A DNA stretch of 64,000 bases from Solirubrobacteraceae bacterium (GTDB lineage Bacteria; Actinomycetota; Thermoleophilia; Solirubrobacterales; Solirubrobacteraceae), in contig DATMQX010000002.1 in the NCBI GenBank assembly GCA_035567055.1, positions 425 to 64,424 on the forward strand, in the 5' to 3' direction. The position numbers and the translations under genes were made by a program. The notes below the pieces were generated by a model that ran no database searches, was not told the origin of the DNA, and worked only from the letters and a program-made list of their open reading frames with translations. This document shows, in pieces, positions 1-64,000 of the stretch. Every line of letters begins with the position of its first letter. Position 1 is the stretch's first letter.

Positions 1-1266
1 CCGGCCAAAAGCGGTCCGCTCGACATCGCCGCGGGTGCCGACGGCAACCTGTGGTTCACCGAGGAAACGAACAAGATCGGTCGGATAACCCCAGCCGGGA
101 CGATCAGCGAATTCGAAATCCCGACCGCGTCAAGCGGTCCCGAAGGGATCGCGGCTGGCCCCGACGGGAACGTCTGGTTCACGGAGTACTCGAAAAGCCA
201 GATCGGGCGGATCAACGTCGCGGAAGTGGTCCCCGGCACCTCCAAAGGGATCACCGAGTTCCCGATACCGACGTCCGAAAGCCACCCGGAATGGATCACC
301 GCTGGCCCGGACGGCGAGTTGTGGTTCACCGAGACCACGAAGAACAGGATCGGGCGCATCACGCCTGCCGGCGCGGTCGCGGACTTCGAAGTCCCGACGG
401 CCGCCAGCAGCCCGGCCGGCATCGCGACCGGCCCTGACGGCAATCTGTGGGTGACCGAGTACAGCTTCGCGGGCAACAGGCTCGCCCGGGTCGGCGCGGG
501 CGTGCCAGAAGCCCTCGTCTCCTCGCCCGCGGTGAGCGGCGGTGGCCAGGCCGGGACGGCGCAGACGTGCAACAGCGTGTCGTGGGCGACCTGGGCTTCG
601 CTGCAACCCTCGGTCAGCCTGTACGGTTTTGACGGCTACCGCTGGCTGCTTGACGGCTCGCAGATCGCGACCGGACAGTCCTATACGCCGAGCGCGGCGA
701 ACGTGGGTCACCAGCTCGCCTGTGCTGAGACGGTCACGTACCCGCTGCCGTTCCTTGTCAGCGCCGCCGCGACTAGCCCGCCGGTCACGGTTGTGGCTCC
801 TATACCGTTGCCGCGGCCGCTACCCCGCGGCTGCTCGTGCCCCCGCCTCGTTGGGTTCCCGCAGATCACAGCGGCAAGCGAGTCCCACCGCGTCTGGCGG
901 GAGGGCAGCAGGCTCGCGCGCATCAGCAAGAGGAAGCGTCCGGTTGGCACCGTGTTCTCGTTCACGCTCAACAGACCGGCGCGCGTTCGCTTCGTGTTTG
1001 CCCAGCAGGCCGCTGGAAGGAAGGTCAACGGGAGGTGCGTCGCCCAGACCCAGGCGAACCGCCAGAGGCGGCCGTGCAGGCGGGGCGTGACGCGGGGCGC
1101 GCTGTCATTTGCTGGCCGCCGCGGGTCGAACAGAGTTGCCTTCCAGGGTCGGCTCTCCCGCTCGAGCAGACTTCCCCCCGGCGCCTACACGGTGACGATC
1201 GTCGCGACGATCGCAAGCGGGCCGCGGTCGAGCCCGGTGCGGCTCACCTTCACGATCGTGAAATAG
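1..1266 (+). CDS. Vgb/streptogramin-lyase-like beta-propeller repeat protein with C-terminal Ig-like/surface domains (5' partial)
   Basis: Frame is open from base 1 (PAKSGPLDIAAGADGNLWFTE...). Repeated 'P..I.AGPDGxLWFTE..N.IGRITP' units, then a PLPRP linker and a basic C-terminal domain. Confidence 0.8.
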   Translation, partial: PAKSGPLDIAAGADGNLWFTEETNKIGRITPAGTISEFEIPTASSGPEGIAAGPDGNVWFTEYSKSQIGRINVAEVVPGTSKGITEFPIPTSESHPEWITAGPDGELWFTETTKNRIGRITPAGAVADFEVPTAASSPAGIATGPDGNLWVTEYSFAGNRLARVGAGVPEALVSSPAVSGGGQAGTAQTCNSVSWATWASLQPSVSLYGFDGYRWLLDGSQIATGQSYTPSAANVGHQLACAETVTYPLPFLVSAAATSPPVTVVAPIPLPRPLPRGCSCPRLVGFPQITAASESHRVWREGSRLARISKRKRPVGTVFSFTLNRPARVRFVFAQQAAGRKVNGRCVAQTQANRQRRPCRRGVTRGALSFAGRRGSNRVAFQGRLSRSSRLPPGAYTVTIVATIASGPRSSPVRLTFTIVK

Positions 1267-1320
1267 CGGCGCGCTCGACAACATCGCACCCGCGGGCCTG
1301 TTGTCTGCGACCCTAGGCGC

Positions 1321-2112
1321 ATGCCGCTGAGCGCTTGCACGGACGCCGTCGCTGCAGCATGGGTGCGGGAAGGCGTGCGCGAGTTCGATTACACGGTCGG
1401 GTCAATCGTGCCCGCCGTGTTCGATGCCTATGCCCGGGTCTTCCACCCGCCTTCGCGCGGCATGGGCGACGATGCGGTCGAGGTTCGTTGGGGTGAGGTG
1501 GCTGCGGCCAATGGCCGTGTGATGCATCCGGCGGCGGAGTGGGGCTCGCTGACCGGGTCATGGCAGCTGCGTGAGCAGGCGGGTGTCTGGGATCAGGAGC
1601 CGAGCATCGGAGATCTGCCCGAGGCCGTCGCGGCGCCGCTGGTGAGGCTGCTCGGTGAGCACGCGTTGACCCCGGAGCGCTGCAGGTTTGGGCTGTGGGA
1701 GGGCCGCGGGGCACCGAGCCTGATGTTCCTCTTCTCGGAGGGCACTCCCGAGGAGGAGCAGGAGCGCCATCGCGAGGCGGCTTGGGCCGACATGGACGCG
1801 TGGCGTGCGCTGCTCGAGGGCGCGCCGCGGCTGGAGCTGCCTGAGCGCACGATGTGGCTCCTTGAAGGCCCGTTGAGCGCGATCGAGGACTTCTATGTTC
1901 AGCACCGCGACGCTCCGAACATCTGGTGGCCTGACGATCGCGCCTGGTGTGTCGCGACCGAGATCGACCTGATGACGACGTACGTGGGAGGGGCGCGCGC
2001 GCTGATCGACGCGATCGTCGCCGACCATGAGCTCGAGGCGCTGCCTGTCGCCGACGACCAGCTCGTCACCTGGGAGGCCGACACGATCAATCCACTGCCC
2101 GCTCCTCCCTGA
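1321..2112 (+). CDS. Conserved hypothetical protein
   Basis: 263-aa ORF with protein-like composition and a C-terminal 'PNIWWPDDRAWCVATEIDLMTTYVGG' motif seen in actinobacterial hypotheticals. Confidence 0.7.
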   Translation: MPLSACTDAVAAAWVREGVREFDYTVGSIVPAVFDAYARVFHPPSRGMGDDAVEVRWGEVAAANGRVMHPAAEWGSLTGSWQLREQAGVWDQEPSIGDLPEAVAAPLVRLLGEHALTPERCRFGLWEGRGAPSLMFLFSEGTPEEEQERHREAAWADMDAWRALLEGAPRLELPERTMWLLEGPLSAIEDFYVQHRDAPNIWWPDDRAWCVATEIDLMTTYVGGARALIDAIVADHELEALPVADDQLVTWEADTINPLPAPP

Positions 2113-2293
2113 AGCCCGGCTCCGGTCCCAGCCGGAGATGAGAGACAGGACAGCCGCAGGCGGGTTCGCGGTTAAGGAACGGCCCCGTCAGGGGCGCGCG
2201 CGGCGCGGGCCGAAGACCCCCGCCTTGACGGCGGACGCCGCAGGCTATGGCCGCCAGCACGAGCGGTGCGTGGTCCGCCCCTAGGCCGGGAAG

Positions 2294-2860
2294 CTACTCG
2301 GTTGCCGCGTCGCTGGGCCGGGGCGAGACGCCCCGAACGAAAGCCTGAGCCCGGAGCTGCTGGTCGGTCGGGTGTTCGCTGGCGCCGAACTCCCGGACGA
2401 CAGTGACGATGGCCTCCTTCTCGGCATGGTCTCGTGCATAGTCGTGGAGGCGAAACAGTGCCTGTAGGCCAGCGCCTTGCCTCACTGGGTCATGCTCGGC
2501 GAGCAGCTCTGACGCTCGCATGAATCGTTCCAGAAAGCCCGCAAGAGCCGCCTGTCTCAAGCTGCGCGCGGTGAAGTACGCGGTGAGCAGAAGCAACACA
2601 CCGCCGAGGCCCTTCAGTCCGTAGTCGACGACCGCTCCGTCATGCAGTGCCGCCGCAATGATCCCGATGAGAAGTCCCGCCAGGCCGATCGCCCACGCGA
2701 CTGCTGCGACCGTGCGGTCCTCGGCGTCTCTCCACACGCCGACCACGCGCCGGAGCGGATCGAGAGGGCCACCGAGCCTCGACGGCGGAGCTCCGGAAGC
2801 TACTGCTCGCGTACCCCGTCTGTCCTCGTCACGCGCTGTCATTAGCAGGGCACTGGTCAT
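2294..2860 (-). CDS. Hypothetical membrane protein (2 TM)
   Basis: Two hydrophobic segments followed by a helical 'RFMRASELL...VRQGAGLQAL' region; true start uncertain. Confidence 0.5.
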   Translation of the reverse strand: MTSALLMTARDEDRRGTRAVASGAPPSRLGGPLDPLRRVVGVWRDAEDRTVAAVAWAIGLAGLLIGIIAAALHDGAVVDYGLKGLGGVLLLLTAYFTARSLRQAALAGFLERFMRASELLAEHDPVRQGAGLQALFRLHDYARDHAEKEAIVTVVREFGASEHPTDQQLRAQAFVRGVSPRPSDAATE

Positions 2861-3065
2861 TGGTCTGGAGAGACATGGCGCGGTCGTAGGCTAGACCCGA
2901 TGGCGGACGCAGGTCCCATCGCGAGACGGCCACCGGGTGGCTGTGCACGGCGCATAGGGAGTGCGCCCGTCCGCGACGGATGGCGCACATGGCCCCGGAT
3001 TCGTCCACGGACCGCACCGCGGACCCCGAATCCACGCCCGCGCCCCGTCCCACCGGGGCGGGTGG

Positions 3066-3129
3066 CCTGGTTTGGTTCTTGACCTCGCGCCCCCAACGTC
3101 AGGTGCTCGAGGTCAAGAACCAAACCAGG
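3066..3129. repeat. Perfect 22-bp inverted repeat with 20-bp spacer
   Basis: CCTGGTTTGGTTCTTGACCTCG (3066-3087) and its exact reverse complement CGAGGTCAAGAACCAAACCAGG (3108-3129). Confidence 0.9.
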
Positions 3130-3489
3130 AAAGGAGGAGGGGACGGGGAGAGTGGGGGAGGGAGATCAGAGGATGAATCCAGAGAAGAAGACAAGAAGGA
3201 GAGAGTAAGAAACAAAAAAACAACGGCGGGCGGCCGGCGCGGCGAGGCGAGCGGGCGAGTGGGAGAAGCGGGCGGGAGGGAGGAGGGAAGGGGAGTGGGG
3301 CGAGAGGTGGACGGAGTGAGCCGCAGGTGCGCGAGGTCGCGGCCAGGCGAGCCGACCGCGAGAATGGCCGAGACGTGTGGCCGGCGGGATGAGTAACGGT
3401 CACCACGCGGTCGCGAAGCGTCCGCTTCGTGCGCCGATGTCCAGCGCTGCTGGACTCGCGTCGCCGGCCCGGTCTACGCTCTCGTTGAT

Positions 3490-3774
3490 ATGTCTGCGCC
3501 GACCCGTCGACCGTTGCGCTACTGGGGCGTCGACCTCGCACGTGAGACGCGCGGTCCTCGCGTGTCTGTCGTGTTCGCGATCGTTCTGTCCGCAGTCGCT
3601 GTGTTGACGGTTACGGCTACGTGGGGCTTTCCTATGGAGGTGGCACGAGGCCACATTCATCAGCCGATGTTTTGGCCTGCGGCGGCGTCGACGTGGCTGT
3701 TTGCGCTGTGGGTCAGTCCGCGCGCGATCCGCGCGTGGCGGCAGGTCGCCCTGGCAAGGCGGACCGGGTCATGA
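3490..3774 (+). CDS. Small membrane protein
   Basis: 94 aa, two hydrophobic stretches; stop overlaps the next ATG (ATGA). Confidence 0.5.
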   Translation: MSAPTRRPLRYWGVDLARETRGPRVSVVFAIVLSAVAVLTVTATWGFPMEVARGHIHQPMFWPAAASTWLFALWVSPRAIRAWRQVALARRTGS

Positions 3775-4052
3775 CGGGTCGTCTGGCGTCCGCCGGAGAC
3801 CGGATCCTCGGGGGGCGTCCGCCTGAGGGCGCACCGAGGAGGGAGGTTCTGCTCTGGCTGAGGCGCTTCTACCTGAGGATGCTTCCGCTAGCTCTGGTGG
3901 CGTACCTGCTGGTGGCGATCTATCTGCCGGCGCCGTGGGCATGGGCGGTCCCGGCCGCGGGCGTGCTGTTCTGGGTGCAGGGCTACGTGTCTCTTAGCCT
4001 TCGTATTCGCCGCGAGGCGCGGAGCGACGTGCCGGGCGGGCACCAGTCCTAA
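3771..4052 (+). CDS. Small membrane protein
   Basis: ATG at 3771 coupled to the upstream stop; two TM segments (MLPLALVAYLLVAIYL; WAWAVPAAGVLFWVQGYVSLSL). Confidence 0.55.
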   Translation: MTGRLASAGDRILGGRPPEGAPRREVLLWLRRFYLRMLPLALVAYLLVAIYLPAPWAWAVPAAGVLFWVQGYVSLSLRIRREARSDVPGGHQS

Positions 4053-4058
4053 CCGCCT

Positions 4059-4448
4059 GTGTCCGACTCCCTGCCGCTGACCCACTTGGAGCAGGAGCTG
4101 CTCGAGCTCTCCAGCATGGCGTTCTGGGGCGAGACGACGGCGACGCTTGACGAGGAGATGTTGGCGCTCTCGCCGGGCCGCGCCACAGTGGAGACGACCC
4201 TTCGAGGGCTCGTAGCCCGTGGCCTCATGACGACAGAACGCGTCGATGACGATGACTGGTGGCCCGTCACTCCAGCAGGACGACGCGCGATCGGACTCCC
4301 CCGGAGACGACCACCGGTCGGCTGGATGAACCCAAGCTCTGGGCCATTCCGGCGCTCGCCCGTGAACGCTTTTTTCTACGGCATCTGGCACAGGATCAGA
4401 AGCAGGGTCAAATGGCTCCTGTACGCCGACACACACTGGCGTAACTGA
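4059..4448 (+). CDS. Hypothetical protein, possible winged-helix
   Basis: 'TVETTLRGLVARGLM...WPVTPAGRRAI' resembles a wHTH recognition helix and wing. Confidence 0.45.
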   Translation: MSDSLPLTHLEQELLELSSMAFWGETTATLDEEMLALSPGRATVETTLRGLVARGLMTTERVDDDDWWPVTPAGRRAIGLPRRRPPVGWMNPSSGPFRRSPVNAFFYGIWHRIRSRVKWLLYADTHWRN

Positions 4449-4642
4449 TCAGTGTCCTCTGTGCAAGCGGGCAGCCGTTCGGTCGCAGCCTGCCGATGGC
4501 GGGAGCCCGCCCCTCAGCCGTGCGGTGGCCCTCCACGGAACCAAGCGAACCAGTCCGGCAGGGTTCGGCGCATGTCGAGCGCCCCGACGATGACGGTGAG
4601 TGCGATCAGCGTCGGAATCAAGACCTCGGGGGAGCCCTCCCT

Positions 4643-4694
4643 CGGTGCTGCCGTTGACAAGGGCCGGCCTGGGCCGGCCCGCCTCCGACGGAGT
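4643..4694 (+). repeat. ~52-bp dispersed intergenic repeat, copy 1
   Basis: CGGTGCTGCCGTTGACAAGGGCCGGCCTGGGCCGGCCCGCCTCCGACGGAGT, nearly identical to 5814-5864. Confidence 0.85.
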
Positions 4695-4761
4695 CAAGCC
4701 CAGACGCAACGCCGCGTACGGGACGCGGCCATCCTGCTCAAGGTGCCGCGCCGGTCCGAGT

Positions 4762-5394
4762 TCAGCGGCATAATCCCTTGACCCTCTTGAACAGCCGGCT
4801 CGCGCCGGCGAGCGGCGCTCGCCTTGATTCTTCCTGCGTGACCGGAGCTTCGAAGTGGTTCCAGACGACGAAGAAGCAACGGCCGCTCGTAAAGAGGACG
4901 TCGTCGGTACGGCCAGATGCCCCGGGGAAGCTCACCCCTATAGAACCGGGGACGGAGGGCGCGGTAAAGCGTTCACGGCGACCCCCTTGCGATACGAGAA
5001 ACCTGAGGTTCGAAGCTAGCTCCCCTCGCGCCCCACGCGACGAGCTGTACACCGACGCGTCCGACTCGGCGTATGCACGGGCGTATTCGAACCACTCAAG
5101 GACGCCTAGACGAAGCCCCTCATGGTTCAAACGGTTCACATCGGGCACCACTTCGGCTGGCTTGTCTTTGAAGAACTCCTTGGCAATGCGTCGTGCCGAC
5201 GTCGTGGATGCGATGCCATGCTCGGCGAGTGCGAAGCCAGGCAGCTCGCTCGGTCGCACGACAAGCTTCGAAGGTGGGATCTGCCTCGCAGAGACATCCG
5301 TCGCCACCCCGGCGGTGCACACCAGAACTGTCAAACCAATAAGGACCGCCCGCACAGCGGCCAGTCTACGTTGAGTGCGATTCGTTGTGGGCAT
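4762..5394 (-). CDS. Secreted hypothetical protein
   Basis: Signal-peptide-like N-terminus (RRLAAVRAVLIGLTVLVCTAGVA); start taken at ATG 5394. Confidence 0.6.
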   Translation of the reverse strand: MPTTNRTQRRLAAVRAVLIGLTVLVCTAGVATDVSARQIPPSKLVVRPSELPGFALAEHGIASTTSARRIAKEFFKDKPAEVVPDVNRLNHEGLRLGVLEWFEYARAYAESDASVYSSSRGARGELASNLRFLVSQGGRRERFTAPSVPGSIGVSFPGASGRTDDVLFTSGRCFFVVWNHFEAPVTQEESRRAPLAGASRLFKRVKGLCR

Positions 5395-5422
5395 GACGGG
5401 GCGAACCCTGGCGCTTGACGCC

Positions 5423-5444
5423 CATGCGAACATATGTTCGCATG
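5423..5444. promoter_or_regulatory. LexA/SOS box (Gram-positive GAAC-N4-GTTC type) in a perfect 22-bp palindrome
   Basis: CATGCGAACATATGTTCGCATG, just downstream of TTGACG (5415-5420) and overlapping ATG 5442. Confidence 0.7.
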
Positions 5445-5765
5445 ACTGCTCGCCCGTGGAAGCCGGCCGTGGAGCTCGAGGGTGCGCTGGAGCGCGGCGA
5501 GCTCGAGTACTCGATCACGCTGGCCGCGGAAGTCTCCGAAGATCAGCGCCGCCCGCTCGACCTGGAGATGGCCCTGCGGTTTCTGCCGGTGGTCGCCGAG
5601 CGGCGCCCGGGCGAGTTCGACGCGTGGGCGCTGCGCTGGCTCACCCGCTGGATCACCGAGACACCAGGCGCGACGGTCGGCCGTGCCGCGGAGATCGCGT
5701 GCTCCCTCGCCGACGCGCAGCGTGAGCCGATCGCGCTCGAGTCCGTGCGGAAGACTCTGAGCTAG
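5442..5765 (+). CDS. Conserved hypothetical helical protein, likely SOS-regulated
   Basis: 107-aa ORF (MTARPWKPAVELEGALERGELEY...FDAWALRWLTRW) starting inside the SOS box. Confidence 0.6.
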   Translation: MTARPWKPAVELEGALERGELEYSITLAAEVSEDQRRPLDLEMALRFLPVVAERRPGEFDAWALRWLTRWITETPGATVGRAAEIACSLADAQREPIALESVRKTLS

Positions 5766-5813
5766 GTACGCTCCAACGGAACAAGACCCAGCGAGGCGAC
5801 CATGGCTGCCCCG

Positions 5814-5864
5814 CGGTGCTGCGGTTGACGAGAGCCGGCCTGGGCGGCCCGCCTCCGACGGAGT
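5814..5864 (+). repeat. ~52-bp dispersed intergenic repeat, copy 2
   Basis: CGGTGCTGCGGTTGACGAGAGCCGGCCTGGGCGGCCCGCCTCCGACGGAGT, matching 4643-4694. Confidence 0.85.
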
Positions 5865-5969
5865 GACACTGTGAGGCAGTGGACTGATCCGACCTGGGAC
5901 GGCTCGGCAGAATGCTCACCGTTGAGCCTCGCCGTTCATGGCACTCGGCGCCCGCGCCGATGCAAGAAC

Positions 5970-6248
5970 ATGCGCTTGAAGCGAAGCTCATCGAACGAGA
6001 GCCCCGAGCGCGAGGCGATCGGCCCGCCGGTCGCTGAGCGGGAGATCCTCTGCGGCGACGAGGACTCGGCTCGGGCGCAGGCGGAACGCCAACAGCAGCT
6101 CGAGCAGGCGGCGGAGGCGGAGTGGATCTACCTGCGCAACAAGGATGGGCGCTGGGTTGCTCGTAGAACCGCGCGCGACCCGGAGCCGTCGACGCCGAGC
6201 CGCAAAGAGCGGATCTTTAACGCGATCGCCGACATCTTCTTCTCGTAG
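5970..6248 (+). CDS. Small hypothetical protein
   Basis: ORF ending 'RIFNAIADIFFS'; followed by a GC hairpin at about 6267-6290. Confidence 0.4.
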   Translation: MRLKRSSSNESPEREAIGPPVAEREILCGDEDSARAQAERQQQLEQAAEAEWIYLRNKDGRWVARRTARDPEPSTPSRKERIFNAIADIFFS

Positions 6249-6442
6249 AGCCGAATGAAGCTGCCCTCGCGGACGCCTGCGTCCGCGAGCCCAACCATCG
6301 CCGTCGCGCCAGCTTCCCCGCTTTTCCTTGACCGCCCGCCGGCCCTCCTGTAGACGGTCAGGTAAACCCCTATAGAGCTATTGGCCCCGGCGACAGCGGT
6401 AACTGCCCCGGGGCCGTGGCACGGAAAGGAATCACCCTTCCC

Positions 6443-6703
6443 ATGCATGCAGAAAGTAGCGAGAGCGAGCGCCTTGAGTCGCCGAGCGACGTCGAACGGG
6501 CGGTGCTGATGGAGCTCCTCGGTGGCGAACACGGCGTGTGGACCCAGGGCGAGCTCGAACGCGCGGTGGCTGGCCCCCGCGGGTTCCCTGGACAGGTCGA
6601 TGACGCAATCAACCGCCTCTACGACACCGGCCTGGTTCACGTGTTCGGCGAGTTCGTGACCCCGACGAGGGCCGCCCGGCAGATGGACCAGCTCGCCCTG
6701 TAG
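6443..6703 (+). CDS. Small winged-helix protein
   Basis: GGAAAGGA RBS; 'VERAVLMELL...WTQGELERAV...VDDAINRLYDTGLVHVFGEFVTPT' is wHTH-like. Confidence 0.6.
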   Translation: MHAESSESERLESPSDVERAVLMELLGGEHGVWTQGELERAVAGPRGFPGQVDDAINRLYDTGLVHVFGEFVTPTRAARQMDQLAL

Positions 6704-7046
6704 CACTGATGCGCCGAGAGTGGGGGTGGGCCGCCGTCCGCGAACGCGGGCGGCGGCCCGGAACGTCTACGGCAGCATCGAGGGGGGCGGCGCCTGTGCG
6801 GGTGCGGGCGCCGAGTGCGCTCTTTGGCGGTCGTGGCGCGGACTGTCGAGCAGGTCACGTGTCGAGCCGGTGCGGCGGTCTCTTAGAGCCTCCCGCGTCC
6901 TGCCCTCGCTGAGGCGCTGTCGGCGGACGCGTGCTGGGAACTAGTCGCACAGGCGTCGCATGCGCCCTTGGCCCAGGCCTTCCCTTCGGAACGCCTGCGA
7001 TCAGAGAGTTCTGATGGGTTGACTTTCGGACCCTGGGTTCGATAGG

Positions 7047-8636
7047 GTGTGCGCACGTCGAAGGGGTAGGAGGAGGCGGACGATGGCGGGGCGTCATAGC
7101 GGCTTCTGGGAGCGGGTCGCCGGACGCTTGACACGAGCCAAGACGCACTATGGTCGCCCGAGGTGTGGCCACGGACCGCCGGGTCGCAATCGGTCAGGCC
7201 ACCTGGACGGGCGACCCCCGAGAAACACTGCCGTCGCCAGGGGGTCGTTGGTGCTGCTGCTAGTCGCCGGCACGTTCCTTGGATCTGTCGTCTCTGCCGT
7301 CGCGGCGGAGGCCCCCTCGTTCGTGCCGAACTCGAATCCGCCTGTGTCCCCAGAAGAAATGGCGGTCCAGTACTCGCGGCAGGAAGGCGTTCCCTATCCC
7401 GACGCGGTGCGCCGGATGCTCATTCAGGAACGCGTTCACGGTCTGCCTGAGGAATTGAAGGCAGCCTTTGGGGCAGGCTATGCCGGCGTATGGCTCGATC
7501 AGGCCACAGGCGAGGTTAGAGTGGGACTCATCTCGAGTGCCGATCGGGCCGCCGCCGAACGTGCGCTAGCTAGCCGCGGGCTTGGAGTCGCCGGCGCGGT
7601 TGTTCTGGCTCGGACGAGTCTGGGCGATCTCGAAGCGGCTCAGTACACCGTTGCGCGGGAACTGCGTCCCCTCATAACGCAAGGCACCGCGAAGGTCGCC
7701 ATCGATGAAGCGGGGAACCGCGTCGTTGTGACCCTCGCGCCCAAGGCGTCACCGACGGATTGGGCGTATGCGCGAAAGCTCAGCCAGGCCTTCTCGCAAG
7801 GGTACGACGCAAATGGCCCGGCATTGCCGCCCGTCAACCCGACACCTTTGGCGACTTCGCAAGCCACGGCGGGCGGCCCGCAACCCGCGCGTCGGGTCGT
7901 GGCGACGGTTGACGTGGCGCCGGGTCCACCGCTTGACATTGAGACGACTCGCTGTGGCAGCCAAAGCTGCGGCTTACCGTTGCGCGCTGGCGTCCGCATC
8001 GAGACGCCGTCTTACCTCTGCTCCGCGGGATTCGTGAGCACGTGGTGGAGCGGTTCGCGAACGTACTTCTTCATCATGGATGCTGGCCATTGTGTCCACG
8101 ATGACCCGTCCCATAAATGGGAAGCGTACGATCAGGACAACGGTGCGTGGCACTGGATCGGCTCACACTGGAGTTGGCGCTTTGGCACTTGCTGCGGCGA
8201 ACCAAGTTCACAGAACGGTCTCATCACGATCGATGCGGCGATCATCGAAATGAGCTACGCGAGCTTCTGGACGAACGTCTTGGCGCCCGGACCACTTTGG
8301 ATGCACGGATGGCCTAGCGGCACCGAATGGCAACTTACCGGACAGGCGCGCCCCGTTCAGGGGGAGTTCGGATGCAGATCGGGAGCAAGCAGTAGTTACT
8401 CCTGTGGGCACGCCACTGCGCTTGACGTGGTCGTTGGGATCCAGGGTGGACCTGAAATAGGGAATGAGATGGAAGTACCCGGTGCTTGCTCCTCGCCCGG
8501 AGACAGTGGCGGACCATTCGTGGACGCGGGCACAGCGCTAGGAATCCTGTCGGCCCAGACAATTGGGACTTGCACGACGTTTTACGCAAAAGTGTCGGAC
8601 ATCTCATACTGGTTCGGGGTGTACGTCTATGTCTAG
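7047..8636 (+). CDS. Secreted S1-family (alpha-lytic/streptogrisin-like) serine protease with N-terminal pro-domain
   Basis: Signal peptide; catalytic motifs CSAGF, DAGHC (His), IDAAII (Asp), GDSGGP (Ser). True start is probably downstream of 7047. Confidence 0.85.
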   Translation: MCARRRGRRRRTMAGRHSGFWERVAGRLTRAKTHYGRPRCGHGPPGRNRSGHLDGRPPRNTAVARGSLVLLLVAGTFLGSVVSAVAAEAPSFVPNSNPPVSPEEMAVQYSRQEGVPYPDAVRRMLIQERVHGLPEELKAAFGAGYAGVWLDQATGEVRVGLISSADRAAAERALASRGLGVAGAVVLARTSLGDLEAAQYTVARELRPLITQGTAKVAIDEAGNRVVVTLAPKASPTDWAYARKLSQAFSQGYDANGPALPPVNPTPLATSQATAGGPQPARRVVATVDVAPGPPLDIETTRCGSQSCGLPLRAGVRIETPSYLCSAGFVSTWWSGSRTYFFIMDAGHCVHDDPSHKWEAYDQDNGAWHWIGSHWSWRFGTCCGEPSSQNGLITIDAAIIEMSYASFWTNVLAPGPLWMHGWPSGTEWQLTGQARPVQGEFGCRSGASSSYSCGHATALDVVVGIQGGPEIGNEMEVPGACSSPGDSGGPFVDAGTALGILSAQTIGTCTTFYAKVSDISYWFGVYVYV

Positions 8637-9243
8637 AGGAACCAGATCGCCTCGAAGCCCAAGCCGGGCGCTTGCTTGGGCCGGCTCGGCCTTGGCCGTC
8701 ATTTCGATCGTTGCCTTCGGAGGCACCCTTGCATTCGCGGGCACAGCGCCCTCTGAGGTCTTGAAATCGGATGCGTTGTACAAACGGCTGGTCCACAGGC
8801 TCGCGGCACGGATCGGCGACGAGCGCTTTGCTTGCCTCGTCGGAATCGATGACGCGTATGAAAATCGTGTCGGCTTTAGTCTTCGGATCACGACCAAACT
8901 TGCTTTCAACGCGGCACGCCGCGCGCAACGATCGGACGCCAGCATCCAGAGAATCGAGATCGTCCCTCCTCGGTATTCCCTACGGGCCATGCGTCGCGTG
9001 TCGGTCGCCGCGCGGAGCGAGCTACGCGCATTTCCAAAGGCGACGGTCCAGCTCGTGACCGTCCTCGGTGAAGAACGTGCAAGCCGCGGGCGCTGTGCCC
9101 CTGCGGTCAAGATCACGGTGGCAGGCGAGTCAGACAAGGCGCTACTGGCTGGGGCTCAGCGGGTTCAGTCGCGGTACGGAGCCGATCGCGTCCGGGTACT
9201 CGTCGAGTCTCTCCCGGCAGTCGAACGCAAGTCTGGGTCCTAA
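8629..9243 (+). CDS. Secreted protein resembling a stand-alone protease pro-domain
   Basis: ATG overlaps the protease stop by 8 bp; signal peptide; 'IEIVPPRYSLRAMRRV' parallels the pro-region 'VLARTSLGDLEAA'. Confidence 0.55.
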   Translation: MSRGTRSPRSPSRALAWAGSALAVISIVAFGGTLAFAGTAPSEVLKSDALYKRLVHRLAARIGDERFACLVGIDDAYENRVGFSLRITTKLAFNAARRAQRSDASIQRIEIVPPRYSLRAMRRVSVAARSELRAFPKATVQLVTVLGEERASRGRCAPAVKITVAGESDKALLAGAQRVQSRYGADRVRVLVESLPAVERKSGS

Positions 9244-9820
9244 GCGCAGCCACTCCCACAGCGAGCGCCGGCCGCAGGCCCACGCGTGGCGTGAACGGGT
9301 GCGTCCGCCCAGATTGGCCCGACACCTCCGCCCTCGCTGGAGGCATTCTCGCCTATGGCGTCATCCCCCAAAACAGGTGCGAATCCTCCTATGCGGCGAG
9401 GAGGTCGCCGTGCGCGACCTTCGGACAGCTCGTGCCCAGGGTATCAACGCGTCCCGAGCAGCTACCTCTGAATTCAGAGGAGGGAAACGCCGTGTTGGAC
9501 CGGCAGAACGTGTGGTCAAGCGTGATGCTTCCGTCGCGTACACAGCCTCAAACCGGTCCGAACCGGCGTCGCCCTTCCACGAATCCCCCTTCTACGAAGT
9601 GCGCGCCGCCGACTACTGGGCTCGCGGCTGGCCGGGACGTTCGCCCGCTTTCTCTAAGACTTGTCGGTGACACGCTTAGCTGGACGCAACGCGGCAGCGT
9701 GTCGCCCGACCTCGCCCGAGCGCGGCGTCCTTGTGACGTCGTGCTGAATCCGAAGGGGGTCTCCGGGCGGCTCTGATCGACACCATGCAGAACGGGTGTT
9801 GTCGATTGCAGGGAGGCTGC

Positions 9821-10516
9821 GTGCAGACCGAGCGGGATGCGGAGATCGTGGATTGGGTTGGCCGGCTCGGTGCCGCGGGCGCCGAGCACGTCATGGCCCG
9901 GTTCGGGATGGGTCGCAGCTGGGCGTACGCCCGCCTCAGCCGCCTGGTCGAGGACGGTCTGCTCGAGCAGACGCAGCTGCTTCACCGCCAGCCAGGGCTG
10001 TATGTCGCGACCGCGGAAGGGTTGCGCTGGCGTGGATTGCAGCGCCTCGGTGTCCACCGGCTGAGCGTCGGCGGGTTCGAGCACGCCCGCCAGGTCGCCA
10101 CCGCGGCCGTAGCGCTGCACGAGGGCCTGGTGCATTGGACGCTGTTGAGCGAGCGCGAGCTGCGCGTCGTCGAGAGCGAGTGCGGCGAGCTCGTCGCCTC
10201 CTCTCGCCTCGGCGAGCTGCCCGGCGGACGACCCGCGCTCCACCGCCCCGATCTCGCGCTCATCTCGCCCGAACACCGAGTTCTCGCGGTCGAGGTCGAG
10301 CTGTCGATCAAGGCGCCAAGGCGGTTGCAGGCGATCTGCCGCGGGTACGCCCGCGCCCGCCACATACGCCACGCCTACTACCTCGCCAACGGCGCCGCCG
10401 GCCGAGCCGTCACCCGGGCCGTCGAGGTGACCCGCGCGCGGGACCGCATCGCCGTCCTCGCGCTCCACGACGTCGGCGCGCTCGTCGCATTGGAGCTGGG
10501 CCGTGCAGGCGCTTGA
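9821..10516 (+). CDS. Replication-relaxation (Replic_Relax) family protein
   Basis: GGAGG RBS before GTG 9821; N-terminal HTH 'RDAEIVDWVGRLG...AYARLSRLVEDGLL', then 'HRPDLAL' and 'LAVEVELSIK' nuclease-like motifs. Confidence 0.8.
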   Translation: MQTERDAEIVDWVGRLGAAGAEHVMARFGMGRSWAYARLSRLVEDGLLEQTQLLHRQPGLYVATAEGLRWRGLQRLGVHRLSVGGFEHARQVATAAVALHEGLVHWTLLSERELRVVESECGELVASSRLGELPGGRPALHRPDLALISPEHRVLAVEVELSIKAPRRLQAICRGYARARHIRHAYYLANGAAGRAVTRAVEVTRARDRIAVLALHDVGALVALELGRAGA

Positions 10517-12086
10517 GCACGCCCTCAAGACCCTCATGGTGCTCACCGGCATCGTGGTCGGCATTGGCGTCGCGGCCGCGGCGCTGCTCCGCATAGGCAG
10601 CCTGAGGTGGACCTGGGCGCTCCCCGGCCTCGTCTTGGCGGCGGTCGTGTTCGACGTTGACCGCCTCGCCGGCCTGGTGATCGGCTCCGCGTCGCTGCTG
10701 GCGTGCGTGCTCGGTGCGAGCTGGCACGGGAGCGACCTCGGCCACGGCGCGGACCTCGCCGACGCGGCCCGCGCCCGGCTCGGAATGCTCAGACTGTTCC
10801 GCCGTCATCTGCATCGGCGACGAACGGAACGCGAGGGCTGGATCAGCGACGGCCGGCTCACCGTCGGCCGCGACGACCAGGGCCTGCCGGTGTCGATACC
10901 TGTCGGGTACGAGTCGGGTTCGCACACGCTGGTGCTGGGTGCGACGGGTTCGGGGAAGACGGTCAGCGAGGCATGGATCGCCTGCCGCCTCATCGAGGAG
11001 GGCCATGGTGCGATCGTGGTCGACCCGAAGGGGGACCGGATGCTCCACCAGGAGCTCCAGGCCGCCGCCGCGCGTCGGGGCGCGCGCTTTCTGGAGTGGA
11101 CCCCGGAGGGGCCGCTCGCGTACAACCCTTATGCGCAAGGTTCCGATACGGAGATCGCGGACAAGGCGCTGTCGGGGGAGACGTTCACCGAGCCGCACTA
11201 CCTCCGCCAGGCGCAGCGCTACCTCGGCCACGCGATCCGCGTGATGCACGCCGCCGGTGTCCCGGTCACCCCTGTTTCGTTGATGAAACACCTGGACCCG
11301 GGTGAGCTTGAGTTCACCGCACGACAGCTGCCCGATGAGGGGGCATCTGTCGTGCTCGCGTACCTGGACTCCCTCACCGACCGTCAACGGCGTGACCTCG
11401 CGGGTGTCCGTGACCGGCTGTCGATCCTGGCCGAGTCCGACGCGAGTGAGTGGCTCGACCCGCGTCAGGCGAACGTTGCGCTCGATATCCAGCAGGCGGT
11501 CCAGGAGCGGGCGGTCGTGTACTTCCGGCTCGACTCCGACCGACGGCCGCTGCTGGCCGGCATGCTGGCAGCCGCGATCGTCGGGGATCTGATCGCGTTG
11601 GTCGCACGGCTCCAGGCGAACCCAATCCCGACAGTCGTCGTGATCGACGAGTTCTCGGCCGTAGCGGCCGACCAGGTCGCCCGCCTGTTCGGCCGCGCCC
11701 GCTCCGCCGGTGTGAGCCTGATCCTGGGCACCCAGGAGCTCGCCGACCTCAAGACCGCCGCCGACGGGCTACGCGAGCAGACGCTGGGGAACGTCGCGAC
11801 CGTCATTGCTCACCGGCAGAACGTGCCCGAGTCCGCCGAGCTGATCGCCGCGACGGCCGGCACCAAACCCGTATGGGTCACAACCGAGCAAACCGAAGAC
11901 GGATTCCTGGCCGGCGGCCCGAGCGGCCGCGGTAGCCGCCGCCGCGGCTACGAGTACGAGATCCACCCATCCCAGCTGAAGCGGCTGCGAACGGGGTTCG
12001 CAGCCGTGATCACGCCCGGGAGCGGCCAGCGCCCCGTGATCGCGCGGATGTGCCATCCGAGCGAGGTGCCCCCGCGACGACGCTAG
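10503..12086 (+). CDS. Type IV coupling protein, VirD4/TraD-like (TraM-recognition domain)
   Basis: N-terminal TM helices, Walker A GATGSGKT, 'VDPKGD', Walker B 'VVIDEF', 'RARSAGVSLILGTQ'. Confidence 0.85.
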   Translation: MQALEHALKTLMVLTGIVVGIGVAAAALLRIGSLRWTWALPGLVLAAVVFDVDRLAGLVIGSASLLACVLGASWHGSDLGHGADLADAARARLGMLRLFRRHLHRRRTEREGWISDGRLTVGRDDQGLPVSIPVGYESGSHTLVLGATGSGKTVSEAWIACRLIEEGHGAIVVDPKGDRMLHQELQAAAARRGARFLEWTPEGPLAYNPYAQGSDTEIADKALSGETFTEPHYLRQAQRYLGHAIRVMHAAGVPVTPVSLMKHLDPGELEFTARQLPDEGASVVLAYLDSLTDRQRRDLAGVRDRLSILAESDASEWLDPRQANVALDIQQAVQERAVVYFRLDSDRRPLLAGMLAAAIVGDLIALVARLQANPIPTVVVIDEFSAVAADQVARLFGRARSAGVSLILGTQELADLKTAADGLREQTLGNVATVIAHRQNVPESAELIAATAGTKPVWVTTEQTEDGFLAGGPSGRGSRRRGYEYEIHPSQLKRLRTGFAAVITPGSGQRPVIARMCHPSEVPPRRR

Positions 12087-12223
12087 TTTTCGCGCGTCTC
12101 CCAGTCTCCGGGATCCGGCTCAGACGGCTCGGGATTCCAGCCCTCAGTCTGCGGTTCCCCCGGATCGGGGCCTGACGGCTCCGGGTCGGGATCGGGCGGG
12201 ACTTCCTCGGGTTCCTCAGCCAC
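12083..12223 (-). CDS. 46-aa acidic Pro-rich peptide (below ORF-track cut-off)
   Basis: GAGAGG RBS then GTG: MAEEPEEVPPDPDPEPSGPDPGEPQTEGWNPEPSEPDPGDWETREN*, 10 bp downstream of the 12234-12728 gene. Confidence 0.45.
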   Translation of the reverse strand: MAEEPEEVPPDPDPEPSGPDPGEPQTEGWNPEPSEPDPGDWETREN

Positions 12224-12233
12224 AGCACACCTC

Positions 12234-12728
12234 TCAACTCAAGTCAACGATCCAAGCAATAACCTCGAGACCGACAAGTGCGGCTCCGACCTGTAGAAGC
12301 GTGTAACGGAACTCGAGCTTAGGCTCGTTTTCCCGATAGTACCGGCTCAGCCAGAGCGCCAACTCCCGCTGCATTGGCTCGAGGGCTTTGCCGGCGTCCG
12401 CATAGTCTCTAACGAGCAGCGTTGGATTGAACCCGAACCTCCACCCCTTGCGCTTAGGGATCAGGATCCAGATGGACGCGCAGCATGCTCCGACGAAAGC
12501 GACGACGGCAACTATCGCCCAGCCGTGAAGCGACGGGCGCACAGCTTCGGCACCGAACAGTCCCGTGGTCGTGGTCTTCAACGCTTGTCCCGCCAGAAAC
12601 GACATCACGAGCGCGGCGACCGACAACAGAGCGGCCGCACGGGTCCGCAGGCTCTCAAGGCGCTCGTGTTGTTCGGTGATCCGACGGACCGCCTCCTCGT
12701 AAACCAACGCTTGTGGCGAGTCAGCCAT
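12234..12728 (-). CDS. Small multi-TM membrane protein (Pycsar-effector-like topology)
   Basis: Helix 'YEEAVRRI..LESLRTRAAALL', two TMs, a soluble loop and a C-terminal TM. Confidence 0.6.
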   Translation of the reverse strand: MADSPQALVYEEAVRRITEQHERLESLRTRAAALLSVAALVMSFLAGQALKTTTTGLFGAEAVRPSLHGWAIVAVVAFVGACCASIWILIPKRKGWRFGFNPTLLVRDYADAGKALEPMQRELALWLSRYYRENEPKLEFRYTLLQVGAALVGLEVIAWIVDLS

Positions 12729-12859
12729 CGGAACAGTATGCGTTGGCCGTCAGATGGTGCGAAGCGTAGGCCGCCTCACCGGCACTTCACCTCGGAGAGG
12801 GGTCTAAAGGCGGGTCCTGTCGACATCCCTGAGAACGATCCAGCTCTCAAGGGGAGTCC

Positions 12860-13055
12860 ATGAGAGCAAGCAGCCGCAACGTCAACACGGTCACGGTCGC
12901 CGCCAGCTCACCAGCGACCCGGTACGCGACACGTCGGATGGACGCGGTGTTCTGCGACCTGCGTCGTGCGGTCAACGACCGGCGTGACCGGCCTCGGCTG
13001 TTCATCGACGTCGCGACGTTCGGAGCGAGTGCCGACGACTGCGCGGTAACCCACG
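12860..13055 (+). pseudogene. ssb: ssb fragment (5' half, compensating frameshifts)
   Basis: 'NVNTVT...CDLRRAVNDRRDRPRLFIDVATFG..AD.CA' aligns with the intact ssb at 13565; breaks off at a repeat. Confidence 0.75.
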
Positions 13056-13112
13056 CGCCGGGGGGCGTGGATCGACGTCCCCCCCGGGGAACCCCGCGAT
13101 CCGTCACAGTGA
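13056..13112 (+). repeat. Imperfect direct repeat A, copy 1
   Basis: CGCCGG(G/T)GGGGCGTGGATCGACG...CCCCGCGATC...GTGA, repeated at 13311-13364. Confidence 0.75.
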
Positions 13113-13118
13113 TGAATC

Positions 13119-13279
13119 AGACGAGACCTGTCGCAACCTCATGTTTGGAGCGGCTCGGCTGGCATAGCTCGATCGATCGAGCACGGCTGCTACCCGGCAT
13201 CGCGTGTGAGCAGGCCGCGGGGTTAGAGTCAGGGGATGGCTGAGAGATCGCTCGGCGACGACGTGTGCCCGAGATGCAG
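13119..13279 (+). repeat. ~160-bp promoter plus microgene 5' module, copy 1 (truncated)
   Basis: Aligns with 20710-20869, including CAACCTCATGTTT, GGTTAGAGTC and ATGGCTGAGAGATCGCTCGGCGACGACGT. Confidence 0.85.
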
Positions 13280-13310
13280 CGACGGAAGCGCGGGACGATG
13301 GGAGACAAGG

Positions 13311-13364
13311 CGCCGGTGGGGCGTGGATCGACGCCCCCCGGACCCCCGCGATCGACGACCGTGA
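13311..13364 (+). repeat. Imperfect direct repeat A, copy 2
   Basis: Matches 13056-13112. Confidence 0.75.
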
Positions 13365-13447
13365 CGTGTGAGGGTCAACCTCCCATCAACCCGAGCAAGA
13401 CCTAACCGGGGGCCAGGCGGTCCACTGCGCAATGGGTGAGCTGGTCT

Positions 13448-13564
13448 CGCAGGCTCGCCCGCGAGCCTGCGGCGAGCGGAGCGAAAAAGGGGAGGGGTCT
13501 CTTGCTGGGTTCGATCGACACGCGGGTGGAGGTGTCATGTCGAATCAACCGCAAGGAGGCCCTG
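13448..13564 (+). promoter_or_regulatory. Structured leader upstream of ssb (candidate single-stranded promoter / ssi-like hairpins)
   Basis: Perfect 11-bp stem CGCAGGCTCGC-CC-GCGAGCCTGCG (13448-13471), a second stem TCGACAC...GTGTCATGTCGA, and an AAGGAGG RBS. Confidence 0.4.
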
Positions 13565-13927
13565 ATGCCCAGTAGCGCCCCCAACGTAAACACAGTCACC
13601 TTGGTCGGCCAGCTCACCAGCGCCCCGGTCCTACGAGCAATGTCGGACGGACGCAACGTTTGCGACCTCCGATTGGCGGTCAACGACCAGCGCGACCAGC
13701 CGCCCATGTTCATCGACGTCGCCACGTTCGGCCCCGCCGCCGACGCGTGCGCCGAGTACCTCACCAAGGGACGCGCAGTCGCGGTCACCGGCCGCCTCGT
13801 CTACCGGGAGTGGGAGAAGGATGGCGTCAAACGCTCCAAGCACCAGGTCGTGGGTCGCGTCACCTTCGGTGGCCGCGACGCCGCCGGCGACGACGAAGTC
13901 ACCGGCGGCGGAGAGGCGAAGCGATGA
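13565..13927 (+). CDS. ssb: Short single-stranded DNA-binding protein lacking the acidic C-terminal tip
   Basis: 'NVNTVTLVGQLTSAP..CDLRLAVN..FIDVATFG..A..CAEYLTKGRAVAVTGRL..REWE' OB fold; AAGGAGG RBS. Confidence 0.9.
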   Translation: MPSSAPNVNTVTLVGQLTSAPVLRAMSDGRNVCDLRLAVNDQRDQPPMFIDVATFGPAADACAEYLTKGRAVAVTGRLVYREWEKDGVKRSKHQVVGRVTFGGRDAAGDDEVTGGGEAKR

Positions 13928-14181
13928 CTAGCGGGCCATCGCACCCCTCGACGGGACGCCTGCACCAACGGGGGGGTCGCCCGATAAGGCGCACCCGCTT
14001 TCCTTGCTCGGCGTGTGGTGGCCAGCGGTGACACGGTCGATCGCAATAGGCGCCGGGTGGAGAGGGACCTCCATTGTGGTAAGCGCCATTGATAGGGCGC
14101 CGAGGGAGACGCGCGCCAGTCGCCGTAAAACCGAGCCCGTCATGGGTGATACCGCAAGACCGGCCCGGCCACCCGCGGAGA

Positions 14182-14388
14182 CTAGTGGACAGTCACCTGG
14201 ACGTGCGACTGCCAGTTGGGGTCGCAGCCAGTGAGATGGCGCTCATAATGCTCACGCACTTGCGGACCGCTGATGACGTAGAGGCGTTCGCGGCCAGACG
14301 CCAGCCGGGGTGTTTTCCCGTATTCATCGTCGAGTTGGTCGAGTATCTGTTCGCCGCGCGGCGAGAGCGGCCGTAGTCCAATGTCCAC
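14182..14388 (-). CDS. Small hypothetical protein
   Basis: 68 aa with protein-like composition ('LSPRGEQILDQLD...LTGCDPNWQSHV'). Confidence 0.5.
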   Translation of the reverse strand: MDIGLRPLSPRGEQILDQLDDEYGKTPRLASGRERLYVISGPQVREHYERHLTGCDPNWQSHVQVTVH

Positions 14389-14427
14389 GTGCCTGACCCT
14401 ACCCGTATACCGAGCCCACCGGCCCGC

Positions 14428-14577
14428 CTAGTGACGCTTGCCGCAGTGTGGACACTCCCATCCGCCTCCCGCTTTCGCCTGATTCGGATTTACGTAGAGG
14501 TTGGCCCCGCACTTACTGCAGCGCACTCTAACGTTGTTCACAGACCCAGTTGCACTCGTTGTCGCCTTATACGCCAT
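14428..14577 (-). CDS. 49-aa zinc-ribbon microprotein
   Basis: AGGAGG RBS; MAYKATTSATGSVNNVRVRCSKCGANLYVNPNQAKAGGGWECPHCGKRH with two CxxC motifs. Confidence 0.65.
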   Translation of the reverse strand: MAYKATTSATGSVNNVRVRCSKCGANLYVNPNQAKAGGGWECPHCGKRH

Positions 14578-14744
14578 CGCTCCTCCTGTGTTCCGGTGCA
14601 GCCGGCTACGAGTCGGGTGGGCGATCGTATCGGCCGTATCCCAGCAAGTCAATTTCTCGTCGCCGAACGTGGAGGCCACTGCTCGATTGCGGCCCGGATT
14701 CGTTCGGCGACGGTCCCGCTCGGGGCTCGACCGACCCACGAGGA

Positions 14745-15050
14745 AGTGGCACAGCTGGCTGTCCGCCGGAGACGCCCACCGCTGGGCGCAGCGTCGACGA
14801 TATCCGCCTCGGCGTCTGTCTCGGGGTGGCAGAACACCCGATCGCCCACAATCGGCCCGAGTGCGGACGCGTGGGCCGAGTGCCTGTCCAAAGGACCCGC
14901 GGTCGCGGTCATCGGCCGGGTCGGGTACCGGAGTGGGAGAAGGACGGCGTCAAACGCTCGAAGCACGACGTCGTGGGTCGCGTCACGTTCGGTGGCCGCG
15001 ACCCCGCCGACCACCCCGTCGTCGGGGTAGAGAAGCGAAGCGATGACTAG
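14745..15050 (+). pseudogene. ssb: Degenerate ssb copy (frameshifted)
   Basis: 'GPSADAWAECLSKGPAVAVIGRVGY' and 'EWEKDGVKRSKHDVVGRVTFGGRD' lie in different frames; the 3' DNA matches 13803-13930 through GCGAAGCGATGACTAG. Confidence 0.8.
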
Positions 15051-15197
15051 AGCGCGTCGAACCGCTGGACCGGATGTTCGGGCGTCGGAGTAACGGCTGG
15101 GAGCCGCTGAGGGGCGCGAAATCGACCCCGTCGCATCGAGTGCCTGGACGTCCAAAACTGGATGGCAACCTGACGACGGGTCGGCGAAGCTTCGACG

Positions 15198-15809
15198 ATG
15201 CCGCAGAGCGACACAGCCAAGCCCAACACTCGCGCTGCTCGGCCCGGTCGACGCGTGACCATGGCGGCGAGCGTCCTCGTGATCATGCTCGCCCCGGCAG
15301 CTCTTAGCGATCCCGCCTGGGGGCTAGACATCATCGACCCGGGCGCGTTTCATCCGAATCCCGCGGAGAGGCCAATCACAGCTCTCGGCTCCAGCGATCG
15401 CAGCCTGAACGTCAAGAGCGACACGCTCAAGGGCGCTGACGAGCACCTGTTCGCAGACCAAAGGGATTCGACCGATCAGGATCGAAAAGACCTGGACTGG
15501 TGCATGTGGTCGGCCCTAGCCAGCATGGCTGGCGAAGTAGCAAACGGCCAAACGAACATCGACGGGACGCTCGAAGCATCCGTGGAAACCTGCCTGACGA
15601 ACCACCTCAGCGGCACAGCCGAGGCATCGAGCATCAGCTGGGTTGCGAAAGCAATGACCCTCCGCGACAACCTCCAAATGCTCGAATCGCTCGGTGACAC
15701 GGCCCAACAGGCGTGGGATTACCTGGCAACCGGCGGCACCATAGAACTTCCCGCCAACGAATGGGAACGATGGTTCAACGAAGACGCCGCCTCGGTCCCA
15801 CCCGTGTAG
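15198..15809 (+). CDS. Secreted hypothetical protein
   Basis: Signal-peptide-like 'MAASVLVIMLAPAALSDPAWG'; acidic mature region with two Cys. Confidence 0.55.
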   Translation: MPQSDTAKPNTRAARPGRRVTMAASVLVIMLAPAALSDPAWGLDIIDPGAFHPNPAERPITALGSSDRSLNVKSDTLKGADEHLFADQRDSTDQDRKDLDWCMWSALASMAGEVANGQTNIDGTLEASVETCLTNHLSGTAEASSISWVAKAMTLRDNLQMLESLGDTAQQAWDYLATGGTIELPANEWERWFNEDAASVPPV

Positions 15810-16140
15810 CGGCCTCGCCGCACGCCCCCATTCACGAGCTGCGTCCGCTCCGACCCGAGCGGAGCTATGTCACTGTCCGGGCGGGCCGCCGAGCTCCCCG
15901 TGGGAGTGATTCCGGTCCGGCGCGGGGCTCGACGAACGGTGCGCCACGACCTCGCTCGAACCCTCCTGATAGCCTGCGTACACGAAGAGACCATGGGGAT
16001 GGCTGTCGCAGGGGGGTGCGCTTGGGCGAGTCGGTCCAGCGCCTGATATTTGGCAGATCGACAGATCGTCGATACCTGGCAGTAGTCCTCGAAAACCCAG
16101 GCGGCGTGCCACCGCCACACGCGTTGGAAAGGGGAGCGGC

Positions 16141-16827
16141 GTGACCGATGATCAGATTCCGGGATATCCCGTCGACTTGGTTCTTTGCATTGACGGGACA
16201 AACAGCATGACCCCGATTATCGATGAAGTCAAGGGTCGGGCAAGTACGTTCCACGACGATCTGGCCAAGGAGATGGACGCCAAGGGAAAGATCATCGACA
16301 CCCTGAGAGTTCGAGTCATTGTGTTTCGAGACCTCGCCGTAGATGGAGCCGGTGCTATCGAGGCCTCGGAGTTCTTTACCTTGCCTGATGAGGCCGGCAA
16401 GTTCACCGCATTCGTTTCGGAGATTAGGGCCTACGGCGGCGGCGACGAGCCTGAGAGTGGCCTAGAGGCTCTTGCACTCGCCGTCCACTCGCCTTGGAAC
16501 ACATCTGGTGTCAAGCGGCGGCAACTCATCGCAGTGTGGACGGACGCGAGTGCGCATCCTCTCGATGGAACCACCAAAGGGGGCACGGTCAGCATCCAAG
16601 CGCCGATCCCGGCGGACTTCAACGCCATCACCGACTTCTGGCAAGGACAGGACGGACCCATGGACGCGAGCGCGCAGCGGCTCATCCTGTACGCGCCGGA
16701 CGCGTATCCGTGGACCGAAATCTCGAACCATTGGGTCAACGTCATCCACCATCCGTCGCGTGGCGGGTCGGGCTTATCGGATGTCGACTATCGCACGATC
16801 CTCGACACAATCTCGCAGAGCGTCTGA
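16141..16827 (+). CDS. von Willebrand factor A (vWA) domain protein
   Basis: MIDAS 'DLVLCIDGTNSM', 'GGGDEPESGLEAL', 'AVWTDASAH'. Confidence 0.85.
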   Translation: MTDDQIPGYPVDLVLCIDGTNSMTPIIDEVKGRASTFHDDLAKEMDAKGKIIDTLRVRVIVFRDLAVDGAGAIEASEFFTLPDEAGKFTAFVSEIRAYGGGDEPESGLEALALAVHSPWNTSGVKRRQLIAVWTDASAHPLDGTTKGGTVSIQAPIPADFNAITDFWQGQDGPMDASAQRLILYAPDAYPWTEISNHWVNVIHHPSRGGSGLSDVDYRTILDTISQSV

Positions 16828-16908
16828 CATGCGGGTGCTTGGTTTGTCACCACGGGCCGCACAAATGCGCGGCGACATCCGCGCGTCGCGAGCGCGAACG
16901 GGTCTCGT

Positions 16909-18306
16909 ATGCCCCCAGGCGTCCTCCTTGCGGACGGCGTACCGTTTCCTCCCGGCCGTGATCTAGGACCAATGGCCATGCCGGACAGCCTCGGATTTTC
17001 CCGTCGCGCTGACCGACTCGCTCACACGTTTCCCTCGGGGGGGGTACCGGGTGGCGGAGTGCACCTTCGGCATCGTTCACCGGACCCCCCAGGTCGTCGA
17101 CTCGATGATGCTCGCGATCGCAAACCGTGGGGCAGGCTGAGCAAAGGAGGCGGCGCCAAGGACGACGCCGCAACGGACGCATCTGCTGCGGTCGACGAAA
17201 GCGTCTTCTCGCAGGCGCACGGAACTTTCATCGCAGTCGAGTACGAGGCGATACCCGGTGAAGGCGAGGACGCCGAGCCGCTGCGGTTATTGGGCCCGAG
17301 CGACGTGGTCGTACTAGGCGTGTTCGACGGACTGGGTGGCGCAGGGGGAGCCAGATACGAGATCGAAGGCATGGAGCGAAAGGGAGCATATATCGCATCT
17401 AGGCTGGCGCGAGGGATCACCCTGCAGGAGGCCGAGCGCAGACTCGTGGCACCCGTAACTGATCTGGCATCTGCACTCAACATGGGAACACAGTTTGCCG
17501 CCGGGCTCGCCGAGCGGTTGCAGCTCGAGTTTCACCGCGTCGCGAGTTCGCTCGCGGGGGAGCCGAGCAGCCTCCGCAGCTCGATGGTTCGAGTGCTGCC
17601 GACGACCGCAGCACTCGTGATCGTCTGGCCGAGTCGCGATGGACGCGGGGTCGGTCCCGAGTCTCGTCTCGGTTGTGCGGTATGGGCTGGAGACTCGCGT
17701 ATTTACGTCCTCTCGCCCTCGCGGGGACTTGTCCAGGTCTCGTCGGACGACGCTCGCGTCAAGTCGGACGCGCTGGCAAGCCTAGAATCAGATCCGCCAA
17801 TCGATAACTGCATCAGCGCGAGTCGGGACTTTCGACTCAACACTTTTGCATGGGAGCTCAACGAGCCGAGTATCGTGTTCGCGGCGACAGACGGGTGCTT
17901 CGGTTACCTGCCGACCCCGGCACACTTCGAGATCGCCTTGTTGGACGCAATGAGTGGGGCGGCGACGTCGGAGGACTGGCAGCGTGGCCTAGCGGCCAGC
18001 ATCTCTTCGGTCGCACGAGACGACGCGAGTCTAGTCGCGGCGACGCTGGGGTTTGAGGACTTCAACGCACTGCGAGCGGCGTTTGAGCCCCGTCGGGCGT
18101 ATGTACAGAAGGAGTTCGTCGAGCCGTACGCCCTGCGTCAAGACGTCCTGTTAACAGCCGACAGGGAGCTCGCAGCGCTGAAGCAACGTCGCGACGAACT
18201 AGCCGAGGCACGCAGTCAGTGCGCCAAACAGCTCTGGCAGCGATACAGACCTGGCTATGAGCAGCTAGTTGCAGCGCAACTCCGTGACCAGGAGCCAGCG
18301 CCGTGA
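16909..18306 (+). CDS. PP2C-like (PPM) protein phosphatase with C-terminal coiled coil
   Basis: 'LGVFDGLGG', 'PTT', 'WAGDSRIY', 'FAATDGCFGY', 'RDDASL'. The real start is probably downstream of 16909. Confidence 0.8.
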   Translation: MPPGVLLADGVPFPPGRDLGPMAMPDSLGFSRRADRLAHTFPSGGVPGGGVHLRHRSPDPPGRRLDDARDRKPWGRLSKGGGAKDDAATDASAAVDESVFSQAHGTFIAVEYEAIPGEGEDAEPLRLLGPSDVVVLGVFDGLGGAGGARYEIEGMERKGAYIASRLARGITLQEAERRLVAPVTDLASALNMGTQFAAGLAERLQLEFHRVASSLAGEPSSLRSSMVRVLPTTAALVIVWPSRDGRGVGPESRLGCAVWAGDSRIYVLSPSRGLVQVSSDDARVKSDALASLESDPPIDNCISASRDFRLNTFAWELNEPSIVFAATDGCFGYLPTPAHFEIALLDAMSGAATSEDWQRGLAASISSVARDDASLVAATLGFEDFNALRAAFEPRRAYVQKEFVEPYALRQDVLLTADRELAALKQRRDELAEARSQCAKQLWQRYRPGYEQLVAAQLRDQEPAP

Positions 18307-19346
18307 GCGAGGATGTCGGCGGGTACACGCTGAAGACCGAGTTCACGACCGCTGGGGGCGGACAGAGTCGATGGGCGTTCGCGGAGCGACGAGGGAAACA
18401 GTACTTCCTGAAGGAGTTTCTCAAGCCGAAGTACCCCATGGAGGGGTCGCCGGGGAGCGACGCTACCAAGGCCGCGCAGCGAAAGGACTGCGCTGCGTTC
18501 GAGAAGCATCACAATGCCATCCAAGCGGTACTCGGCCCGGTGAGTGCGGCCGGAGGGAACCTCGTCGTCGCGACAGACTTCTTCCGTGCGGGCTCGCGCT
18601 ACTACAAGGTTACCGAGCGTGTGGAGGTGACTGACTGGGCCGCCGCGGACGTAGCCCGTCTGCCCCTGAGCTCCCGGCTCCTGCTAATGCTGACTGTCGC
18701 ACACAGCCTCAACGTCCTACATCGGGCAGGGCTCGTGCACGGAGACGTCAAGCCACCCAACATACTGATTAAGCGACTAGAGGAGGGGCGCTTTGGCACG
18801 AAGCTGATCGACTTCGATAATGCGGTCCTTGCGGCGAAGCCGTTGCCGCCGCCGGACCAGCTTGTCGGCGACATGGCCTACTACTCGCCGGAGCTCGTGC
18901 GCTACATCAACGCGCCGAATCAGCGCGATCGGCTCACGCCGCGGTCAGACATCTTCGCACTAGGCCTTGTGTACCACGAGTGGCTAACGGGCACCAGGCC
19001 GGGCTTTGATCTCGACGCACGATACGCAGGCGTGGCGGTCGCCCGAGGAGAACGACTCCGCGTGGGCGGCATGGCTCCCCCGGAGCTACGTGACCTTCTC
19101 GTTCGTATGGTTACGGACCCGGCGTCAGACCGGCCAAGCGCCGATGAGGTGCACGCGACGCTGCGCGGCGTGCGGGCTGCCGTAGGGTCCGATCTAGACG
19201 CTGGCCATCACACCGCAGCCCCAACCGCCGCCGAGCCGTCGACCCTTCGGGGGACTCTGCTCAAGAAGGGAGGGCGATCGAAGCCGACCGGAGGGGAGGG
19301 ACAAGCGCTTCGGGGCTCGCTCGCTGAGAGGAAGGCACGTGAGTGA
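18303..19346 (+). CDS. Ser/Thr protein kinase (Hanks type, soluble)
   Basis: 'AGGGQS' loop, 'YFLKEF', 'HGDVKPPN', 'LIDFD', 'YYSPE', 'SDIFALG'; GTGA overlap with the phosphatase. Confidence 0.9.
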   Translation: MSEDVGGYTLKTEFTTAGGGQSRWAFAERRGKQYFLKEFLKPKYPMEGSPGSDATKAAQRKDCAAFEKHHNAIQAVLGPVSAAGGNLVVATDFFRAGSRYYKVTERVEVTDWAAADVARLPLSSRLLLMLTVAHSLNVLHRAGLVHGDVKPPNILIKRLEEGRFGTKLIDFDNAVLAAKPLPPPDQLVGDMAYYSPELVRYINAPNQRDRLTPRSDIFALGLVYHEWLTGTRPGFDLDARYAGVAVARGERLRVGGMAPPELRDLLVRMVTDPASDRPSADEVHATLRGVRAAVGSDLDAGHHTAAPTAAEPSTLRGTLLKKGGRSKPTGGEGQALRGSLAERKARE

Positions 19347-20659
19347 GTTCGACCGCCCGAGCACAGCGTTGTGGCGAATGCGACGGAGTTCAGCCCATTG
19401 ATGCCGCGCAATGCGAGGTGTGCGGGGCACCGCTCGATGGCTCCTTAGCGTTTGATACCGAGGTACCCAGCCGGCGGCGGTTCGAACGGAAAGCCCCGAA
19501 GGGACGAATCGTCAAGGAGGTCAAAGCCGCCGCGGGGCCCCCATCAGTGACGAGGTCCTCGCCCCTAACGCCGGGGTCGTTCACGAGTACGCCACCAAGC
19601 GCCTCGTCGTCCGTCCGGATCTCAAAACCCTCACCTTCCCCCGTCCGCGATGCGGACAGTGCCGCGCCGCGTGCCGTAGGTTGGGCACTTCAGCCGCGCC
19701 TGGGAGCAACCCTGATGGCTGGCGCCATCGGATTTGCGGGCGTCGTCCTTGCAGGCGCAACATTGACGTTTAAGCTTCCGCACGCCGCTTCAGGCACCGT
19801 GCTCAGGTCGACAGCCGAAGCCTTGTGGCCATGGGTCCTGGCCGCGATCGTCGCAGGATGGCTGATCACCGTTGTAAGCGACTACCTCGCGGCGAGAGCC
19901 TGCAGGGTTGCCCATGCACCCCGAACCCGACGGCTCTGGCATGTCGCGCTCCCGTGTCTAGCTGCGGCGGGCTGCGTCCTGTCGGCAACCCATGCATCGG
20001 GACAGCCCTACGTCCCGCCCGCGACGTGGCCGCTGATCCTCGCCGTAGCCGTCGGGGCGTATGCAGTGGCGGCGCTGGTGCACATTGCGACGGTCGCCCG
20101 ACGCGCGCGTAGTGTGACTGCAACCTGGACGTGGGCGGCCGCGACCGGGGCGTCAGCGACCATTGTCGCTGCATGGTTGGCACCAAGCGCCTACCAAGGG
20201 CCGCCTCTCGCACAACTTGCGAGCGACGCACACACACTCTCATCTGTTGCCCCGATGGACGGGTGCCAGGCGATCTCGGTCCAAACGGACCCCGTGCTGA
20301 TCATGCGCGACCTAGTGCGTGCCTCGGTGCTATGCAAACAAGGCAATCTGTCAGGACGGTTCATTTGGTTCCGCACCACCGGGATGATGCATGTCTACGC
20401 TAGCGCTAGAGAGCGCGAAAGTAATACTGCTTTCACAGGAGAAGCGTGTGCTACCAGCAGGGCATTTCTCGGCAACTGGCACGAAGACGCGAACCCGTCG
20501 ACGCCGCTTGGACAGCTTATGTGCATTCGGGGTACGCATTCCGCCGCGATCGCTTGGGATAACGACGTAGTGAACGTCTATGGCATCATCCGAGCGCCAG
20601 ATCCCATGAAGCAGCTTTACAACTGGTGGCACCGGCACTCGTCGATCATGACGCCCTAG
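19343..20659 (+). CDS. Zinc-ribbon, multi-TM membrane protein with extracellular Cys-containing C-terminal domain
   Basis: N-terminal CGEC...CEVC, Pro/Ser linker, about 5 TM segments, C-terminal 'GNWHE..PLGQLMC..AAIAWD..LYNWW'; GTGA overlap with the kinase. Confidence 0.7.
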   Translation: MSSTARAQRCGECDGVQPIDAAQCEVCGAPLDGSLAFDTEVPSRRRFERKAPKGRIVKEVKAAAGPPSVTRSSPLTPGSFTSTPPSASSSVRISKPSPSPVRDADSAAPRAVGWALQPRLGATLMAGAIGFAGVVLAGATLTFKLPHAASGTVLRSTAEALWPWVLAAIVAGWLITVVSDYLAARACRVAHAPRTRRLWHVALPCLAAAGCVLSATHASGQPYVPPATWPLILAVAVGAYAVAALVHIATVARRARSVTATWTWAAATGASATIVAAWLAPSAYQGPPLAQLASDAHTLSSVAPMDGCQAISVQTDPVLIMRDLVRASVLCKQGNLSGRFIWFRTTGMMHVYASARERESNTAFTGEACATSRAFLGNWHEDANPSTPLGQLMCIRGTHSAAIAWDNDVVNVYGIIRAPDPMKQLYNWWHRHSSIMTP

Positions 20660-20682
20660 TGAGCCAATTCGCTGGATCGGCT

Positions 20683-20707
20683 TTCGGCGCTAAATAGTTC
20701 CGTCCGA
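20683..20707 (+). repeat. 25-bp exact direct repeat B, copy 1
   Basis: TTCGGCGCTAAATAGTTCCGTCCGA; AGCCAATT lies 13 bp upstream in both copies. Confidence 0.9.
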
Positions 20708-20709
20708 TG

Positions 20710-20869
20710 AGACGGGACCTATCACAACCTCATGTTTAGAAGCGACTGGTCTGCGCATGGCTCGGTTGATCGAGCACCGCTGCTTGCCGGCATCCCGTGT
20801 GACCGGTCGCGCGGTTAGAGTCACGGGATGGCTGAGAGATCGCTCGGCGACGACGTTTGCCGGAGATGC
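20710..20869 (+). repeat. ~160-bp promoter plus microgene 5' module, copy 2
   Basis: Aligns with 13119-13279. Confidence 0.85.
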
Positions 20870-20977
20870 AAAGGAATCGGCAAAGTGTCCAGGTCGTTCT
20901 GGGCCTGGCCGCTCTTGCCGGTCCTAGGCAAGGAAGAACGATGCCCACGGTGCGAAGGCAGGGGCCTCGTGCCGTGA
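20828..20977 (+). CDS. 49-aa DnaJ-type zinc-finger microprotein (2x CxxCxGxG), likely leaderless
   Basis: MAERSLGDDVCRRCKGIGKVSRSFWAWPLLPVLGKEERCPRCEGRGLVP*; TAGAGT lies 6 nt before the ATG. Confidence 0.7.
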   Translation: MAERSLGDDVCRRCKGIGKVSRSFWAWPLLPVLGKEERCPRCEGRGLVP

Positions 20978-21125
20978 TCGAGGCACTGGGTCTTCGTCTC
21001 GCCAGAGAACTCGATTGCTGGGTCGGCCCGCTCGGCCGTCGCAGAACGCGGCGAATTCCTGAGCCTGCCTGATCGAGGCGTCACCACGAGAGCCCGTGGA
21101 GGGTCAAGTTGCGCATTGCGGTAGG

Positions 21126-22937
21126 TCACCTCTTGCGGCGCTTCTCTCCGAGTTCCTGGCGCCCCTTGCGGTCCGCGATCAGATGTCGGTGCGTCGTAAA
21201 CAGAGTCCTAAAGGCGTCCAGCACAAGGAGTTGTGCTTGGTCCGCGGGGTGTTCCTCACTCTCTAGAAGCTGATCTCCGTGGACGAGCTTGCTGCGCGCT
21301 TGATAGACGCGGCGCGATCGGGCGGCGATCGCCGACCCCTCGGTCTCGCCCGACGCGAGGAGCGCCGCGAGCGCGCTCGACAGTCGGGTCTCAAGTTTCG
21401 GGCCTGGCCGGCCAAAGAGATTCTCCAGGGCAATCACGTAGTCGATGAGAGCGTCGTCGCTGGGTCCTCGGTCGGTCACAGCGGATAGCGTTCGGTCGAC
21501 GGCTACGCGGATACTTGCGTCATAGCCGCTGTCAAGGCGCGCAATCCATTGCTCGAGCTCGGACATGCGCTGAGAGGGGAAGGGAACTGTAGGTGGTCCG
21601 CTCGGTGCCGACACAAACCTTCCGACGTAGGGCTGGAAAGGATCGAAGACATGCGTCCACGCCAATGCCGGCATGGCGAGCTGTCCGCCCTGATTCGGGC
21701 CGGCCAATAGTGCGGCGAGGGAAATGATCTTCTCATCGACAACGAGTCTCTCTGTGCCTGCCCAGAACGTGCTTCCGGCGGATGGTGGCTTGGCACCAAC
21801 GTGAAGTCCGACGTCGCAGGTGGTTTCCAGCACCATCGTGGCTCGTGCCGCCATGGCGACATGCGGGTCGCTCCTACGAGCTGCCCGCAAACGGCCGCCT
21901 CTCGGGCCATCCAGCTCTGCGGCGTCGGGTATCTCGGCATTCCAGAATCCCACGATCGTGGGCAGTGAGCAGACACCGAGTGTGACGAGTTCGCGCATAC
22001 GGCGCAGGTTCTCTACTGCCTCGGTGATGAACGTCCCCGGACGCTTGTCTCCAAGCATCCGCACTCGTTGCTCTGCTGTGGCCAGCGCACACTCGGCGAC
22101 CCGGTACGTCCAGAGTGGGCCGTACCCCATGCCCGACGACGTGTAGAAGACGGTGCCATGAGCGAACAGCTGCGTTATAGGCTCACCTTGCAGCGCAGCC
22201 TCGAGTTGATGTACCCGTGCCCGAGAGATCAATGGTTTCGGCGGCAAGAACTGCGTGCGCTCTTCAAGAGGAAGCAGCGTGCTGGGGAAGTGGTCAATCG
22301 CGGCTCTTGCGATCGCAGTCTCCGCCGGGCTCAGCCCCTCGGGTATGGCCGGCAACTCACCGGCGGTTGCAAGCCGAAACAGGTTCGCGTGGGTGTGACC
22401 TCGATCTAGGTCCGTCCACCCGAATCGTCGCATCCGCACCAACGGTGACCCGTCAGGGAGCGCGTCAGGCTCTCCAAACGGACTGTCGCTAGCAAGCTCC
22501 TTGGCATGGGCCAAGACGTCACTTAGCGCGTGCTCGGTCTCCGTACCGAGCTGTGCGGAGCCTGTGATCCGCTCGGCAAGTGCTTCTTCGCTGACGTTGA
22601 GAACGTACGCCAGGAATGGGACGCCCAGGAGCTTGAGCGCTGTTTGGGTCTCGGCACTGGAATCACCCTCTAGATAAGTGTGTAGCGCCGCGCGGATCAC
22701 TGCCGAGGGCGTCTCGTGGTCCCGTGCAGCACGAGCGCGCAGCGCTGCCCGTAGGTCGGGGTCGACGCGAACCGATTCGATCGAGGCCGGGCCAGACCCG
22801 AGGGGCGGGCGCCCTCCCCGACGGCGCAGCGTCTCGTCGACGTCATAGCCAGCCTCAGCTTTCTTCGCGAGCTCGCGGACGAGCTCGTCGGTTATGGGGA
22901 CCCCGCTCGCGGTCTTCCCATGGGCCTCTTTCGCCAT
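21126..22937 (-). CDS. RHH/CopG-type antitoxin domain fused to an ApeA-like HEPN domain protein
   Basis: ATG 22937 (MAKEAHGKTASG...SVRVDPDLRAALRARA...SAVIRAALHTYL, RHH); C-terminal 'IDYVIALENLF...RSKLVHG' with the HEPN R-x4-H motif. Confidence 0.75.
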   Translation of the reverse strand: MAKEAHGKTASGVPITDELVRELAKKAEAGYDVDETLRRRGGRPPLGSGPASIESVRVDPDLRAALRARAARDHETPSAVIRAALHTYLEGDSSAETQTALKLLGVPFLAYVLNVSEEALAERITGSAQLGTETEHALSDVLAHAKELASDSPFGEPDALPDGSPLVRMRRFGWTDLDRGHTHANLFRLATAGELPAIPEGLSPAETAIARAAIDHFPSTLLPLEERTQFLPPKPLISRARVHQLEAALQGEPITQLFAHGTVFYTSSGMGYGPLWTYRVAECALATAEQRVRMLGDKRPGTFITEAVENLRRMRELVTLGVCSLPTIVGFWNAEIPDAAELDGPRGGRLRAARRSDPHVAMAARATMVLETTCDVGLHVGAKPPSAGSTFWAGTERLVVDEKIISLAALLAGPNQGGQLAMPALAWTHVFDPFQPYVGRFVSAPSGPPTVPFPSQRMSELEQWIARLDSGYDASIRVAVDRTLSAVTDRGPSDDALIDYVIALENLFGRPGPKLETRLSSALAALLASGETEGSAIAARSRRVYQARSKLVHGDQLLESEEHPADQAQLLVLDAFRTLFTTHRHLIADRKGRQELGEKRRKR

Positions 22938-23174
22938 CAACGGCCTCCAGGGAGAAGTCTTCGGTAGCTGCGTCGCATCTTCATCGTATGGATCGCCATC
23001 TCCGTGGAATCGTCGCAAGAGGGTTACGACCTCGAGCAACTCGCCGTTGCGCGCCGGCCCTAGGTAAAGCACTGTGTCGCCGTCTTGGTCATCAATTGTC
23101 ATCGCATTCGTTGCTGCATGGCAGATGTCCGCATCGGCAAACCCGTGCTTTCGAGCCGACGCATGGATCTCCAC
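22937..23174 (-). pseudogene. RelE/BrnT-like toxin with an internal frameshift
   Basis: 'MEIHASARKHG..DI.HA..LYLGPARNGELLEVVTL'. The expected tail DDSTEMAIHTMKMRRSYRRLLPGGR* lies in a shifted frame from about 23014, and its TGA overlaps ATG 22937 (TGATG). Confidence 0.7.
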
Positions 23175-23200
23175 CCGAGCAATTGTATAACGAAACTACA
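23175..23200 (-). promoter_or_regulatory. Leaderless -10 promoter and probable TA operator
   Basis: TACAAT lies 7 nt before GTG 23174 and overlaps the imperfect palindrome TGTAG-TTTCGTT-ATACA. Confidence 0.55.
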
Positions 23201-23274
23201 GTATGTATGACGAATGACGAAAGTCCCGACTTCGCTCGGATTTGGCTCTACCAAGCCAATTGGCGGCCCGAATC

Positions 23275-23299
23275 TTCGGCGCTAAATAGTTCCGTCCGA
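23275..23299 (+). repeat. 25-bp exact direct repeat B, copy 2
   Basis: Identical to 20683-20707; abuts the truncated 5' end of the T4CP-relaxase gene. Confidence 0.9.
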
Positions 23300-23300
23300 C

Positions 23301-25601
23301 GCGGACATTCGCGCCTCCTCGGATCGCTATCTGCGCAACGCGATCATCGCCGTGCTGGCGCACGACCGGGCCGCCACGTTGTGGGACGCCGCACGGCTGT
23401 TGTCGGTTGGAGAGGAGGGGTACTCCTATCGAAGGACTGTGGGAGCACGTGTGCGGGCGCTGCCGGAGTTCAAGGAGATCTCCCAGTTCTTCACCTCCGA
23501 GCTGGCCGCCCAGTTGGCCGACGCGCGCAGCGTGACGACGGCGAAGCTCGACGCGCCCGTGAACAAGCTTGCGCGCCTGCTCAATTCCCCGTCGATCAAG
23601 CGAGTGCTGCTGAACGACTCGTTGCGCATTGACCTCGACCGCGTGATCGCCCAAGCAGAGGTGCTCGTCGTGAAGGGCGCGCTCGGCGCCATGGGAGCCG
23701 GCAACACCTCGGTGTTGATGCAGTTGCTCGTCGGGATGATGGATGCCGCCCTGGCCCGTCAGCAGGATCTCGTCCCGGGCGACCGGCGCGTGGCGGTGGC
23801 GCTGAAGATCGACGAGGCGCCCCTGGTCTTGAACCGCAGCTTCGCTGAGACGATGGCGCTGAAGCGCTCCGCCGGCCTTGAGACCGTGGCGTGCTGGCAG
23901 ACCGACGCGCAGTGGACCGACCGCGATGTTCGCGAGCAGCTCGACGCGCTCTTCGCCCATCGCGTCTATTTCGCCACTGCCTCGGCGCGCGATGCCCGCG
24001 CAGCCGTTGCTCTGACGATGGCGGCCTTCTCCGACACCGTGCGCCCCGGAATCTCCCACCTGTCCGCCCTCGGCCAGCCGGACGTGCGCCTGCACCTGCC
24101 CAAGCACCACGCGGTCGCAAGCTGGACGACGGCGGAGGGGCGCCAGGCGCCGTTCATCGCCCGAACGATCCCGCTGCGCGTCGACCAGGAGCGCATCGCC
24201 CTGCACGCCGCCCGGCAATTCGAGCGTGGCGCACGCCACTGCACCGATCTTCGCCAGCCGCACTGGGACAGCCGTCCGCGAGCTGACTCCGCTGGGTCCC
24301 ACGACGCGGCGACCGTCGCGCCGGCGCCGCGTCGCGAGCGGGCGCCCGACCTGGAAGCGGAGAGCCTGCCCGCGATCGCGGCCGAGAGCTATCGCGAGCT
24401 CGTCGAGCTGGATGGCGCGCAGAGTGTGCGCTGGGCCCGGAAGGCGGGTGCTCCGCGCGCGCTCGAGCCTGACGAGCTCGATCTCGAGGTCCTGGCGCTC
24501 ATCGCGACGCTGAGGCATGTGCTCACGAGCCAGATCCATCGCCGGATAAACCCGGGTCGATCTATCACGACCACTCAGCGGCGTCTCAAGCGACTATCGG
24601 ACGCCGGCCTGGTCGCTCGCTTCCAGTTCCATCGCCGTGATGGAGGAGGGGTCCCGATGTGTTACGTGATCACGCCCGACGGACTCGCGGTCGTACACGC
24701 GGAACGTCAGCCTGCCGTCGAGCACGCGAGCGATGCGTCGCTGACCGACCCGCCATCCGTCGCGAAGCCGGACGCTCCGTCGCTGACCGACACGCAATCC
24801 GTGAGCCCGTCCGCACGGCGCGGTCTGCAACAGGCTCGCCGTGATGTCCACGTCGCGGGCTGGGTGCTGTCGCTCGAGCGCATCTGCGCCCCGGCACGCT
24901 GCAGGGTGCGGGGTCAGGAGGAGTCGGTTCTCTCACCACCCGCACGCTCGAGTGGCGACGGTCACAGCAGACGACTTTCACCGGCCGACCTGCGGCTGCC
25001 GGGTGGAAGGACGCCGCACGACTTCTACCGGACGGGTGCCGGCGGTGAGGCCATGGAGGTGGAGCATTTCGAGACCGTTCGACCGAACGCGATCGTAGAG
25101 CTGGAGGGGCAGCGGGAGCCCGCGGCAGCCGCCGTTGGCGAGGCTGGCACGGAGCGGCCCTCGTCGGTGGACGTGCTCGTGGAGTTCGACGATCGCCTCG
25201 TCTCGGGAGCCGCGGCGAGCAAGCTCGAGCGCTACGACCATTTCCTGACGGGGTGGGCGGCGCACACGAGAAGGTACGGACGCCGCGGCGAGGCTGTTCC
25301 CGTTCTCGTGTTCGTCTGCCGCGATCGGTCGCGCGCCCGCGAGTGCGCGAGGCGAGCCGACCCTGTGCTCAGAGCCTCGCGTGCCTATGCAGGGGAGTAT
25401 CCGTTCGATTGGGACTATCCCGCTCGGGAGTCGATCGTGTTCGCGTCCGAGCGCGACGTGCACGAGGGGCTTACCTACGCCTACGGCATTCCCCGGCTTC
25501 CGCCGGAGGTGCGCGTGTCGGCAGCCAAAGGCGACGTTCGCGCAGGTGAGGCGGTCGCAGAGCGGAGGGATCTCCCAGGCATCCTCGGAGGGCGTGGCTA
25601 G
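23301..25601 (+). pseudogene. 5'-truncated VirD4-like ATPase fused to a Replic_Relax domain
   Basis: The frame opens mid-domain after repeat B (ADIRASSDRYLRNAIIA). It has Walker B 'LKIDEAP' but no Walker A, then the relaxase HTH 'DLEVLALIATLRHVLTSQI...TQRRLKRLSDAGLV' and 'VLVEFDDR..KLERY'. Confidence 0.75.
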
Positions 25602-25732
25602 GGCTCACTGCCCGGGAGGGTCCGCGGCATCGGAGCGGGCTCGGTCTTCCGTGTGCTCGCGCCACCGCGAGCGATCCGGACGTCCTCGATCACGAGCGAT
25701 GGATTTCCGGCAGTGGCCGGATCTGAACAGAT

Positions 25733-27130
25733 ATGAACTCAAAAACACGGTGGGTGCTCGTGCTGAGCGGCGTCGGATCGCTGATGGCCGCGCTCGACAC
25801 GGTCGTTGTCTCAACGGCGCTGACGACGATCCGCCGTGACCTCGGCGCCTCGATCGACCAGCTCGAGTGGACGGTCAACGCCTACAACCTCAGCTTCGCG
25901 GTGCTGCTGATCACTGGGGCGGCGCTCGGCGACCGCTACGGCCGGCGGCGGATGTACGCAGCGGGGCTGGGGCTCTTCGCGCTCGCCTCGGCCGCCTGTG
26001 CACTGGCTCCGACGGTCGGCTGGCTGGTCGCCGCGCGGGCGCTGCAGGGCGCGGGTGCCGCGGTGCTGATGCCGCTCGCGCTTGCGTTGCTCACCGCCGC
26101 GTTCCCACCTGAGCGACGTGGCGCCGCGATCGGCATGTTCAGCGCGATCACCGGGATCGCGGTCGCGAGCGGTCCGCTCATCGGAGGCGCGGTCGTGCAG
26201 GGGATCAACTGGGAATGGATCTTCTGGCTCAACGTCCCGATCGGACTGATCGCGATTCCCTTCGTTCTCACGCGCATGGAGGAGAGCTTCGGCGGCGACA
26301 CGAGAATCGACGTACCCGGGCTGCTGCTCGTGGGCGGCGGAGCGCTCGGCATCGTCTGGGCCCTCGCCCGAGGCAACATCTCGGGCTGGGGCAGCCCGGG
26401 CGTTCTCGGACCGCTTGCCGCCGGCGTGCTGCTGGCCGGCGCGTTCGTCGCATGGGAGCTCCGCGCTCCGGAGCCGATGCTGCCGATGCGGTTCTTCCGC
26501 TCGCGGGCATTCTCGGCCGGGAACGCGGCGATCTTCTGCACGATCGGCTCGCTGTTCTCGTGCGTGTTCTTCTTCCCGCAGCTCCTGCAGACCGGGATGG
26601 GCAACGACGCGCTGCACGCCGGACTGAAGCTGATCCCGTGGACTGCGACGTTCATCACCGTGGCCCCGATCGCGGGTACGCTGGCCGATCGCATCGGCGA
26701 GCGGCCGCTGATGGCCGTGGGGCTCGCGCTGCAGGCGGCCGGCACGACGTGGCTCGCTCTGATTGCCGCGCCGGGAATGGCCTACTCGCACGTGCTCGGA
26801 CCGTTCATCGTGGCCGGGGTCGGCATCTCGATGGCGATCCCGGCGGCGCAGGCCTCCGTGGTGGGCTCGATCGCGGTCAAGGACGTCGGCAAGGCCGCTG
26901 GCGCCAACACGATGATGCGCGAGCTCGGCGGAGTGTTTGGGATCGCGCTCGCGGTGACCGTGTTCGCGGGTGCCGGCGGCTACGGTTCGGCGCAGGCGTT
27001 CGTCGACGGCTTCGGGCCTGCGCTCGGCGTGTCGGCCGGGATTGCGCTGGCGGGCGTCGCATGTTCGCTGGGCCTGCCCGGCCGCCGCCCGGCGGTCATC
27101 GTGGCCGTGCCAACAATGGAGGAGGCGTGA
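25733..27130 (+). CDS. DHA2/EmrB-QacA family MFS efflux transporter
   Basis: 'GAALGDRYGRRR' motif A, about 14 TM segments, 'WIFWLNVPIG'. Confidence 0.9.
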   Translation: MNSKTRWVLVLSGVGSLMAALDTVVVSTALTTIRRDLGASIDQLEWTVNAYNLSFAVLLITGAALGDRYGRRRMYAAGLGLFALASAACALAPTVGWLVAARALQGAGAAVLMPLALALLTAAFPPERRGAAIGMFSAITGIAVASGPLIGGAVVQGINWEWIFWLNVPIGLIAIPFVLTRMEESFGGDTRIDVPGLLLVGGGALGIVWALARGNISGWGSPGVLGPLAAGVLLAGAFVAWELRAPEPMLPMRFFRSRAFSAGNAAIFCTIGSLFSCVFFFPQLLQTGMGNDALHAGLKLIPWTATFITVAPIAGTLADRIGERPLMAVGLALQAAGTTWLALIAAPGMAYSHVLGPFIVAGVGISMAIPAAQASVVGSIAVKDVGKAAGANTMMRELGGVFGIALAVTVFAGAGGYGSAQAFVDGFGPALGVSAGIALAGVACSLGLPGRRPAVIVAVPTMEEA

Positions 27131-27432
27131 TGCGACAGGTCGTGGTGCGCTACAAGGTCAAGCCCGAGCGGGTGGCCGAGAACGAGCAACTCGTACGTGC
27201 GGTGTACGAGGAGCTGGAGCAGACACGACCGGGGGGTTTGCGCTACGCCACGTTCAAGCTCGACGACGGTGTCAGCTTCATGCACTTGGCGATGACCGAC
27301 GACGACTCCAACCCGCTCGCGCAGGTGGCGGCGTTTGCGCGCTTCCAGGAGGGCATCGCCGAGCGCTGCGAGGAGCGGCCTGTGGTCACGACGCTCAGCG
27401 AGATCGGCTCGTTCCGGCTGTTCGGAGCATGA
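27130..27432 (+). CDS. Small ABM/dimeric alpha-beta barrel protein
   Basis: 'MRQVVVRYKVKPERVAENEQLV...' coupled to the MFS stop. Confidence 0.65.
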   Translation: MRQVVVRYKVKPERVAENEQLVRAVYEELEQTRPGGLRYATFKLDDGVSFMHLAMTDDDSNPLAQVAAFARFQEGIAERCEERPVVTTLSEIGSFRLFGA

Positions 27433-27770
27433 GCATGAACGACGTCGTCCATCTCGAGCTGCACACCGGCGACGAGCGCGGTGCCAGCGCGTTCTACTCG
27501 ACGCTGCTGCATTGGCGGCCCGAGCGCGTCGGGCCCTACCTGACACTCGAGCTGGGTTGCGGTGTGGGCGGCGGGATCGTCGAGTGCGCTACCCAGCGAC
27601 CGCTCTGGCTGCCCTACGTTGAGGTCCACGACGTCGACGCCACGACCGCGCGCGCGCAGGATCTGGGCGCGTCTGTTCTGCTCGCCCCACGTTGCGGCCC
27701 GGTCGGTCGGCGCAGCGTCGTGACGACACCCACCGGCGGCGAGATCGCGTTCTGGGAGGGGCGGCGATGA
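27429..27770 (+). CDS. VOC/glyoxalase family protein
   Basis: 'VVHLELHT..ASAFYS..L.W', 'WLPYVEVHDVD..A..LGASV', 'TPTGGEIAFW'. Confidence 0.85.
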   Translation: MSMNDVVHLELHTGDERGASAFYSTLLHWRPERVGPYLTLELGCGVGGGIVECATQRPLWLPYVEVHDVDATTARAQDLGASVLLAPRCGPVGRRSVVTTPTGGEIAFWEGRR

Positions 27771-28774
27771 CCGAGGAGCAGCTGCTTGACGCCGCGCGCG
27801 ACGGCGACGAGGATGCCTTCGGCGCGCTCATCGAGACGCACCGCTCCGCGCTGTACGCGCATTGCTACCGAATGCTCGGCTCCGCCGAGGACGCCGACGA
27901 TGCCCTCCAGGACGCGTTGCTGCGGGCGTGGCGCGGGCTACCACGCTTTCGGGGCGGTAGCCCGCTGCGCTCGTGGCTGTATGCGATCGCGACGAACGCG
28001 TCGCTGCGGGCGATCGAGCGCCGACCCAACCGCGTGCTGCCGATCGACTACGGCCCACCGTCGGACCCGCACGAAGCCCCTGGCGCGCCGCTGACCGAGT
28101 CGATTTGGATCGACCCGCTGCCGGATGCGTCGCTCGGACCCGACGCCGGCTACGAGCAGCGCGAGACCGTGGAGCTCGCGTTCATCGCCGCGCTGCAGCT
28201 GCTGCCTGCCCGCCAGCGTGCCGTGCTGATCCTGCGCGACGTGTTGGGCTTCTCGGGCGCAGAGGTCGCCGCTTTGCTGGACACGACACCGGCGTCGGTC
28301 TACAGCGCCCTGCAGCGTGCGCACCGGACAGTCGACGCGCGACTTCCGGAGCGCAGCCAGCAGGCGACGCTGCGTGCTCTGGGCGATGCCGAGCTGCGCG
28401 CGATCGTCGACGGCTACGTCGCCGCCTGGGAGCGCGGTGACGTCGATGCCCTCGCGACGATGCTGAGCGACGAAGCGACCATGTCGATGCCGCCGATCGC
28501 CACCTGGTTCCGGGGCCGCGCGGCGGTGCTCGAGTTCCTCACGCGACGACCCCTTGATGGGCGCCTACGCTGGCCCTCGATCCAGGTGCGCGCGAACGGG
28601 CAGCTCGCGTTCGGCCACTATCGCGCCGACCCACGCGACGGCAGTGTGACGCCGCACAGCATCAGCGTGGTGACGCTCCGCGGCTCGCAGATCGACGCGA
28701 TCACGGCATTTCTGGAGCCGCAGCTGTTCGAGCGCTTCGCCCTTGGGGCGCTGCCCGTCGCGGCGCCGAGCTGA
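27767..28774 (+). CDS. ECF sigma factor with C-terminal SnoaL domain (SigG-like)
   Basis: 'HCYRMLGSAEDADDALQDALLRAWR', 'LPARQRAVLILRDVLG', then a SnoaL-like 'YVAAWERGDVDAL' extension. Confidence 0.9.
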   Translation: MTEEQLLDAARDGDEDAFGALIETHRSALYAHCYRMLGSAEDADDALQDALLRAWRGLPRFRGGSPLRSWLYAIATNASLRAIERRPNRVLPIDYGPPSDPHEAPGAPLTESIWIDPLPDASLGPDAGYEQRETVELAFIAALQLLPARQRAVLILRDVLGFSGAEVAALLDTTPASVYSALQRAHRTVDARLPERSQQATLRALGDAELRAIVDGYVAAWERGDVDALATMLSDEATMSMPPIATWFRGRAAVLEFLTRRPLDGRLRWPSIQVRANGQLAFGHYRADPRDGSVTPHSISVVTLRGSQIDAITAFLEPQLFERFALGALPVAAPS

Positions 28775-28878
28775 GGCACGTCCCGCCGAGCGCGACGATC
28801 GCACGACCTGCCGCACGGGCCCGCTGTGTTATAGATCGCGATCCGTCAGCATCACCGACCCGCCGAAGGGGCTTCACG

Positions 28879-30282
28879 ATGGCTACTGGCCGCGCGACAA
28901 GCCAAGAAGCCGCTACGAGCCCGCGCCTGCCGCGCGGCCCGCACGCACTGTCGCGGCAAGAGGTCGCCGACAATCAGCGGACGCGCATCATGAGCGCGAT
29001 GATCGAGCTTGTCGGCGAGCAGGGTTATGGCGCCACGGCGGTCGGCCACGTGACCAAGCGTGCCGGCGTTTCACGCAAGGCGTTCTACGAGCACTTCACG
29101 AGCAAGCAGGATTGCTTCCTTGCGACGTACGACATGATCGTCGGTGAGGGCTACGAGCGCGTGGCCGGCGCGTCGCGCGAGGCCGGCGGGCTGCAGGAGG
29201 AACTCGGCCTGGGACTCGGCGCACTGTTTGCGCGGGCGAACGAGACGCCGAGCATCCAGCGCCTCGTGCTTCTGGAGGTGGCCGCTCTCGGGCCCGCCGG
29301 GATCGAACGGCGCGAGCAGCTGATCAGCGCCTATGAAGGGATGCTTCGCGAGAACCTCGGCGCTGCGCCGCGACCGGGGCGCATCCCCAACCCGATGCTG
29401 AGGGCCGTGGTCGGCGGCTTCCTGAAGGTGCTGTACACGCGGGTCCAAGGCGGCGCGCAGAAGCAGCTGCCCCAGCTGATTCCGGATCTCGTAGCCTGGT
29501 CGTTCACCTACCTCCCGCTGCCCGACTCCATGAACGCGATCGGGGAGTTGCGGCCGATCAGCTCCCCGACGGGCCTTGTGGGAGGACGCGCTCCAGGAAG
29601 CCTTTCGCCCCGATCCACCTCGAGCAGAAGACGAGCAGCCAAGTCGCGCACCTCCGGCCCCTCACGCAGCTTCCTCGTCCACAGCCAGCGTGAGCGGATC
29701 CTCGACGCCATAGCCCAAATCAGTGCCGAGAAGGGATATGCGAATCTGACGCTCGAGGACGTCGCCGAGCGCGCGTCCATCTCGCTGCAGGCGTTCTACG
29801 AGCACTTCGCCAGCAAGGAGGATGCCTTCCTGGTCGCCTATGAGGTGGGGCACGGCAAAGCTCTCGCGCTGGTCGAGCGCGCACACGATGCCGCACCCGA
29901 CTGGCCTCACGCTGTACGCGCCGGGATCACGACCTTGCTCGAGTTCCTCGCCTCAGAGCCCGCCTTCGCGCATCTGGCGCTCGTCGACGCGCTGATCGCA
30001 ACCGCGCAAACCGTCGATCGCGCCAACAGGGGCTTCGTGCAGTACACGGAGCTGCTGGCTCCCGGCTTCGAACAAGCGCACGACAGCAAGCCGCCCGGGG
30101 TGACGATCGAGGCGATCGCCGGCGGGATCTTCGAGCTGTGCCTCACCTACACCGTGCAGGGTCACGTGCACGAGCTCACCGAGCTCGCGCCGTGGGTCAC
30201 TTACTTCGCGCTGGCACCGTTCGTCGGCACCGAGGAGGCGGGACGAGTGGCGTGCGAGCCGGCGGGTGACGGGCCGACTTGA
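28879..30282 (+). CDS. Tandem double TetR/AcrR regulator
   Basis: Two TetR HTHs: 'QRTRIMSAM..GY..VSRKAFYEHF.SKQDCF' and 'QRERILDAI..GY..ISLQAFYEHF.SKEDAF'. Confidence 0.85.
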   Translation: MATGRATSQEAATSPRLPRGPHALSRQEVADNQRTRIMSAMIELVGEQGYGATAVGHVTKRAGVSRKAFYEHFTSKQDCFLATYDMIVGEGYERVAGASREAGGLQEELGLGLGALFARANETPSIQRLVLLEVAALGPAGIERREQLISAYEGMLRENLGAAPRPGRIPNPMLRAVVGGFLKVLYTRVQGGAQKQLPQLIPDLVAWSFTYLPLPDSMNAIGELRPISSPTGLVGGRAPGSLSPRSTSSRRRAAKSRTSGPSRSFLVHSQRERILDAIAQISAEKGYANLTLEDVAERASISLQAFYEHFASKEDAFLVAYEVGHGKALALVERAHDAAPDWPHAVRAGITTLLEFLASEPAFAHLALVDALIATAQTVDRANRGFVQYTELLAPGFEQAHDSKPPGVTIEAIAGGIFELCLTYTVQGHVHELTELAPWVTYFALAPFVGTEEAGRVACEPAGDGPT

Positions 30283-30287
30283 GGAGG

Positions 30288-31262
30288 CTAGGGGATTGCC
30301 GGTGGTTGGAAGAACAGTCGTCGCGCGAGAAGCGACCCAGGGCCCGCCGTCAGCGGGTCGGGCGGGGTGGTCAGTTTCGTCGATGTCACGGCGGCGCTGG
30401 CGGGTGCTCGTACCGACACCGGGCGTCCGTAGCCGCTGAAGCGAACGACCGTGGTCACGGCCGTCCTGCCAGATGCCGAAGGTCCACTGAAGGTCTCGAG
30501 GACTCGAACCGGGCGCCCTTGCGCATCGATCCACACATCGAGTGCCGCCTGGACGCGGCGGTAGGCGAGTGCGTTCTCGATATGTCCAGCTGACGGCCGG
30601 AGGAACACCTCGAGGTTGGTCAGCAGGTGATACCGGGTGGTCGCCACCCCATTCACGTTCTCCCGACCGATGCGGCTCACAGGAGCGCGGATCCTCGCCA
30701 GGGCCCGAAAGACGAAGGGCGGGTCAGTGAACGCATCGCCTTCGGAGGCGAACGTGCCATGCGACCCGCGCTGCAGGCGTGCACCTACCCAGTGAACGCG
30801 TGGCGGATGGGCGCCGGGCTGAAGACGGCGCCCGGCCGCGTAGAGCACGCCACTCACGCTGCGCCGTTCGAGGACCTGGCCCGCGTTTCCGAAACGCACC
30901 GTGGTCGTGTAGTCGCCGCTCGCGAAGTCGATCGCGCCCTGCTCCGTGATGCCATCTCGGTGACGACCGTTCACGGTGACGGTGAGCACGGACTGGAATC
31001 GCAACGTGCCTGCCCTTTCTGCGGCGGCACGAGCCCCGTCGAGGACGCTGCGCGCTTGGGCTGTTCGGCCAGCCGTAAGAACAACAAGGACGGCAACGAC
31101 CGCTGCAGCGATCCCGCCGCCGGATAGGAGGACGGCCCGCGGGGAGATCGGCGAGCGCGGAGCGCGCGAGCCCGTCGCTCCGGCGTGCTCGAGGTCGCGC
31201 AGCTGCCCGCCGAAGCGCTCGAGTGTCGGCAGGCGCCACGGATCGTTCGGACGTGGGCTCAC
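30288..31262 (-). CDS. Membrane-anchored LppX/LprAFG-like protein, probable anti-sigma partner
   Basis: Single TM; extracellular 'GRENVNGVATTRY...VWIDAQGRPVR..FSGYGRPVSV.AP' fold; ATGA-coupled to the ECF sigma. Confidence 0.65.
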   Translation of the reverse strand: MSPRPNDPWRLPTLERFGGQLRDLEHAGATGSRAPRSPISPRAVLLSGGGIAAAVVAVLVVLTAGRTAQARSVLDGARAAAERAGTLRFQSVLTVTVNGRHRDGITEQGAIDFASGDYTTTVRFGNAGQVLERRSVSGVLYAAGRRLQPGAHPPRVHWVGARLQRGSHGTFASEGDAFTDPPFVFRALARIRAPVSRIGRENVNGVATTRYHLLTNLEVFLRPSAGHIENALAYRRVQAALDVWIDAQGRPVRVLETFSGPSASGRTAVTTVVRFSGYGRPVSVRAPASAAVTSTKLTTPPDPLTAGPGSLLARRLFFQPPAIP

Positions 31263-31861
31263 GGCTCGAACATCTCGATTGCGGTTTGTAGTTGCTTGCT
31301 CGCGCCGAGCGCCCGCAATGCGCGCGATGCCCGCGCGCGGACGACGTCATGGGACACGGCGAGTCGCTCAGCGATCTCCTGATCGCTGAGGTCGTCGATA
31401 AAGCGCAACATGATCACCTCTCGCTGGTCTGCTGAGAGCGTATCCAGGGCGAGCGAGATCTGGCGGCGGATGTCTTCGCGCGCGATCAGCCGCTCGACCT
31501 CGCGCAGCTCCTCGTCGCTCGGCGCTGGACGCTCGAGCCCGAGCCGCCGAAGCGCCGACATTTCAACGGAACGTGAGCGGTGAAAGCGGGCAAGCTCGTG
31601 TCGCGCGATGCTCCACAGCCACGCGGCGGCCTGCTTGTCGTTCGTGCCCCGAAAGTCCCGGCGCTTCTCGAAGGCCTTGGAGAACGTCTCCGCTACCAGG
31701 TCGAACGCGGCTTGGCTGTCATGCGTCTGCCTGGCGAAGAAGCGAAGCACGCTGGGCGACATCTGCTCGTAGAACTCGGCGAACGCCTTGGGCGAGGAGC
31801 GTGATCGAGCAAGCACGCCGAGGCGGCGGCTGGGGTCGAACCGGGATCGTCGCACCGTCAT
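31259..31861 (-). CDS. ECF RNA polymerase sigma factor
   Basis: 'AFAEFYEQM...AFDLVAETF..AAAWLWSIARH', 'LSADQREVIMLRF..IAERL..VRARASRAL'. Confidence 0.85.
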   Translation of the reverse strand: MTVRRSRFDPSRRLGVLARSRSSPKAFAEFYEQMSPSVLRFFARQTHDSQAAFDLVAETFSKAFEKRRDFRGTNDKQAAAWLWSIARHELARFHRSRSVEMSALRRLGLERPAPSDEELREVERLIAREDIRRQISLALDTLSADQREVIMLRFIDDLSDQEIAERLAVSHDVVRARASRALRALGASKQLQTAIEMFEP

Positions 31862-31977
31862 GATTGCGGTCGGCCGACGCCGGCTGCGTTCGCGTCGGTG
31901 GAGCCATTCCGATAAGGCTGCCCCCCCATCGGCCAAAACGATACGCCCTAGCCATCCGAATGCGCTGCAAGGGTCGA

Positions 31978-32013
31978 ATCAGCGACGGACGCATCAGCGA
32001 CGGACGCATCAGC
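31978..32013 (+). repeat. 15-bp tandem repeat x2.4
   Basis: ATCAGCGACGGACGC twice, plus ATCAGC. Confidence 0.85.
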
Positions 32014-32096
32014 TCGTCTTCTCGTCGGCGATCGATCTGCGGCGCCCGCGCTGCAGACCGGCTGTTCAATGAGTGCTGGCCAGAGCCGCGTTCGCG

Positions 32097-32780
32097 TTAG
32101 GCGCCCGGAGCGGACGGCGCGTCGGGCGGAGGGGGTAGAGCGAGCGATCCGACGTGCTGGCCGCCTCCGGGAAGCTCATATGCGAGGTATGCCAGCGGCG
32201 TAGCGCTGAGGAACCGGAAGGCGCGGTTCGCGTTGGCAACGACGGTGGTGCGATGGCCACCGGCGTCAGTGATGTTCACCTCGCCGGTTCCCGTCGGGAG
32301 GATGCCCGTGACCTGATAGCCCGCCGGAATCACTGTCAGGCTTGTGGTCCCCGCGGTTTCAACCGATGACGCCCGTGCGCAGCCACCGCCAGTCGCCTGT
32401 CCGACAGCAATCGAAACCATGCAGACGACTTCGTTCCCGGGCACGAGGTATTCCGCGTCTTCTCCGACGTGAGAGATCCTGCGCGCGAGAGCGCTGTTTG
32501 CCCCTGCTGTGTTGACTTCATCCTCGCTCGCAAGCTTGTTCATCACCTGTGCAACCGCAGGTAGCTGCTGAGCTTCGCTTGCGTCGAGCGGCTTTCCCAG
32601 GGCGGGGAACGCAGCGACCATGCGGGGCGTTACCTCCTGGATAACCAGGGGCGTCATCCCGCTGTTGCTATCACCGGCTGACTGCTGGGCGAGCGCGAAC
32701 CCGCAAGCGGATCCCGCCGCCATCACGCCGAGCATCGTAGCCGTCATCGCGCGCCTTGACGTGTGCCTGATTCTGCTCAT
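32097..32780 (-). CDS. Secreted hypothetical protein
   Basis: Signal peptide; 'YLVPG..VCM..GGGC' Cys pair; Pro-rich tail. Confidence 0.65.
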   Translation of the reverse strand: MSRIRHTSRRAMTATMLGVMAAGSACGFALAQQSAGDSNSGMTPLVIQEVTPRMVAAFPALGKPLDASEAQQLPAVAQVMNKLASEDEVNTAGANSALARRISHVGEDAEYLVPGNEVVCMVSIAVGQATGGGCARASSVETAGTTSLTVIPAGYQVTGILPTGTGEVNITDAGGHRTTVVANANRAFRFLSATPLAYLAYELPGGGQHVGSLALPPPPDAPSAPGA

Positions 32781-32839
32781 AGTCGCTCAGCTCCGCAGGT
32801 GACGATCTGCGTTGCCGTTGGCGTAAGACCCGGGCGGGC

Positions 32840-33226
32840 TCATCCCAAAGCTACCGCGCCGATTGTGAGTTCGCCGCCGCTGTAGAGCCAACCCTGAGCT
32901 ATCGCCAAGGCATTTTCTCGGTTGGGAAAGTGGCGGAACGTTTCCGAGCGGCCTTCGTCGCAGCCCGAGCCGTACTCCCATGCGTGTCCATTCCACGCCA
33001 GCGCGCACGATCTTTTCATCGCGGTACCGCCGACGTGATTCATGGTGACCCATTCCCACAGGTGATATCCGCCCGGGTCTCTGAGTTCGCATCCGCTGCA
33101 TGTCTTCCATCCCCAGGAGTCTTCGTACGCACTCGCTGTCCGAGCCCCGACCGCGAGCACAGCCAGGATTGCGAGGGTCGCGAGCGATGCCGCCACTGGT
33201 CTGAACTGCAAACGACGTGCGAACAA
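32840..33226 (-). CDS. Small secreted Cys/Trp-rich protein
   Basis: AGGAG RBS before TTG 33226; signal peptide ending ASA; mature part with 4 Cys and several Trp. Confidence 0.55.
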   Translation of the reverse strand: MFARRLQFRPVAASLATLAILAVLAVGARTASAYEDSWGWKTCSGCELRDPGGYHLWEWVTMNHVGGTAMKRSCALAWNGHAWEYGSGCDEGRSETFRHFPNRENALAIAQGWLYSGGELTIGAVALG

Positions 33227-33567
33227 CGCTCGATCTCTCCTCGTGTTGACCTCTTTGCCGCGATCCCGGCGATCGCCGGACCGTCCCGTCAAGCCGTATC
33301 AGCCGCTATAGATCCGCCAAGCCCGGATCTGTGACGCGACCGCCGGAAACGACGCTCCTCGAGAAGCTGATAGGACGCGCTCGGTCTCGAGAGCTACGGC
33401 TCCCGAGCTTGGAGTCTGGGTGAGACGGGCGATCGGCACTGCAGGCACGTCAGCCGCGCCGTATCCTGGACCACCAATGACAGCGGTCTCGCCGGTCGAG
33501 TCGACCTGCAGAGAGCATCGCTGATCGCCTGGCAAGCACACCGCAACCGGTCGAAGGGCAGGCACCG

Positions 33568-34452
33568 ATGATCGGCATCTCCTCCACAGCGTTCCCCGCG
33601 CTCACCCTGTCGGGCGACGTCTGGATCGTGCTCGGGGTATTCGTCTTCGCTTTCCTCGCATTCGTGTTCGCCTACTTCACCGAAACCGGCACTGAAATCC
33701 GGTTCCACGCCTGGGGCGACACGCGCGGCGACGCACCCGGCTCGTTTGGAGTGGGGAACGTCGGCAAAGACCCGACGCTGGAAGTGAGCAGCTGGACGCG
33801 AGGGACCTCCGCACGCCGCGGCCGCAACCTGCCCCCGCGCAGAGCGGTAGGGGCAGCCGAGCGAGGCGATCCAGAGCTGCTCGCCCGACTCGCGACGTGG
33901 AGGCGACGAGTCAGCTCAGACAGCGGTGGCCTATCCGTTCCACCGGACCCGTCACGCGACCATATGATCGGTCCGCCTCAGGCGTCGCTGCAGTTGGTCG
34001 AGTACGCGGACTTCGAATGCCCCTCGTGTCAGGCCGCGGCGTCGGTCGTCACACGTCTGCGCAAGCGTTTGGGCGATGGACTGCTCGTCGTCCAGCGTCA
34101 CTTCCCGATCGTCGACGCCCACCCGATGGCGATGGTCGCCGCCGAAGCCGTGGAGGCCGCCAGCGCACAGGGCCGGTTTTGGGAGATGTATCGAGGCATC
34201 TATCGCAGTCGTCGTCCGCCGACGCGGGATAGCCTTCATCGGCTCGCCGTACGCCTGGGTCTTGACGTGCAGCGGTACGAGGACGAGTTGCGAGAGCGGC
34301 TGCACGCGCGCCGGGTGCGCGAGGACTTCGAGACGGGTCTGCACAGTGGAGTCAACGGAACCCCAACCTTCTTCGTCAATGGCATCCGCCACGACGACGA
34401 GCACACCTTCGACTCTCTACTCGCCGCACTCGAGAGAGCCCGTCTCGAGTAG
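33568..34452 (+). CDS. Membrane-anchored DsbA-family thiol oxidoreductase
   Basis: 'EYADFECPSC', 'RHFPI', 'GVNGTPTFFVNG'. Confidence 0.85.
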   Translation: MIGISSTAFPALTLSGDVWIVLGVFVFAFLAFVFAYFTETGTEIRFHAWGDTRGDAPGSFGVGNVGKDPTLEVSSWTRGTSARRGRNLPPRRAVGAAERGDPELLARLATWRRRVSSDSGGLSVPPDPSRDHMIGPPQASLQLVEYADFECPSCQAAASVVTRLRKRLGDGLLVVQRHFPIVDAHPMAMVAAEAVEAASAQGRFWEMYRGIYRSRRPPTRDSLHRLAVRLGLDVQRYEDELRERLHARRVREDFETGLHSGVNGTPTFFVNGIRHDDEHTFDSLLAALERARLE

Positions 34453-34519
34453 CGGAGCAGGCGGGGCGCGGCCGTCGAGGGGGACGGCGGGGACAGTGAT
34501 CGGCGGCGGCCGGGCGCGC

Positions 34520-35044
34520 CTATGACGTCGGGTCGATCTCGCCAGGCGGTCCTGGCTCGCCCGGCCGGAGATCCAGCTGCCACCACTCCACGTCGTGCCA
34601 CGCCCCCGTCTTCCAGCCGATGCGGCGGAAGGTCCCGACCGGAGCGAATCCCATCGTTCGATGCAGGCCGCTGCTCGCATCGTTGGGCTGGGTGATCCCG
34701 GCGCAGAGCGTCCAAAGGCCGATCGCGCGCAGCTGGTCGAACAGTCGCGTGTACAGCGCGCGTCCCACGCCGGACCGATGGTGCCCGGCGTCGATGTAGG
34801 CGGCAACGTCCGCCGCCCAACGATACGCGGCACGCTCGCGGTGCGGTGAGCCGTAGGCGTAGCCGACGACGACCCCGTCGCTCTCGGCGACGACCCACGC
34901 GTGCGCCGCTCTCATGCGGCCGCACATCTCCTCCTCGGTCGGCGGACGCGCCTCGAAGGATGCGACCGAGTCGCTCACGTAGGGCGCGTAGATCGCGGCG
35001 CACGCGGCCGCGTCGCTCTGCGGATCGGCGTCTCGGACGATCAT
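34520..35044 (-). CDS. GNAT N-acetyltransferase (phosphinothricin acetyltransferase-like)
   Basis: 'AAIYAPYV..SFE..P', 'GVGRALY', 'GWKTGAWHDV.WWQ'. Confidence 0.85.
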   Translation of the reverse strand: MIVRDADPQSDAAACAAIYAPYVSDSVASFEARPPTEEEMCGRMRAAHAWVVAESDGVVVGYAYGSPHRERAAYRWAADVAAYIDAGHHRSGVGRALYTRLFDQLRAIGLWTLCAGITQPNDASSGLHRTMGFAPVGTFRRIGWKTGAWHDVEWWQLDLRPGEPGPPGEIDPTS

Positions 35045-35132
35045 CGCCGGCAGACCATAGATCCTGCCCCTGACTGCAAGCGCGGCCGCGCGAGGGCCCT
35101 GCGGACACCCGAGATCGGGGCAGCCGGTGCCG

Positions 35133-35696
35133 TCAGCCGCGGACGGTCTTCATCGCCGCGGTCCACGACTCGAGCTGGTCGAACAGAGCGACCGCCGCTT
35201 CGTCGTGCTGGGGCCCCGGCACGAACCTCGAGAAGTCCTCGAAGTCGGTGAACATCGAGAAGCTCAGCTGCTGGCGCACGTGCGCAATCTGGAGCTCGCT
35301 GCAGATCGCGCGAAGATGCTCGATGGCGCGGGCGCCCCCCACCGAGCCGTAGCTGACGAATGCCGCCGCCTTGTTGTTCCACTCGCCGTACAGGTAGTCG
35401 ATGGCGTTCTTGAGCACGCCGGAGGTGGAGTGGTTGTACTCGGGCGTGACGAAGATGAAGCCGTCATAGGCACCGATCGTGGCGGCCCACGACTTGGTGT
35501 GCTCGCCGACGTACTGGCCCAGCGTGGGCGGCATGGGCTCGTCCATGTGAGGGAGGGGATGATCCGCCAGGTCGACGAGCTCATACTGCGCATCCGTGCG
35601 TGACGCCGCCTTCTCCGTGACCCAGTCGGCGACGGCCTTGCCGTTGCGGCCGGGACGGGTGCTCCCCAGGATGATCGCGATCTTCAGGTCGGGCAT
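35133..35696 (-). CDS. NADPH-dependent FMN reductase
   Basis: 'ILGSTRPGR', 'VTPEYNHS..LKNAID', 'SYGSVGGARA'. Confidence 0.9.
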   Translation of the reverse strand: MPDLKIAIILGSTRPGRNGKAVADWVTEKAASRTDAQYELVDLADHPLPHMDEPMPPTLGQYVGEHTKSWAATIGAYDGFIFVTPEYNHSTSGVLKNAIDYLYGEWNNKAAAFVSYGSVGGARAIEHLRAICSELQIAHVRQQLSFSMFTDFEDFSRFVPGPQHDEAAVALFDQLESWTAAMKTVRG

Positions 35697-35842
35697 GGCT
35701 TCCTTTCGCTCGAGCGTGCCGCCGCGCTTGCGCACGGCGGCACTGCCTTGTGTTTGGGTGCTCTTCTGCGAGGCGGGAGGGGCTTGTTCTCTATCGACGA
35801 GTGCGTCTCGGTCGCAGGGATCCGCTCGTCACTCCCCGCTGT

Positions 35843-36439
35843 TCACGCGCGGGGGCTCGCCAGCTGCCGGTCGGTCGTGTCACCCGCCGCGCCGCGGCCG
35901 GGATCTGCGATGGGACCGAGCTCGAGCTCGGCTGTGAGGTTGACGTCGCCGCGGATCATGCCGCCGCGGTTCCAGGTCATGCCCACGTCCTCGCGCGGGA
36001 CGGTCGCCGTGGTGCTGAGGTGCAGCCGCCCGTGTTCGCCGCGCGTGACGCGAACGGGCAGTTGCAGCCGGACCACCTTGCCCGCAACGGTGAGGTCGCC
36101 GCTGATCGTGAGATTCTCGTCGGAACGGGGCGTGATCGCGGTGGCGGTGAAGGAGAGGGTGGGGTGGTTGGACACGTCGAAGAAATCGGCCGAGCCCAAA
36201 TGCGCATCGCGCTTGGCGTGCCCGGTGTCGAAGCTCGCGGCCTCGATCGTCAGATCCGCGCGGGCGCCCTCCGGCAGCACCTCGAGCTGCCCGTGAAAGC
36301 GCTCGAAGCGTCCCTTGACGGTGGCCAGCCCCCACATCGTCTTGACCGCAAACTCGAGTCGGCTGCCGGCTGGTTCGGAGCTCCACACGCCGACTGGCAA
36401 TCCGAGATCCGATGGTGCGTTCGGGCCTTGCGTGCTCAT
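35843..36439 (-). CDS. YceI family (polyisoprenoid-binding) protein
   Basis: 'VKGRF', 'AASFDTG..RDAHL.SADFFD..HP..F', 'GDLTVAG'. Confidence 0.85.
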   Translation of the reverse strand: MSTQGPNAPSDLGLPVGVWSSEPAGSRLEFAVKTMWGLATVKGRFERFHGQLEVLPEGARADLTIEAASFDTGHAKRDAHLGSADFFDVSNHPTLSFTATAITPRSDENLTISGDLTVAGKVVRLQLPVRVTRGEHGRLHLSTTATVPREDVGMTWNRGGMIRGDVNLTAELELGPIADPGRGAAGDTTDRQLASPRA

Positions 36440-36460
36440 GGGTGTCTCCCTTACAGTTGG

Positions 36461-36513
36461 CGGACTGTTGGTCCGTTTACCTTGGAGAGGCCAGCATAGC
36501 GGACCGCAGTCCG
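36461..36513. promoter_or_regulatory. Two CGGAC-N4/5-GTCCG palindromes, probable TetR operators
   Basis: 36461-36475 and 36500-36513, between the divergent yceI-like and tetR genes. Confidence 0.55.
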
Positions 36514-36528
36514 ATTGGGATTCATTCG

Positions 36529-37251
36529 ATGCCAGAGCGCCATCGTCCCTCGCTACCGCTGCCACTCCCGCTCCTCGAGCACCCTCCTGAGCGCGGCGAT
36601 GCGGCGGCGAACCGCAAGCGCATCCTCGCGGCCGCGCGTGCGCTGTTCGCCGAGCGCGGCGTCGATGGCACCTCGATGGACGCGGTCGCGGCGGCCGCCC
36701 GCGTTGGCAAGGGCACTCTGTTTCGTCGCTTCGGCGATCGTGCGGGACTCATCGATGCGCTGCTCGACGACGCCATGGCGGAGTTTCAGGACGCGTTCCT
36801 CTCGGGCCCGCCGCCTCTCGGACCGACCACCCCGGCGAGCGTACGTCTCGAGGCCTTTCTCGACGAGCTCGTGCGACTGATAGACGCCCAGCTCGATTTC
36901 GCTCTCGCGGCGACTCGCGCCACGGCTGCCGGTGCTCAGGTGAGCGCTCACGGCCCGCTCGCGCTGTTCGTGCGCGTGATGCTCGCCGAGATCGACCCGT
37001 CGCTCGACGACGAGGTTGTGGCCGAGCTGCTGCTCGGCGCCACATCGGCAGGCGTCGTGTACCAGCTGCGGCGCGACCGCGGGATCGAGCTGGAGCGGAT
37101 TCAGGCCGCCGCTAGGGCACTGCTGCACGGAGTCATCGAGTCAGGCGACGACGGTCCGCGAGGCGCCGCGCACCCGCCGATCGCCGCTCGAGCATCGGAT
37201 GGGCGGCGCAGCGCTCCCGTGCGCCGCCCGCCAGCTGCAACCAAGCCCTAG
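36529..37251 (+). CDS. TetR family regulator
   Basis: 'ERGDAAANRKRILAAARALFAERG..SMDAVA..VGKGTLFRRFGDR'. Confidence 0.9.
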   Translation: MPERHRPSLPLPLPLLEHPPERGDAAANRKRILAAARALFAERGVDGTSMDAVAAAARVGKGTLFRRFGDRAGLIDALLDDAMAEFQDAFLSGPPPLGPTTPASVRLEAFLDELVRLIDAQLDFALAATRATAAGAQVSAHGPLALFVRVMLAEIDPSLDDEVVAELLLGATSAGVVYQLRRDRGIELERIQAAARALLHGVIESGDDGPRGAAHPPIAARASDGRRSAPVRRPPAATKP

Positions 37252-37278
37252 CGAGGCCGAGGCGACTCCCGCGTCCTC

Positions 37279-37563
37279 TCAGGCGACGCCGGGCGCGGCA
37301 TCGCAACCGTACAGGTGTTCGCGCAGCTGGTCACAGCTCTCGGCCGACCAGCGCTCACTCGCCTCCAGGGACTCGATCAGTTCCTCAGCCGCCCTGAGCA
37401 GGCGGCGGTTCTCGGGCTCACCGAACAGCAGGGCGTCGGCGGCTTCCAGCAATTGCTCGCGCTCTCTCGCGTGGAGCTTCGTCGGACCCTGATGGTCAAT
37501 CGTCTCGAGCAGCGCCGTGTAGTGGGCGCCGCGCGTACTCATCGGCTCGACCGTCATCATCAT
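37279..37563 (-). CDS. Small helical hypothetical protein
   Basis: 'KLHAREREQLLEAADALLF...L..SERW..L.GC'. Confidence 0.55.
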   Translation of the reverse strand: MMMTVEPMSTRGAHYTALLETIDHQGPTKLHAREREQLLEAADALLFGEPENRRLLRAAEELIESLEASERWSAESCDQLREHLYGCDAAPGVA

Positions 37564-38216
37564 CTGCCTCAGGTTAGCCACCCATCGGCAAAGGCCTGTG
37601 CGATCCCCGCGATCCGCGCCGGAGCCGACCTCGTCCTCTGGCGCGCGAACGCTCGTGCATTTGCCCCGCCCAATCGTGAAGTCGCCCGGCCATCGGCGCA
37701 GTCGCCCCGTCGCGCGATCCTTGCCGTCTGCAGTCCGGCGAGCGTCCTGATGCAGCGCGACTGCACATGCGAGGCGCGACTTTTGGCAGCAAGGAGCCAA
37801 TCTCGTCGGGTGCGGCCGAGGGTGACGGCGCGCCGGGCCGGCGCCAGAGACTGCGCGACGTTCTCTCTCGCGCCGGACCGCTACATTCGCAGTCCCCCTT
37901 TTTCAGCCATTCAGCAGCACCGCAGCCCAGACGAACCGCATGCAGCTCGCCGTCGGCGGGCTCTCCATCGACCACCGGTGTCCTCAGATGGACGGCTGTG
38001 CGTTACCTGCCGAGCGGGATCGCGCCAACTTCGGCAAGGCGCGAGCGCCGGAGATCCTGAAGTCCGAGACCCCTTAAGGGGTTCTCGGAGCGATGCGACG
38101 CGTCCGCCTGGCGCGCGGCTCGCCGCTTGACGGCGTCGCGGGCGGCTCCTACAAGCCGTGCCCCTTCATCGACCGCCGCGATGCCGCGCGGTCCCGACGA
38201 CCGGCAGGAGCCAGAC

Positions 38217-38490
38217 ATGACAGCGAGCCCCACCAAGCCGCCCCACACCCGTCGATCCCCGCGCCGCCACGGCCGAGGGTCATCACATGCAGAGCGGTCT
38301 CGCCCGCGATCGACACACACGCCGCACCGCCAGCAGGAGCGCTCCCGTTGGTTGGCTCGCTACGTGGACGCGAGCGGCCGTCAGCGCGAGGTGATCGTCC
38401 GCTCGGCGTTCGCCGGAAGCAGGCTCGTGGTGGATCGCGACGCCGGCACGCTCGGAGACCGCCGCCTGGTTGCGCACCTCGGCGCCGACG
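38217..38490 (+). pseudogene. 3'-truncated element-associated hypothetical gene
   Basis: AGGAG RBS; 'LARYVDASGRQREV..SRLVVDRDAGTLGDRRLVAHLGAD' stops abruptly and runs into ssb sequence. Confidence 0.5.
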
Positions 38491-38880
38491 CGCGACCCCG
38501 AGCTGCGAGCAATCCCGTCGGGGACGAGCGTCTGCAGCCTGCGCATCGCATGCAACTCCGCGCAGCGCGACGCGACGGGCGAGTTCACCGAGCGTCCGAA
38601 CTACTTCGACGTCACCGTCTTCGGGGCCAGGGGCGAGAGCGTCGCGAACTACATGCGAAAGGGTGGGCGCGTGGCCGTCGACGGAAGGCTGGACTGGCGC
38701 GAGTGGGAAACCGGCGACCAGCAGAAGCGCCAGGCCGTCAGCATCGTCGCCGACACCGTTCAGTTCCTCGATCCCCCGAAGGATCGCTCGGAGACCGACG
38801 ATCAGCTGGACGGCGACGGGAGCGAGGACCGCGAGCCGGTGGGGGTCGGCGCCGCGGACGGGGACGATCTCGTCTTCTAG
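38488..38880 (+). pseudogene. ssb: 5'-truncated full-type ssb
   Basis: 'TRDPELRAIPSGTSVCSLRIACN..YFDVTVFG..A.YMRKG..VAVDGRLDWREW' with acidic tail 'DDLVF'; the first beta strand and native start are missing. Confidence 0.8.
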
Positions 38881-39125
38881 GTCATCCCGTCGTCTGGTCC
38901 GCGTGCGACGGTCGTCGCCCTGGGCCGATCGCGCACGGCGGGGGGCGGTTGCCCGACGCCCCCCGCTGCGTGATCCCGCTGATCTCGTTGTGATTAACGG
39001 TCGGTAGCGGTCGGCCAGCCGCGACGTCGGCAGACCTCGGAGCGCCGCGCCGCGTGCTGCGCGTAAACTGGCGCGCCGCGCAAGCAGCCCGAGGAAATCG
39101 TCCCGCCGCAAGGAGCCAGCCCCGA

Positions 39126-39566
39126 ATGCCAGTCAACACGCAAGCAGTCGGCAAGACGTACGCGCCCGTCGTCTATGCGGTCGGCCGCGAGAAGGTCAGG
39201 GAGTACGCACGGGCCGTCGGCGAGACGAACCCGCTGCACCTCGACGTGCAGGCCGCACGCGACGCAGGTTACGCGGACGTGGTCGCGCCTCCGATGTTCG
39301 CGGTCGTCTACAGCGCCCCCTCGGTCGGGCCGCTGATCTTCGACCCCGAGATCGAACTCAACTTCGCGATGATGGTCCACGGCGGACAGGAGTTCGAGTG
39401 GGGCCCGCTGGTGGTCGCGGGGGATGAGATCGCCACGACCACCACCGTCAAGGACATCTCCGAAAGAGATGGGCGCGGCTACTACGTGTTCGAGTCGATC
39501 TCGGTCAACCAGCGCGGCGAGCAGGTCTGCCGCGGAACATGGACGAACATCGTCCGAGGAGTGTGA
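39126..39566 (+). CDS. MaoC/FAS1-like hotdog dehydratase subunit (HadA-like)
   Basis: 'GREKVREYARAVGETNPLH..APPMF..VHGGQEF'. Confidence 0.85.
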   Translation: MPVNTQAVGKTYAPVVYAVGREKVREYARAVGETNPLHLDVQAARDAGYADVVAPPMFAVVYSAPSVGPLIFDPEIELNFAMMVHGGQEFEWGPLVVAGDEIATTTTVKDISERDGRGYYVFESISVNQRGEQVCRGTWTNIVRGV

Positions 39567-39570
39567 GGCG

Positions 39571-39960
39571 ATGAGCGATCTTCAGGTGGGAACCCAGATC
39601 CCGGAGGTCCGGGTGACGCCCGACAAGTACCTGACGGTGCGCTACGCAGGAGCCTCAGGGGACTTCAATCCGATCCACATCGACGAGGAGTTCGCCCGCG
39701 CGGTGGGCCTGTCGGGGCGGATCCTTCACGGGCTCTGGACCATGGCGCAGGTGGCCCGCGCGCAGACGGAGGCGGCGGGCGGACCCGAGCACCTCAGGCG
39801 TCTGTCGGTCCAGTTCCGCGGCATGGGCGTTCCCGAGCAGGAGCTCGTCGTGAGCGGAACCGTGCGCGAGGCTATCGACGGCGCGGTGGTGATAGAGACG
39901 GTCGCCGAGCAGTCGGGCAATCAGATCATCCGCAACGCCGAAGCCGAAGTCGTTCGCTAG
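39571..39960 (+). CDS. MaoC family dehydratase (HadB-like)
   Basis: Hydratase motif 'YAGASGDFNPIHID..A..GL..ILHG'. Confidence 0.9.
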   Translation: MSDLQVGTQIPEVRVTPDKYLTVRYAGASGDFNPIHIDEEFARAVGLSGRILHGLWTMAQVARAQTEAAGGPEHLRRLSVQFRGMGVPEQELVVSGTVREAIDGAVVIETVAEQSGNQIIRNAEAEVVR

Positions 39961-40005
39961 AAGCACGCCCGTGCCCGCGTCGGCACGCCACCTACAATCA
40001 GGTTC

Positions 40006-41037
40006 ATGCTGACCTCCCGTCAGGAGCGGATCTTGTCCAAGGTGGTGGACGACTACCTGATCACGGGACTGCCCGTGGCGTCTCGCTCGATCGCGTCGGA
40101 CCCCCATCTCGACTGCGGTCCGTCGACCGTTCGCAACGAACTGGCCCTGCTCGAGGAGTACGGGCTGCTCGCGCACCCGCACGTCTCGTCGGGTCGCGTG
40201 CCGACGGACGCCGGGCACCGGTACGTCGTGGATCGCATGCTCAGCTCGGGACAGCGGCTGGCACCGGCGAGGCAGAGGCTCGACCTGCCGCTCGTGAGGC
40301 GCGAGGTCGAGGAGGCGATGCGCGTGGCCACGCAGACGCTCTCGCGGGTGACCAATCTGCTCGCGGTGGTATCGGCCCCATCGCTGAATGCCGCGAGCGT
40401 CAGGCGGGTCGAGGTGCTGGCCCTGCAGCCCCAGGTCGTGCTGGTCGTGATCATCACCTCGACCGGAGGCGTGTCGAAGATGCTCGCGACCTTCGAGCGA
40501 GCGGTGGACCCCGGGCTCGTGACGTGGGCCGAGGAGTATCTCAACGAGCGTCTGGTGGGTCTCGGACTCGGCTCGCGGATGCTCCACCAGCGCCTGCTGG
40601 ATCCGGGCCTGGCCGCAAGCGAGACGGCTTTCCTGGAACGGTTCGTGCCGGCCTTCAACGAACTCTGCTCCTCCGAAGCGGAGGAGGAGCTGTATGTCGA
40701 GGGCACGGCCCACCTGTTCTCGGCCGGCCAGATCCAGGACGCGACCGAGGTCAACGAGCTGATCAACATGCTCGAGCGGCGGGTCGTGCTGCTGCATGTG
40801 CTCCGTGAGGCGCTGGCCCAGTCGGGCGTGTATGTGCGGATCGGCCACGAGAACGAGATCCCCGCGATGCGCTCGCTGGCCGTGGTCGCGACCGGCTACG
40901 GGATGGCGCGCCGCAAGCTGGGGACCGTGTCGGTGATCGGACCCGTGCGAATGGACTACGCGTGCGCGATCGAGACCGTGCGCGACGCCGCCAGCGAGCT
41001 GTCGCGATTCGTCGAAGACGCCTATGCCGAGAACTAG
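40006..41037 (+). CDS. hrcA: Heat-inducible transcription repressor HrcA
   Basis: 'LTSRQERIL..Y..PVASR..STVRNELA.LEE.GLL.HPH.SSGRVPTD.G.R', 'GP.RMDY'. Confidence 0.95.
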   Translation: MLTSRQERILSKVVDDYLITGLPVASRSIASDPHLDCGPSTVRNELALLEEYGLLAHPHVSSGRVPTDAGHRYVVDRMLSSGQRLAPARQRLDLPLVRREVEEAMRVATQTLSRVTNLLAVVSAPSLNAASVRRVEVLALQPQVVLVVIITSTGGVSKMLATFERAVDPGLVTWAEEYLNERLVGLGLGSRMLHQRLLDPGLAASETAFLERFVPAFNELCSSEAEEELYVEGTAHLFSAGQIQDATEVNELINMLERRVVLLHVLREALAQSGVYVRIGHENEIPAMRSLAVVATGYGMARRKLGTVSVIGPVRMDYACAIETVRDAASELSRFVEDAYAEN

Positions 41038-42166
41038 CAAGAGCAGCGTGCCGCGCGATCCCTACGACGTGCTCGGACTGCCGCGCGACGCGAGCGACCA
41101 GCAGATCAAGAAGTCGTTCCGCCAGCTCGCCCGTGAGCTGCACCCCGACGTCAACGCCCACGATCCCGACGCGGAGGAGAAGTTCAAGGAGGCAGCCGAG
41201 GCCTACGAGATCCTCTCGGACGCCGAGCGGCGGGCGACCTACGACCGCTACGGGCACGACGGCCTGCGCTCCGGCGGCTACCAGCCGAACTTCGACGCCT
41301 TCGGTTCGATCAGCGATCTCTTCAACGCGTTCTTCGGCGGCGGCGGCTTCGGCGGCCGGCCCGGCCCCACGCCGGGCGCGGACGTCGCGGTCGTGGCCGA
41401 GATAGACCTCGTGGAAGCGGCCAACGGAGCGAAGGTCGAGGTGACGTTCGACGCGATCGAGCGCTGCGAGCGCTGCCACGGCAACGGAGCCGAGCCCGGC
41501 ACGCCGATCGAGACGTGCGACCGCTGCGGGGGCACGGGCCAGCTACAGGGCGTGACGCGCACGCCATTCGGGCAGATGGTTCGCACGATGACCTGCGACG
41601 TGTGCCACGGCGATGGCCGCGTACCGCGCGAGCCCTGTCACGAATGCCGCGGCAGCGGGCGCGTGGAGCATCAGCGCAAGCTCGAGGTGGAGGTGCCCGC
41701 GGGCATCGCCGACGGTCAGCGGATCCGCCTCGGCGGCCGCGGCCACGCGGGCGACGCCGGTGCGCCGGAGGGTGACCTCTACGTGCTCGTCAGCGTGCGG
41801 GACGACGGGCGCTTCGTGCGCGAAGGCGACCACCTCATCACAGCGCTCGACGTTCCCGCGCCGCTGGCGGCGCTGGGTGGGACGCTCGAGGTCGCCACGC
41901 TCGAGGGGGTGGCGACGGTCGACCTGCCGGCCGGCACACAGCCGGGCGAGGTGATCACGCTGCGAGGCGAGGGCATGCCGTCGCTGTCTCGTGGCCGGCG
42001 CGGGAATCTCCGCGTCATCGTCAATGTCGTCATTCCCCGCCGTCTGAGCCGCGAGCAGCGTGAGCTGCTCGAGCGGTTGAACGGGACGCTGACGAGCGAG
42101 AACCTCAAGACCGAGGAATCGATGTTCGCGAAGCTCCGTCGCGCGTTGGGCAGCCAGGCGGCGTGA
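41024..42166 (+). CDS. dnaJ: Chaperone DnaJ
   Basis: J domain with HPD, four CxxCxGxG repeats, C-terminal domain. Confidence 0.97.
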   Translation: MPRTSKSSVPRDPYDVLGLPRDASDQQIKKSFRQLARELHPDVNAHDPDAEEKFKEAAEAYEILSDAERRATYDRYGHDGLRSGGYQPNFDAFGSISDLFNAFFGGGGFGGRPGPTPGADVAVVAEIDLVEAANGAKVEVTFDAIERCERCHGNGAEPGTPIETCDRCGGTGQLQGVTRTPFGQMVRTMTCDVCHGDGRVPREPCHECRGSGRVEHQRKLEVEVPAGIADGQRIRLGGRGHAGDAGAPEGDLYVLVSVRDDGRFVREGDHLITALDVPAPLAALGGTLEVATLEGVATVDLPAGTQPGEVITLRGEGMPSLSRGRRGNLRVIVNVVIPRRLSREQRELLERLNGTLTSENLKTEESMFAKLRRALGSQAA

Positions 42167-43059
42167 TTCGCCTCGCCGTGCGCGTTCGCCGCGCGCAGGC
42201 AGAGCTCGTGCTGGCCGAGCTGCTCCAGCTCGCACCGGCAGGGGTGGAGGAGGTCGATCTCGGAGCGCAGGGCGTCGAGTACGCCGTCTACGGCTCCCCC
42301 GGCGAGCTACCAGCCCTGCCCGATCTCGAGGCGGCCGTCGGCGGCGCACTGGTCGAGATCTCCACCAGTGAGATCGCGGAGGACTGGCAGGAGCGCTGGA
42401 AGCGCTTTCACCGACCGGCATTGATCGCGGCACCTCGCGTGCGCGCCGCCGGCGCCACCAGCGTTCCAGACCTCCACGTGCGACCGCCCTGGGAGGCGCC
42501 TGCCTCCGACGCCGGCGGCCGCGTGCAGGACATCGTCATCGACCCTGGCCAGGCGTTCGGCACAGGCGCGCACGACACCACCAGGCTGTGCCTGCAGCTG
42601 CTGCTCGAGGTGGCTGCTCTCGAACGCCCGAGCGGGCCTCTGCTCGACGTCGGCACCGGCTCGGGGCTGCTCGCGATCGCGGGCGCGCGTCTTGGCTTTG
42701 CGCCAGTGCTCGGTCTCGACCACGAGCGCGAGAGCGTCGAGGCGGCAAGGGACAACGCGGTGCGCAACGCGGTGACCGTGGAGGTTCGCCGTTACGACCT
42801 GCGCTCGCATCCGCTGCCGTTCCTCGACGCCGCCCGGGATTCGCGACCGCCGGTCGTCGTCGTCGCCAACCTGCTCCGTCCGTTGCTGCACGAGCTCGAG
42901 CGCAAGATGCTCCGCGCGCCGGCCCATCTGCTGGCCGGCGGGCTGTTGAAGGAGGAGGTCGACGAGCTCGCCGCCGCGTTCGCGGGTCGACTCGGAATGC
43001 GCGAACGCGAGCGGCGCGAGAGCGGTGACTGGGCGGCCCTGTGGATGGTGCGCGCCTGA
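42163..43059 (+). CDS. prmA: Ribosomal protein L11 methyltransferase
   Basis: 'IDPGQAFGTGAH.TT', 'LDVGTGSGLL'; lies after dnaJ. Confidence 0.9.
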   Translation: MIRLAVRVRRAQAELVLAELLQLAPAGVEEVDLGAQGVEYAVYGSPGELPALPDLEAAVGGALVEISTSEIAEDWQERWKRFHRPALIAAPRVRAAGATSVPDLHVRPPWEAPASDAGGRVQDIVIDPGQAFGTGAHDTTRLCLQLLLEVAALERPSGPLLDVGTGSGLLAIAGARLGFAPVLGLDHERESVEAARDNAVRNAVTVEVRRYDLRSHPLPFLDAARDSRPPVVVVANLLRPLLHELERKMLRAPAHLLAGGLLKEEVDELAAAFAGRLGMRERERRESGDWAALWMVRA

Positions 43060-43070
43060 GAGCGAGCCGC

Positions 43071-44216
43071 TCAGGCCGAGTCGGGTATCTCAGTCGCCGC
43101 ACGAACGATCGCGCGGTAGATGAGATCGATGGCGGGCCGCAGGCCCTCATCGGATCCAAGCAGCTCATCGGCGGCGGCGAGCGCGGTGCCGATCACCTCC
43201 AGCGCCTCGCCGTCCGAGCCGGGCTGCGGGTCGCGGCAGGCCGCCACCGCCATGCTCAGCATCGCCCGGGCCTGATCGACGACGCCGGTGAACAGGGCGG
43301 GCCCGACGAGGCTCGCGTAGCCGTATACGCGGGCCAGTCGCCCCGAGAGGGTGATCGACGGGCCGCGCCGCGGTGCGCCGACTGGCGGCAGGCCCTGGCC
43401 GTCGAGGAGGCCGGCCATCGTGCCGCCGAGCAGGCCGCCCGTGCTCTGCTCGTCCAGGCCCGCCTGGCGCGCCACCCGCAGAGCCATGTAAAGGGAGGTG
43501 GCCGGCAGGCCGTACGGCGGGTCGGACGCGAAGACGATCCGCTCGATGGGAACGCGGGCGAGCAGCTCGATCACGTCGAGGGGAAAGAAGCACGAGATGT
43601 CGTAGAGCACGCCCGGATGGTCGGCCAGGCGGGTGGTGAGGATCCCCTGGTCGCAGATCGCACCGTGGGCGAGGATCAGAACGGCGCCCGGGTGACGCAG
43701 GGCGAGGTCGACGAGACCCTCGGCGAGCGGCGGCAGGCCCCTACCCGCGTGAATCAGGATCGGCACGCCCGCGGCTTCGGCCAGCTTGAAGACGTCGTCC
43801 ATCTCCTTGCCGTCGAAGTCGAAGTCCTGGGCGCGGGGATGGAGCTTGATGCCGCGCGCGCCGATCCCCAGGCAGCGCTCGGCCTCCGCGAGCGGGTCTT
43901 CGGAGGGGTCGAGCCGACAGAACGGAACGAGCCTGCCGTCGCTTTCAGCGGCCCACGCGAGCACGCGGTCGTTGGGCAGGCTGTATGCGGGCCGGCGCTC
44001 GGGGTCGTGCAGCGGGAACACGCAGGCGCGTCGCGCGCCCGCGTCGTCGAGCTGTGACAGCAGCTGCTCACGCGTGAGCGAGCGCCCGTCCTCGTCCAGG
44101 CCGAGGTGGGTGTGCGCGTCGATCACTTCCACGCCGCTGGGACGCAGGTGCCGCACTTCGGCGAGAAAGGGCGCGAGCGCCTCGGCGTAGAGGGAGTCGT
44201 TCACCGGCTGCACCAT
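43071..44216 (-). CDS. Amidohydrolase family protein
   Basis: 'IDAHTHLG', 'GIKLHP', 'ILIHAG', 'FASDPPY'. Confidence 0.85.
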   Translation of the reverse strand: MVQPVNDSLYAEALAPFLAEVRHLRPSGVEVIDAHTHLGLDEDGRSLTREQLLSQLDDAGARRACVFPLHDPERRPAYSLPNDRVLAWAAESDGRLVPFCRLDPSEDPLAEAERCLGIGARGIKLHPRAQDFDFDGKEMDDVFKLAEAAGVPILIHAGRGLPPLAEGLVDLALRHPGAVLILAHGAICDQGILTTRLADHPGVLYDISCFFPLDVIELLARVPIERIVFASDPPYGLPATSLYMALRVARQAGLDEQSTGGLLGGTMAGLLDGQGLPPVGAPRRGPSITLSGRLARVYGYASLVGPALFTGVVDQARAMLSMAVAACRDPQPGSDGEALEVIGTALAAADELLGSDEGLRPAIDLIYRAIVRAATEIPDSA

Positions 44217-44401
44217 ATTCGTCGTGCCGCTGCGCTCGCAGCTTCGCCGTACCGACCTCGCGGTCGGCGAGGTTACCGGCGCCGACCCCACGGGTGCCGG
44301 GCTGCGCCGCGTGTGCCCGGCAGCCCGACGTCCCTGCTCGAGGACCCCGGTGTGGGCCCACGCGGTTCCGCTATCGGCTGACCGGCGTATCCTGAGGGAA
44401 G

Positions 44402-44833
44402 ATGGTGATCGTCGATGAGATCAAAACCGACCTTCAGGGCGCGATGCGCGCGGGCGAAAAAGAGAGGGTCGGAGCGCTGAGGCTGGTGCTGTCGGAGTTG
44501 CAGAAGGCGGCCAAGGAGGGCACCGACGACGAGCTCGTCGTGCTCAGACGCGAGCGCAAGCGCCGGCTCGAGGCCGCGGGCGCCTATCGCGACGCGGGCC
44601 GCGAGGACCTCGCTGAGGGCGAGCAGGCGGAGGCCGAGCTGATCAGTGGATACCTTCCCGCGGAGCTCTCCGACGAGGAGCTCCGAACGATCGTCGAGCA
44701 GGCCGTACGCGACAGTGGCGCCGAGTCGGCGAAGGACATGGGCATGGCGATGAAGCAGGCGATGGCGGTCGTCGACGGTCGCGCCGACGGCAAGCGCGTG
44801 TCGGGACTCGTGCGGGCTTCATTGCAGTCATGA
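44402..44833 (+). CDS. yqeY: GatB/YqeY domain protein
   Basis: 'R..A..Y..GR.DLA..E..E..YLP..LS..KDMG.AM..DGK.VS'. Confidence 0.9.
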
Positions 44834-45846
44834 GACGCCAGATCGAGCTCTCCAACGACGTCGCCGCCGAGCTGGCGGGCAGCCAGGACGCGGTCTTGCG
44901 CGCGCTCGAGGCGCACCTGGACTGCAAGGTGTTCCTGCGGGGCAATCTGCTGACGTTCGACGGCGAGGAGCACGAGACCAAGGTCGGAGAGCGGGTCGTT
45001 CGCGAGCTCTCGGACCTGATCGCCCGCGGTCATCAGATCGGCCCTGGCACGATCGCCGCGGTGACCGGCGCCCTCGACGCGCACGAGTCGCCGGTACGCG
45101 TGCTGGAGGACGTCGTCTGGCGCCACCGCAGCCTGCGGGTGGCCCCCAAGACCGTCAACCAGAAGCGCTACGTGGACTCTGTGCGAGCGAACACGGTGAC
45201 CTTCGGCGTGGGGCCGGCAGGGACCGGCAAGACGTTCCTCGCGGTGGCGATGGCCGCCGCCGCGCTGTCGCGACACGAGGTCAACCGCATCATCCTCACG
45301 AGGCCGGCGGTCGAGGCGGGCGAGCGGCTCGGATTCCTGCCGGGCGACGTGATGGCCAAGGTCGACCCTTACCTGCGGCCGCTGTTCGACGCGCTGCACG
45401 ACATGCTCGATCCCGAGAAGGTCTCCCAGCACATCGAGCGCGGAGTGATAGAGATCGCTCCGCTCGCATTCATGCGCGGCCGCACGCTCAACGACTCCTT
45501 CGTGATCCTCGACGAGGCCCAGAACACCACGCCCGAGCAGATGAAGATGTTCCTCACGCGCTTGGGCTTCGGCTCGAAGATGGTCGTGACCGGCGACATC
45601 ACACAGGTCGACCTTCCCCGCGAGCAGCAGTCCGGGCTGATCGTGGTCGGCGACGTGCTCGATGCGATCGACGGCATCGACTTCGTGCGCTTCGGCGGCG
45701 AGGACGTCGTCAGGCACAAGCTCGTGCAGCGGATCGTCGAGGCATATGACGTGCACTCCCAGCGGGCGGCGGACGACCGCTCCGACATCGGCGCGCGCGC
45801 CGGCCGCGACGCGATCCGCTCCGCTCCGCACGCCGTCCGCGCCTGA
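44830..45846 (+). CDS. phoH: PhoH-like ATPase
   Basis: '[11 protein letters not shown]', '[15 protein letters not shown]', 'LDEAQN', 'GDITQVDL'. Confidence 0.95.
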
Positions 45847-45852
45847 TCGTCG

Positions 45853-46251
45853 ATGCTCGAGGTGGAGGTCTTCGGGACGGCGCTGGCGCCTGGCGCCCCG
45901 CCGCTCGCCGAGGCTCGGCGACTGTGCGCGCTCGCGGCGGCATCGGCGGGGGTCAACGATGGCCACGTCGCGATCGAGTACGTCGACTCAAAGCGCATGG
46001 CGCGGCTCAACGCCGAGCATCGCGGCCACGCCGGGCCGACGGACGTCCTCTCCTTTCCGATCGACGGAGTCGTGCCGGCGCACGGGCTCTCGCACGAGCT
46101 CGGAGACGTGGTGATCTGCGCCGAGCACACCTCCGATCTGCGCGAGGCGTTGGTCCATGGCGTGCTGCATCTCGTGGGCATGGACCACGAGACCGACCAG
46201 GGGCAGATGCTGGCGCTGCAGCGCGAGCTGCTCGCCCGGGGCGCGGATTGA
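45853..46251 (+). CDS. ybeY: rRNA maturation endoribonuclease YbeY
   Basis: 'PTDVLSF', 'HGVLHLVGMDH' zinc motif. Confidence 0.93.
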   Translation: MLEVEVFGTALAPGAPPLAEARRLCALAAASAGVNDGHVAIEYVDSKRMARLNAEHRGHAGPTDVLSFPIDGVVPAHGLSHELGDVVICAEHTSDLREALVHGVLHLVGMDHETDQGQMLALQRELLARGAD

Positions 46252-47129
46252 CGCGTAGCGGCTTCGTTGCCCTGGCCGGCCGCCCCAACGTCGGCAAGTC
46301 GACGTTCGTGAACGCCGTCGTGGGCGAGAAGGTCGCGATCGTCTCCGACCGGCCGCAGACGACGAGACGGGCGATCAGGGGCGTGCATGTGAGGGGCGAC
46401 TGCCAGATGGTGCTCGTGGACCTTCCCGGCGTGCAGCGCCCGCGCGACGCGCTCACCGCGCGTATGGCCCGCCGGGTCCAGCAGGAGCTCGAGGGCTCGG
46501 ACGTGGCCCTGCTGATGCTCAACGGCGAGCAGGGGGTCGGACCGGGGGATCGCTTCATCGCCGGCACGCTCGCCGACGCGAGCCTTCCCGTCACGATCGC
46601 CGTCAACAAGGTCGACCGTCTGTCGAACGCGTCGCTGATGGCCGTCCTGCAGGAGGCGGCCGAGCTCGATCCCCGGGCCGACGTGTTCCCGATCTCGGCA
46701 CGAAGGGGCTCCGGCATGCTCGAGCTCGTCGAGCATCTGTCGGCGCTGATGCCAGAGGGAGCGTTCATGTTCTCCGAGGGCTCCGTCTCGGACCAGCCGC
46801 TCGAGGTGCGTCTTGCAGAGCTCGTGCGCGAGGCCGTGATCAGACGCACCTTCCAGGAGCTGCCACACGCCGTCGAGGTGCTCGTCGAGGAGATCGAACG
46901 GCCACGTGATGATCTCGCGCGCGTAAGGGCGCTCATCTGGGTCGAGAGCGAATCGCAGAAGGCGATCGTGGTCGGCGCCGCGGGACGCATGATCAAGGCG
47001 ATCGGAATTGCCGCACGTCGCGAGGCAGAACGTGAGCTGGGCTGTCACGTGCATCTCGACCTTTCGGTGCGTGTCCGGCGCGACTGGCGCGGCGACGAGG
47101 CCCTGCTCGACCGCCTGGGCATAAGCTAG
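46248..47129 (+). CDS. era: GTPase Era
   Basis: 'GRPNVGKST', 'PQTTR', 'DLPG', 'NKVD', KH domain 'ELPH..QKAIVVG..G'. Confidence 0.95.
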   Translation: MTRSGFVALAGRPNVGKSTFVNAVVGEKVAIVSDRPQTTRRAIRGVHVRGDCQMVLVDLPGVQRPRDALTARMARRVQQELEGSDVALLMLNGEQGVGPGDRFIAGTLADASLPVTIAVNKVDRLSNASLMAVLQEAAELDPRADVFPISARRGSGMLELVEHLSALMPEGAFMFSEGSVSDQPLEVRLAELVREAVIRRTFQELPHAVEVLVEEIERPRDDLARVRALIWVESESQKAIVVGAAGRMIKAIGIAARREAERELGCHVHLDLSVRVRRDWRGDEALLDRLGIS

Positions 47130-47288
47130 GTCGGCCGGCGCGCGCGCAGGCAAGCTCGCGGCGCCTGCGGCGGCCTCGGCACGGGGCCGAATCCCGCCAT
47201 CTGATTTGTTCCGCACAGGGGATGCGCGGGCAATCGTTTTGGAGTACGGTTGCGTCACGACGAGGGGTCCGTCTTAGGAGGATGAGCG

Positions 47289-47912
47289 ATGTCGGCGAAG
47301 TACGCAGTGTTGGGTCTCGTCATCGAGCGTCCCGGCTACGGCTATCAGCTGGCGCAGCGTCTCGAGGAGCGCTTTGGCTGCTCCGAATTCGCACCTTCGG
47401 GTGTGTACTCCGCCCTTGACCAGCTGAGCCGCGACTCGTTCATCCGCAGTGCCGGCGAGATGGGCGCCGGCCCGAGCAGGCGAGCGGCGCCGCGCACGAT
47501 CTACGAGGCGACCGAGGAGGGCGTCGATCATTTCGAAGCCTGGATGCTCGAGGCATCGCCCACGCCGCCCCTGCGGGACGAGCTGCATATGAAGATCGCC
47601 CTGTGCCGTCCGGTCGATCTGCCGCGGCTGATCGACATGGTCCACGGCCAGGAACTCGCCTGCATGGGGCGCCTTCACGACCTCAAGCAGCGAGCCGATG
47701 AGGACCCGGCTGATCCACATGAGTGGTCGAGCCTGATGAGGACCCTCGCACGCGATGCCGAGGTCGCCGTGTGGAATGCCAGGATCGAGTGGCTGCAGAG
47801 CGCGCGGGAGCTGCTCGAGCAGCTGTGCGAAGAACCGGAGGGCGCGTCCTCGACCCGGCGGGGCGCAGCCGCCGCAGGCAGGAGCCGGATGGGACACCTG
47901 CAGGTCCTCTGA
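47289..47912 (+). CDS. PadR family regulator
   Basis: 'AVLGLVIERPGYGYQL..VYSALDQL..YEATEEG'. Confidence 0.85.
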   Translation: MSAKYAVLGLVIERPGYGYQLAQRLEERFGCSEFAPSGVYSALDQLSRDSFIRSAGEMGAGPSRRAAPRTIYEATEEGVDHFEAWMLEASPTPPLRDELHMKIALCRPVDLPRLIDMVHGQELACMGRLHDLKQRADEDPADPHEWSSLMRTLARDAEVAVWNARIEWLQSARELLEQLCEEPEGASSTRRGAAAAGRSRMGHLQVL

Positions 47913-48649
47913 TGGCAGACGTCCTGCTCTCGCTGGACGCGGTCAGCAAGAGCTACTGGCGTGGCCCGTCCGAGCTGCGCGTTCTCACCGACGCCTCGCT
48001 GGACGTCGCGGCCGGCGAGCTGGTTGCGGTATGGGGAAAGCGTGGCGCCGGCAAGACGACGCTGTTGCGAATCGCAGCAGGCCTGGAGGCGCCGGACCGC
48101 GGCAGCGTGCGCTTCGACGGCGCCGACCTCGCGCGGCTGTCGGAGAGCGCACACGCGCGACTGATGCGCGAGCAGGTGGGCTGGGTTCGCCGCTCGGGAC
48201 CGAGCAGCGATCTCGCGATGCTCGACTACGTGGCTCTGCCGCTGCTGATCGACCACGGCCAGCGGGGAGCGCACGGGCGGGCGAGCGAGGCGCTCCGCCG
48301 TGTGGGCATGTCCGACTGCGCCGGCCAGCGCTGGAGCAGCCTCTCCGACGGCGAGCGGGCGCTCGTGGCGATCGCGCACGGGATGGCGCGCACGCCACGC
48401 CTGTTGCTCGTTGACGATCCGACCGCGAACCTCGGGCTGCGCGAGCGCGAGGAGGTCCTTCAGCTGCTGCTGTCGCTCGTCGAGGAGGCGAATCTGGCGG
48501 TGTTGATGGCAGTGCCCGACATGCCTGCGGCGATGCGCTCGCACCAGCTCAGAGCGCTCAGCGGTGGCCGGCTGCTGACGCCGGCGGCGCCGCCGGCGCC
48601 GCGCGGCGGGAACATCCTCGACTTCCCCCGCAGCGAACGGTCCGCGTAG
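47912..48649 (+). CDS. ABC ATP-binding protein with degenerate catalytic motifs
   Basis: Walker A GKRGAGKT, signature LSDGE, Walker B 'VDDPT' (Glu to Asp), H-loop replaced by 'VPDM'. Confidence 0.85.
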   Translation: MADVLLSLDAVSKSYWRGPSELRVLTDASLDVAAGELVAVWGKRGAGKTTLLRIAAGLEAPDRGSVRFDGADLARLSESAHARLMREQVGWVRRSGPSSDLAMLDYVALPLLIDHGQRGAHGRASEALRRVGMSDCAGQRWSSLSDGERALVAIAHGMARTPRLLLVDDPTANLGLREREEVLQLLLSLVEEANLAVLMAVPDMPAAMRSHQLRALSGGRLLTPAAPPAPRGGNILDFPRSERSA

Positions 48650-48690
48650 GTGTCGGGCCGAGCGCGCTCCCGCTTCCCAGGCACCGGCGG

Positions 48691-49410
48691 GTGTGCGCCC
48701 TAGTGCTCGAGCTGCGCGGGCTGGTCAAGCATTTCGCCGTGGCCAGTGGCGAGCCCGTGCGCGCTGTTGACGGAGTGTCCCTGACCGTCGCGCGCGGCGA
48801 GCTCCTCGCCCTGCACGGACCGAGCGGTTCGGGAAAGACCACGCTGCTGATGCTGATCGCGGCGCTGCTCCCGCCGGACGCGGGGAGCGTGATCTTGGAC
48901 GGGCGCGACGTCTGCGCCTTCTCCGCAAGGGATGCCGCTCGCTACAGGCTGGTGGATCTGGGTTTCGTGCGCCAATCGCTGAACCTGATCGCAGGCGCGG
49001 ACGTCGTCGACAACGCCGCGCTGAAGCTGATGGGGACGGAGCTCGGCGCCCGCGAGGCACGTCGGCGGGTGAGGCCGTTGCTGGACCGTCTCGGGCTGGC
49101 GGACCGGGCCTCACACCGGCCCGAGCAGCTGTCGATGGGCGAGCGCCAGCGCGTGATGATCGCCAGAGCGCTGTCGACCGACCCGAAGCTGGTGCTCGCC
49201 GACGAGCCGACCGGCAGCCTCGACACCCAACGCGGCAGCGAAGTTCTCGAGCTGCTGGCGGAGGTCTGCAGGGAGCGCGAGGTCTCGGTGGTGCTGGTTA
49301 CCCACGACCCCCGGGCCGCGTCATACGCGGATCGAGTGCACGTGTTGCGTGACGGGCGACTCGTGGAGGACCAGCCCGACCGTGCGTTCGCGCCGATCGA
49401 TGCGAAGTGA
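48691..49410 (+). CDS. ABC ATP-binding protein (LolD/MacB-like)
   Basis: GPSGSGKT, LSMGERQRV, LADEPT, VTHD. Confidence 0.93.
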   Translation: MCALVLELRGLVKHFAVASGEPVRAVDGVSLTVARGELLALHGPSGSGKTTLLMLIAALLPPDAGSVILDGRDVCAFSARDAARYRLVDLGFVRQSLNLIAGADVVDNAALKLMGTELGAREARRRVRPLLDRLGLADRASHRPEQLSMGERQRVMIARALSTDPKLVLADEPTGSLDTQRGSEVLELLAEVCREREVSVVLVTHDPRAASYADRVHVLRDGRLVEDQPDRAFAPIDAK

Positions 49411-49431
49411 CCGGCGCTCGAGGGCGCCGCG

Positions 49432-51951
49432 ATGAAGCTGTCGAGCATCGTCCGCCTGTACCGCGTGCGCCTGCGCGCACGCTTCGTCCAGGAGCTCTTC
49501 GCGGTGCTCGGCATCGCGATCGGCGTGGCGCTGCTGTTCGCCTCCCAGGTGGCCAGCACGAGCCTCGATCGCTCCGCCCAGCAACTCACGCGCGGGGTGC
49601 TTGGCGACATGCGCTTCCAGATCGCGGCACGAGACGCGCACGGCTTTGACGAGCGCCTGCTCGCGCAGGTGCACGCGATACCCGGCGTGAGCATGGCGGT
49701 GCCGGTGCTCGAGGCGAACGCGAATGTCGTGGGCCCAGACGGAACGCGCTCGGTCGACCTCGTGGGCACCGATCCGCGTCTCGCCGGTCAAGGCGGTCAG
49801 CTCGTGCGGAGCTTGCGCGCCCTGCGGTTCGCCAAGCTCAAGGCCCTGATCGTCCCCGCGCCGATCGCGCAGGCGATCGGCGACTCCTCGCTGCAGCGCA
49901 TCGATCTGCAGATCGGTGAGAGCACCGTCTCCGCGCTGCTCGTCCCGCAACTGCTGAAAGGCGCAGCCGGCGGCCTCGCCGGCAGTTCGATCGCGCTCGC
50001 CCCGCTGGCTTACGCACAGGCGCTGACGGGTTTGCAAGGACGACTGACGAGCATCTTCGTCTCCTCGCCGCCCGCACTCGATCGTCAGGTGCTGGCGGGC
50101 CTGCGGAGCGCCGGGGCTGGAAGTCTGAACATCCGCCCGGCGACCTTCAACGAAGCTCTGTTCGACCGAGCGGCAAGACCGACGAACCAGTCGACCGGGC
50201 TGTTCTCCGCGATCAGCGCACTGGTGGGATTCCTGTTCGCCTTCAACGCGCTGCTGCTGACGGTGCCGCAACGGAGGGACCTGATCGAGGACCTGCGCCT
50301 GGACGGCTACACGCGGGGAATGATCGTCGAGGTGCTGATGTTCGACGCGCTCGTCCTCGGCGTCGTCGCCTGCGCCGCCGGCCTGGCCCTCGGCGAACTG
50401 CTGTCCTCGGTGCTGTTCGACTCCAATCCTGGATACCTGTCCTTCGCGTTCCCGATCGGGCCGCGGCGGATCGTCACCTGGACAAGCGTGGCGCTGGCCG
50501 TGGCTGGAGGGCTGCTGGCGGCGTTCATCGGAGTGCTCGCGCCGCTTCGGGGAGCGATCCTCTCGCGCCGGGACACGTTCTTCAGCGACCCTGCTTATAG
50601 GAGCGCCCGGCGCACGACGTGGCTGCTGGTGGGCGGGGTCTCATGCCTGCTGGCCACCACGGTCATTCTGCTGGCAGCCCCGGCGGCCGCGATCGCAGGC
50701 GTGGTGATCCTCGCGGCCGCCCTGCTGCTCCTGCTGCCGCTCGTGCTCGACGGCCTGACGCTGGCGTTCGATCGTCTTCAGGTCCGCTTTGCGGGTGCGT
50801 CGTCGTACCTCGCGGTGATCGAGCTTCGCTCGCCGGGGAACCGGGCCCGCTCGATCGGGGTGGCCGCCACGGGCGCGATCGCCGTGTTCGGCAGCGTCGC
50901 GATCCAGACCGCGCACGGCGACCTTCAGGAAGGGCTCAACCGCGTTGCCCGTGGGCTGAACGCAACCACCGACGTGTGGGTCTCTCCAGCGAGCGAGGCG
51001 AACTCGCTCGCCACGACCCCCTTTCATGGGGTCGTGGCGGCCCAGGTCGCGGCGCTCCCCGCAGTCCGCTCGATCGGCTTGTATCGGGGATCGTTCCTCG
51101 ACATCGGCGATCGCCGAACATGGGTCATCGCGCCGCCTCGACAGGTAGCCCGGCCGCTCCCACGCGGACAGCTCCTCGAAGGCAGCACGGCGCTGGCGAC
51201 GCGCAGGTTCCACGAAGGGGGATGGATCATCATCTCTCGCGCGATCGCGCAGGAACGCAACCTGCATGTCGGCGACCTCTTCACGCTGCCGGCCCCGCGG
51301 CCGACGCCGTTCCGGATCGCCGCCCTCAGCACCAACTTCGGCTGGCCATCGGGGGCGATCATGCTCAACGCGGATGACTACGCGCGCGCCTGGGGCAGCA
51401 GCGATCCCAGCGCGCTGCTGGTCGGCTTGCAGCCGGGAATCTCGCCGGCGGCCGGCCGCAGCGAGATTCGCCGTGCGCTCGGCAGCGGATCCGGGCTCGA
51501 GGTGCAGACGGCGGCCGAACGCGAGCGTGATTTCCGCGCGACCGGTCGCCAGGGACTCTCGCGTCTGACGCAGATCTCGGCGCTCGTGCTGATCGCCACG
51601 GTGCTTGCGATGTCGGCGACGATGGGGGCGATGATCTGGCAGCGCCGCCCGCGGCTTGCCGAAATGAAGGTCGACGGCTTCAGCCGCGACGTCCTGTGGC
51701 GGGCGCTGCTTTGGGAGAGCGGGCTGCTCCTGGGAGCCGGCTGCTCGCTCGGCGCGGTCTTCGGCCTGTACGGCCAGGTGATCCTGAGCCATGCTCTGGT
51801 CACCGTCACGGGGTTCCCCGTGGCCTTCTCACCGGGGATCCTCATCGCCCTGGCCAGCTTTGTGCTCGTGACCGCGACCGCGATGCTGATCGTCGCGGTG
51901 CCGGGCGCCCTCGCCACGCGCGTGCGCCCCGCGCTCAGCATTCGGGACTGA
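49432..51951 (+). CDS. FtsX/MacB-like ABC permease (duplicated)
   Basis: Two repeats of a periplasmic domain plus multi-TM FtsX domain; 839 aa. Confidence 0.9.
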   Translation: MKLSSIVRLYRVRLRARFVQELFAVLGIAIGVALLFASQVASTSLDRSAQQLTRGVLGDMRFQIAARDAHGFDERLLAQVHAIPGVSMAVPVLEANANVVGPDGTRSVDLVGTDPRLAGQGGQLVRSLRALRFAKLKALIVPAPIAQAIGDSSLQRIDLQIGESTVSALLVPQLLKGAAGGLAGSSIALAPLAYAQALTGLQGRLTSIFVSSPPALDRQVLAGLRSAGAGSLNIRPATFNEALFDRAARPTNQSTGLFSAISALVGFLFAFNALLLTVPQRRDLIEDLRLDGYTRGMIVEVLMFDALVLGVVACAAGLALGELLSSVLFDSNPGYLSFAFPIGPRRIVTWTSVALAVAGGLLAAFIGVLAPLRGAILSRRDTFFSDPAYRSARRTTWLLVGGVSCLLATTVILLAAPAAAIAGVVILAAALLLLLPLVLDGLTLAFDRLQVRFAGASSYLAVIELRSPGNRARSIGVAATGAIAVFGSVAIQTAHGDLQEGLNRVARGLNATTDVWVSPASEANSLATTPFHGVVAAQVAALPAVRSIGLYRGSFLDIGDRRTWVIAPPRQVARPLPRGQLLEGSTALATRRFHEGGWIIISRAIAQERNLHVGDLFTLPAPRPTPFRIAALSTNFGWPSGAIMLNADDYARAWGSSDPSALLVGLQPGISPAAGRSEIRRALGSGSGLEVQTAAERERDFRATGRQGLSRLTQISALVLIATVLAMSATMGAMIWQRRPRLAEMKVDGFSRDVLWRALLWESGLLLGAGCSLGAVFGLYGQVILSHALVTVTGFPVAFSPGILIALASFVLVTATAMLIVAVPGALATRVRPALSIRD

Positions 51952-52041
51952 CCGATCGTTTGTGCAGCTAGCGTTCAGGACTGTGACCGACCCGATCATT
52001 GGTCCAACGCTGAGTGTTCGGGACTGACCGACCCGATCATT
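51941..52041 (+). repeat. Three imperfect direct repeats between the permease and the terpene cyclase
   Basis: TTC(G/A)GGACTG(TG)ACCGA(CCCGA)TC(A/G)TT at about 51941, 51974 and 52018. Confidence 0.75.
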
Positions 52042-52060
52042 ACGTTCCAGGAGATTCGCC

Positions 52061-53272
52061 ATCGCTGGATTTCTGGACATAGCCCGCTCCGGCCTTAGCC
52101 AAATCCTGGCTCTGTGCGCCGTTTGCCCGCGCGAGCTGTGTTGGATCCACCCGAGCGTTCGGCGCGAGCTCGATGGCTGGCGCCGGCTCGCATGCTCGAT
52201 ACCCGACCCCGCAATCCGGGCGGACGCGCTCTCGTCGCTGCAGGACAAGCGCTTCAACGCCGAGGGAGCCGGCCTGTTCGCGGCGCTTCCCAAGAGACGC
52301 GATCGGCAGCTGCTGCGTCTGCTGGTGGCCTATCAGGTGCTGCTCGACTACCTCGACACCGTCAGCGAGCGTCCCGCGGCCGATCCGCTCGCGAACGGCC
52401 GCCAGCTTCATCTGGCGCTGAGCGACGCGCTCGACCCGCACCGGCAGACCTCCGACTACTACCGCCACCATCCGGGACGCACCGACGGCGGCTACGTTCG
52501 CGCGCTCGTGCAGACGTGCCGCGAGGCCTGCCTGTCGCTCCCCGCCTACGGGAGCGTTCGCTCGCTGGCGATACGGGCCGGAGCGGGCTTCGCCGTGCAG
52601 GGGCTGAATCACGATCCCGACCGCCTCCGCCGTGACGCCAGTCTCGAGCGCTGGGCGCAGGGCGCATTTCCACCGACCTCGGTCGTGAGCTGGTGGGAGC
52701 TCACGGCGGCGTCCAGCAGCACGCTCGGGATCCACGCCCTGTTCGCGCTCGCGGCCGAACCGTCGTGCACGCGGGCCGAGGCCGAGCGGATCGCGGCCGC
52801 CTACATGCCATGGATCTGCGCGGCGAGCACGATGCTCGACAGCTACGTCGATCAGGCCGAGGATGCCGCGACGGGCGCGCACAACTACCTCGCCCACTAT
52901 CCAAGCGCGCTGATCGCCGAGCGGCGCACACGGGAGCTCGTGCGCCGTTCGCTGGCGGAGGCGCGACGCCTGCGCAACGGCTCGCGCCACGCGCTGATCG
53001 CGGCGGGGATGGTGGCGATGTACCTGTCCGCCGAGGGCGCCCGAGCCCCGGGCAAGCGCCGCAGCACCTGGGCGTTCGTCCACGCCGGCGGCGTGCTCAC
53101 GATGCTGCTCCTGCCGGTGCTTCGGATCTGGCGGTTCGCGTACCGGTTGCGCGCGCGTGAGCCGGGATCCATCGTGGGGAACACGGCCGAGCAGCTCTCG
53201 TGCGCCGCAGGCGCCGCGCCCGATGGCGCCGATGCGCGCAGAGCGCCGCCGCGAGCTGTCGCCATGCACTAG
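52061..53272 (+). CDS. DUF2600 / tetraprenyl-beta-curcumene synthase (YtpB)-like terpene cyclase
   Basis: The frame is open well upstream of the track start (ELDGWRR..IPDP..ALSSL.DKRFNAEGA); metal motifs 'LLDYLD' and 'MLDSYVD'. An in-frame ATC at 52061 lies 7 nt after AGGAG. Confidence 0.75.
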   Translation: MAGFLDIARSGLSQILALCAVCPRELCWIHPSVRRELDGWRRLACSIPDPAIRADALSSLQDKRFNAEGAGLFAALPKRRDRQLLRLLVAYQVLLDYLDTVSERPAADPLANGRQLHLALSDALDPHRQTSDYYRHHPGRTDGGYVRALVQTCREACLSLPAYGSVRSLAIRAGAGFAVQGLNHDPDRLRRDASLERWAQGAFPPTSVVSWWELTAASSSTLGIHALFALAAEPSCTRAEAERIAAAYMPWICAASTMLDSYVDQAEDAATGAHNYLAHYPSALIAERRTRELVRRSLAEARRLRNGSRHALIAAGMVAMYLSAEGARAPGKRRSTWAFVHAGGVLTMLLLPVLRIWRFAYRLRAREPGSIVGNTAEQLSCAAGAAPDGADARRAPPRAVAMH

Positions 53273-53338
53273 TCAGAACTGAACATTCAGAACAGCCTTT
53301 TCGGGCGAGCCCGTATCCGACATGATTCGCATCGCGCG

Positions 53339-53878
53339 ATGATGGATGAGAATGGGATCCGAGTCCTGCCTCCAGGGAGAGAGACGCAGCGCCGGGCACG
53401 GCGCTCGAAAAAAGGCAGTTCGGGTGCATCCAGAGCCGCGTCTTCTCGCCAGTGGCAGCGGGCCGGGCGTCCCTCGCGGCGTTCGGCCCGCAGCAATGAG
53501 GCGAGCGGCGCCGACAACGTGACGATCGAGCTCTCGAAGGCTCAGGTCGATCAGGTCGTCCGGGCAGCCGGCCATGGGGGCACGATGTCGGTCCTTCTGT
53601 CCGCGGTGAGGGATCCGGAGTGGACGCTCTCGCTCGACTCGGAGGAGTGGTCCTATCCGGCGCAGATGGAGGACCGGCGTCTGTCCCGCTCACTGCTCTC
53701 GGGGCTGCTCGTGCTCTCGTGCTTCCCCCATGACGGCGGGTATCTCGGGATCGCCGAACTCGCGCGCATGCTGGACATGAACACGAGCACCACGCATCGC
53801 TACGTGACGACGCTGCTGGCGGTCGGCCTCTTGGAGCGCGACCCCTCGACGCGCCGCTACCGGCTCGCCTCGGCGTAG
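53339..53878 (+). CDS. IclR-type HTH protein (C-terminal HTH, no effector domain)
   Basis: 'RSLLSGLLVLSCF..GIAELARMLDMNTSTTHRYVTTL..GLLERDP.TRRYRL'. Confidence 0.8.
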   Translation: MMDENGIRVLPPGRETQRRARRSKKGSSGASRAASSRQWQRAGRPSRRSARSNEASGADNVTIELSKAQVDQVVRAAGHGGTMSVLLSAVRDPEWTLSLDSEEWSYPAQMEDRRLSRSLLSGLLVLSCFPHDGGYLGIAELARMLDMNTSTTHRYVTTLLAVGLLERDPSTRRYRLASA

Positions 53879-53897
53879 CCGTCGCCGCTGGCCAGCC

Positions 53898-54818
53898 TCA
53901 CAGCCTGCGCCGCAGGTGGGCGGCGATCCTCTGTACGGCCGGCAGGTCAAGCTCCGCTGCGAACAGGAAGGGAACGCCGACGACGTCGAACCGGCGACGA
54001 CGCAGACGCGCCAGCTGGTTGTGCTGAAAGCGCGCCCTGTCGTGAGCCGTACGGGCGGCCCGAGCGGCGGATCGCCCCATCTCGCTCCCATTCAGCCGGG
54101 CTGCCCGTTCGAGCTCGACGGTCGTGAAGCGCGACGGCAGCAGGCCGTTCAGAAGCACCTTCTCGAGCGTGCGGCCGAGGCCGCGGCGCAGGCCGTCCTC
54201 AAGCTCGAGCGTCTCGGTGACGGCCATGTCCGTGGCGAGCGCGACGGCGAGGAAGCCCGAGCGCGCGGGATCCTGCAGCAGCTCCCGCACGCGCTGTGAT
54301 TGTCCGGCGATCGGCCCGACCCGGGCGATCGCGCCGAAGGTCTGCGGCGACTGCAGCAGGCCCAGTGCGTGGCCCGTCGCCGGCGCGTCGATCACCACGA
54401 GGTCGTAGCCGCCGGTGCGCCGCTTCCAGCGCTCGCCCTGCGTCAGCTCCCAGATCTTCACCATGCTCACGAGCTCTTTGGCACCGGGCGCCGCGGCGGC
54501 GAAGTACTGGAAGGTGCCGCTCGAGGCGAGCATCCGCCCGGATACGCGCCCGCCGAGCTGCTGCAGCCACTCGAGCAGCGCCTGATCGGGGTCGATCGAG
54601 ATGCTCCACAGGCGCTCTCCGAGCAGCATCTCTACGCCCGCCTCTGCGGGTGGCAGACCGAACAGCGCGGGAAGCCGTCCCTGGTCTCCCAGCTCCACGA
54701 CGATCGTGCGCAGGCCGCGCTCGGCGGCGAGCAGGCCGAGGGCCGCGGCAAGCGTCGTCTTTCCCACGCCGCCCTTGCCCGTGACGAAGAGCAGCTCGCG
54801 TTCGAAGAACGAGGACAT
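53898..54818 (-). CDS. ArsA/GET3-like ATPase
   Basis: '[11 protein letters not shown]', '[10 protein letters not shown]'. Confidence 0.85.
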
Positions 54819-54874
54819 CGCGTCAGCAGTGTGTCTCAAACCCGCGCGCACGGCCTCGACCTACAATCGAGCGC

Positions 54875-55501
54875 ATGAGCACAGCGGCCGAGCACCCGAT
54901 CGACGGGCAGATCTCATATGACACGCAGGGTCTTGTCCCATGCGTGGTGCAGGACTGGAGCACCGGTGAGGTGCTGATGCTGGCCTACATGAACGAGGAG
55001 GCGCTGCGGCGCACCCGCGACACGGGCCAGCTGCACCTGTGGAGCCGCTCGAGGGGCGAGCAGTGGCACAAGGGCGCCACGAGCGGCAACGTGCAGTCGG
55101 TGCGCGCGCTGCGAGTGGACTGCGACGGCGACGCGCTGCTCGCACTCGTCGAGCCGGCCGGCCCCGCCTGTCACACCGGCGAGCGGACGTGCTTTCACCG
55201 GGGCCAGCTCGAGCCGGGCGCTCCCTTCCAGGCGCTGCCGGCGCTCGAGCGCACGCTGGCCGACCGCTCCCGCGAGCGACCGCAGGGCTCCTACACGGTC
55301 GAGCTGCTCGACGATCCGGCGCGGATCGGCGAGAAGGTGATGGAGGAGGCCGAGGAGGTCGTCCGTGCTGCGCGCGAGGAATCGGCGGAGCGTCTGGATG
55401 AAGAGGCCGCGGACGTCCTCTACCACCTGCTGGTGCTCCTGCGCAGCCGGGAGCGCTCGCTCGTCGACGCTGAGCGGGTGCTCGATGGCCGTCGCGCCTA
55501 G
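54875..55501 (+). CDS. hisIE: Bifunctional phosphoribosyl-AMP cyclohydrolase / phosphoribosyl-ATP diphosphatase
   Basis: '[20 protein letters not shown]' and '[20 protein letters not shown]'. Confidence 0.95.
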
Positions 55502-57008
55502 CGCACCCGGAGCCGTCCCTCCCGGCGCGGAGGGCGCTCCGCCCGGGCTTCGGATAGAGCCCGGCCTCGACGAGGCTCGCGCGCTCGCGCGGGAGCACAA
55601 CCTGATCCCGTTGCGACACAGCTTCATCGACGACTGCGAGACGCCCGTATCGGCTTTCCTGAAGCTGCGCGCCCTGGCGCCCGGCGAGCCGGCGTTCCTG
55701 CTGGAGTCCGCCGATCAGGGCCAGCGGGTAGGCCGCTGGTCGTTCATCGGCTTGCGTCCGAGCGCTGTCGTGCGCTGGTCGCTGGGAGACGGCGGCGACC
55801 CCTACGCGCTCGCCGCCGAGCGTCTCGCGCGATTCAGCCAGGCGCCGATGGACGACGCGCCGCCGTTCACCGGCGGCGCAGTCGGCTTCTTCGGCTACGA
55901 CCTCGTGCGGACGGTCGAGCCGCTCGGCCCCCCGGGTCCCGATCCGCTCGCGCTTCCCGACATGGCGCTGATGCTCTCCGACGCGCTCGTCGTGTTCGAC
56001 CACCTGAAGCACACGGTCACGATCCTCGCCAACGCCGACCTGAGCTCCGAGCCGGACATCGAGCGTGCGCATGAGGCCGCGGCGCGCACGATCGCCGAGG
56101 TTCGCTGCGTGCTCGCCGGACCGGTCCCGCGCGCGGACCCGACCCGAGCCGCGGAGCGCGCGCTGCCGGAGTTCACGTCGAACATGGAGCCGGAGCGCTT
56201 CCAGGCCATGGTTCAACGGATCGTGGAGTACATCTTCGCGGGAGACGCCTTCCAGGTCGTGCCGTCACAGCGCTGGTCGGCGCCCGTTCCCGTGGAAGCG
56301 TTCTCCATCTATCGCGGGCTGAGGGCGATCAACCCGAGCCCGTACATGTACTTCCTCGACTTCGGCGACTTCCAGGTGGCTGGCGCGAGCCCGGAGCCGC
56401 TGCTCACCGTCAGCGGACGCCACGTGAGCACGAAGCCGATCGCCGGCACGCGCCCGCGTGGCGCCACGCCGGAGGAGGACCGGCGAATCGCCGCCGAGCT
56501 GCTCGCCGACGACAAGGAGCGCGCCGAGCACGTGATGCTCGTGGACCTCGGCCGCAACGATCTCGGCCGGGTCTGCGAGTACGGCAGCGTGACGGTCGAT
56601 GAGCTGATGGAGATCGAGTCATACAGCCACGTCATGCACATCGTCTCTTCCGTCTCGGGCACGCTGCGGCCCGAGGTCGGTGCGATGGACGCGCTGCGCT
56701 CGGTGCTCCCCGCGGGGACGCTCTCGGGCGCGCCGAAGGTGCGGGCCATGCAGATCATCGACGAGCTCGAGCCGCTCAAGCGCGGCGGCTATGGGGGCGC
56801 CGTCGGCTACCTCAGCTACGGCGGCGACCTCGACACCGCGATCCACATTCGCACGGTGGTCGTCAAGGACGGCGTCGCGCACGTGCAGGCCGGCGGCGGC
56901 ACCGTCGCGGACGCCAAGCCTGAGTACGAGTACGAGGAGTCCGTCGCGAAGGCGCGAGCCGCGATGCGGGCGATCGCATTGGCGTGTGAACAGCCGGATT
57001 GGGCATGA
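55485..57008 (+). CDS. trpE: Anthranilate synthase component I
   Basis: 'LLESA', 'GDAFQVVPS', 'NPSPYM', '[16 protein letters not shown]', 'GTLSGAPK'. Confidence 0.95.
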
Positions 57009-57616
57009 GGGTCCTCGTCGTTGACAACTACGACTCGTTCGCCTACAACCTCGTCCAGTACCTGGGGGAGCTTGGCGCCGAGGTGCAGACCGTGCGCAAT
57101 GACAGGGCGACGGTCGCGGAGCTGCTCGCCGCGGGATACGACCGCTGTGTCGTGTCACCGGGACCCTGCACGCCAGAGAAGGCCGGCATCACCCTCGAGG
57201 TTGTGCGGCGGATGCCCGAGGCCGGGATCCCCACCCTGGGGGTGTGCCTGGGCCACCAGGCGCTGGCGCAGGCGTTCGGCGGCAAGGTGCGGCTGAACCC
57301 GCCGGTGCACGGGAAGGCGACGACGATCGAGCACGACGGGCGCACGATCTTCCACGGTCTCTCCTCGCCGCTGACGGTGGGGCGCTATCACTCGCTCGTC
57401 GTCGACCCCGATCTGCCCGACTGCCTGGAAGCGTCCGCCAGCGGGGGAGGCGTGCTGATGGGAATCCGCCACCGCGAGCTGCCGGCCGAGGGGGTCCAGT
57501 TCCATCCCGAGTCGGTGCTCACCGACGAGGGGATGGGGTTGCTGAGCAACTTCCTGAAGCGAGCCGTCGGCGGGCGCGATGACGCCGCGGCGACGTTCGC
57601 TCAGGAGGCCGGCTAG
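57005..57616 (+). CDS. trpG: Anthranilate synthase component II (glutamine amidotransferase)
   Basis: 'VDNYDSF', 'SPGP', 'GVCLGHQ', 'QFHPES'. Confidence 0.95.
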   Translation: MRVLVVDNYDSFAYNLVQYLGELGAEVQTVRNDRATVAELLAAGYDRCVVSPGPCTPEKAGITLEVVRRMPEAGIPTLGVCLGHQALAQAFGGKVRLNPPVHGKATTIEHDGRTIFHGLSSPLTVGRYHSLVVDPDLPDCLEASASGGGVLMGIRHRELPAEGVQFHPESVLTDEGMGLLSNFLKRAVGGRDDAAATFAQEAG

Positions 57617-58672
57617 ATGCCCAACGCGGTCCTCACCGCGGCGATCGACGCGCTCGCTTCGGGCAGGGACCTGAGCGCCGATCAGACGGCCGAGGTGCTC
57701 GCCGAGATCATGCACGGCGAGGTGTCAGAGACCCAGATCGCGGGGTTCCTGATCGCGCTGCGAACGAAGGGCGAGACCGTGCAGGAGCTCGCCGGGCTCG
57801 CGCGCACGATGCGCGAGCTGGCCGCGCACGTGCCGATCGAGCGGGACGACCTGCTCGACACCTCCGGGACGGGCGGCGGACGCAGCACGTTCAACGTCTC
57901 GACGACGGCCGCGCTGATCGCCGCCGGAGCGGGCTGCGCGGTGGCCAAGCATGGCAATCGCTCGGCCACGAGCCGCTCCGGATCGGCCGATCTGCTCGAG
58001 GCGCTCGGAGCCTGCATCGACCTGGGCCCGGACGGGGTGGCACGCTGCATCACGGAGGCGGGTTTCGGCTTCATGTTCGCTCCCGCGCATCACCAGGCCA
58101 CGCGCTTCGTGGTTCCCGTCCGCCGCGAGCTCGCTGTGCGCACGATCTTCAACCTCCTGGGCCCGCTCACGAACCCGGCGGGCGCGCGGCGCCAGCTGAT
58201 CGGCGTCTCTGACGCGCGCTTCCTGCAGACGATCGCGGGGGCGCTGGCGAGTCTGGGAGTGGACAGGGCGCTGATCGTGGCGAGCGAGGACGGGCTCGAC
58301 GAGATCTCGGCGTCGGCGCCGACGAAAGTCGTCGAGGTGAACGGGGAGGAGATCCGCTCCTACACCCTCGAACCGCGCGAGGCGGGCATCGAGCCGGCGT
58401 CGGAGGCCGACGCCGAGCGGGCCGCACGGGGAGGAACGCCGCAGGAGAACGCGGCCGTGACCCGCGCGATCCTCGACGGGGGGACGGGTCCGAACACCGA
58501 TCTGGCGGTCATCAACGCGGGCGCGGCGATCTACGCCGCCGGGCGGGCCGAGACGATCGCCGCAGGGGTGCGGATGGCGCGCTCGGCGCTCGAGGACGGC
58601 AGTGCCGCCGCTGCGCTCGAGCGCTACCTCGAGGTCAGCCACGGGCAGGAGCCGGCGGAGGTCCCCGGATGA
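57617..58672 (+). CDS. trpD: Anthranilate phosphoribosyltransferase
   Basis: 'GTGG..TFNVST', 'AKHGNRS..SGSAD', 'RTIFNLLGPLTNP'. Confidence 0.96.
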   Translation: MPNAVLTAAIDALASGRDLSADQTAEVLAEIMHGEVSETQIAGFLIALRTKGETVQELAGLARTMRELAAHVPIERDDLLDTSGTGGGRSTFNVSTTAALIAAGAGCAVAKHGNRSATSRSGSADLLEALGACIDLGPDGVARCITEAGFGFMFAPAHHQATRFVVPVRRELAVRTIFNLLGPLTNPAGARRQLIGVSDARFLQTIAGALASLGVDRALIVASEDGLDEISASAPTKVVEVNGEEIRSYTLEPREAGIEPASEADAERAARGGTPQENAAVTRAILDGGTGPNTDLAVINAGAAIYAAGRAETIAAGVRMARSALEDGSAAAALERYLEVSHGQEPAEVPG

Positions 58673-59484
58673 GCGCGGGCACGCCAAACGTGCTCGAGCG
58701 GATCCTCGCCGAAGCACGCCGGGATCTGGAGCGGCGAAAGCGCGAGCGGCCGCTGGACGCCCGCACGCTCGCCTCCCCACGCCGGCGCGCGGGGAGGGGA
58801 CGCTTCGCCGAGGCGCTGGCGGCTCCCGCGATCGGCGTCATCGCCGAGTTCAAGCGCCGCTCTCCGTCGGCCGGCGTGCTGTTGGAGAACGCCGATCAGC
58901 GGGCGATCGTCGAGGCCTATGCGCGCGGAGGCGCGGTCGCGCTGTCGGTGCTGACGGAGGGACCCAACTTCGGTGGCTCGCTGGATGACCTGCTCGTGGC
59001 CGCAGAGGTCTGCGACCTGCCGCGCCTGCGCAAGGACTTCATCGTCGATCCCTACCAGCTGCACGAGTCGCTGGCGGCCGGCGCCGACGCGGTGCTGTTG
59101 ATCGTGGCGGCGCTCGGGCAGCGGGAGCTGAGCTCGCTGCACGAGCACGCGCGCACGCTGGGTCTCGACGTGCTGGTCGAGGTGCACGACGGCGACGAGC
59201 TCCGGCGGGCGCTCGACGCCGGCGCGGAGATCGTCGGGGTGAACAACCGCGACCTGAGGGACTTCAGCGTTGACCTCGAGCGAACCGAGCGGCTCATGGG
59301 GGAGATGCCCGCTGGCGTGACGGTGGTCTCGGAGTCGGGCATCGGCTCACCCGAGCAGCTCGAGCGGCTGCAGCGGCTCGGCGTCCAGGGGGTGCTCGTG
59401 GGAGAGTCGTTGATGCGCTCAGGCGATCCGCAGGCCGCTCTCGAGCGGCTCAGAACTTTTAGGCACACCGAGTCCGCCCTTTAG
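58669..59484 (+). CDS. trpC: Indole-3-glycerol phosphate synthase
   Basis: 'IAEFKRRSPS', 'LRKDF', 'GVNNRDL', 'VSESGI'. Confidence 0.96.
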   Translation: MSAGTPNVLERILAEARRDLERRKRERPLDARTLASPRRRAGRGRFAEALAAPAIGVIAEFKRRSPSAGVLLENADQRAIVEAYARGGAVALSVLTEGPNFGGSLDDLLVAAEVCDLPRLRKDFIVDPYQLHESLAAGADAVLLIVAALGQRELSSLHEHARTLGLDVLVEVHDGDELRRALDAGAEIVGVNNRDLRDFSVDLERTERLMGEMPAGVTVVSESGIGSPEQLERLQRLGVQGVLVGESLMRSGDPQAALERLRTFRHTESAL

Positions 59485-59519
59485 ATGCTCTTCATGGCTC
59501 CCGACCATCCTGTCATTCC

Positions 59520-60734
59520 ATGAGGCGCATGTTCTTCATCCCGTTCCTCGCAGCGCTCGTCGGCGCGGGCGTGGTGGTCGCCGCGCTCGCGGCTGCCGGC
59601 GGCCTGGGGAGCGACACGAAGACGATCACCGCGATCCAGGCCGCTCCGCTGCAGCCGTCGAACGCCTCGGCGCAGACCAGGGGGTTGACGCCTCACGAGA
59701 TCTACGTGCGGGCCGCACCCGGGGTGGCGATCATCACCTCGACGATCGTGCAGAAATCAGAATCTCCATTCGGCCTCTTTGGCGGTGGAGAAGAAAGCCA
59801 GCGGCGCGGCCAGGCGACCGGCTCGGGAATCGTCATTAACACGAGTGGCACGATTCTGACCAACTATCACGTCGTCGAGAACGCGATCAAGGTGACCGTG
59901 AGCTTCGAAAAAGGGAAGACGATCAACGCGCAGGTCGTCGGCAAGGATCCCTCGAACGACCTTGCCGTGTTGCACATTTCCCCGGAAGGTCTCACGCTGC
60001 ATCCGATCCCGCTCGGCGACTCGAGCTCGGCGCAGGTCGGCGACCCGGTGCTCGCGATCGGCGACCCGTTCAACCAGGAACGCACCCTCACCACCGGCGT
60101 GATCTCGGCACTTCAGCGCGAAATCAAGGCGCCGAACGGGTTCGCGATCAAAAACGTGCTGCAGACCGACGCGCCGATCAACCCGGGTAACTCGGGCGGT
60201 CCGCTGCTGGACGCATCCGGTCGCGTGATAGGCATCAACTCGCAGATCGAGACCGGCTCGAGCGGTGGCGGCAGCGTGGGTATCGGCTTCGCGGTTCCGA
60301 TCAACACGGCGAAGGCGGAGATCACGCAACTGGAGAAAGGCGGCACGCTTCGTGGCGCGTACCTCGGCCTCGTCTCGCTCACCGTCGACGGATCGCTGTC
60401 GGCGCTGAACCTGCCGGTCAAAAGCGGTGCGCTGGTGCAGAGCGTGCAGAAGGGCACACCGGCGGAAAAGGGTGGCATCCACGGCGGAGTGACCGGTAGC
60501 ACCGAAGGTGGCCAGGTCGCGGTCGGAGGCGACATCATCGTCTCGATCGGTGGCAAGAAGGTGAACAGCTCCGAAGACGTGGCCGAAGACATTCACGGCA
60601 AGAAACCAGGTGACACCGTCAGCATCGGGCTGCTGCGACCGAACGGCAAAGGCGGCTACGAACCCAAGACGGTGAGCGTGACGCTCGGTACGCGCCCCGA
60701 CAAAGCGCCGGAAGCCACCACTCCCGAAGGCTGA
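59520..60734 (+). CDS. HtrA/DegP-like trypsin protease with PDZ domain
   Basis: 'TNYHVV', 'DLAVL', 'QTDAPINPGNSGGPL', C-terminal PDZ. Confidence 0.93.
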   Translation: MRRMFFIPFLAALVGAGVVVAALAAAGGLGSDTKTITAIQAAPLQPSNASAQTRGLTPHEIYVRAAPGVAIITSTIVQKSESPFGLFGGGEESQRRGQATGSGIVINTSGTILTNYHVVENAIKVTVSFEKGKTINAQVVGKDPSNDLAVLHISPEGLTLHPIPLGDSSSAQVGDPVLAIGDPFNQERTLTTGVISALQREIKAPNGFAIKNVLQTDAPINPGNSGGPLLDASGRVIGINSQIETGSSGGGSVGIGFAVPINTAKAEITQLEKGGTLRGAYLGLVSLTVDGSLSALNLPVKSGALVQSVQKGTPAEKGGIHGGVTGSTEGGQVAVGGDIIVSIGGKKVNSSEDVAEDIHGKKPGDTVSIGLLRPNGKGGYEPKTVSVTLGTRPDKAPEATTPEG

Positions 60735-60771
60735 TCGAACGGCTTCTCCTGCGCCCGCTACCGTTGTGGGC

Positions 60772-61470
60772 ATGGCCGAGACCTCACAACAGGCGGCGCC
60801 CTCGAAGGTGAAGGTCTGCGGGATCACGAATCTCGAGGACGCCGAGCTGGCGGTGGCGCTGGGCGCCTGGACGGTCGGCATGATCTTCTACGAGGGAAGC
60901 CCGCGCCGGGCATCGCTCGATCAGGCAGAACGGATCGGTGCGGCGCTCCGGCGCAAGGTGCAGCTGTGCGGTGTCTTCGTCAACGCGTCACTCGATCAGC
61001 TGGTGCACACGAGCCAGCAGGTCGGGCTGACCATGCTGCAACTGCACGGCGATGAGGGCCCGTCCTTCTGCGCGGAGGCCGCGAGGCGCACCGGCGCTCG
61101 CGTGATCAAGGCGGCGCAGGTGTCGGGCCCGGGTGATGTGCAGGATCTCGAGCGCTTCCACGTGGACTTCCATCTGCTGGACGCGCGCGCGAGCGGTGCC
61201 GGGCGCAGCGGCCTGCGGGGCGGAACGGGGGAGACGTTCGACTGGGGCCTGCTCGCCTCGCGACGCTCGAAGCTGCCGCTGATCCTCAGCGGCGGCCTCA
61301 GCCCGGAGAACGTGGCCGAGGCGATCGCGCTCGTCGGTCCCTATGGGGTGGACACGGCGAGCGGCACCGAGGCCGCGCCCGGTCACAAGGACCCACAGAA
61401 GCTGCGGGCGTTCTTCGACGCGGTCGACGGGGCGGCTGTCGGTGCGGCGAAGATCGGCCAGCCGGCGTGA
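60772..61470 (+). CDS. trpF: Phosphoribosylanthranilate isomerase
   Basis: 'VKVCGIT', 'QLHGDE', 'GGTGETFDW', 'LSGGL.PENV'. Confidence 0.95.
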
Positions 61471-62669
61471 GCAACGGTCAGAGGACCGGCTCGCCGGCCG
61501 GAGAGCCGGGCGCGGCCGTGGAGCACCGCTTCGGTGCCTACGGCGGCCAATATGTGCCCGAGACCCTGATGCCGGCCCTCGCGGAGCTCGAGCAGGCATG
61601 GGCCGCGGCGCGGGAGGACCCGGGCTACCGAGCCGAGCTCGACGCGCTCCTGCGCGACTTCGGCGGGCGCCCCACGCCCCTGTATCACGCGCGCCGGCTC
61701 TCCGAGCGGCTCGGCCGGCCCGTGTATCTGAAGCGTGAGGATCTCAACCACACGGGCTCGCACAAGCTCAACAACGCTCTGGGGCAGGCGCTGCTTGCCA
61801 AGCGCATGGGCAAGCGGCGGATCATCGCCGAGACGGGCGCGGGGCAGCATGGCGTGGCGACGGCGACCGTGTGCGCGCTGCTGGACCTGGAGTGCGTCGT
61901 CTACATGGGCGTCGAGGACACCCGCCGGCAGCGGCCGAATGTGCAGCGGATGGAGTTGCTGGGGGCGACGGTCCGGCCCGTGGACGCGGGTGCGCGGACG
62001 CTGAAGGAGGCGACTTCGGCCGCGATCCGTGACTGGGTGACGAACGTGCAGAGCACCCACTATGTGATCGGCTCGGTGGTCGGCCCCGCGCCCTACCCCG
62101 CGCTCGTTCGGGACCTGCAGCGCGTGATCGGCGACGAGGCGCGCGCGCAGATCCTCGAGCGCGAGGGGCGGCTGCCCGCGCGCGTAATCGCATGCGTGGG
62201 CGGCGGCTCCAACGCGCTCGGCGTGTTCGCGGCGTTCATACCGGACGAGCAGGTCGAGCTCGTGGGGGTGGAGGCCGGCGGAGAGGGCATCGACACGGCG
62301 CGACACGGCGCGCCTCTGACCGTCGGCGGTCGCGCCGGCATCCTGCACGGCTCCCGCTCTGCCGTGATGCAGGACGAGGAGGGGCAGATCATCGAAGCGC
62401 ATTCGGTCTCGGCGGGTCTTGACTACCCGGGCACCGGCCCCCAGCACGCGTTCCTCAGGGATACGGGCCGCGCTCGCTATGTGGCCGTGAACGACGCCGA
62501 CGCCCTTGCGGCCTTCCGCGAGGTCTCGCGCATTGAAGGCATCATCCCGGCGCTCGAGACCGCCCATGCGCTCGCGTGGCTGCTCGCACAGCCGCAGGGT
62601 GAGCTCGATCTTCTCTGCCTCTCCGGGCGCGGGGACAAGGATCTCGCCGAGGTGCTGGGGGATGCATGA
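61467..62669 (+). CDS. trpB: Tryptophan synthase beta chain
   Basis: '[13 protein letters not shown]', 'AETGAGQHG', 'CVGGGSN', 'SGRGDKD'. Confidence 0.97.
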
Positions 62670-63483
62670 CGGCGTGAGCACGAGCGAGACGACGGGCGTC
62701 GAGCGGCTCGCCGACGCGTTCGCTCACAGCGGCAAGCGAGCCGCGCTGATGCCCTACGTGATGGCGGGATTTCCGACCCAGGCGGACTCGCTGCTCATCG
62801 GCGAAGCATGCGCGCAGGCGGGGGCCGACGTGATCGAGCTGGGGGTGCCCTACTCGGATCCGCTCGCCGATGGCCCCGTGATCCATGCCGCGGGCACGCG
62901 CGCGCTCGCGGCCGGGGCGAGCATCGCGGGCGCGCTCGAGGTCGCGCGTGGTCTGTCGGCGAGCGTCCCGGTGGTGTTGATGTGCTACGCGAACATGGTC
63001 TTCGCCCCGGGTGTCGGGGCCTTCGTCGAGCGTCTCGCGCAGGCCGGGGCGAGCGGTTTGATCGTGCCCGACCTGCCGCAGGGCGAGGCCGACGATGCGC
63101 TCGCCGCCTGCGACGCGAATGGGCTCGCGCTGGTGCCGCTCGTTGCGCCGACGACGACGCCGGCGCGACTGGCTGCGATCGGTGCGAGGGCGCGCGGATT
63201 CGTTTACGCCGTCTCGGTCGTCGGCACGACCGGGGAGCGCGACGCGCTCGCGGACAGCTTCGCCGCTATCGTCGCCCGTGCCAAGGCGAGCACCGAGGTG
63301 CCGGTCGCTATCGGCTTCGGCATCAGCACGCCCGAGCAGGCCCGTCAGGCGGCCGAGGCCGGCGCCGACGGGGTGATCGTCGGGACGCGGCTGGTGCGAG
63401 CCGCGGGCGAGTCAGACGATCCGGCGGGGGCGGTCGGGATGCTCGTCGCGGAACTCGCCGCGGGCCTCGCCCCGGCCAGCTAG
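62662..63483 (+). CDS. trpA: Tryptophan synthase alpha chain
   Basis: '[17 protein letters not shown]', 'PDLP', 'GTTG', 'IGFGIS..GVIVG'. Confidence 0.96.
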
Positions 63484-63495
63484 GATTGCGGCGGC

Positions 63496-63657
63496 ATGGG
63501 ACTGATTCTGACCGCCACGGCCGGCCTCGTTGTCTGGATCGTGCTCTGGGCGCTCGGAACCAAGGGCTTCGACGCGTTCATGCTGGCCGCCGCAATAATC
63601 CTCGTCGGCGCGTCGCTGAAGATCCTCTCCGGCTACCTGCCCGGCCGTCGCAGCTGA
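63496..63657 (+). CDS. 53-aa 2-TM membrane protein
   Basis: MGLILTATAGLVVWIVLWALGTKGFDAFMLAAAIILVGASLKILSGYLPGRRS*. Confidence 0.6.
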   Translation: MGLILTATAGLVVWIVLWALGTKGFDAFMLAAAIILVGASLKILSGYLPGRRS

Positions 63658-63665
63658 CCGCCCAG

Positions 63666-64000
63666 GTGCGCGCGCGCTGGCTGTGCCTCGCCGCTCTCGC
63701 CGCCGGCGCCACGGCCACGGCTGGCTGCGGTGGCACCGGGGCGAGCGGCGCCTCTGAAACGGCGGGCAGCCAGCTGGCGGTCTACTCGAGCCTGCCGCTG
63801 CAGGGCCCGTCGGCGGCGATCTCGCTTCAGATCGTCAATGGCGAGAAGCTCGCGCTGGCGCAGGCGGGCGGTCGCGTGGGCGCGTTCCGCGTGAGCTACG
63901 TATCGCTTGACGACTCGAACCCGGCGAGCGGAAAGTGGAGCCCGGACGTCACCGCGACGGACGCGAAGATCGCCGCCCAGGACACGAGCACCATCGCCTA
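63666..64000 (+). CDS. Branched-chain amino acid ABC substrate-binding lipoprotein (3' partial)
   Basis: Lipobox 'TAGC', 'VYSSLPLQG..NGEKLAL..YVSLDDS' LivK-like start. Confidence 0.8.
   Translation, partial: MRARWLCLAALAAGATATAGCGGTGASGASETAGSQLAVYSSLPLQGPSAAISLQIVNGEKLALAQAGGRVGAFRVSYVSLDDSNPASGKWSPDVTATDAKIAAQDTSTIA

Follow-up and report, generated by a model that had tools for sequence, protein, structure and literature searches.

Our analysis showed that the 682-aa open reading frame (ORF) at 21126..23174 on the minus strand of the window, by which we mean the whole 64,000-nt stretch of DNA analysed, joins three parts, a toxin stub, an RHH antitoxin and a protein of about 500 aa here called X, and that the locus is an ordinary toxin pseudogene within a new antitoxin-HEPN fusion variant. 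It lies on a conjugative element carried by a soil bacterium of the Solirubrobacterales, and we consider it probable that it represents a decayed copy of a two-gene toxin/RHH-X module carried on that element. In the intact module, as found in four relatives, the first gene would encode a 79-aa RelS/BrnT-like RNase toxin and is apparently leaderless, while the second, translationally coupled to it by a stop/start overlap and a GGAGG site, would encode an N-terminal toxin-neutralising segment followed by the RHH DNA-binding domain and X. The RHH domain is the probable repressor of the operon, acting at a short palindrome that overlies the -10 hexamer, and X would be a three-domain protein with a C-terminal HEPN-type RNase bearing the motif RSxxVHG. 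In the window, a deletion in toxin codon 54/55 is predicted to remove the equivalents of the RelS residues H64 and R69 and so to kill the toxin, the stub of which would have merged by chance in frame with RHH-X. The cell could make the 682-aa product as well as, by internal initiation at a Shine-Dalgarno site and ATG, the normal RHH-X protein of 603 aa, which appears intact and is presumably the part of the locus still under selection.

The toxin remnant corresponds to the first 54 codons of the ORF, starting from a GTG (23013..23174, minus strand; VEIHASARKHGF...EVVTLLR). A sequence-only reading of this DNA had described it as RelE/BrnT-like, and its place in the RelE superfamily is borne out by a profile, built from the four intact relatives and the read-through window toxin, that matches RelS of M. 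tuberculosis (PDB 9SDC, chain C) with E=3.8e-8, covers residues 1-73 and aligns K9, H10, H64 and R69 between the two. A Pfam scan of the toxin gave only a weak match to DUF4258 (E=0.023) and matched neither BrnT nor BrnA. RelS cleaves 16S rRNA in its anti-Shine-Dalgarno sequence, and its residues K9, H10, H64 and R69 are essential (PMC13284704). The equivalents of all four share one frame in the four fused relatives (L003, L005, L009 and L010) but not in the window, where those of K9 and H10 (ARKHG) are in frame within the remnant and those of H64 and R69 (AIHTMKMRR) are found downstream of a 2-nt deletion, in another reading frame. They belong to a toxin C-terminus (DDSTEMAIHTMKMRRSYRRLLPGGR*, 22937..23014, minus strand, with its stop TGA at 22939..22937) that the sequence-only reading had correctly recognised as out of frame; in the ORF's own frame, the same stretch reads as a 25-aa junk linker. 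DNA alignment with the four relatives places the deletion at 23013..23014 on the minus strand, as a gap between 23014 and 23013 in codon 54/55 that converts an ancestral CGN GAC to CG|AC (TTGCG--ACGATTCC in the window, TTGCGTGATGACGGC in L005), in keeping with the 2-nt loss at about 23014 that had been postulated. Because the counterparts of H64 and R69, both essential in RelS, come after the deletion, the window toxin is most simply read as disabled by it, and the earlier proposals of a disabled toxin and of an in-frame toxin-RHH-HEPN joining created by the shift, through which the 682-aa ORF stays open, both agree with these data, the joining being a product of chance.

Comparison with the relatives bears on the order of events. 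The sample consisted of four relatives with the fusion and some seven contexts of standalone X; a scan of a genome collection yielded four loci, all from Solirubrobacterales MAGs, and a metagenome scan only two extra loci with a close alignment. An RHH-X fusion adjacent to an intact toxin is present in all four of the fused relatives, all Solirubrobacterales. Over 494 columns, the window RHH-X protein shares 68-73% identity with its relatives and shows no truncation, and a neighbour-joining tree built on the X domain places all five fused proteins in a single clade. Since the toxin has stayed intact in these four relatives, it was not replaced by the fusion, and the idea that the locus had been rewired, with a new effector taking over from the old toxin, is not supported. 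The fusion is accordingly older than the toxin break, which is a separate, later and window-specific decay. A single fusion event is not proven, given that the window differs from the other fused genes in linker length and that its antitoxin part is nearer to standalone antitoxins (81% identity) than to fused ones (about 70%). Both unfused loci of the antitoxin family that were sampled (L024 and L025) have a RelS-like toxin gene just upstream that is also broken, each by a different lesion.

The antitoxin part (22656..22937, minus strand) is 92-94 aa long and consists of an N-terminal segment, GVPITDELVRELAKKAEAGYD, followed by an RHH core at 22668..22775. Alone, it matches Pfam RHH_1 with 23.5 bits (cut-off 20.5), which upholds the earlier description of an RHH antitoxin with an extension of about 500 aa and an intact R-x4-H motif, the ORF ending in RSKLVH. 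The AlphaFold2 monomer model has low confidence over the RHH, as expected of an obligate dimer, and a search of PDB sequences with the antitoxin profile gave nothing useful. The antitoxin has 3,485 homologues; among the best 120, nearly all are standalone proteins of 92-93 aa, 67-81% identical to it. Its ATG at 22937 overlaps the toxin stop codon by one base, and the DNA alignment reveals a GGAGG Shine-Dalgarno site 6 nt 5' of this ATG (22944..22948, minus strand), kept in L005, L009 and L010 and weaker in L003, that would permit internal initiation of the 603-aa RHH-X protein.

A putative promoter/operator element of 17 nt (TTCGTTATACAATTGCT, 23178..23194, minus strand) is located 3 nt upstream of the toxin GTG. 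Motif-anchored extraction of the upstream regions showed it to be common to seven loci, with the consensus TTCGTA-N-TAC-R-ATTGCT, while the DNA further upstream is unalignable. The element contains a -10-like hexamer, TACAAT (23187..23182), 7 nt before the GTG, and between the element and the GTG there is no room for a start codon or Shine-Dalgarno site. Scans of the intergenic region for a consensus sigma-70 promoter, a terminator or inverted repeats returned nothing. The conserved block fits the leaderless promoter with an overlying operator that the sequence-only reading had proposed, and the RHH domain may bind there. In the four fused relatives the element includes the palindrome TCGTA-A-TACGA; the window arms, TCGTT and TACAA, make an imperfect and short version of it (5+1+5). 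The palindrome is also imperfect at standalone loci, where the TACAA arm is present, and the view that the window operator carries two degrading mutations was softened for this reason, leaving the TCGTT change as its sole window-specific alteration.

Three other explanations of the window locus were weighed against decay of a toxin beside a maintained RHH-X gene. The frameshift could be an error made in sequencing or assembly, or belong to a minority variant, in an organism that has an intact toxin and RHH-X like its relatives: the out-of-frame toxin C-terminus is otherwise undamaged (H, R, Y and LL are kept), and the comparison was made on contigs, not reads, of assemblies that may all stem from the same or related read sets. 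We nevertheless judge an error highly improbable. Four assemblies from different pipelines (two JGI, NCBI/Logan and ENA megahit) carry the same sequence at the contig level, which speaks against the assembler as the source of the deletion: the Logan assembly of the same run agrees over 22600-23354 without a single difference or gap, at a depth of 9.7, the ENA contig is identical (100%) across 6,937 bp, shift included, and two further cluster members have the read-through peptide. The deletion site (CTTGCGACGATT) has no homopolymer, and the differently broken toxins of L024 and L025 indicate that such decay is common. The sequence-only reading had also raised the possibility of a programmed frameshift. 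In the form considered here, a +1 slip at CGA CGA would restore some full-length toxin, one mRNA giving both the toxin and a toxin-RHH-X fusion. A slip at CGA|C would indeed yield LLR-DSTEMAIH..., a toxin one residue short, and the zero-frame fusion ORF remains open, but we find such a mechanism scarcely credible: the relatives have no need of it, their toxin being in a single frame in 4/4 cases, the lesions in L024 and L025 are at other places and of other kinds, CUC UUG CGA C is not a slippery site, no tRNA re-pairing being possible in the +1 frame, CGA accounts for 15% of the Arg codons here and is hence neither rare nor hungry, and neither a stop codon nor a known stimulator follows the site. 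Lastly, the whole ORF could be a dying pseudogene locus in which RHH-X is non-functional as well, in line with the dead toxin, the window-unique change in the left operator arm and the split X homologue in L007. This is very unlikely, in view of the fully open 603-aa RHH-X frame, which keeps all family-invariant residues, its full-length identity to the relatives over the 494 columns given above, and its intact Shine-Dalgarno site and ATG.

Protein X ends in the motif VYQARSKLVHG. Its AlphaFold2 model (pLDDT 81.9, pTM 0.77) has a helical N-terminal and an alpha/beta middle domain (21597..22655, minus strand), followed by a C-terminal all-helical domain (21129..21596, minus strand) that we describe as HEPN-like on the basis of its motif, the model and a RefSeq homologue. 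The putative catalytic motif RSKLVH is encoded at 21296..21279 on the minus strand, with R at 21296..21294 and H at 21281..21279 (R627 and H632 of the 682-aa product). In 60 diverse X homologues with about 25% identity, the R-x4-H motif is invariant, the R, S, V, H and G positions of RSxxVHG show little or no variation, and D..D, E and R of the upstream stretch DDALID..ALENLFG..ETRLS are likewise invariant. The family, of which Y..RS..VHG is a further invariant motif, comprises 6,618 representative clusters, and ten distant members were all called 'hypothetical protein' or had no name. Pfam, NCBIfam and PADLOC searches with the whole ORF, its parts and 15 close and 60 diverse members gave no match for X, X profiles found nothing useful among PDB sequences, and Foldseek found no significant match to the full model in the PDB or BFVD; the N-terminal and middle domains are without relatives by sequence or fold in the searches made. 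In the model of the C-terminal domain (pLDDT 90), the motif ends a long helix (84-105), after which come a loop and one more helix. The best TM-score of this domain in a Foldseek search of the PDB was to the HEPN protein 2hsb (0.47/0.56, rmsd 4.4), a match that is not significant (E about 4). The C-terminal profile also matched B. cereus plasmid proteins labelled 'HEPN domain-containing protein' in RefSeq (at Z=1e6, E=2.8e-15 and 1.3e-13), the label being an annotation rather than the result of an assay; Pfam found no HEPN model in these proteins. Taken together, the motif, the RefSeq label on a homologue and the modest TM-score point to a HEPN-like domain, which may act as an RNase.

The sequence-only reading had gone further and called X ApeA-like, which is not supported at the level of sequence. 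Comparison of X with Ec1 and Ec2 ApeA by hhalign gave a probability of 3.4% and aligned only the 21 columns of the catalytic motif, beyond which there is no detectable homology, although within them the R and H of the X motif were aligned to the active-site R and H of ApeA. The hmmsearch values were E=1.1 and 6.7, and PADLOC reported no ApeA match in the 15 or the 60 X members. These results do not support membership in ApeA, and neither do the unaligned N-terminal and middle domains or the compact HEPN of X, which has 43 residues between the helix-1 E and the catalytic R compared to 131 in the split HEPN of Ec2ApeA. The empty Pfam and NCBIfam scans say nothing on this point, as real ApeA matched nothing there either; Foldseek, in the copy of the PDB that was searched, returned no ApeA structure. 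The two proteins nonetheless have features in common. ApeA, an abortive-infection system, is likewise a single protein of about 500-600 aa; it forms a doughnut-shaped oligomer, is activated by dinucleotides and cleaves tRNA anticodons (bioRxiv 10.64898/2026.01.26.701840). Both have a helical N-terminal, an alpha/beta middle and a C-terminal HEPN domain in the same order (in X, as predicted by the model), a similar active-site helix ([RK]x[IV]YxxR[NS]x[IL]xH) and a similar helix-1 motif (IA[LI]E.L), and both are usually standalone. In ApeA and other HEPN domains the motif is carried on core helix H3 (bioRxiv 10.64898/2026.01.26.701840), a description with which the predicted model of X, where the long helix ends in the motif, agrees.

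X is often carried on conjugative elements. In the window, a divergent neighbour with a Replic_Relax domain (23352..25601, plus strand), a homologue of which is close to the fused locus in L005, marks the mobile-element context, and the window also holds a type IV coupling protein (10503..12086) and an SSB (13436..13927). X could, in principle, be a sensor, regulator or conjugation accessory of such elements instead of an RNase, with R-x4-H serving for binding or structure and the fusion merely tying the antitoxin to X. We think this rather unlikely. Catalysis is absent from many HEPN domains (Anantharaman 2013, PMC3710099), there is no significant fold or profile match of X to any characterised HEPN RNase, and a TrwC relaxase adjoins X at three standalone loci. 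These are the only loci where it does so, however, a relaxase not being adjacent in L001, L006-L008 or Salinivibrio. The near-invariance of the motif residues R, S, H and G, of the helix-1 E and of D..D across the 60 members is typical of an active site, the motif aligns residue for residue to the ApeA active site, and in P0172, P0173 and the Bacillus plasmid proteins the same C-terminal domain recurs behind unrelated N-termini, as is usual for effector domains.

Several known systems resemble parts of this arrangement. BrnT-BrnA of Brucella abortus consists of a toxin gene encoding a RelE-fold RNase, followed by that of an antitoxin with a neutralising N-terminus and a C-terminal RHH. The layout here is the same, with the toxin first and the RHH C-terminal in the antitoxin, a position that allows a downstream gene to fuse through loss of a stop codon; BrnA, unlike the antitoxin described here, has no C-terminal extension. 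CapRel(SJ46) carries toxin and antitoxin domains in one chain and is like RHH-X in that a single polypeptide combines an antitoxin function with a larger, possibly trigger-sensing module, but here the toxin is separate and the chain bears a second putative effector. HEPN-MNT (HepT-MntA) also places a HEPN RNase in a toxin-antitoxin context; its partner is a nucleotidyltransferase that neutralises the HEPN protein, whereas here there is no nucleotidyltransferase and the HEPN protein shares a chain with another toxin's antitoxin. RelS-RelI of M. tuberculosis (Rv2663-Rv2664; PDB 9SDC; PMC13284704) has a homologous toxin with the same small RelE/BrnT-like fold, is also actinobacterial and also has its toxin gene first. 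RelI, on the other hand, is HTH/ClpC2-like, while the antitoxin here is an unrelated RHH fused to a 500-aa HEPN-like protein; no palindrome or promoter was found for relSI (PMC13284704), in contrast to the conserved palindrome and promoter seen here; and RelS is intact in the M. tuberculosis system, while the window toxin is broken.

The broken toxin itself is ordinary gene decay, and other aspects of the locus weigh more. It was not until 2026 that the RelS family was characterised, and its antitoxin was an unusual one; here, RelS-like toxins are paired with a very common family of 92-aa RHH antitoxins in soil Actinomycetota, in which the toxins have been broken repeatedly and the antitoxin and its promoter survive. 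That the fusion has been kept in a clade with an intact toxin is an argument that a second putative RNase effector is functionally tied to a type II toxin-antitoxin pair. Most X proteins are standalone, and X is thus probably a self-contained sensor and effector of the abortive-infection or addiction kind. In the intact relatives, a leaderless toxin mRNA and a Shine-Dalgarno-dependent antitoxin, combined with a RelS-type toxin that cuts the anti-Shine-Dalgarno sequence, could form a self-reinforcing switch. A more ambitious reading, which we advance as an unlikely one, is that RHH-X of the intact relatives is a sensor that binds a RelS-type toxin by its antitoxin N-terminus and bears a HEPN RNase as well. 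A trigger such as a phage or a mobile element that arrives or is lost, sensed by the novel N-terminal and middle domains of X, would free the toxin and activate the HEPN domain, and the switch would be irreversible because the leaderless toxin mRNA would be spared when the toxin shuts down Shine-Dalgarno-dependent translation. With several thousand clusters and no match in Pfam, PADLOC, the PDB or viral structures, X is a candidate for a new single-protein defence or addiction effector; if the two-effector reading were true, the module would represent a novel way of building an abortive-infection or addiction system, and X would define a large and new family of HEPN defence effectors that act as single proteins.

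Our analysis showed that the 682-aa ORF called at 21126..23174(-) joins the remnant of a RelS/BrnT-like toxin to an RHH antitoxin and a protein of about 500 aa, here called X, and that the sequence-only reading had both the coordinates and the frameshift right, while its interpretation was borne out in part. When 22640-23260(-) was translated in all three frames, the ORF frame read VEIHASARKHGFADADICHAATNAMTIDDQDGDTVLYLGPARNGELLEVVTLLR and then continued RFHGDGDPYDEDATQLPKTSPWRPL-MAKEAHGKT..., with the toxin C-terminus in a second frame (DDSTEMAIHTMKMRRSYRRLLPGGR, then a stop). DNA alignment with four relatives placed a 2-nt gap in the window between 23014 and 23013 (TTGCG--ACGATTCC in the window vs TTGCGTGATGACGGC in L005, a Solirubrobacteraceae chromosome locus). 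The toxin remnant's stop, TGA at 22939..22937(-), shares its A with the antitoxin ATG at 22937, and a GGAGG lies 6 nt 5' of this ATG. A profile built from the window toxin, read through the shift, and the four intact relatives matches chain C of PDB 9SDC (E=3.8e-8). This chain is RelS (Rv2663) of M. tuberculosis, a BrnT-like RelE-superfamily protein that cleaves 16S rRNA within the anti-Shine-Dalgarno sequence and requires each of K9, H10, H64 and R69 for toxicity (PMC13284704). In the window, K9 and H10 are in frame and the equivalents of H64 and R69 (AIHTMKMRR) fall beyond the deletion, which leaves the toxin dead, as had been proposed.

The window derives from a soil metagenome, and the assembled contigs lead us to accept that the dominant population truly carries the 2-nt lesion. 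Between 22600 and 23354 there are 0 differences and 0 gaps relative to Logan's independent assembly of the single run holding the window (word depth 9.7), and over 6,937 bp the ENA contig matches the window at 100% identity and carries the shift too. Four proteins make up the 90% cluster (from two JGI assemblies, NCBI/Logan and ENA), the read-through peptide is present in its members P0174 (682 aa) and P0176 (658 aa), and the deletion site is not a homopolymer. Lesions unlike the window's in position and kind occur upstream of standalone antitoxins, where the RelS-like gene is broken in both loci sampled, by a frameshift near codon 25 in L025 (2240-2500) and by loss of the start codon (ATA) plus an internal deletion in L024 (240-420); neither locus shows damage to the promoter block or to the 92-aa antitoxin. 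This pattern fits independent pseudogenisation of the three toxin genes, and toxin decay is common in the antitoxin family, with two standalone loci sampled. Orphan antitoxins may also be common in this family, going by the same two loci. A programmed frameshift had been raised as possible, given that the shift also creates an in-frame toxin-RHH-HEPN fusion. It is disfavoured by several points together: the standalone-locus toxins carry other lesions elsewhere, the toxins of the fused relatives are single-frame, there is no +1 re-pairing site and CGA makes up 15% of Arg codons. The frameshift in the window amounts to ordinary decay of the toxin.

Residues 80-173 of the ORF, scanned alone, pass Pfam RHH_1. 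An alignment search with the antitoxin part found 3,485 homologues, the best 120 of which are nearly all standalone, 92-93 aa long and with 67-81% identity to the window; taken by itself, then, this part is a small antitoxin of the ordinary kind, and it is the C-terminal extension that is exceptional. It is unrelated to RelI, the antitoxin of RelS, which is HTH-like and restricted to Actinomycetes (PMC13284704). The 603-aa antitoxin-X protein starting at 22937 retrieved 16 relatives; the RHH was also covered in three of these (P0002-P0004, 612-626 aa) and in L005, and the remaining relatives are about 510 aa long and begin at X. An intact RelS-like toxin gene (78-81 aa) lies directly upstream in all four fused loci, so that the suggested search for RHH-HEPN-like fusions beside an intact toxin bore fruit four times, and the notion of X as a substitute for a lost toxin is contradicted. 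Neighbour joining on 494 columns of the X domain groups the five fused proteins in one clade, in which the window branches first and whose sister is the standalone pair P0005/P0006. The TA-X link is thus ancestral to this clade, in which it persists, beside an intact toxin, down to about 68-73% identity. The window's antitoxin-X linker is far shorter than those of the other fused proteins and its antitoxin part is nearer the standalone antitoxins than the other fused ones, so one fusion event or more would both be compatible with the data.

Upstream, all four fused relatives share the identical block TTCGTAATACGATTGCT, and in three of the four its end lies 2-4 nt short of the GTG start; nothing aligns upstream of it among these relatives. 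Its counterpart in the window is TTCGTTATACAATTGCT (23194..23178(-)), and at the standalone loci the block reads TTCGTATTACAATTCC and TTCGTACTACAATTGCT. Within the block, a TANNNT hexamer stands 6-8 nt ahead of the start, leaving no space for a leader or Shine-Dalgarno site, and in the fused relatives it contains the palindrome TCGTA-A-TACGA. From these motifs it is fair, in our view, to infer a putative leaderless promoter with an RHH operator lying over it, but only to infer it, because consensus scans of the region reported neither promoter nor repeat. A perfect 10-bp palindrome, GCCAATTGGC, is found at 23255-23264, between the TA-X operon and the divergent Replic_Relax gene.

An exhaustive profile search for X yielded 6,618 representative clusters at E<=1e-3 and 229 at E<=1e-30, mostly of 510-570 aa with full-length matches. 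Across 60 diverse members, a D..D, the E of ALENLFG, an R and Y..RS..VHG are (nearly) invariant, and none of the 60 was matched by Pfam or PADLOC models; X likewise had no significant sequence match in PDB and no significant fold match in PDB or BFVD. A full-length homologue on Salinivibrio megaplasmids (L022 6962-8521; 24% identity over 92% of the query, annotated hypothetical) extends the family to Gammaproteobacteria. In a Solirubrobacterales MAG, an X homologue (L007 4689-6522) is split into overlapping ORFs (4689..5480 and 5395..6522), either as a pseudogene or by a MAG-assembly indel error.

The AlphaFold2 model of the antitoxin-X protein (pLDDT 81.9, pTM 0.77) has a helical N-terminal, an alpha/beta middle and an all-helical C-terminal domain. 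When the last was modelled alone (pLDDT 90), the highest TM-score was to the HEPN protein 2hsb (0.47/0.56), though with E about 4. Used as a tblastn query, a distant X member matches Bacillus cereus plasmid proteins named 'HEPN domain-containing protein' in RefSeq, which the X C-terminal profile matches over the whole domain (E=2.8e-15), as it also matches P0172 and P0173, whose N-termini are unrelated. These 390-aa B. cereus proteins (L017 1769-2950, L018 1715-2884) share only X's C-terminal domain, and in L017 the neighbouring genes encode a large HTH regulator and a P-loop NTPase; the N-termini that precede the domain in P0172 and P0173 are different again. The C-terminal domain of X is thus HEPN-like, with a probable active site. 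For comparison, ApeA genes were recovered from E. coli genomes via the DNA in the ApeA preprint (bioRxiv 10.64898/2026.01.26.701840). ApeA shares the domain order of X and has its active site on helix H3, but large insertions split its HEPN (bioRxiv 10.64898/2026.01.26.701840). Alignment of the X profile with ApeA by hhalign covered 21 columns at the active site only (probability 3.4%), pairing ...RIYRTRNLIVH... with ...LYxxRSxIVHG, and hmmsearch of the X profile against the recovered ApeA gave E>=1. Of the proposed 'ApeA-like HEPN', the HEPN likeness therefore stands and the ApeA part does not, X being no detectable member of the ApeA family by these profile comparisons. Two neighbours of standalone X genes carry R-x4-H-like motifs and may be HEPN-type proteins clustered with X: a 203-aa protein upstream (L001 5098-5709, YARNRVHH) and a 394-aa protein downstream (L008 7092-8276, NRHGVLHG). 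The gene for E. coli Ec1ApeA has a MobQ relaxase gene as its neighbour (L016 2151-3956 and 4197-4399), and an Ec2ApeA-type gene, annotated hypothetical only, is found within a P2-like prophage tail/baseplate cluster (L015 2105-3856); the Pfam and NCBIfam copies used recognised neither protein.

A type IV secretion coupling protein (10503..12086), an SSB (13436..13927), a Ser/Thr protein kinase (18303-19346) and the 749-aa Replic_Relax protein (23352..25601, divergent from the TA-X operon) place the locus within an integrative or conjugative element, and a Replic_Relax homologue is close by in L005 as well. A TrwC relaxase gene directly adjoins X in three standalone loci, with a coupling protein (L011 8889-11567), an integrase (L012 3744-6860) or ArdC (L013 8759-11404) near. 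The neighbours of two fused loci are defence and mobile-element genes, encoding a large serine recombinase, a PycTM protein and a cytidine/MafB19-type deaminase in L009 (985-4557), and an SLFN_AlbA_2 protein and a 1,009-aa unknown protein in L003 (9548-10783). Such context is absent at other X loci, a Salinivibrio megaplasmid included; X is therefore frequently, not always, mobile-element cargo. What makes the locus interesting is that the antitoxin-X fusion is conserved and that family X is both large and obscure.
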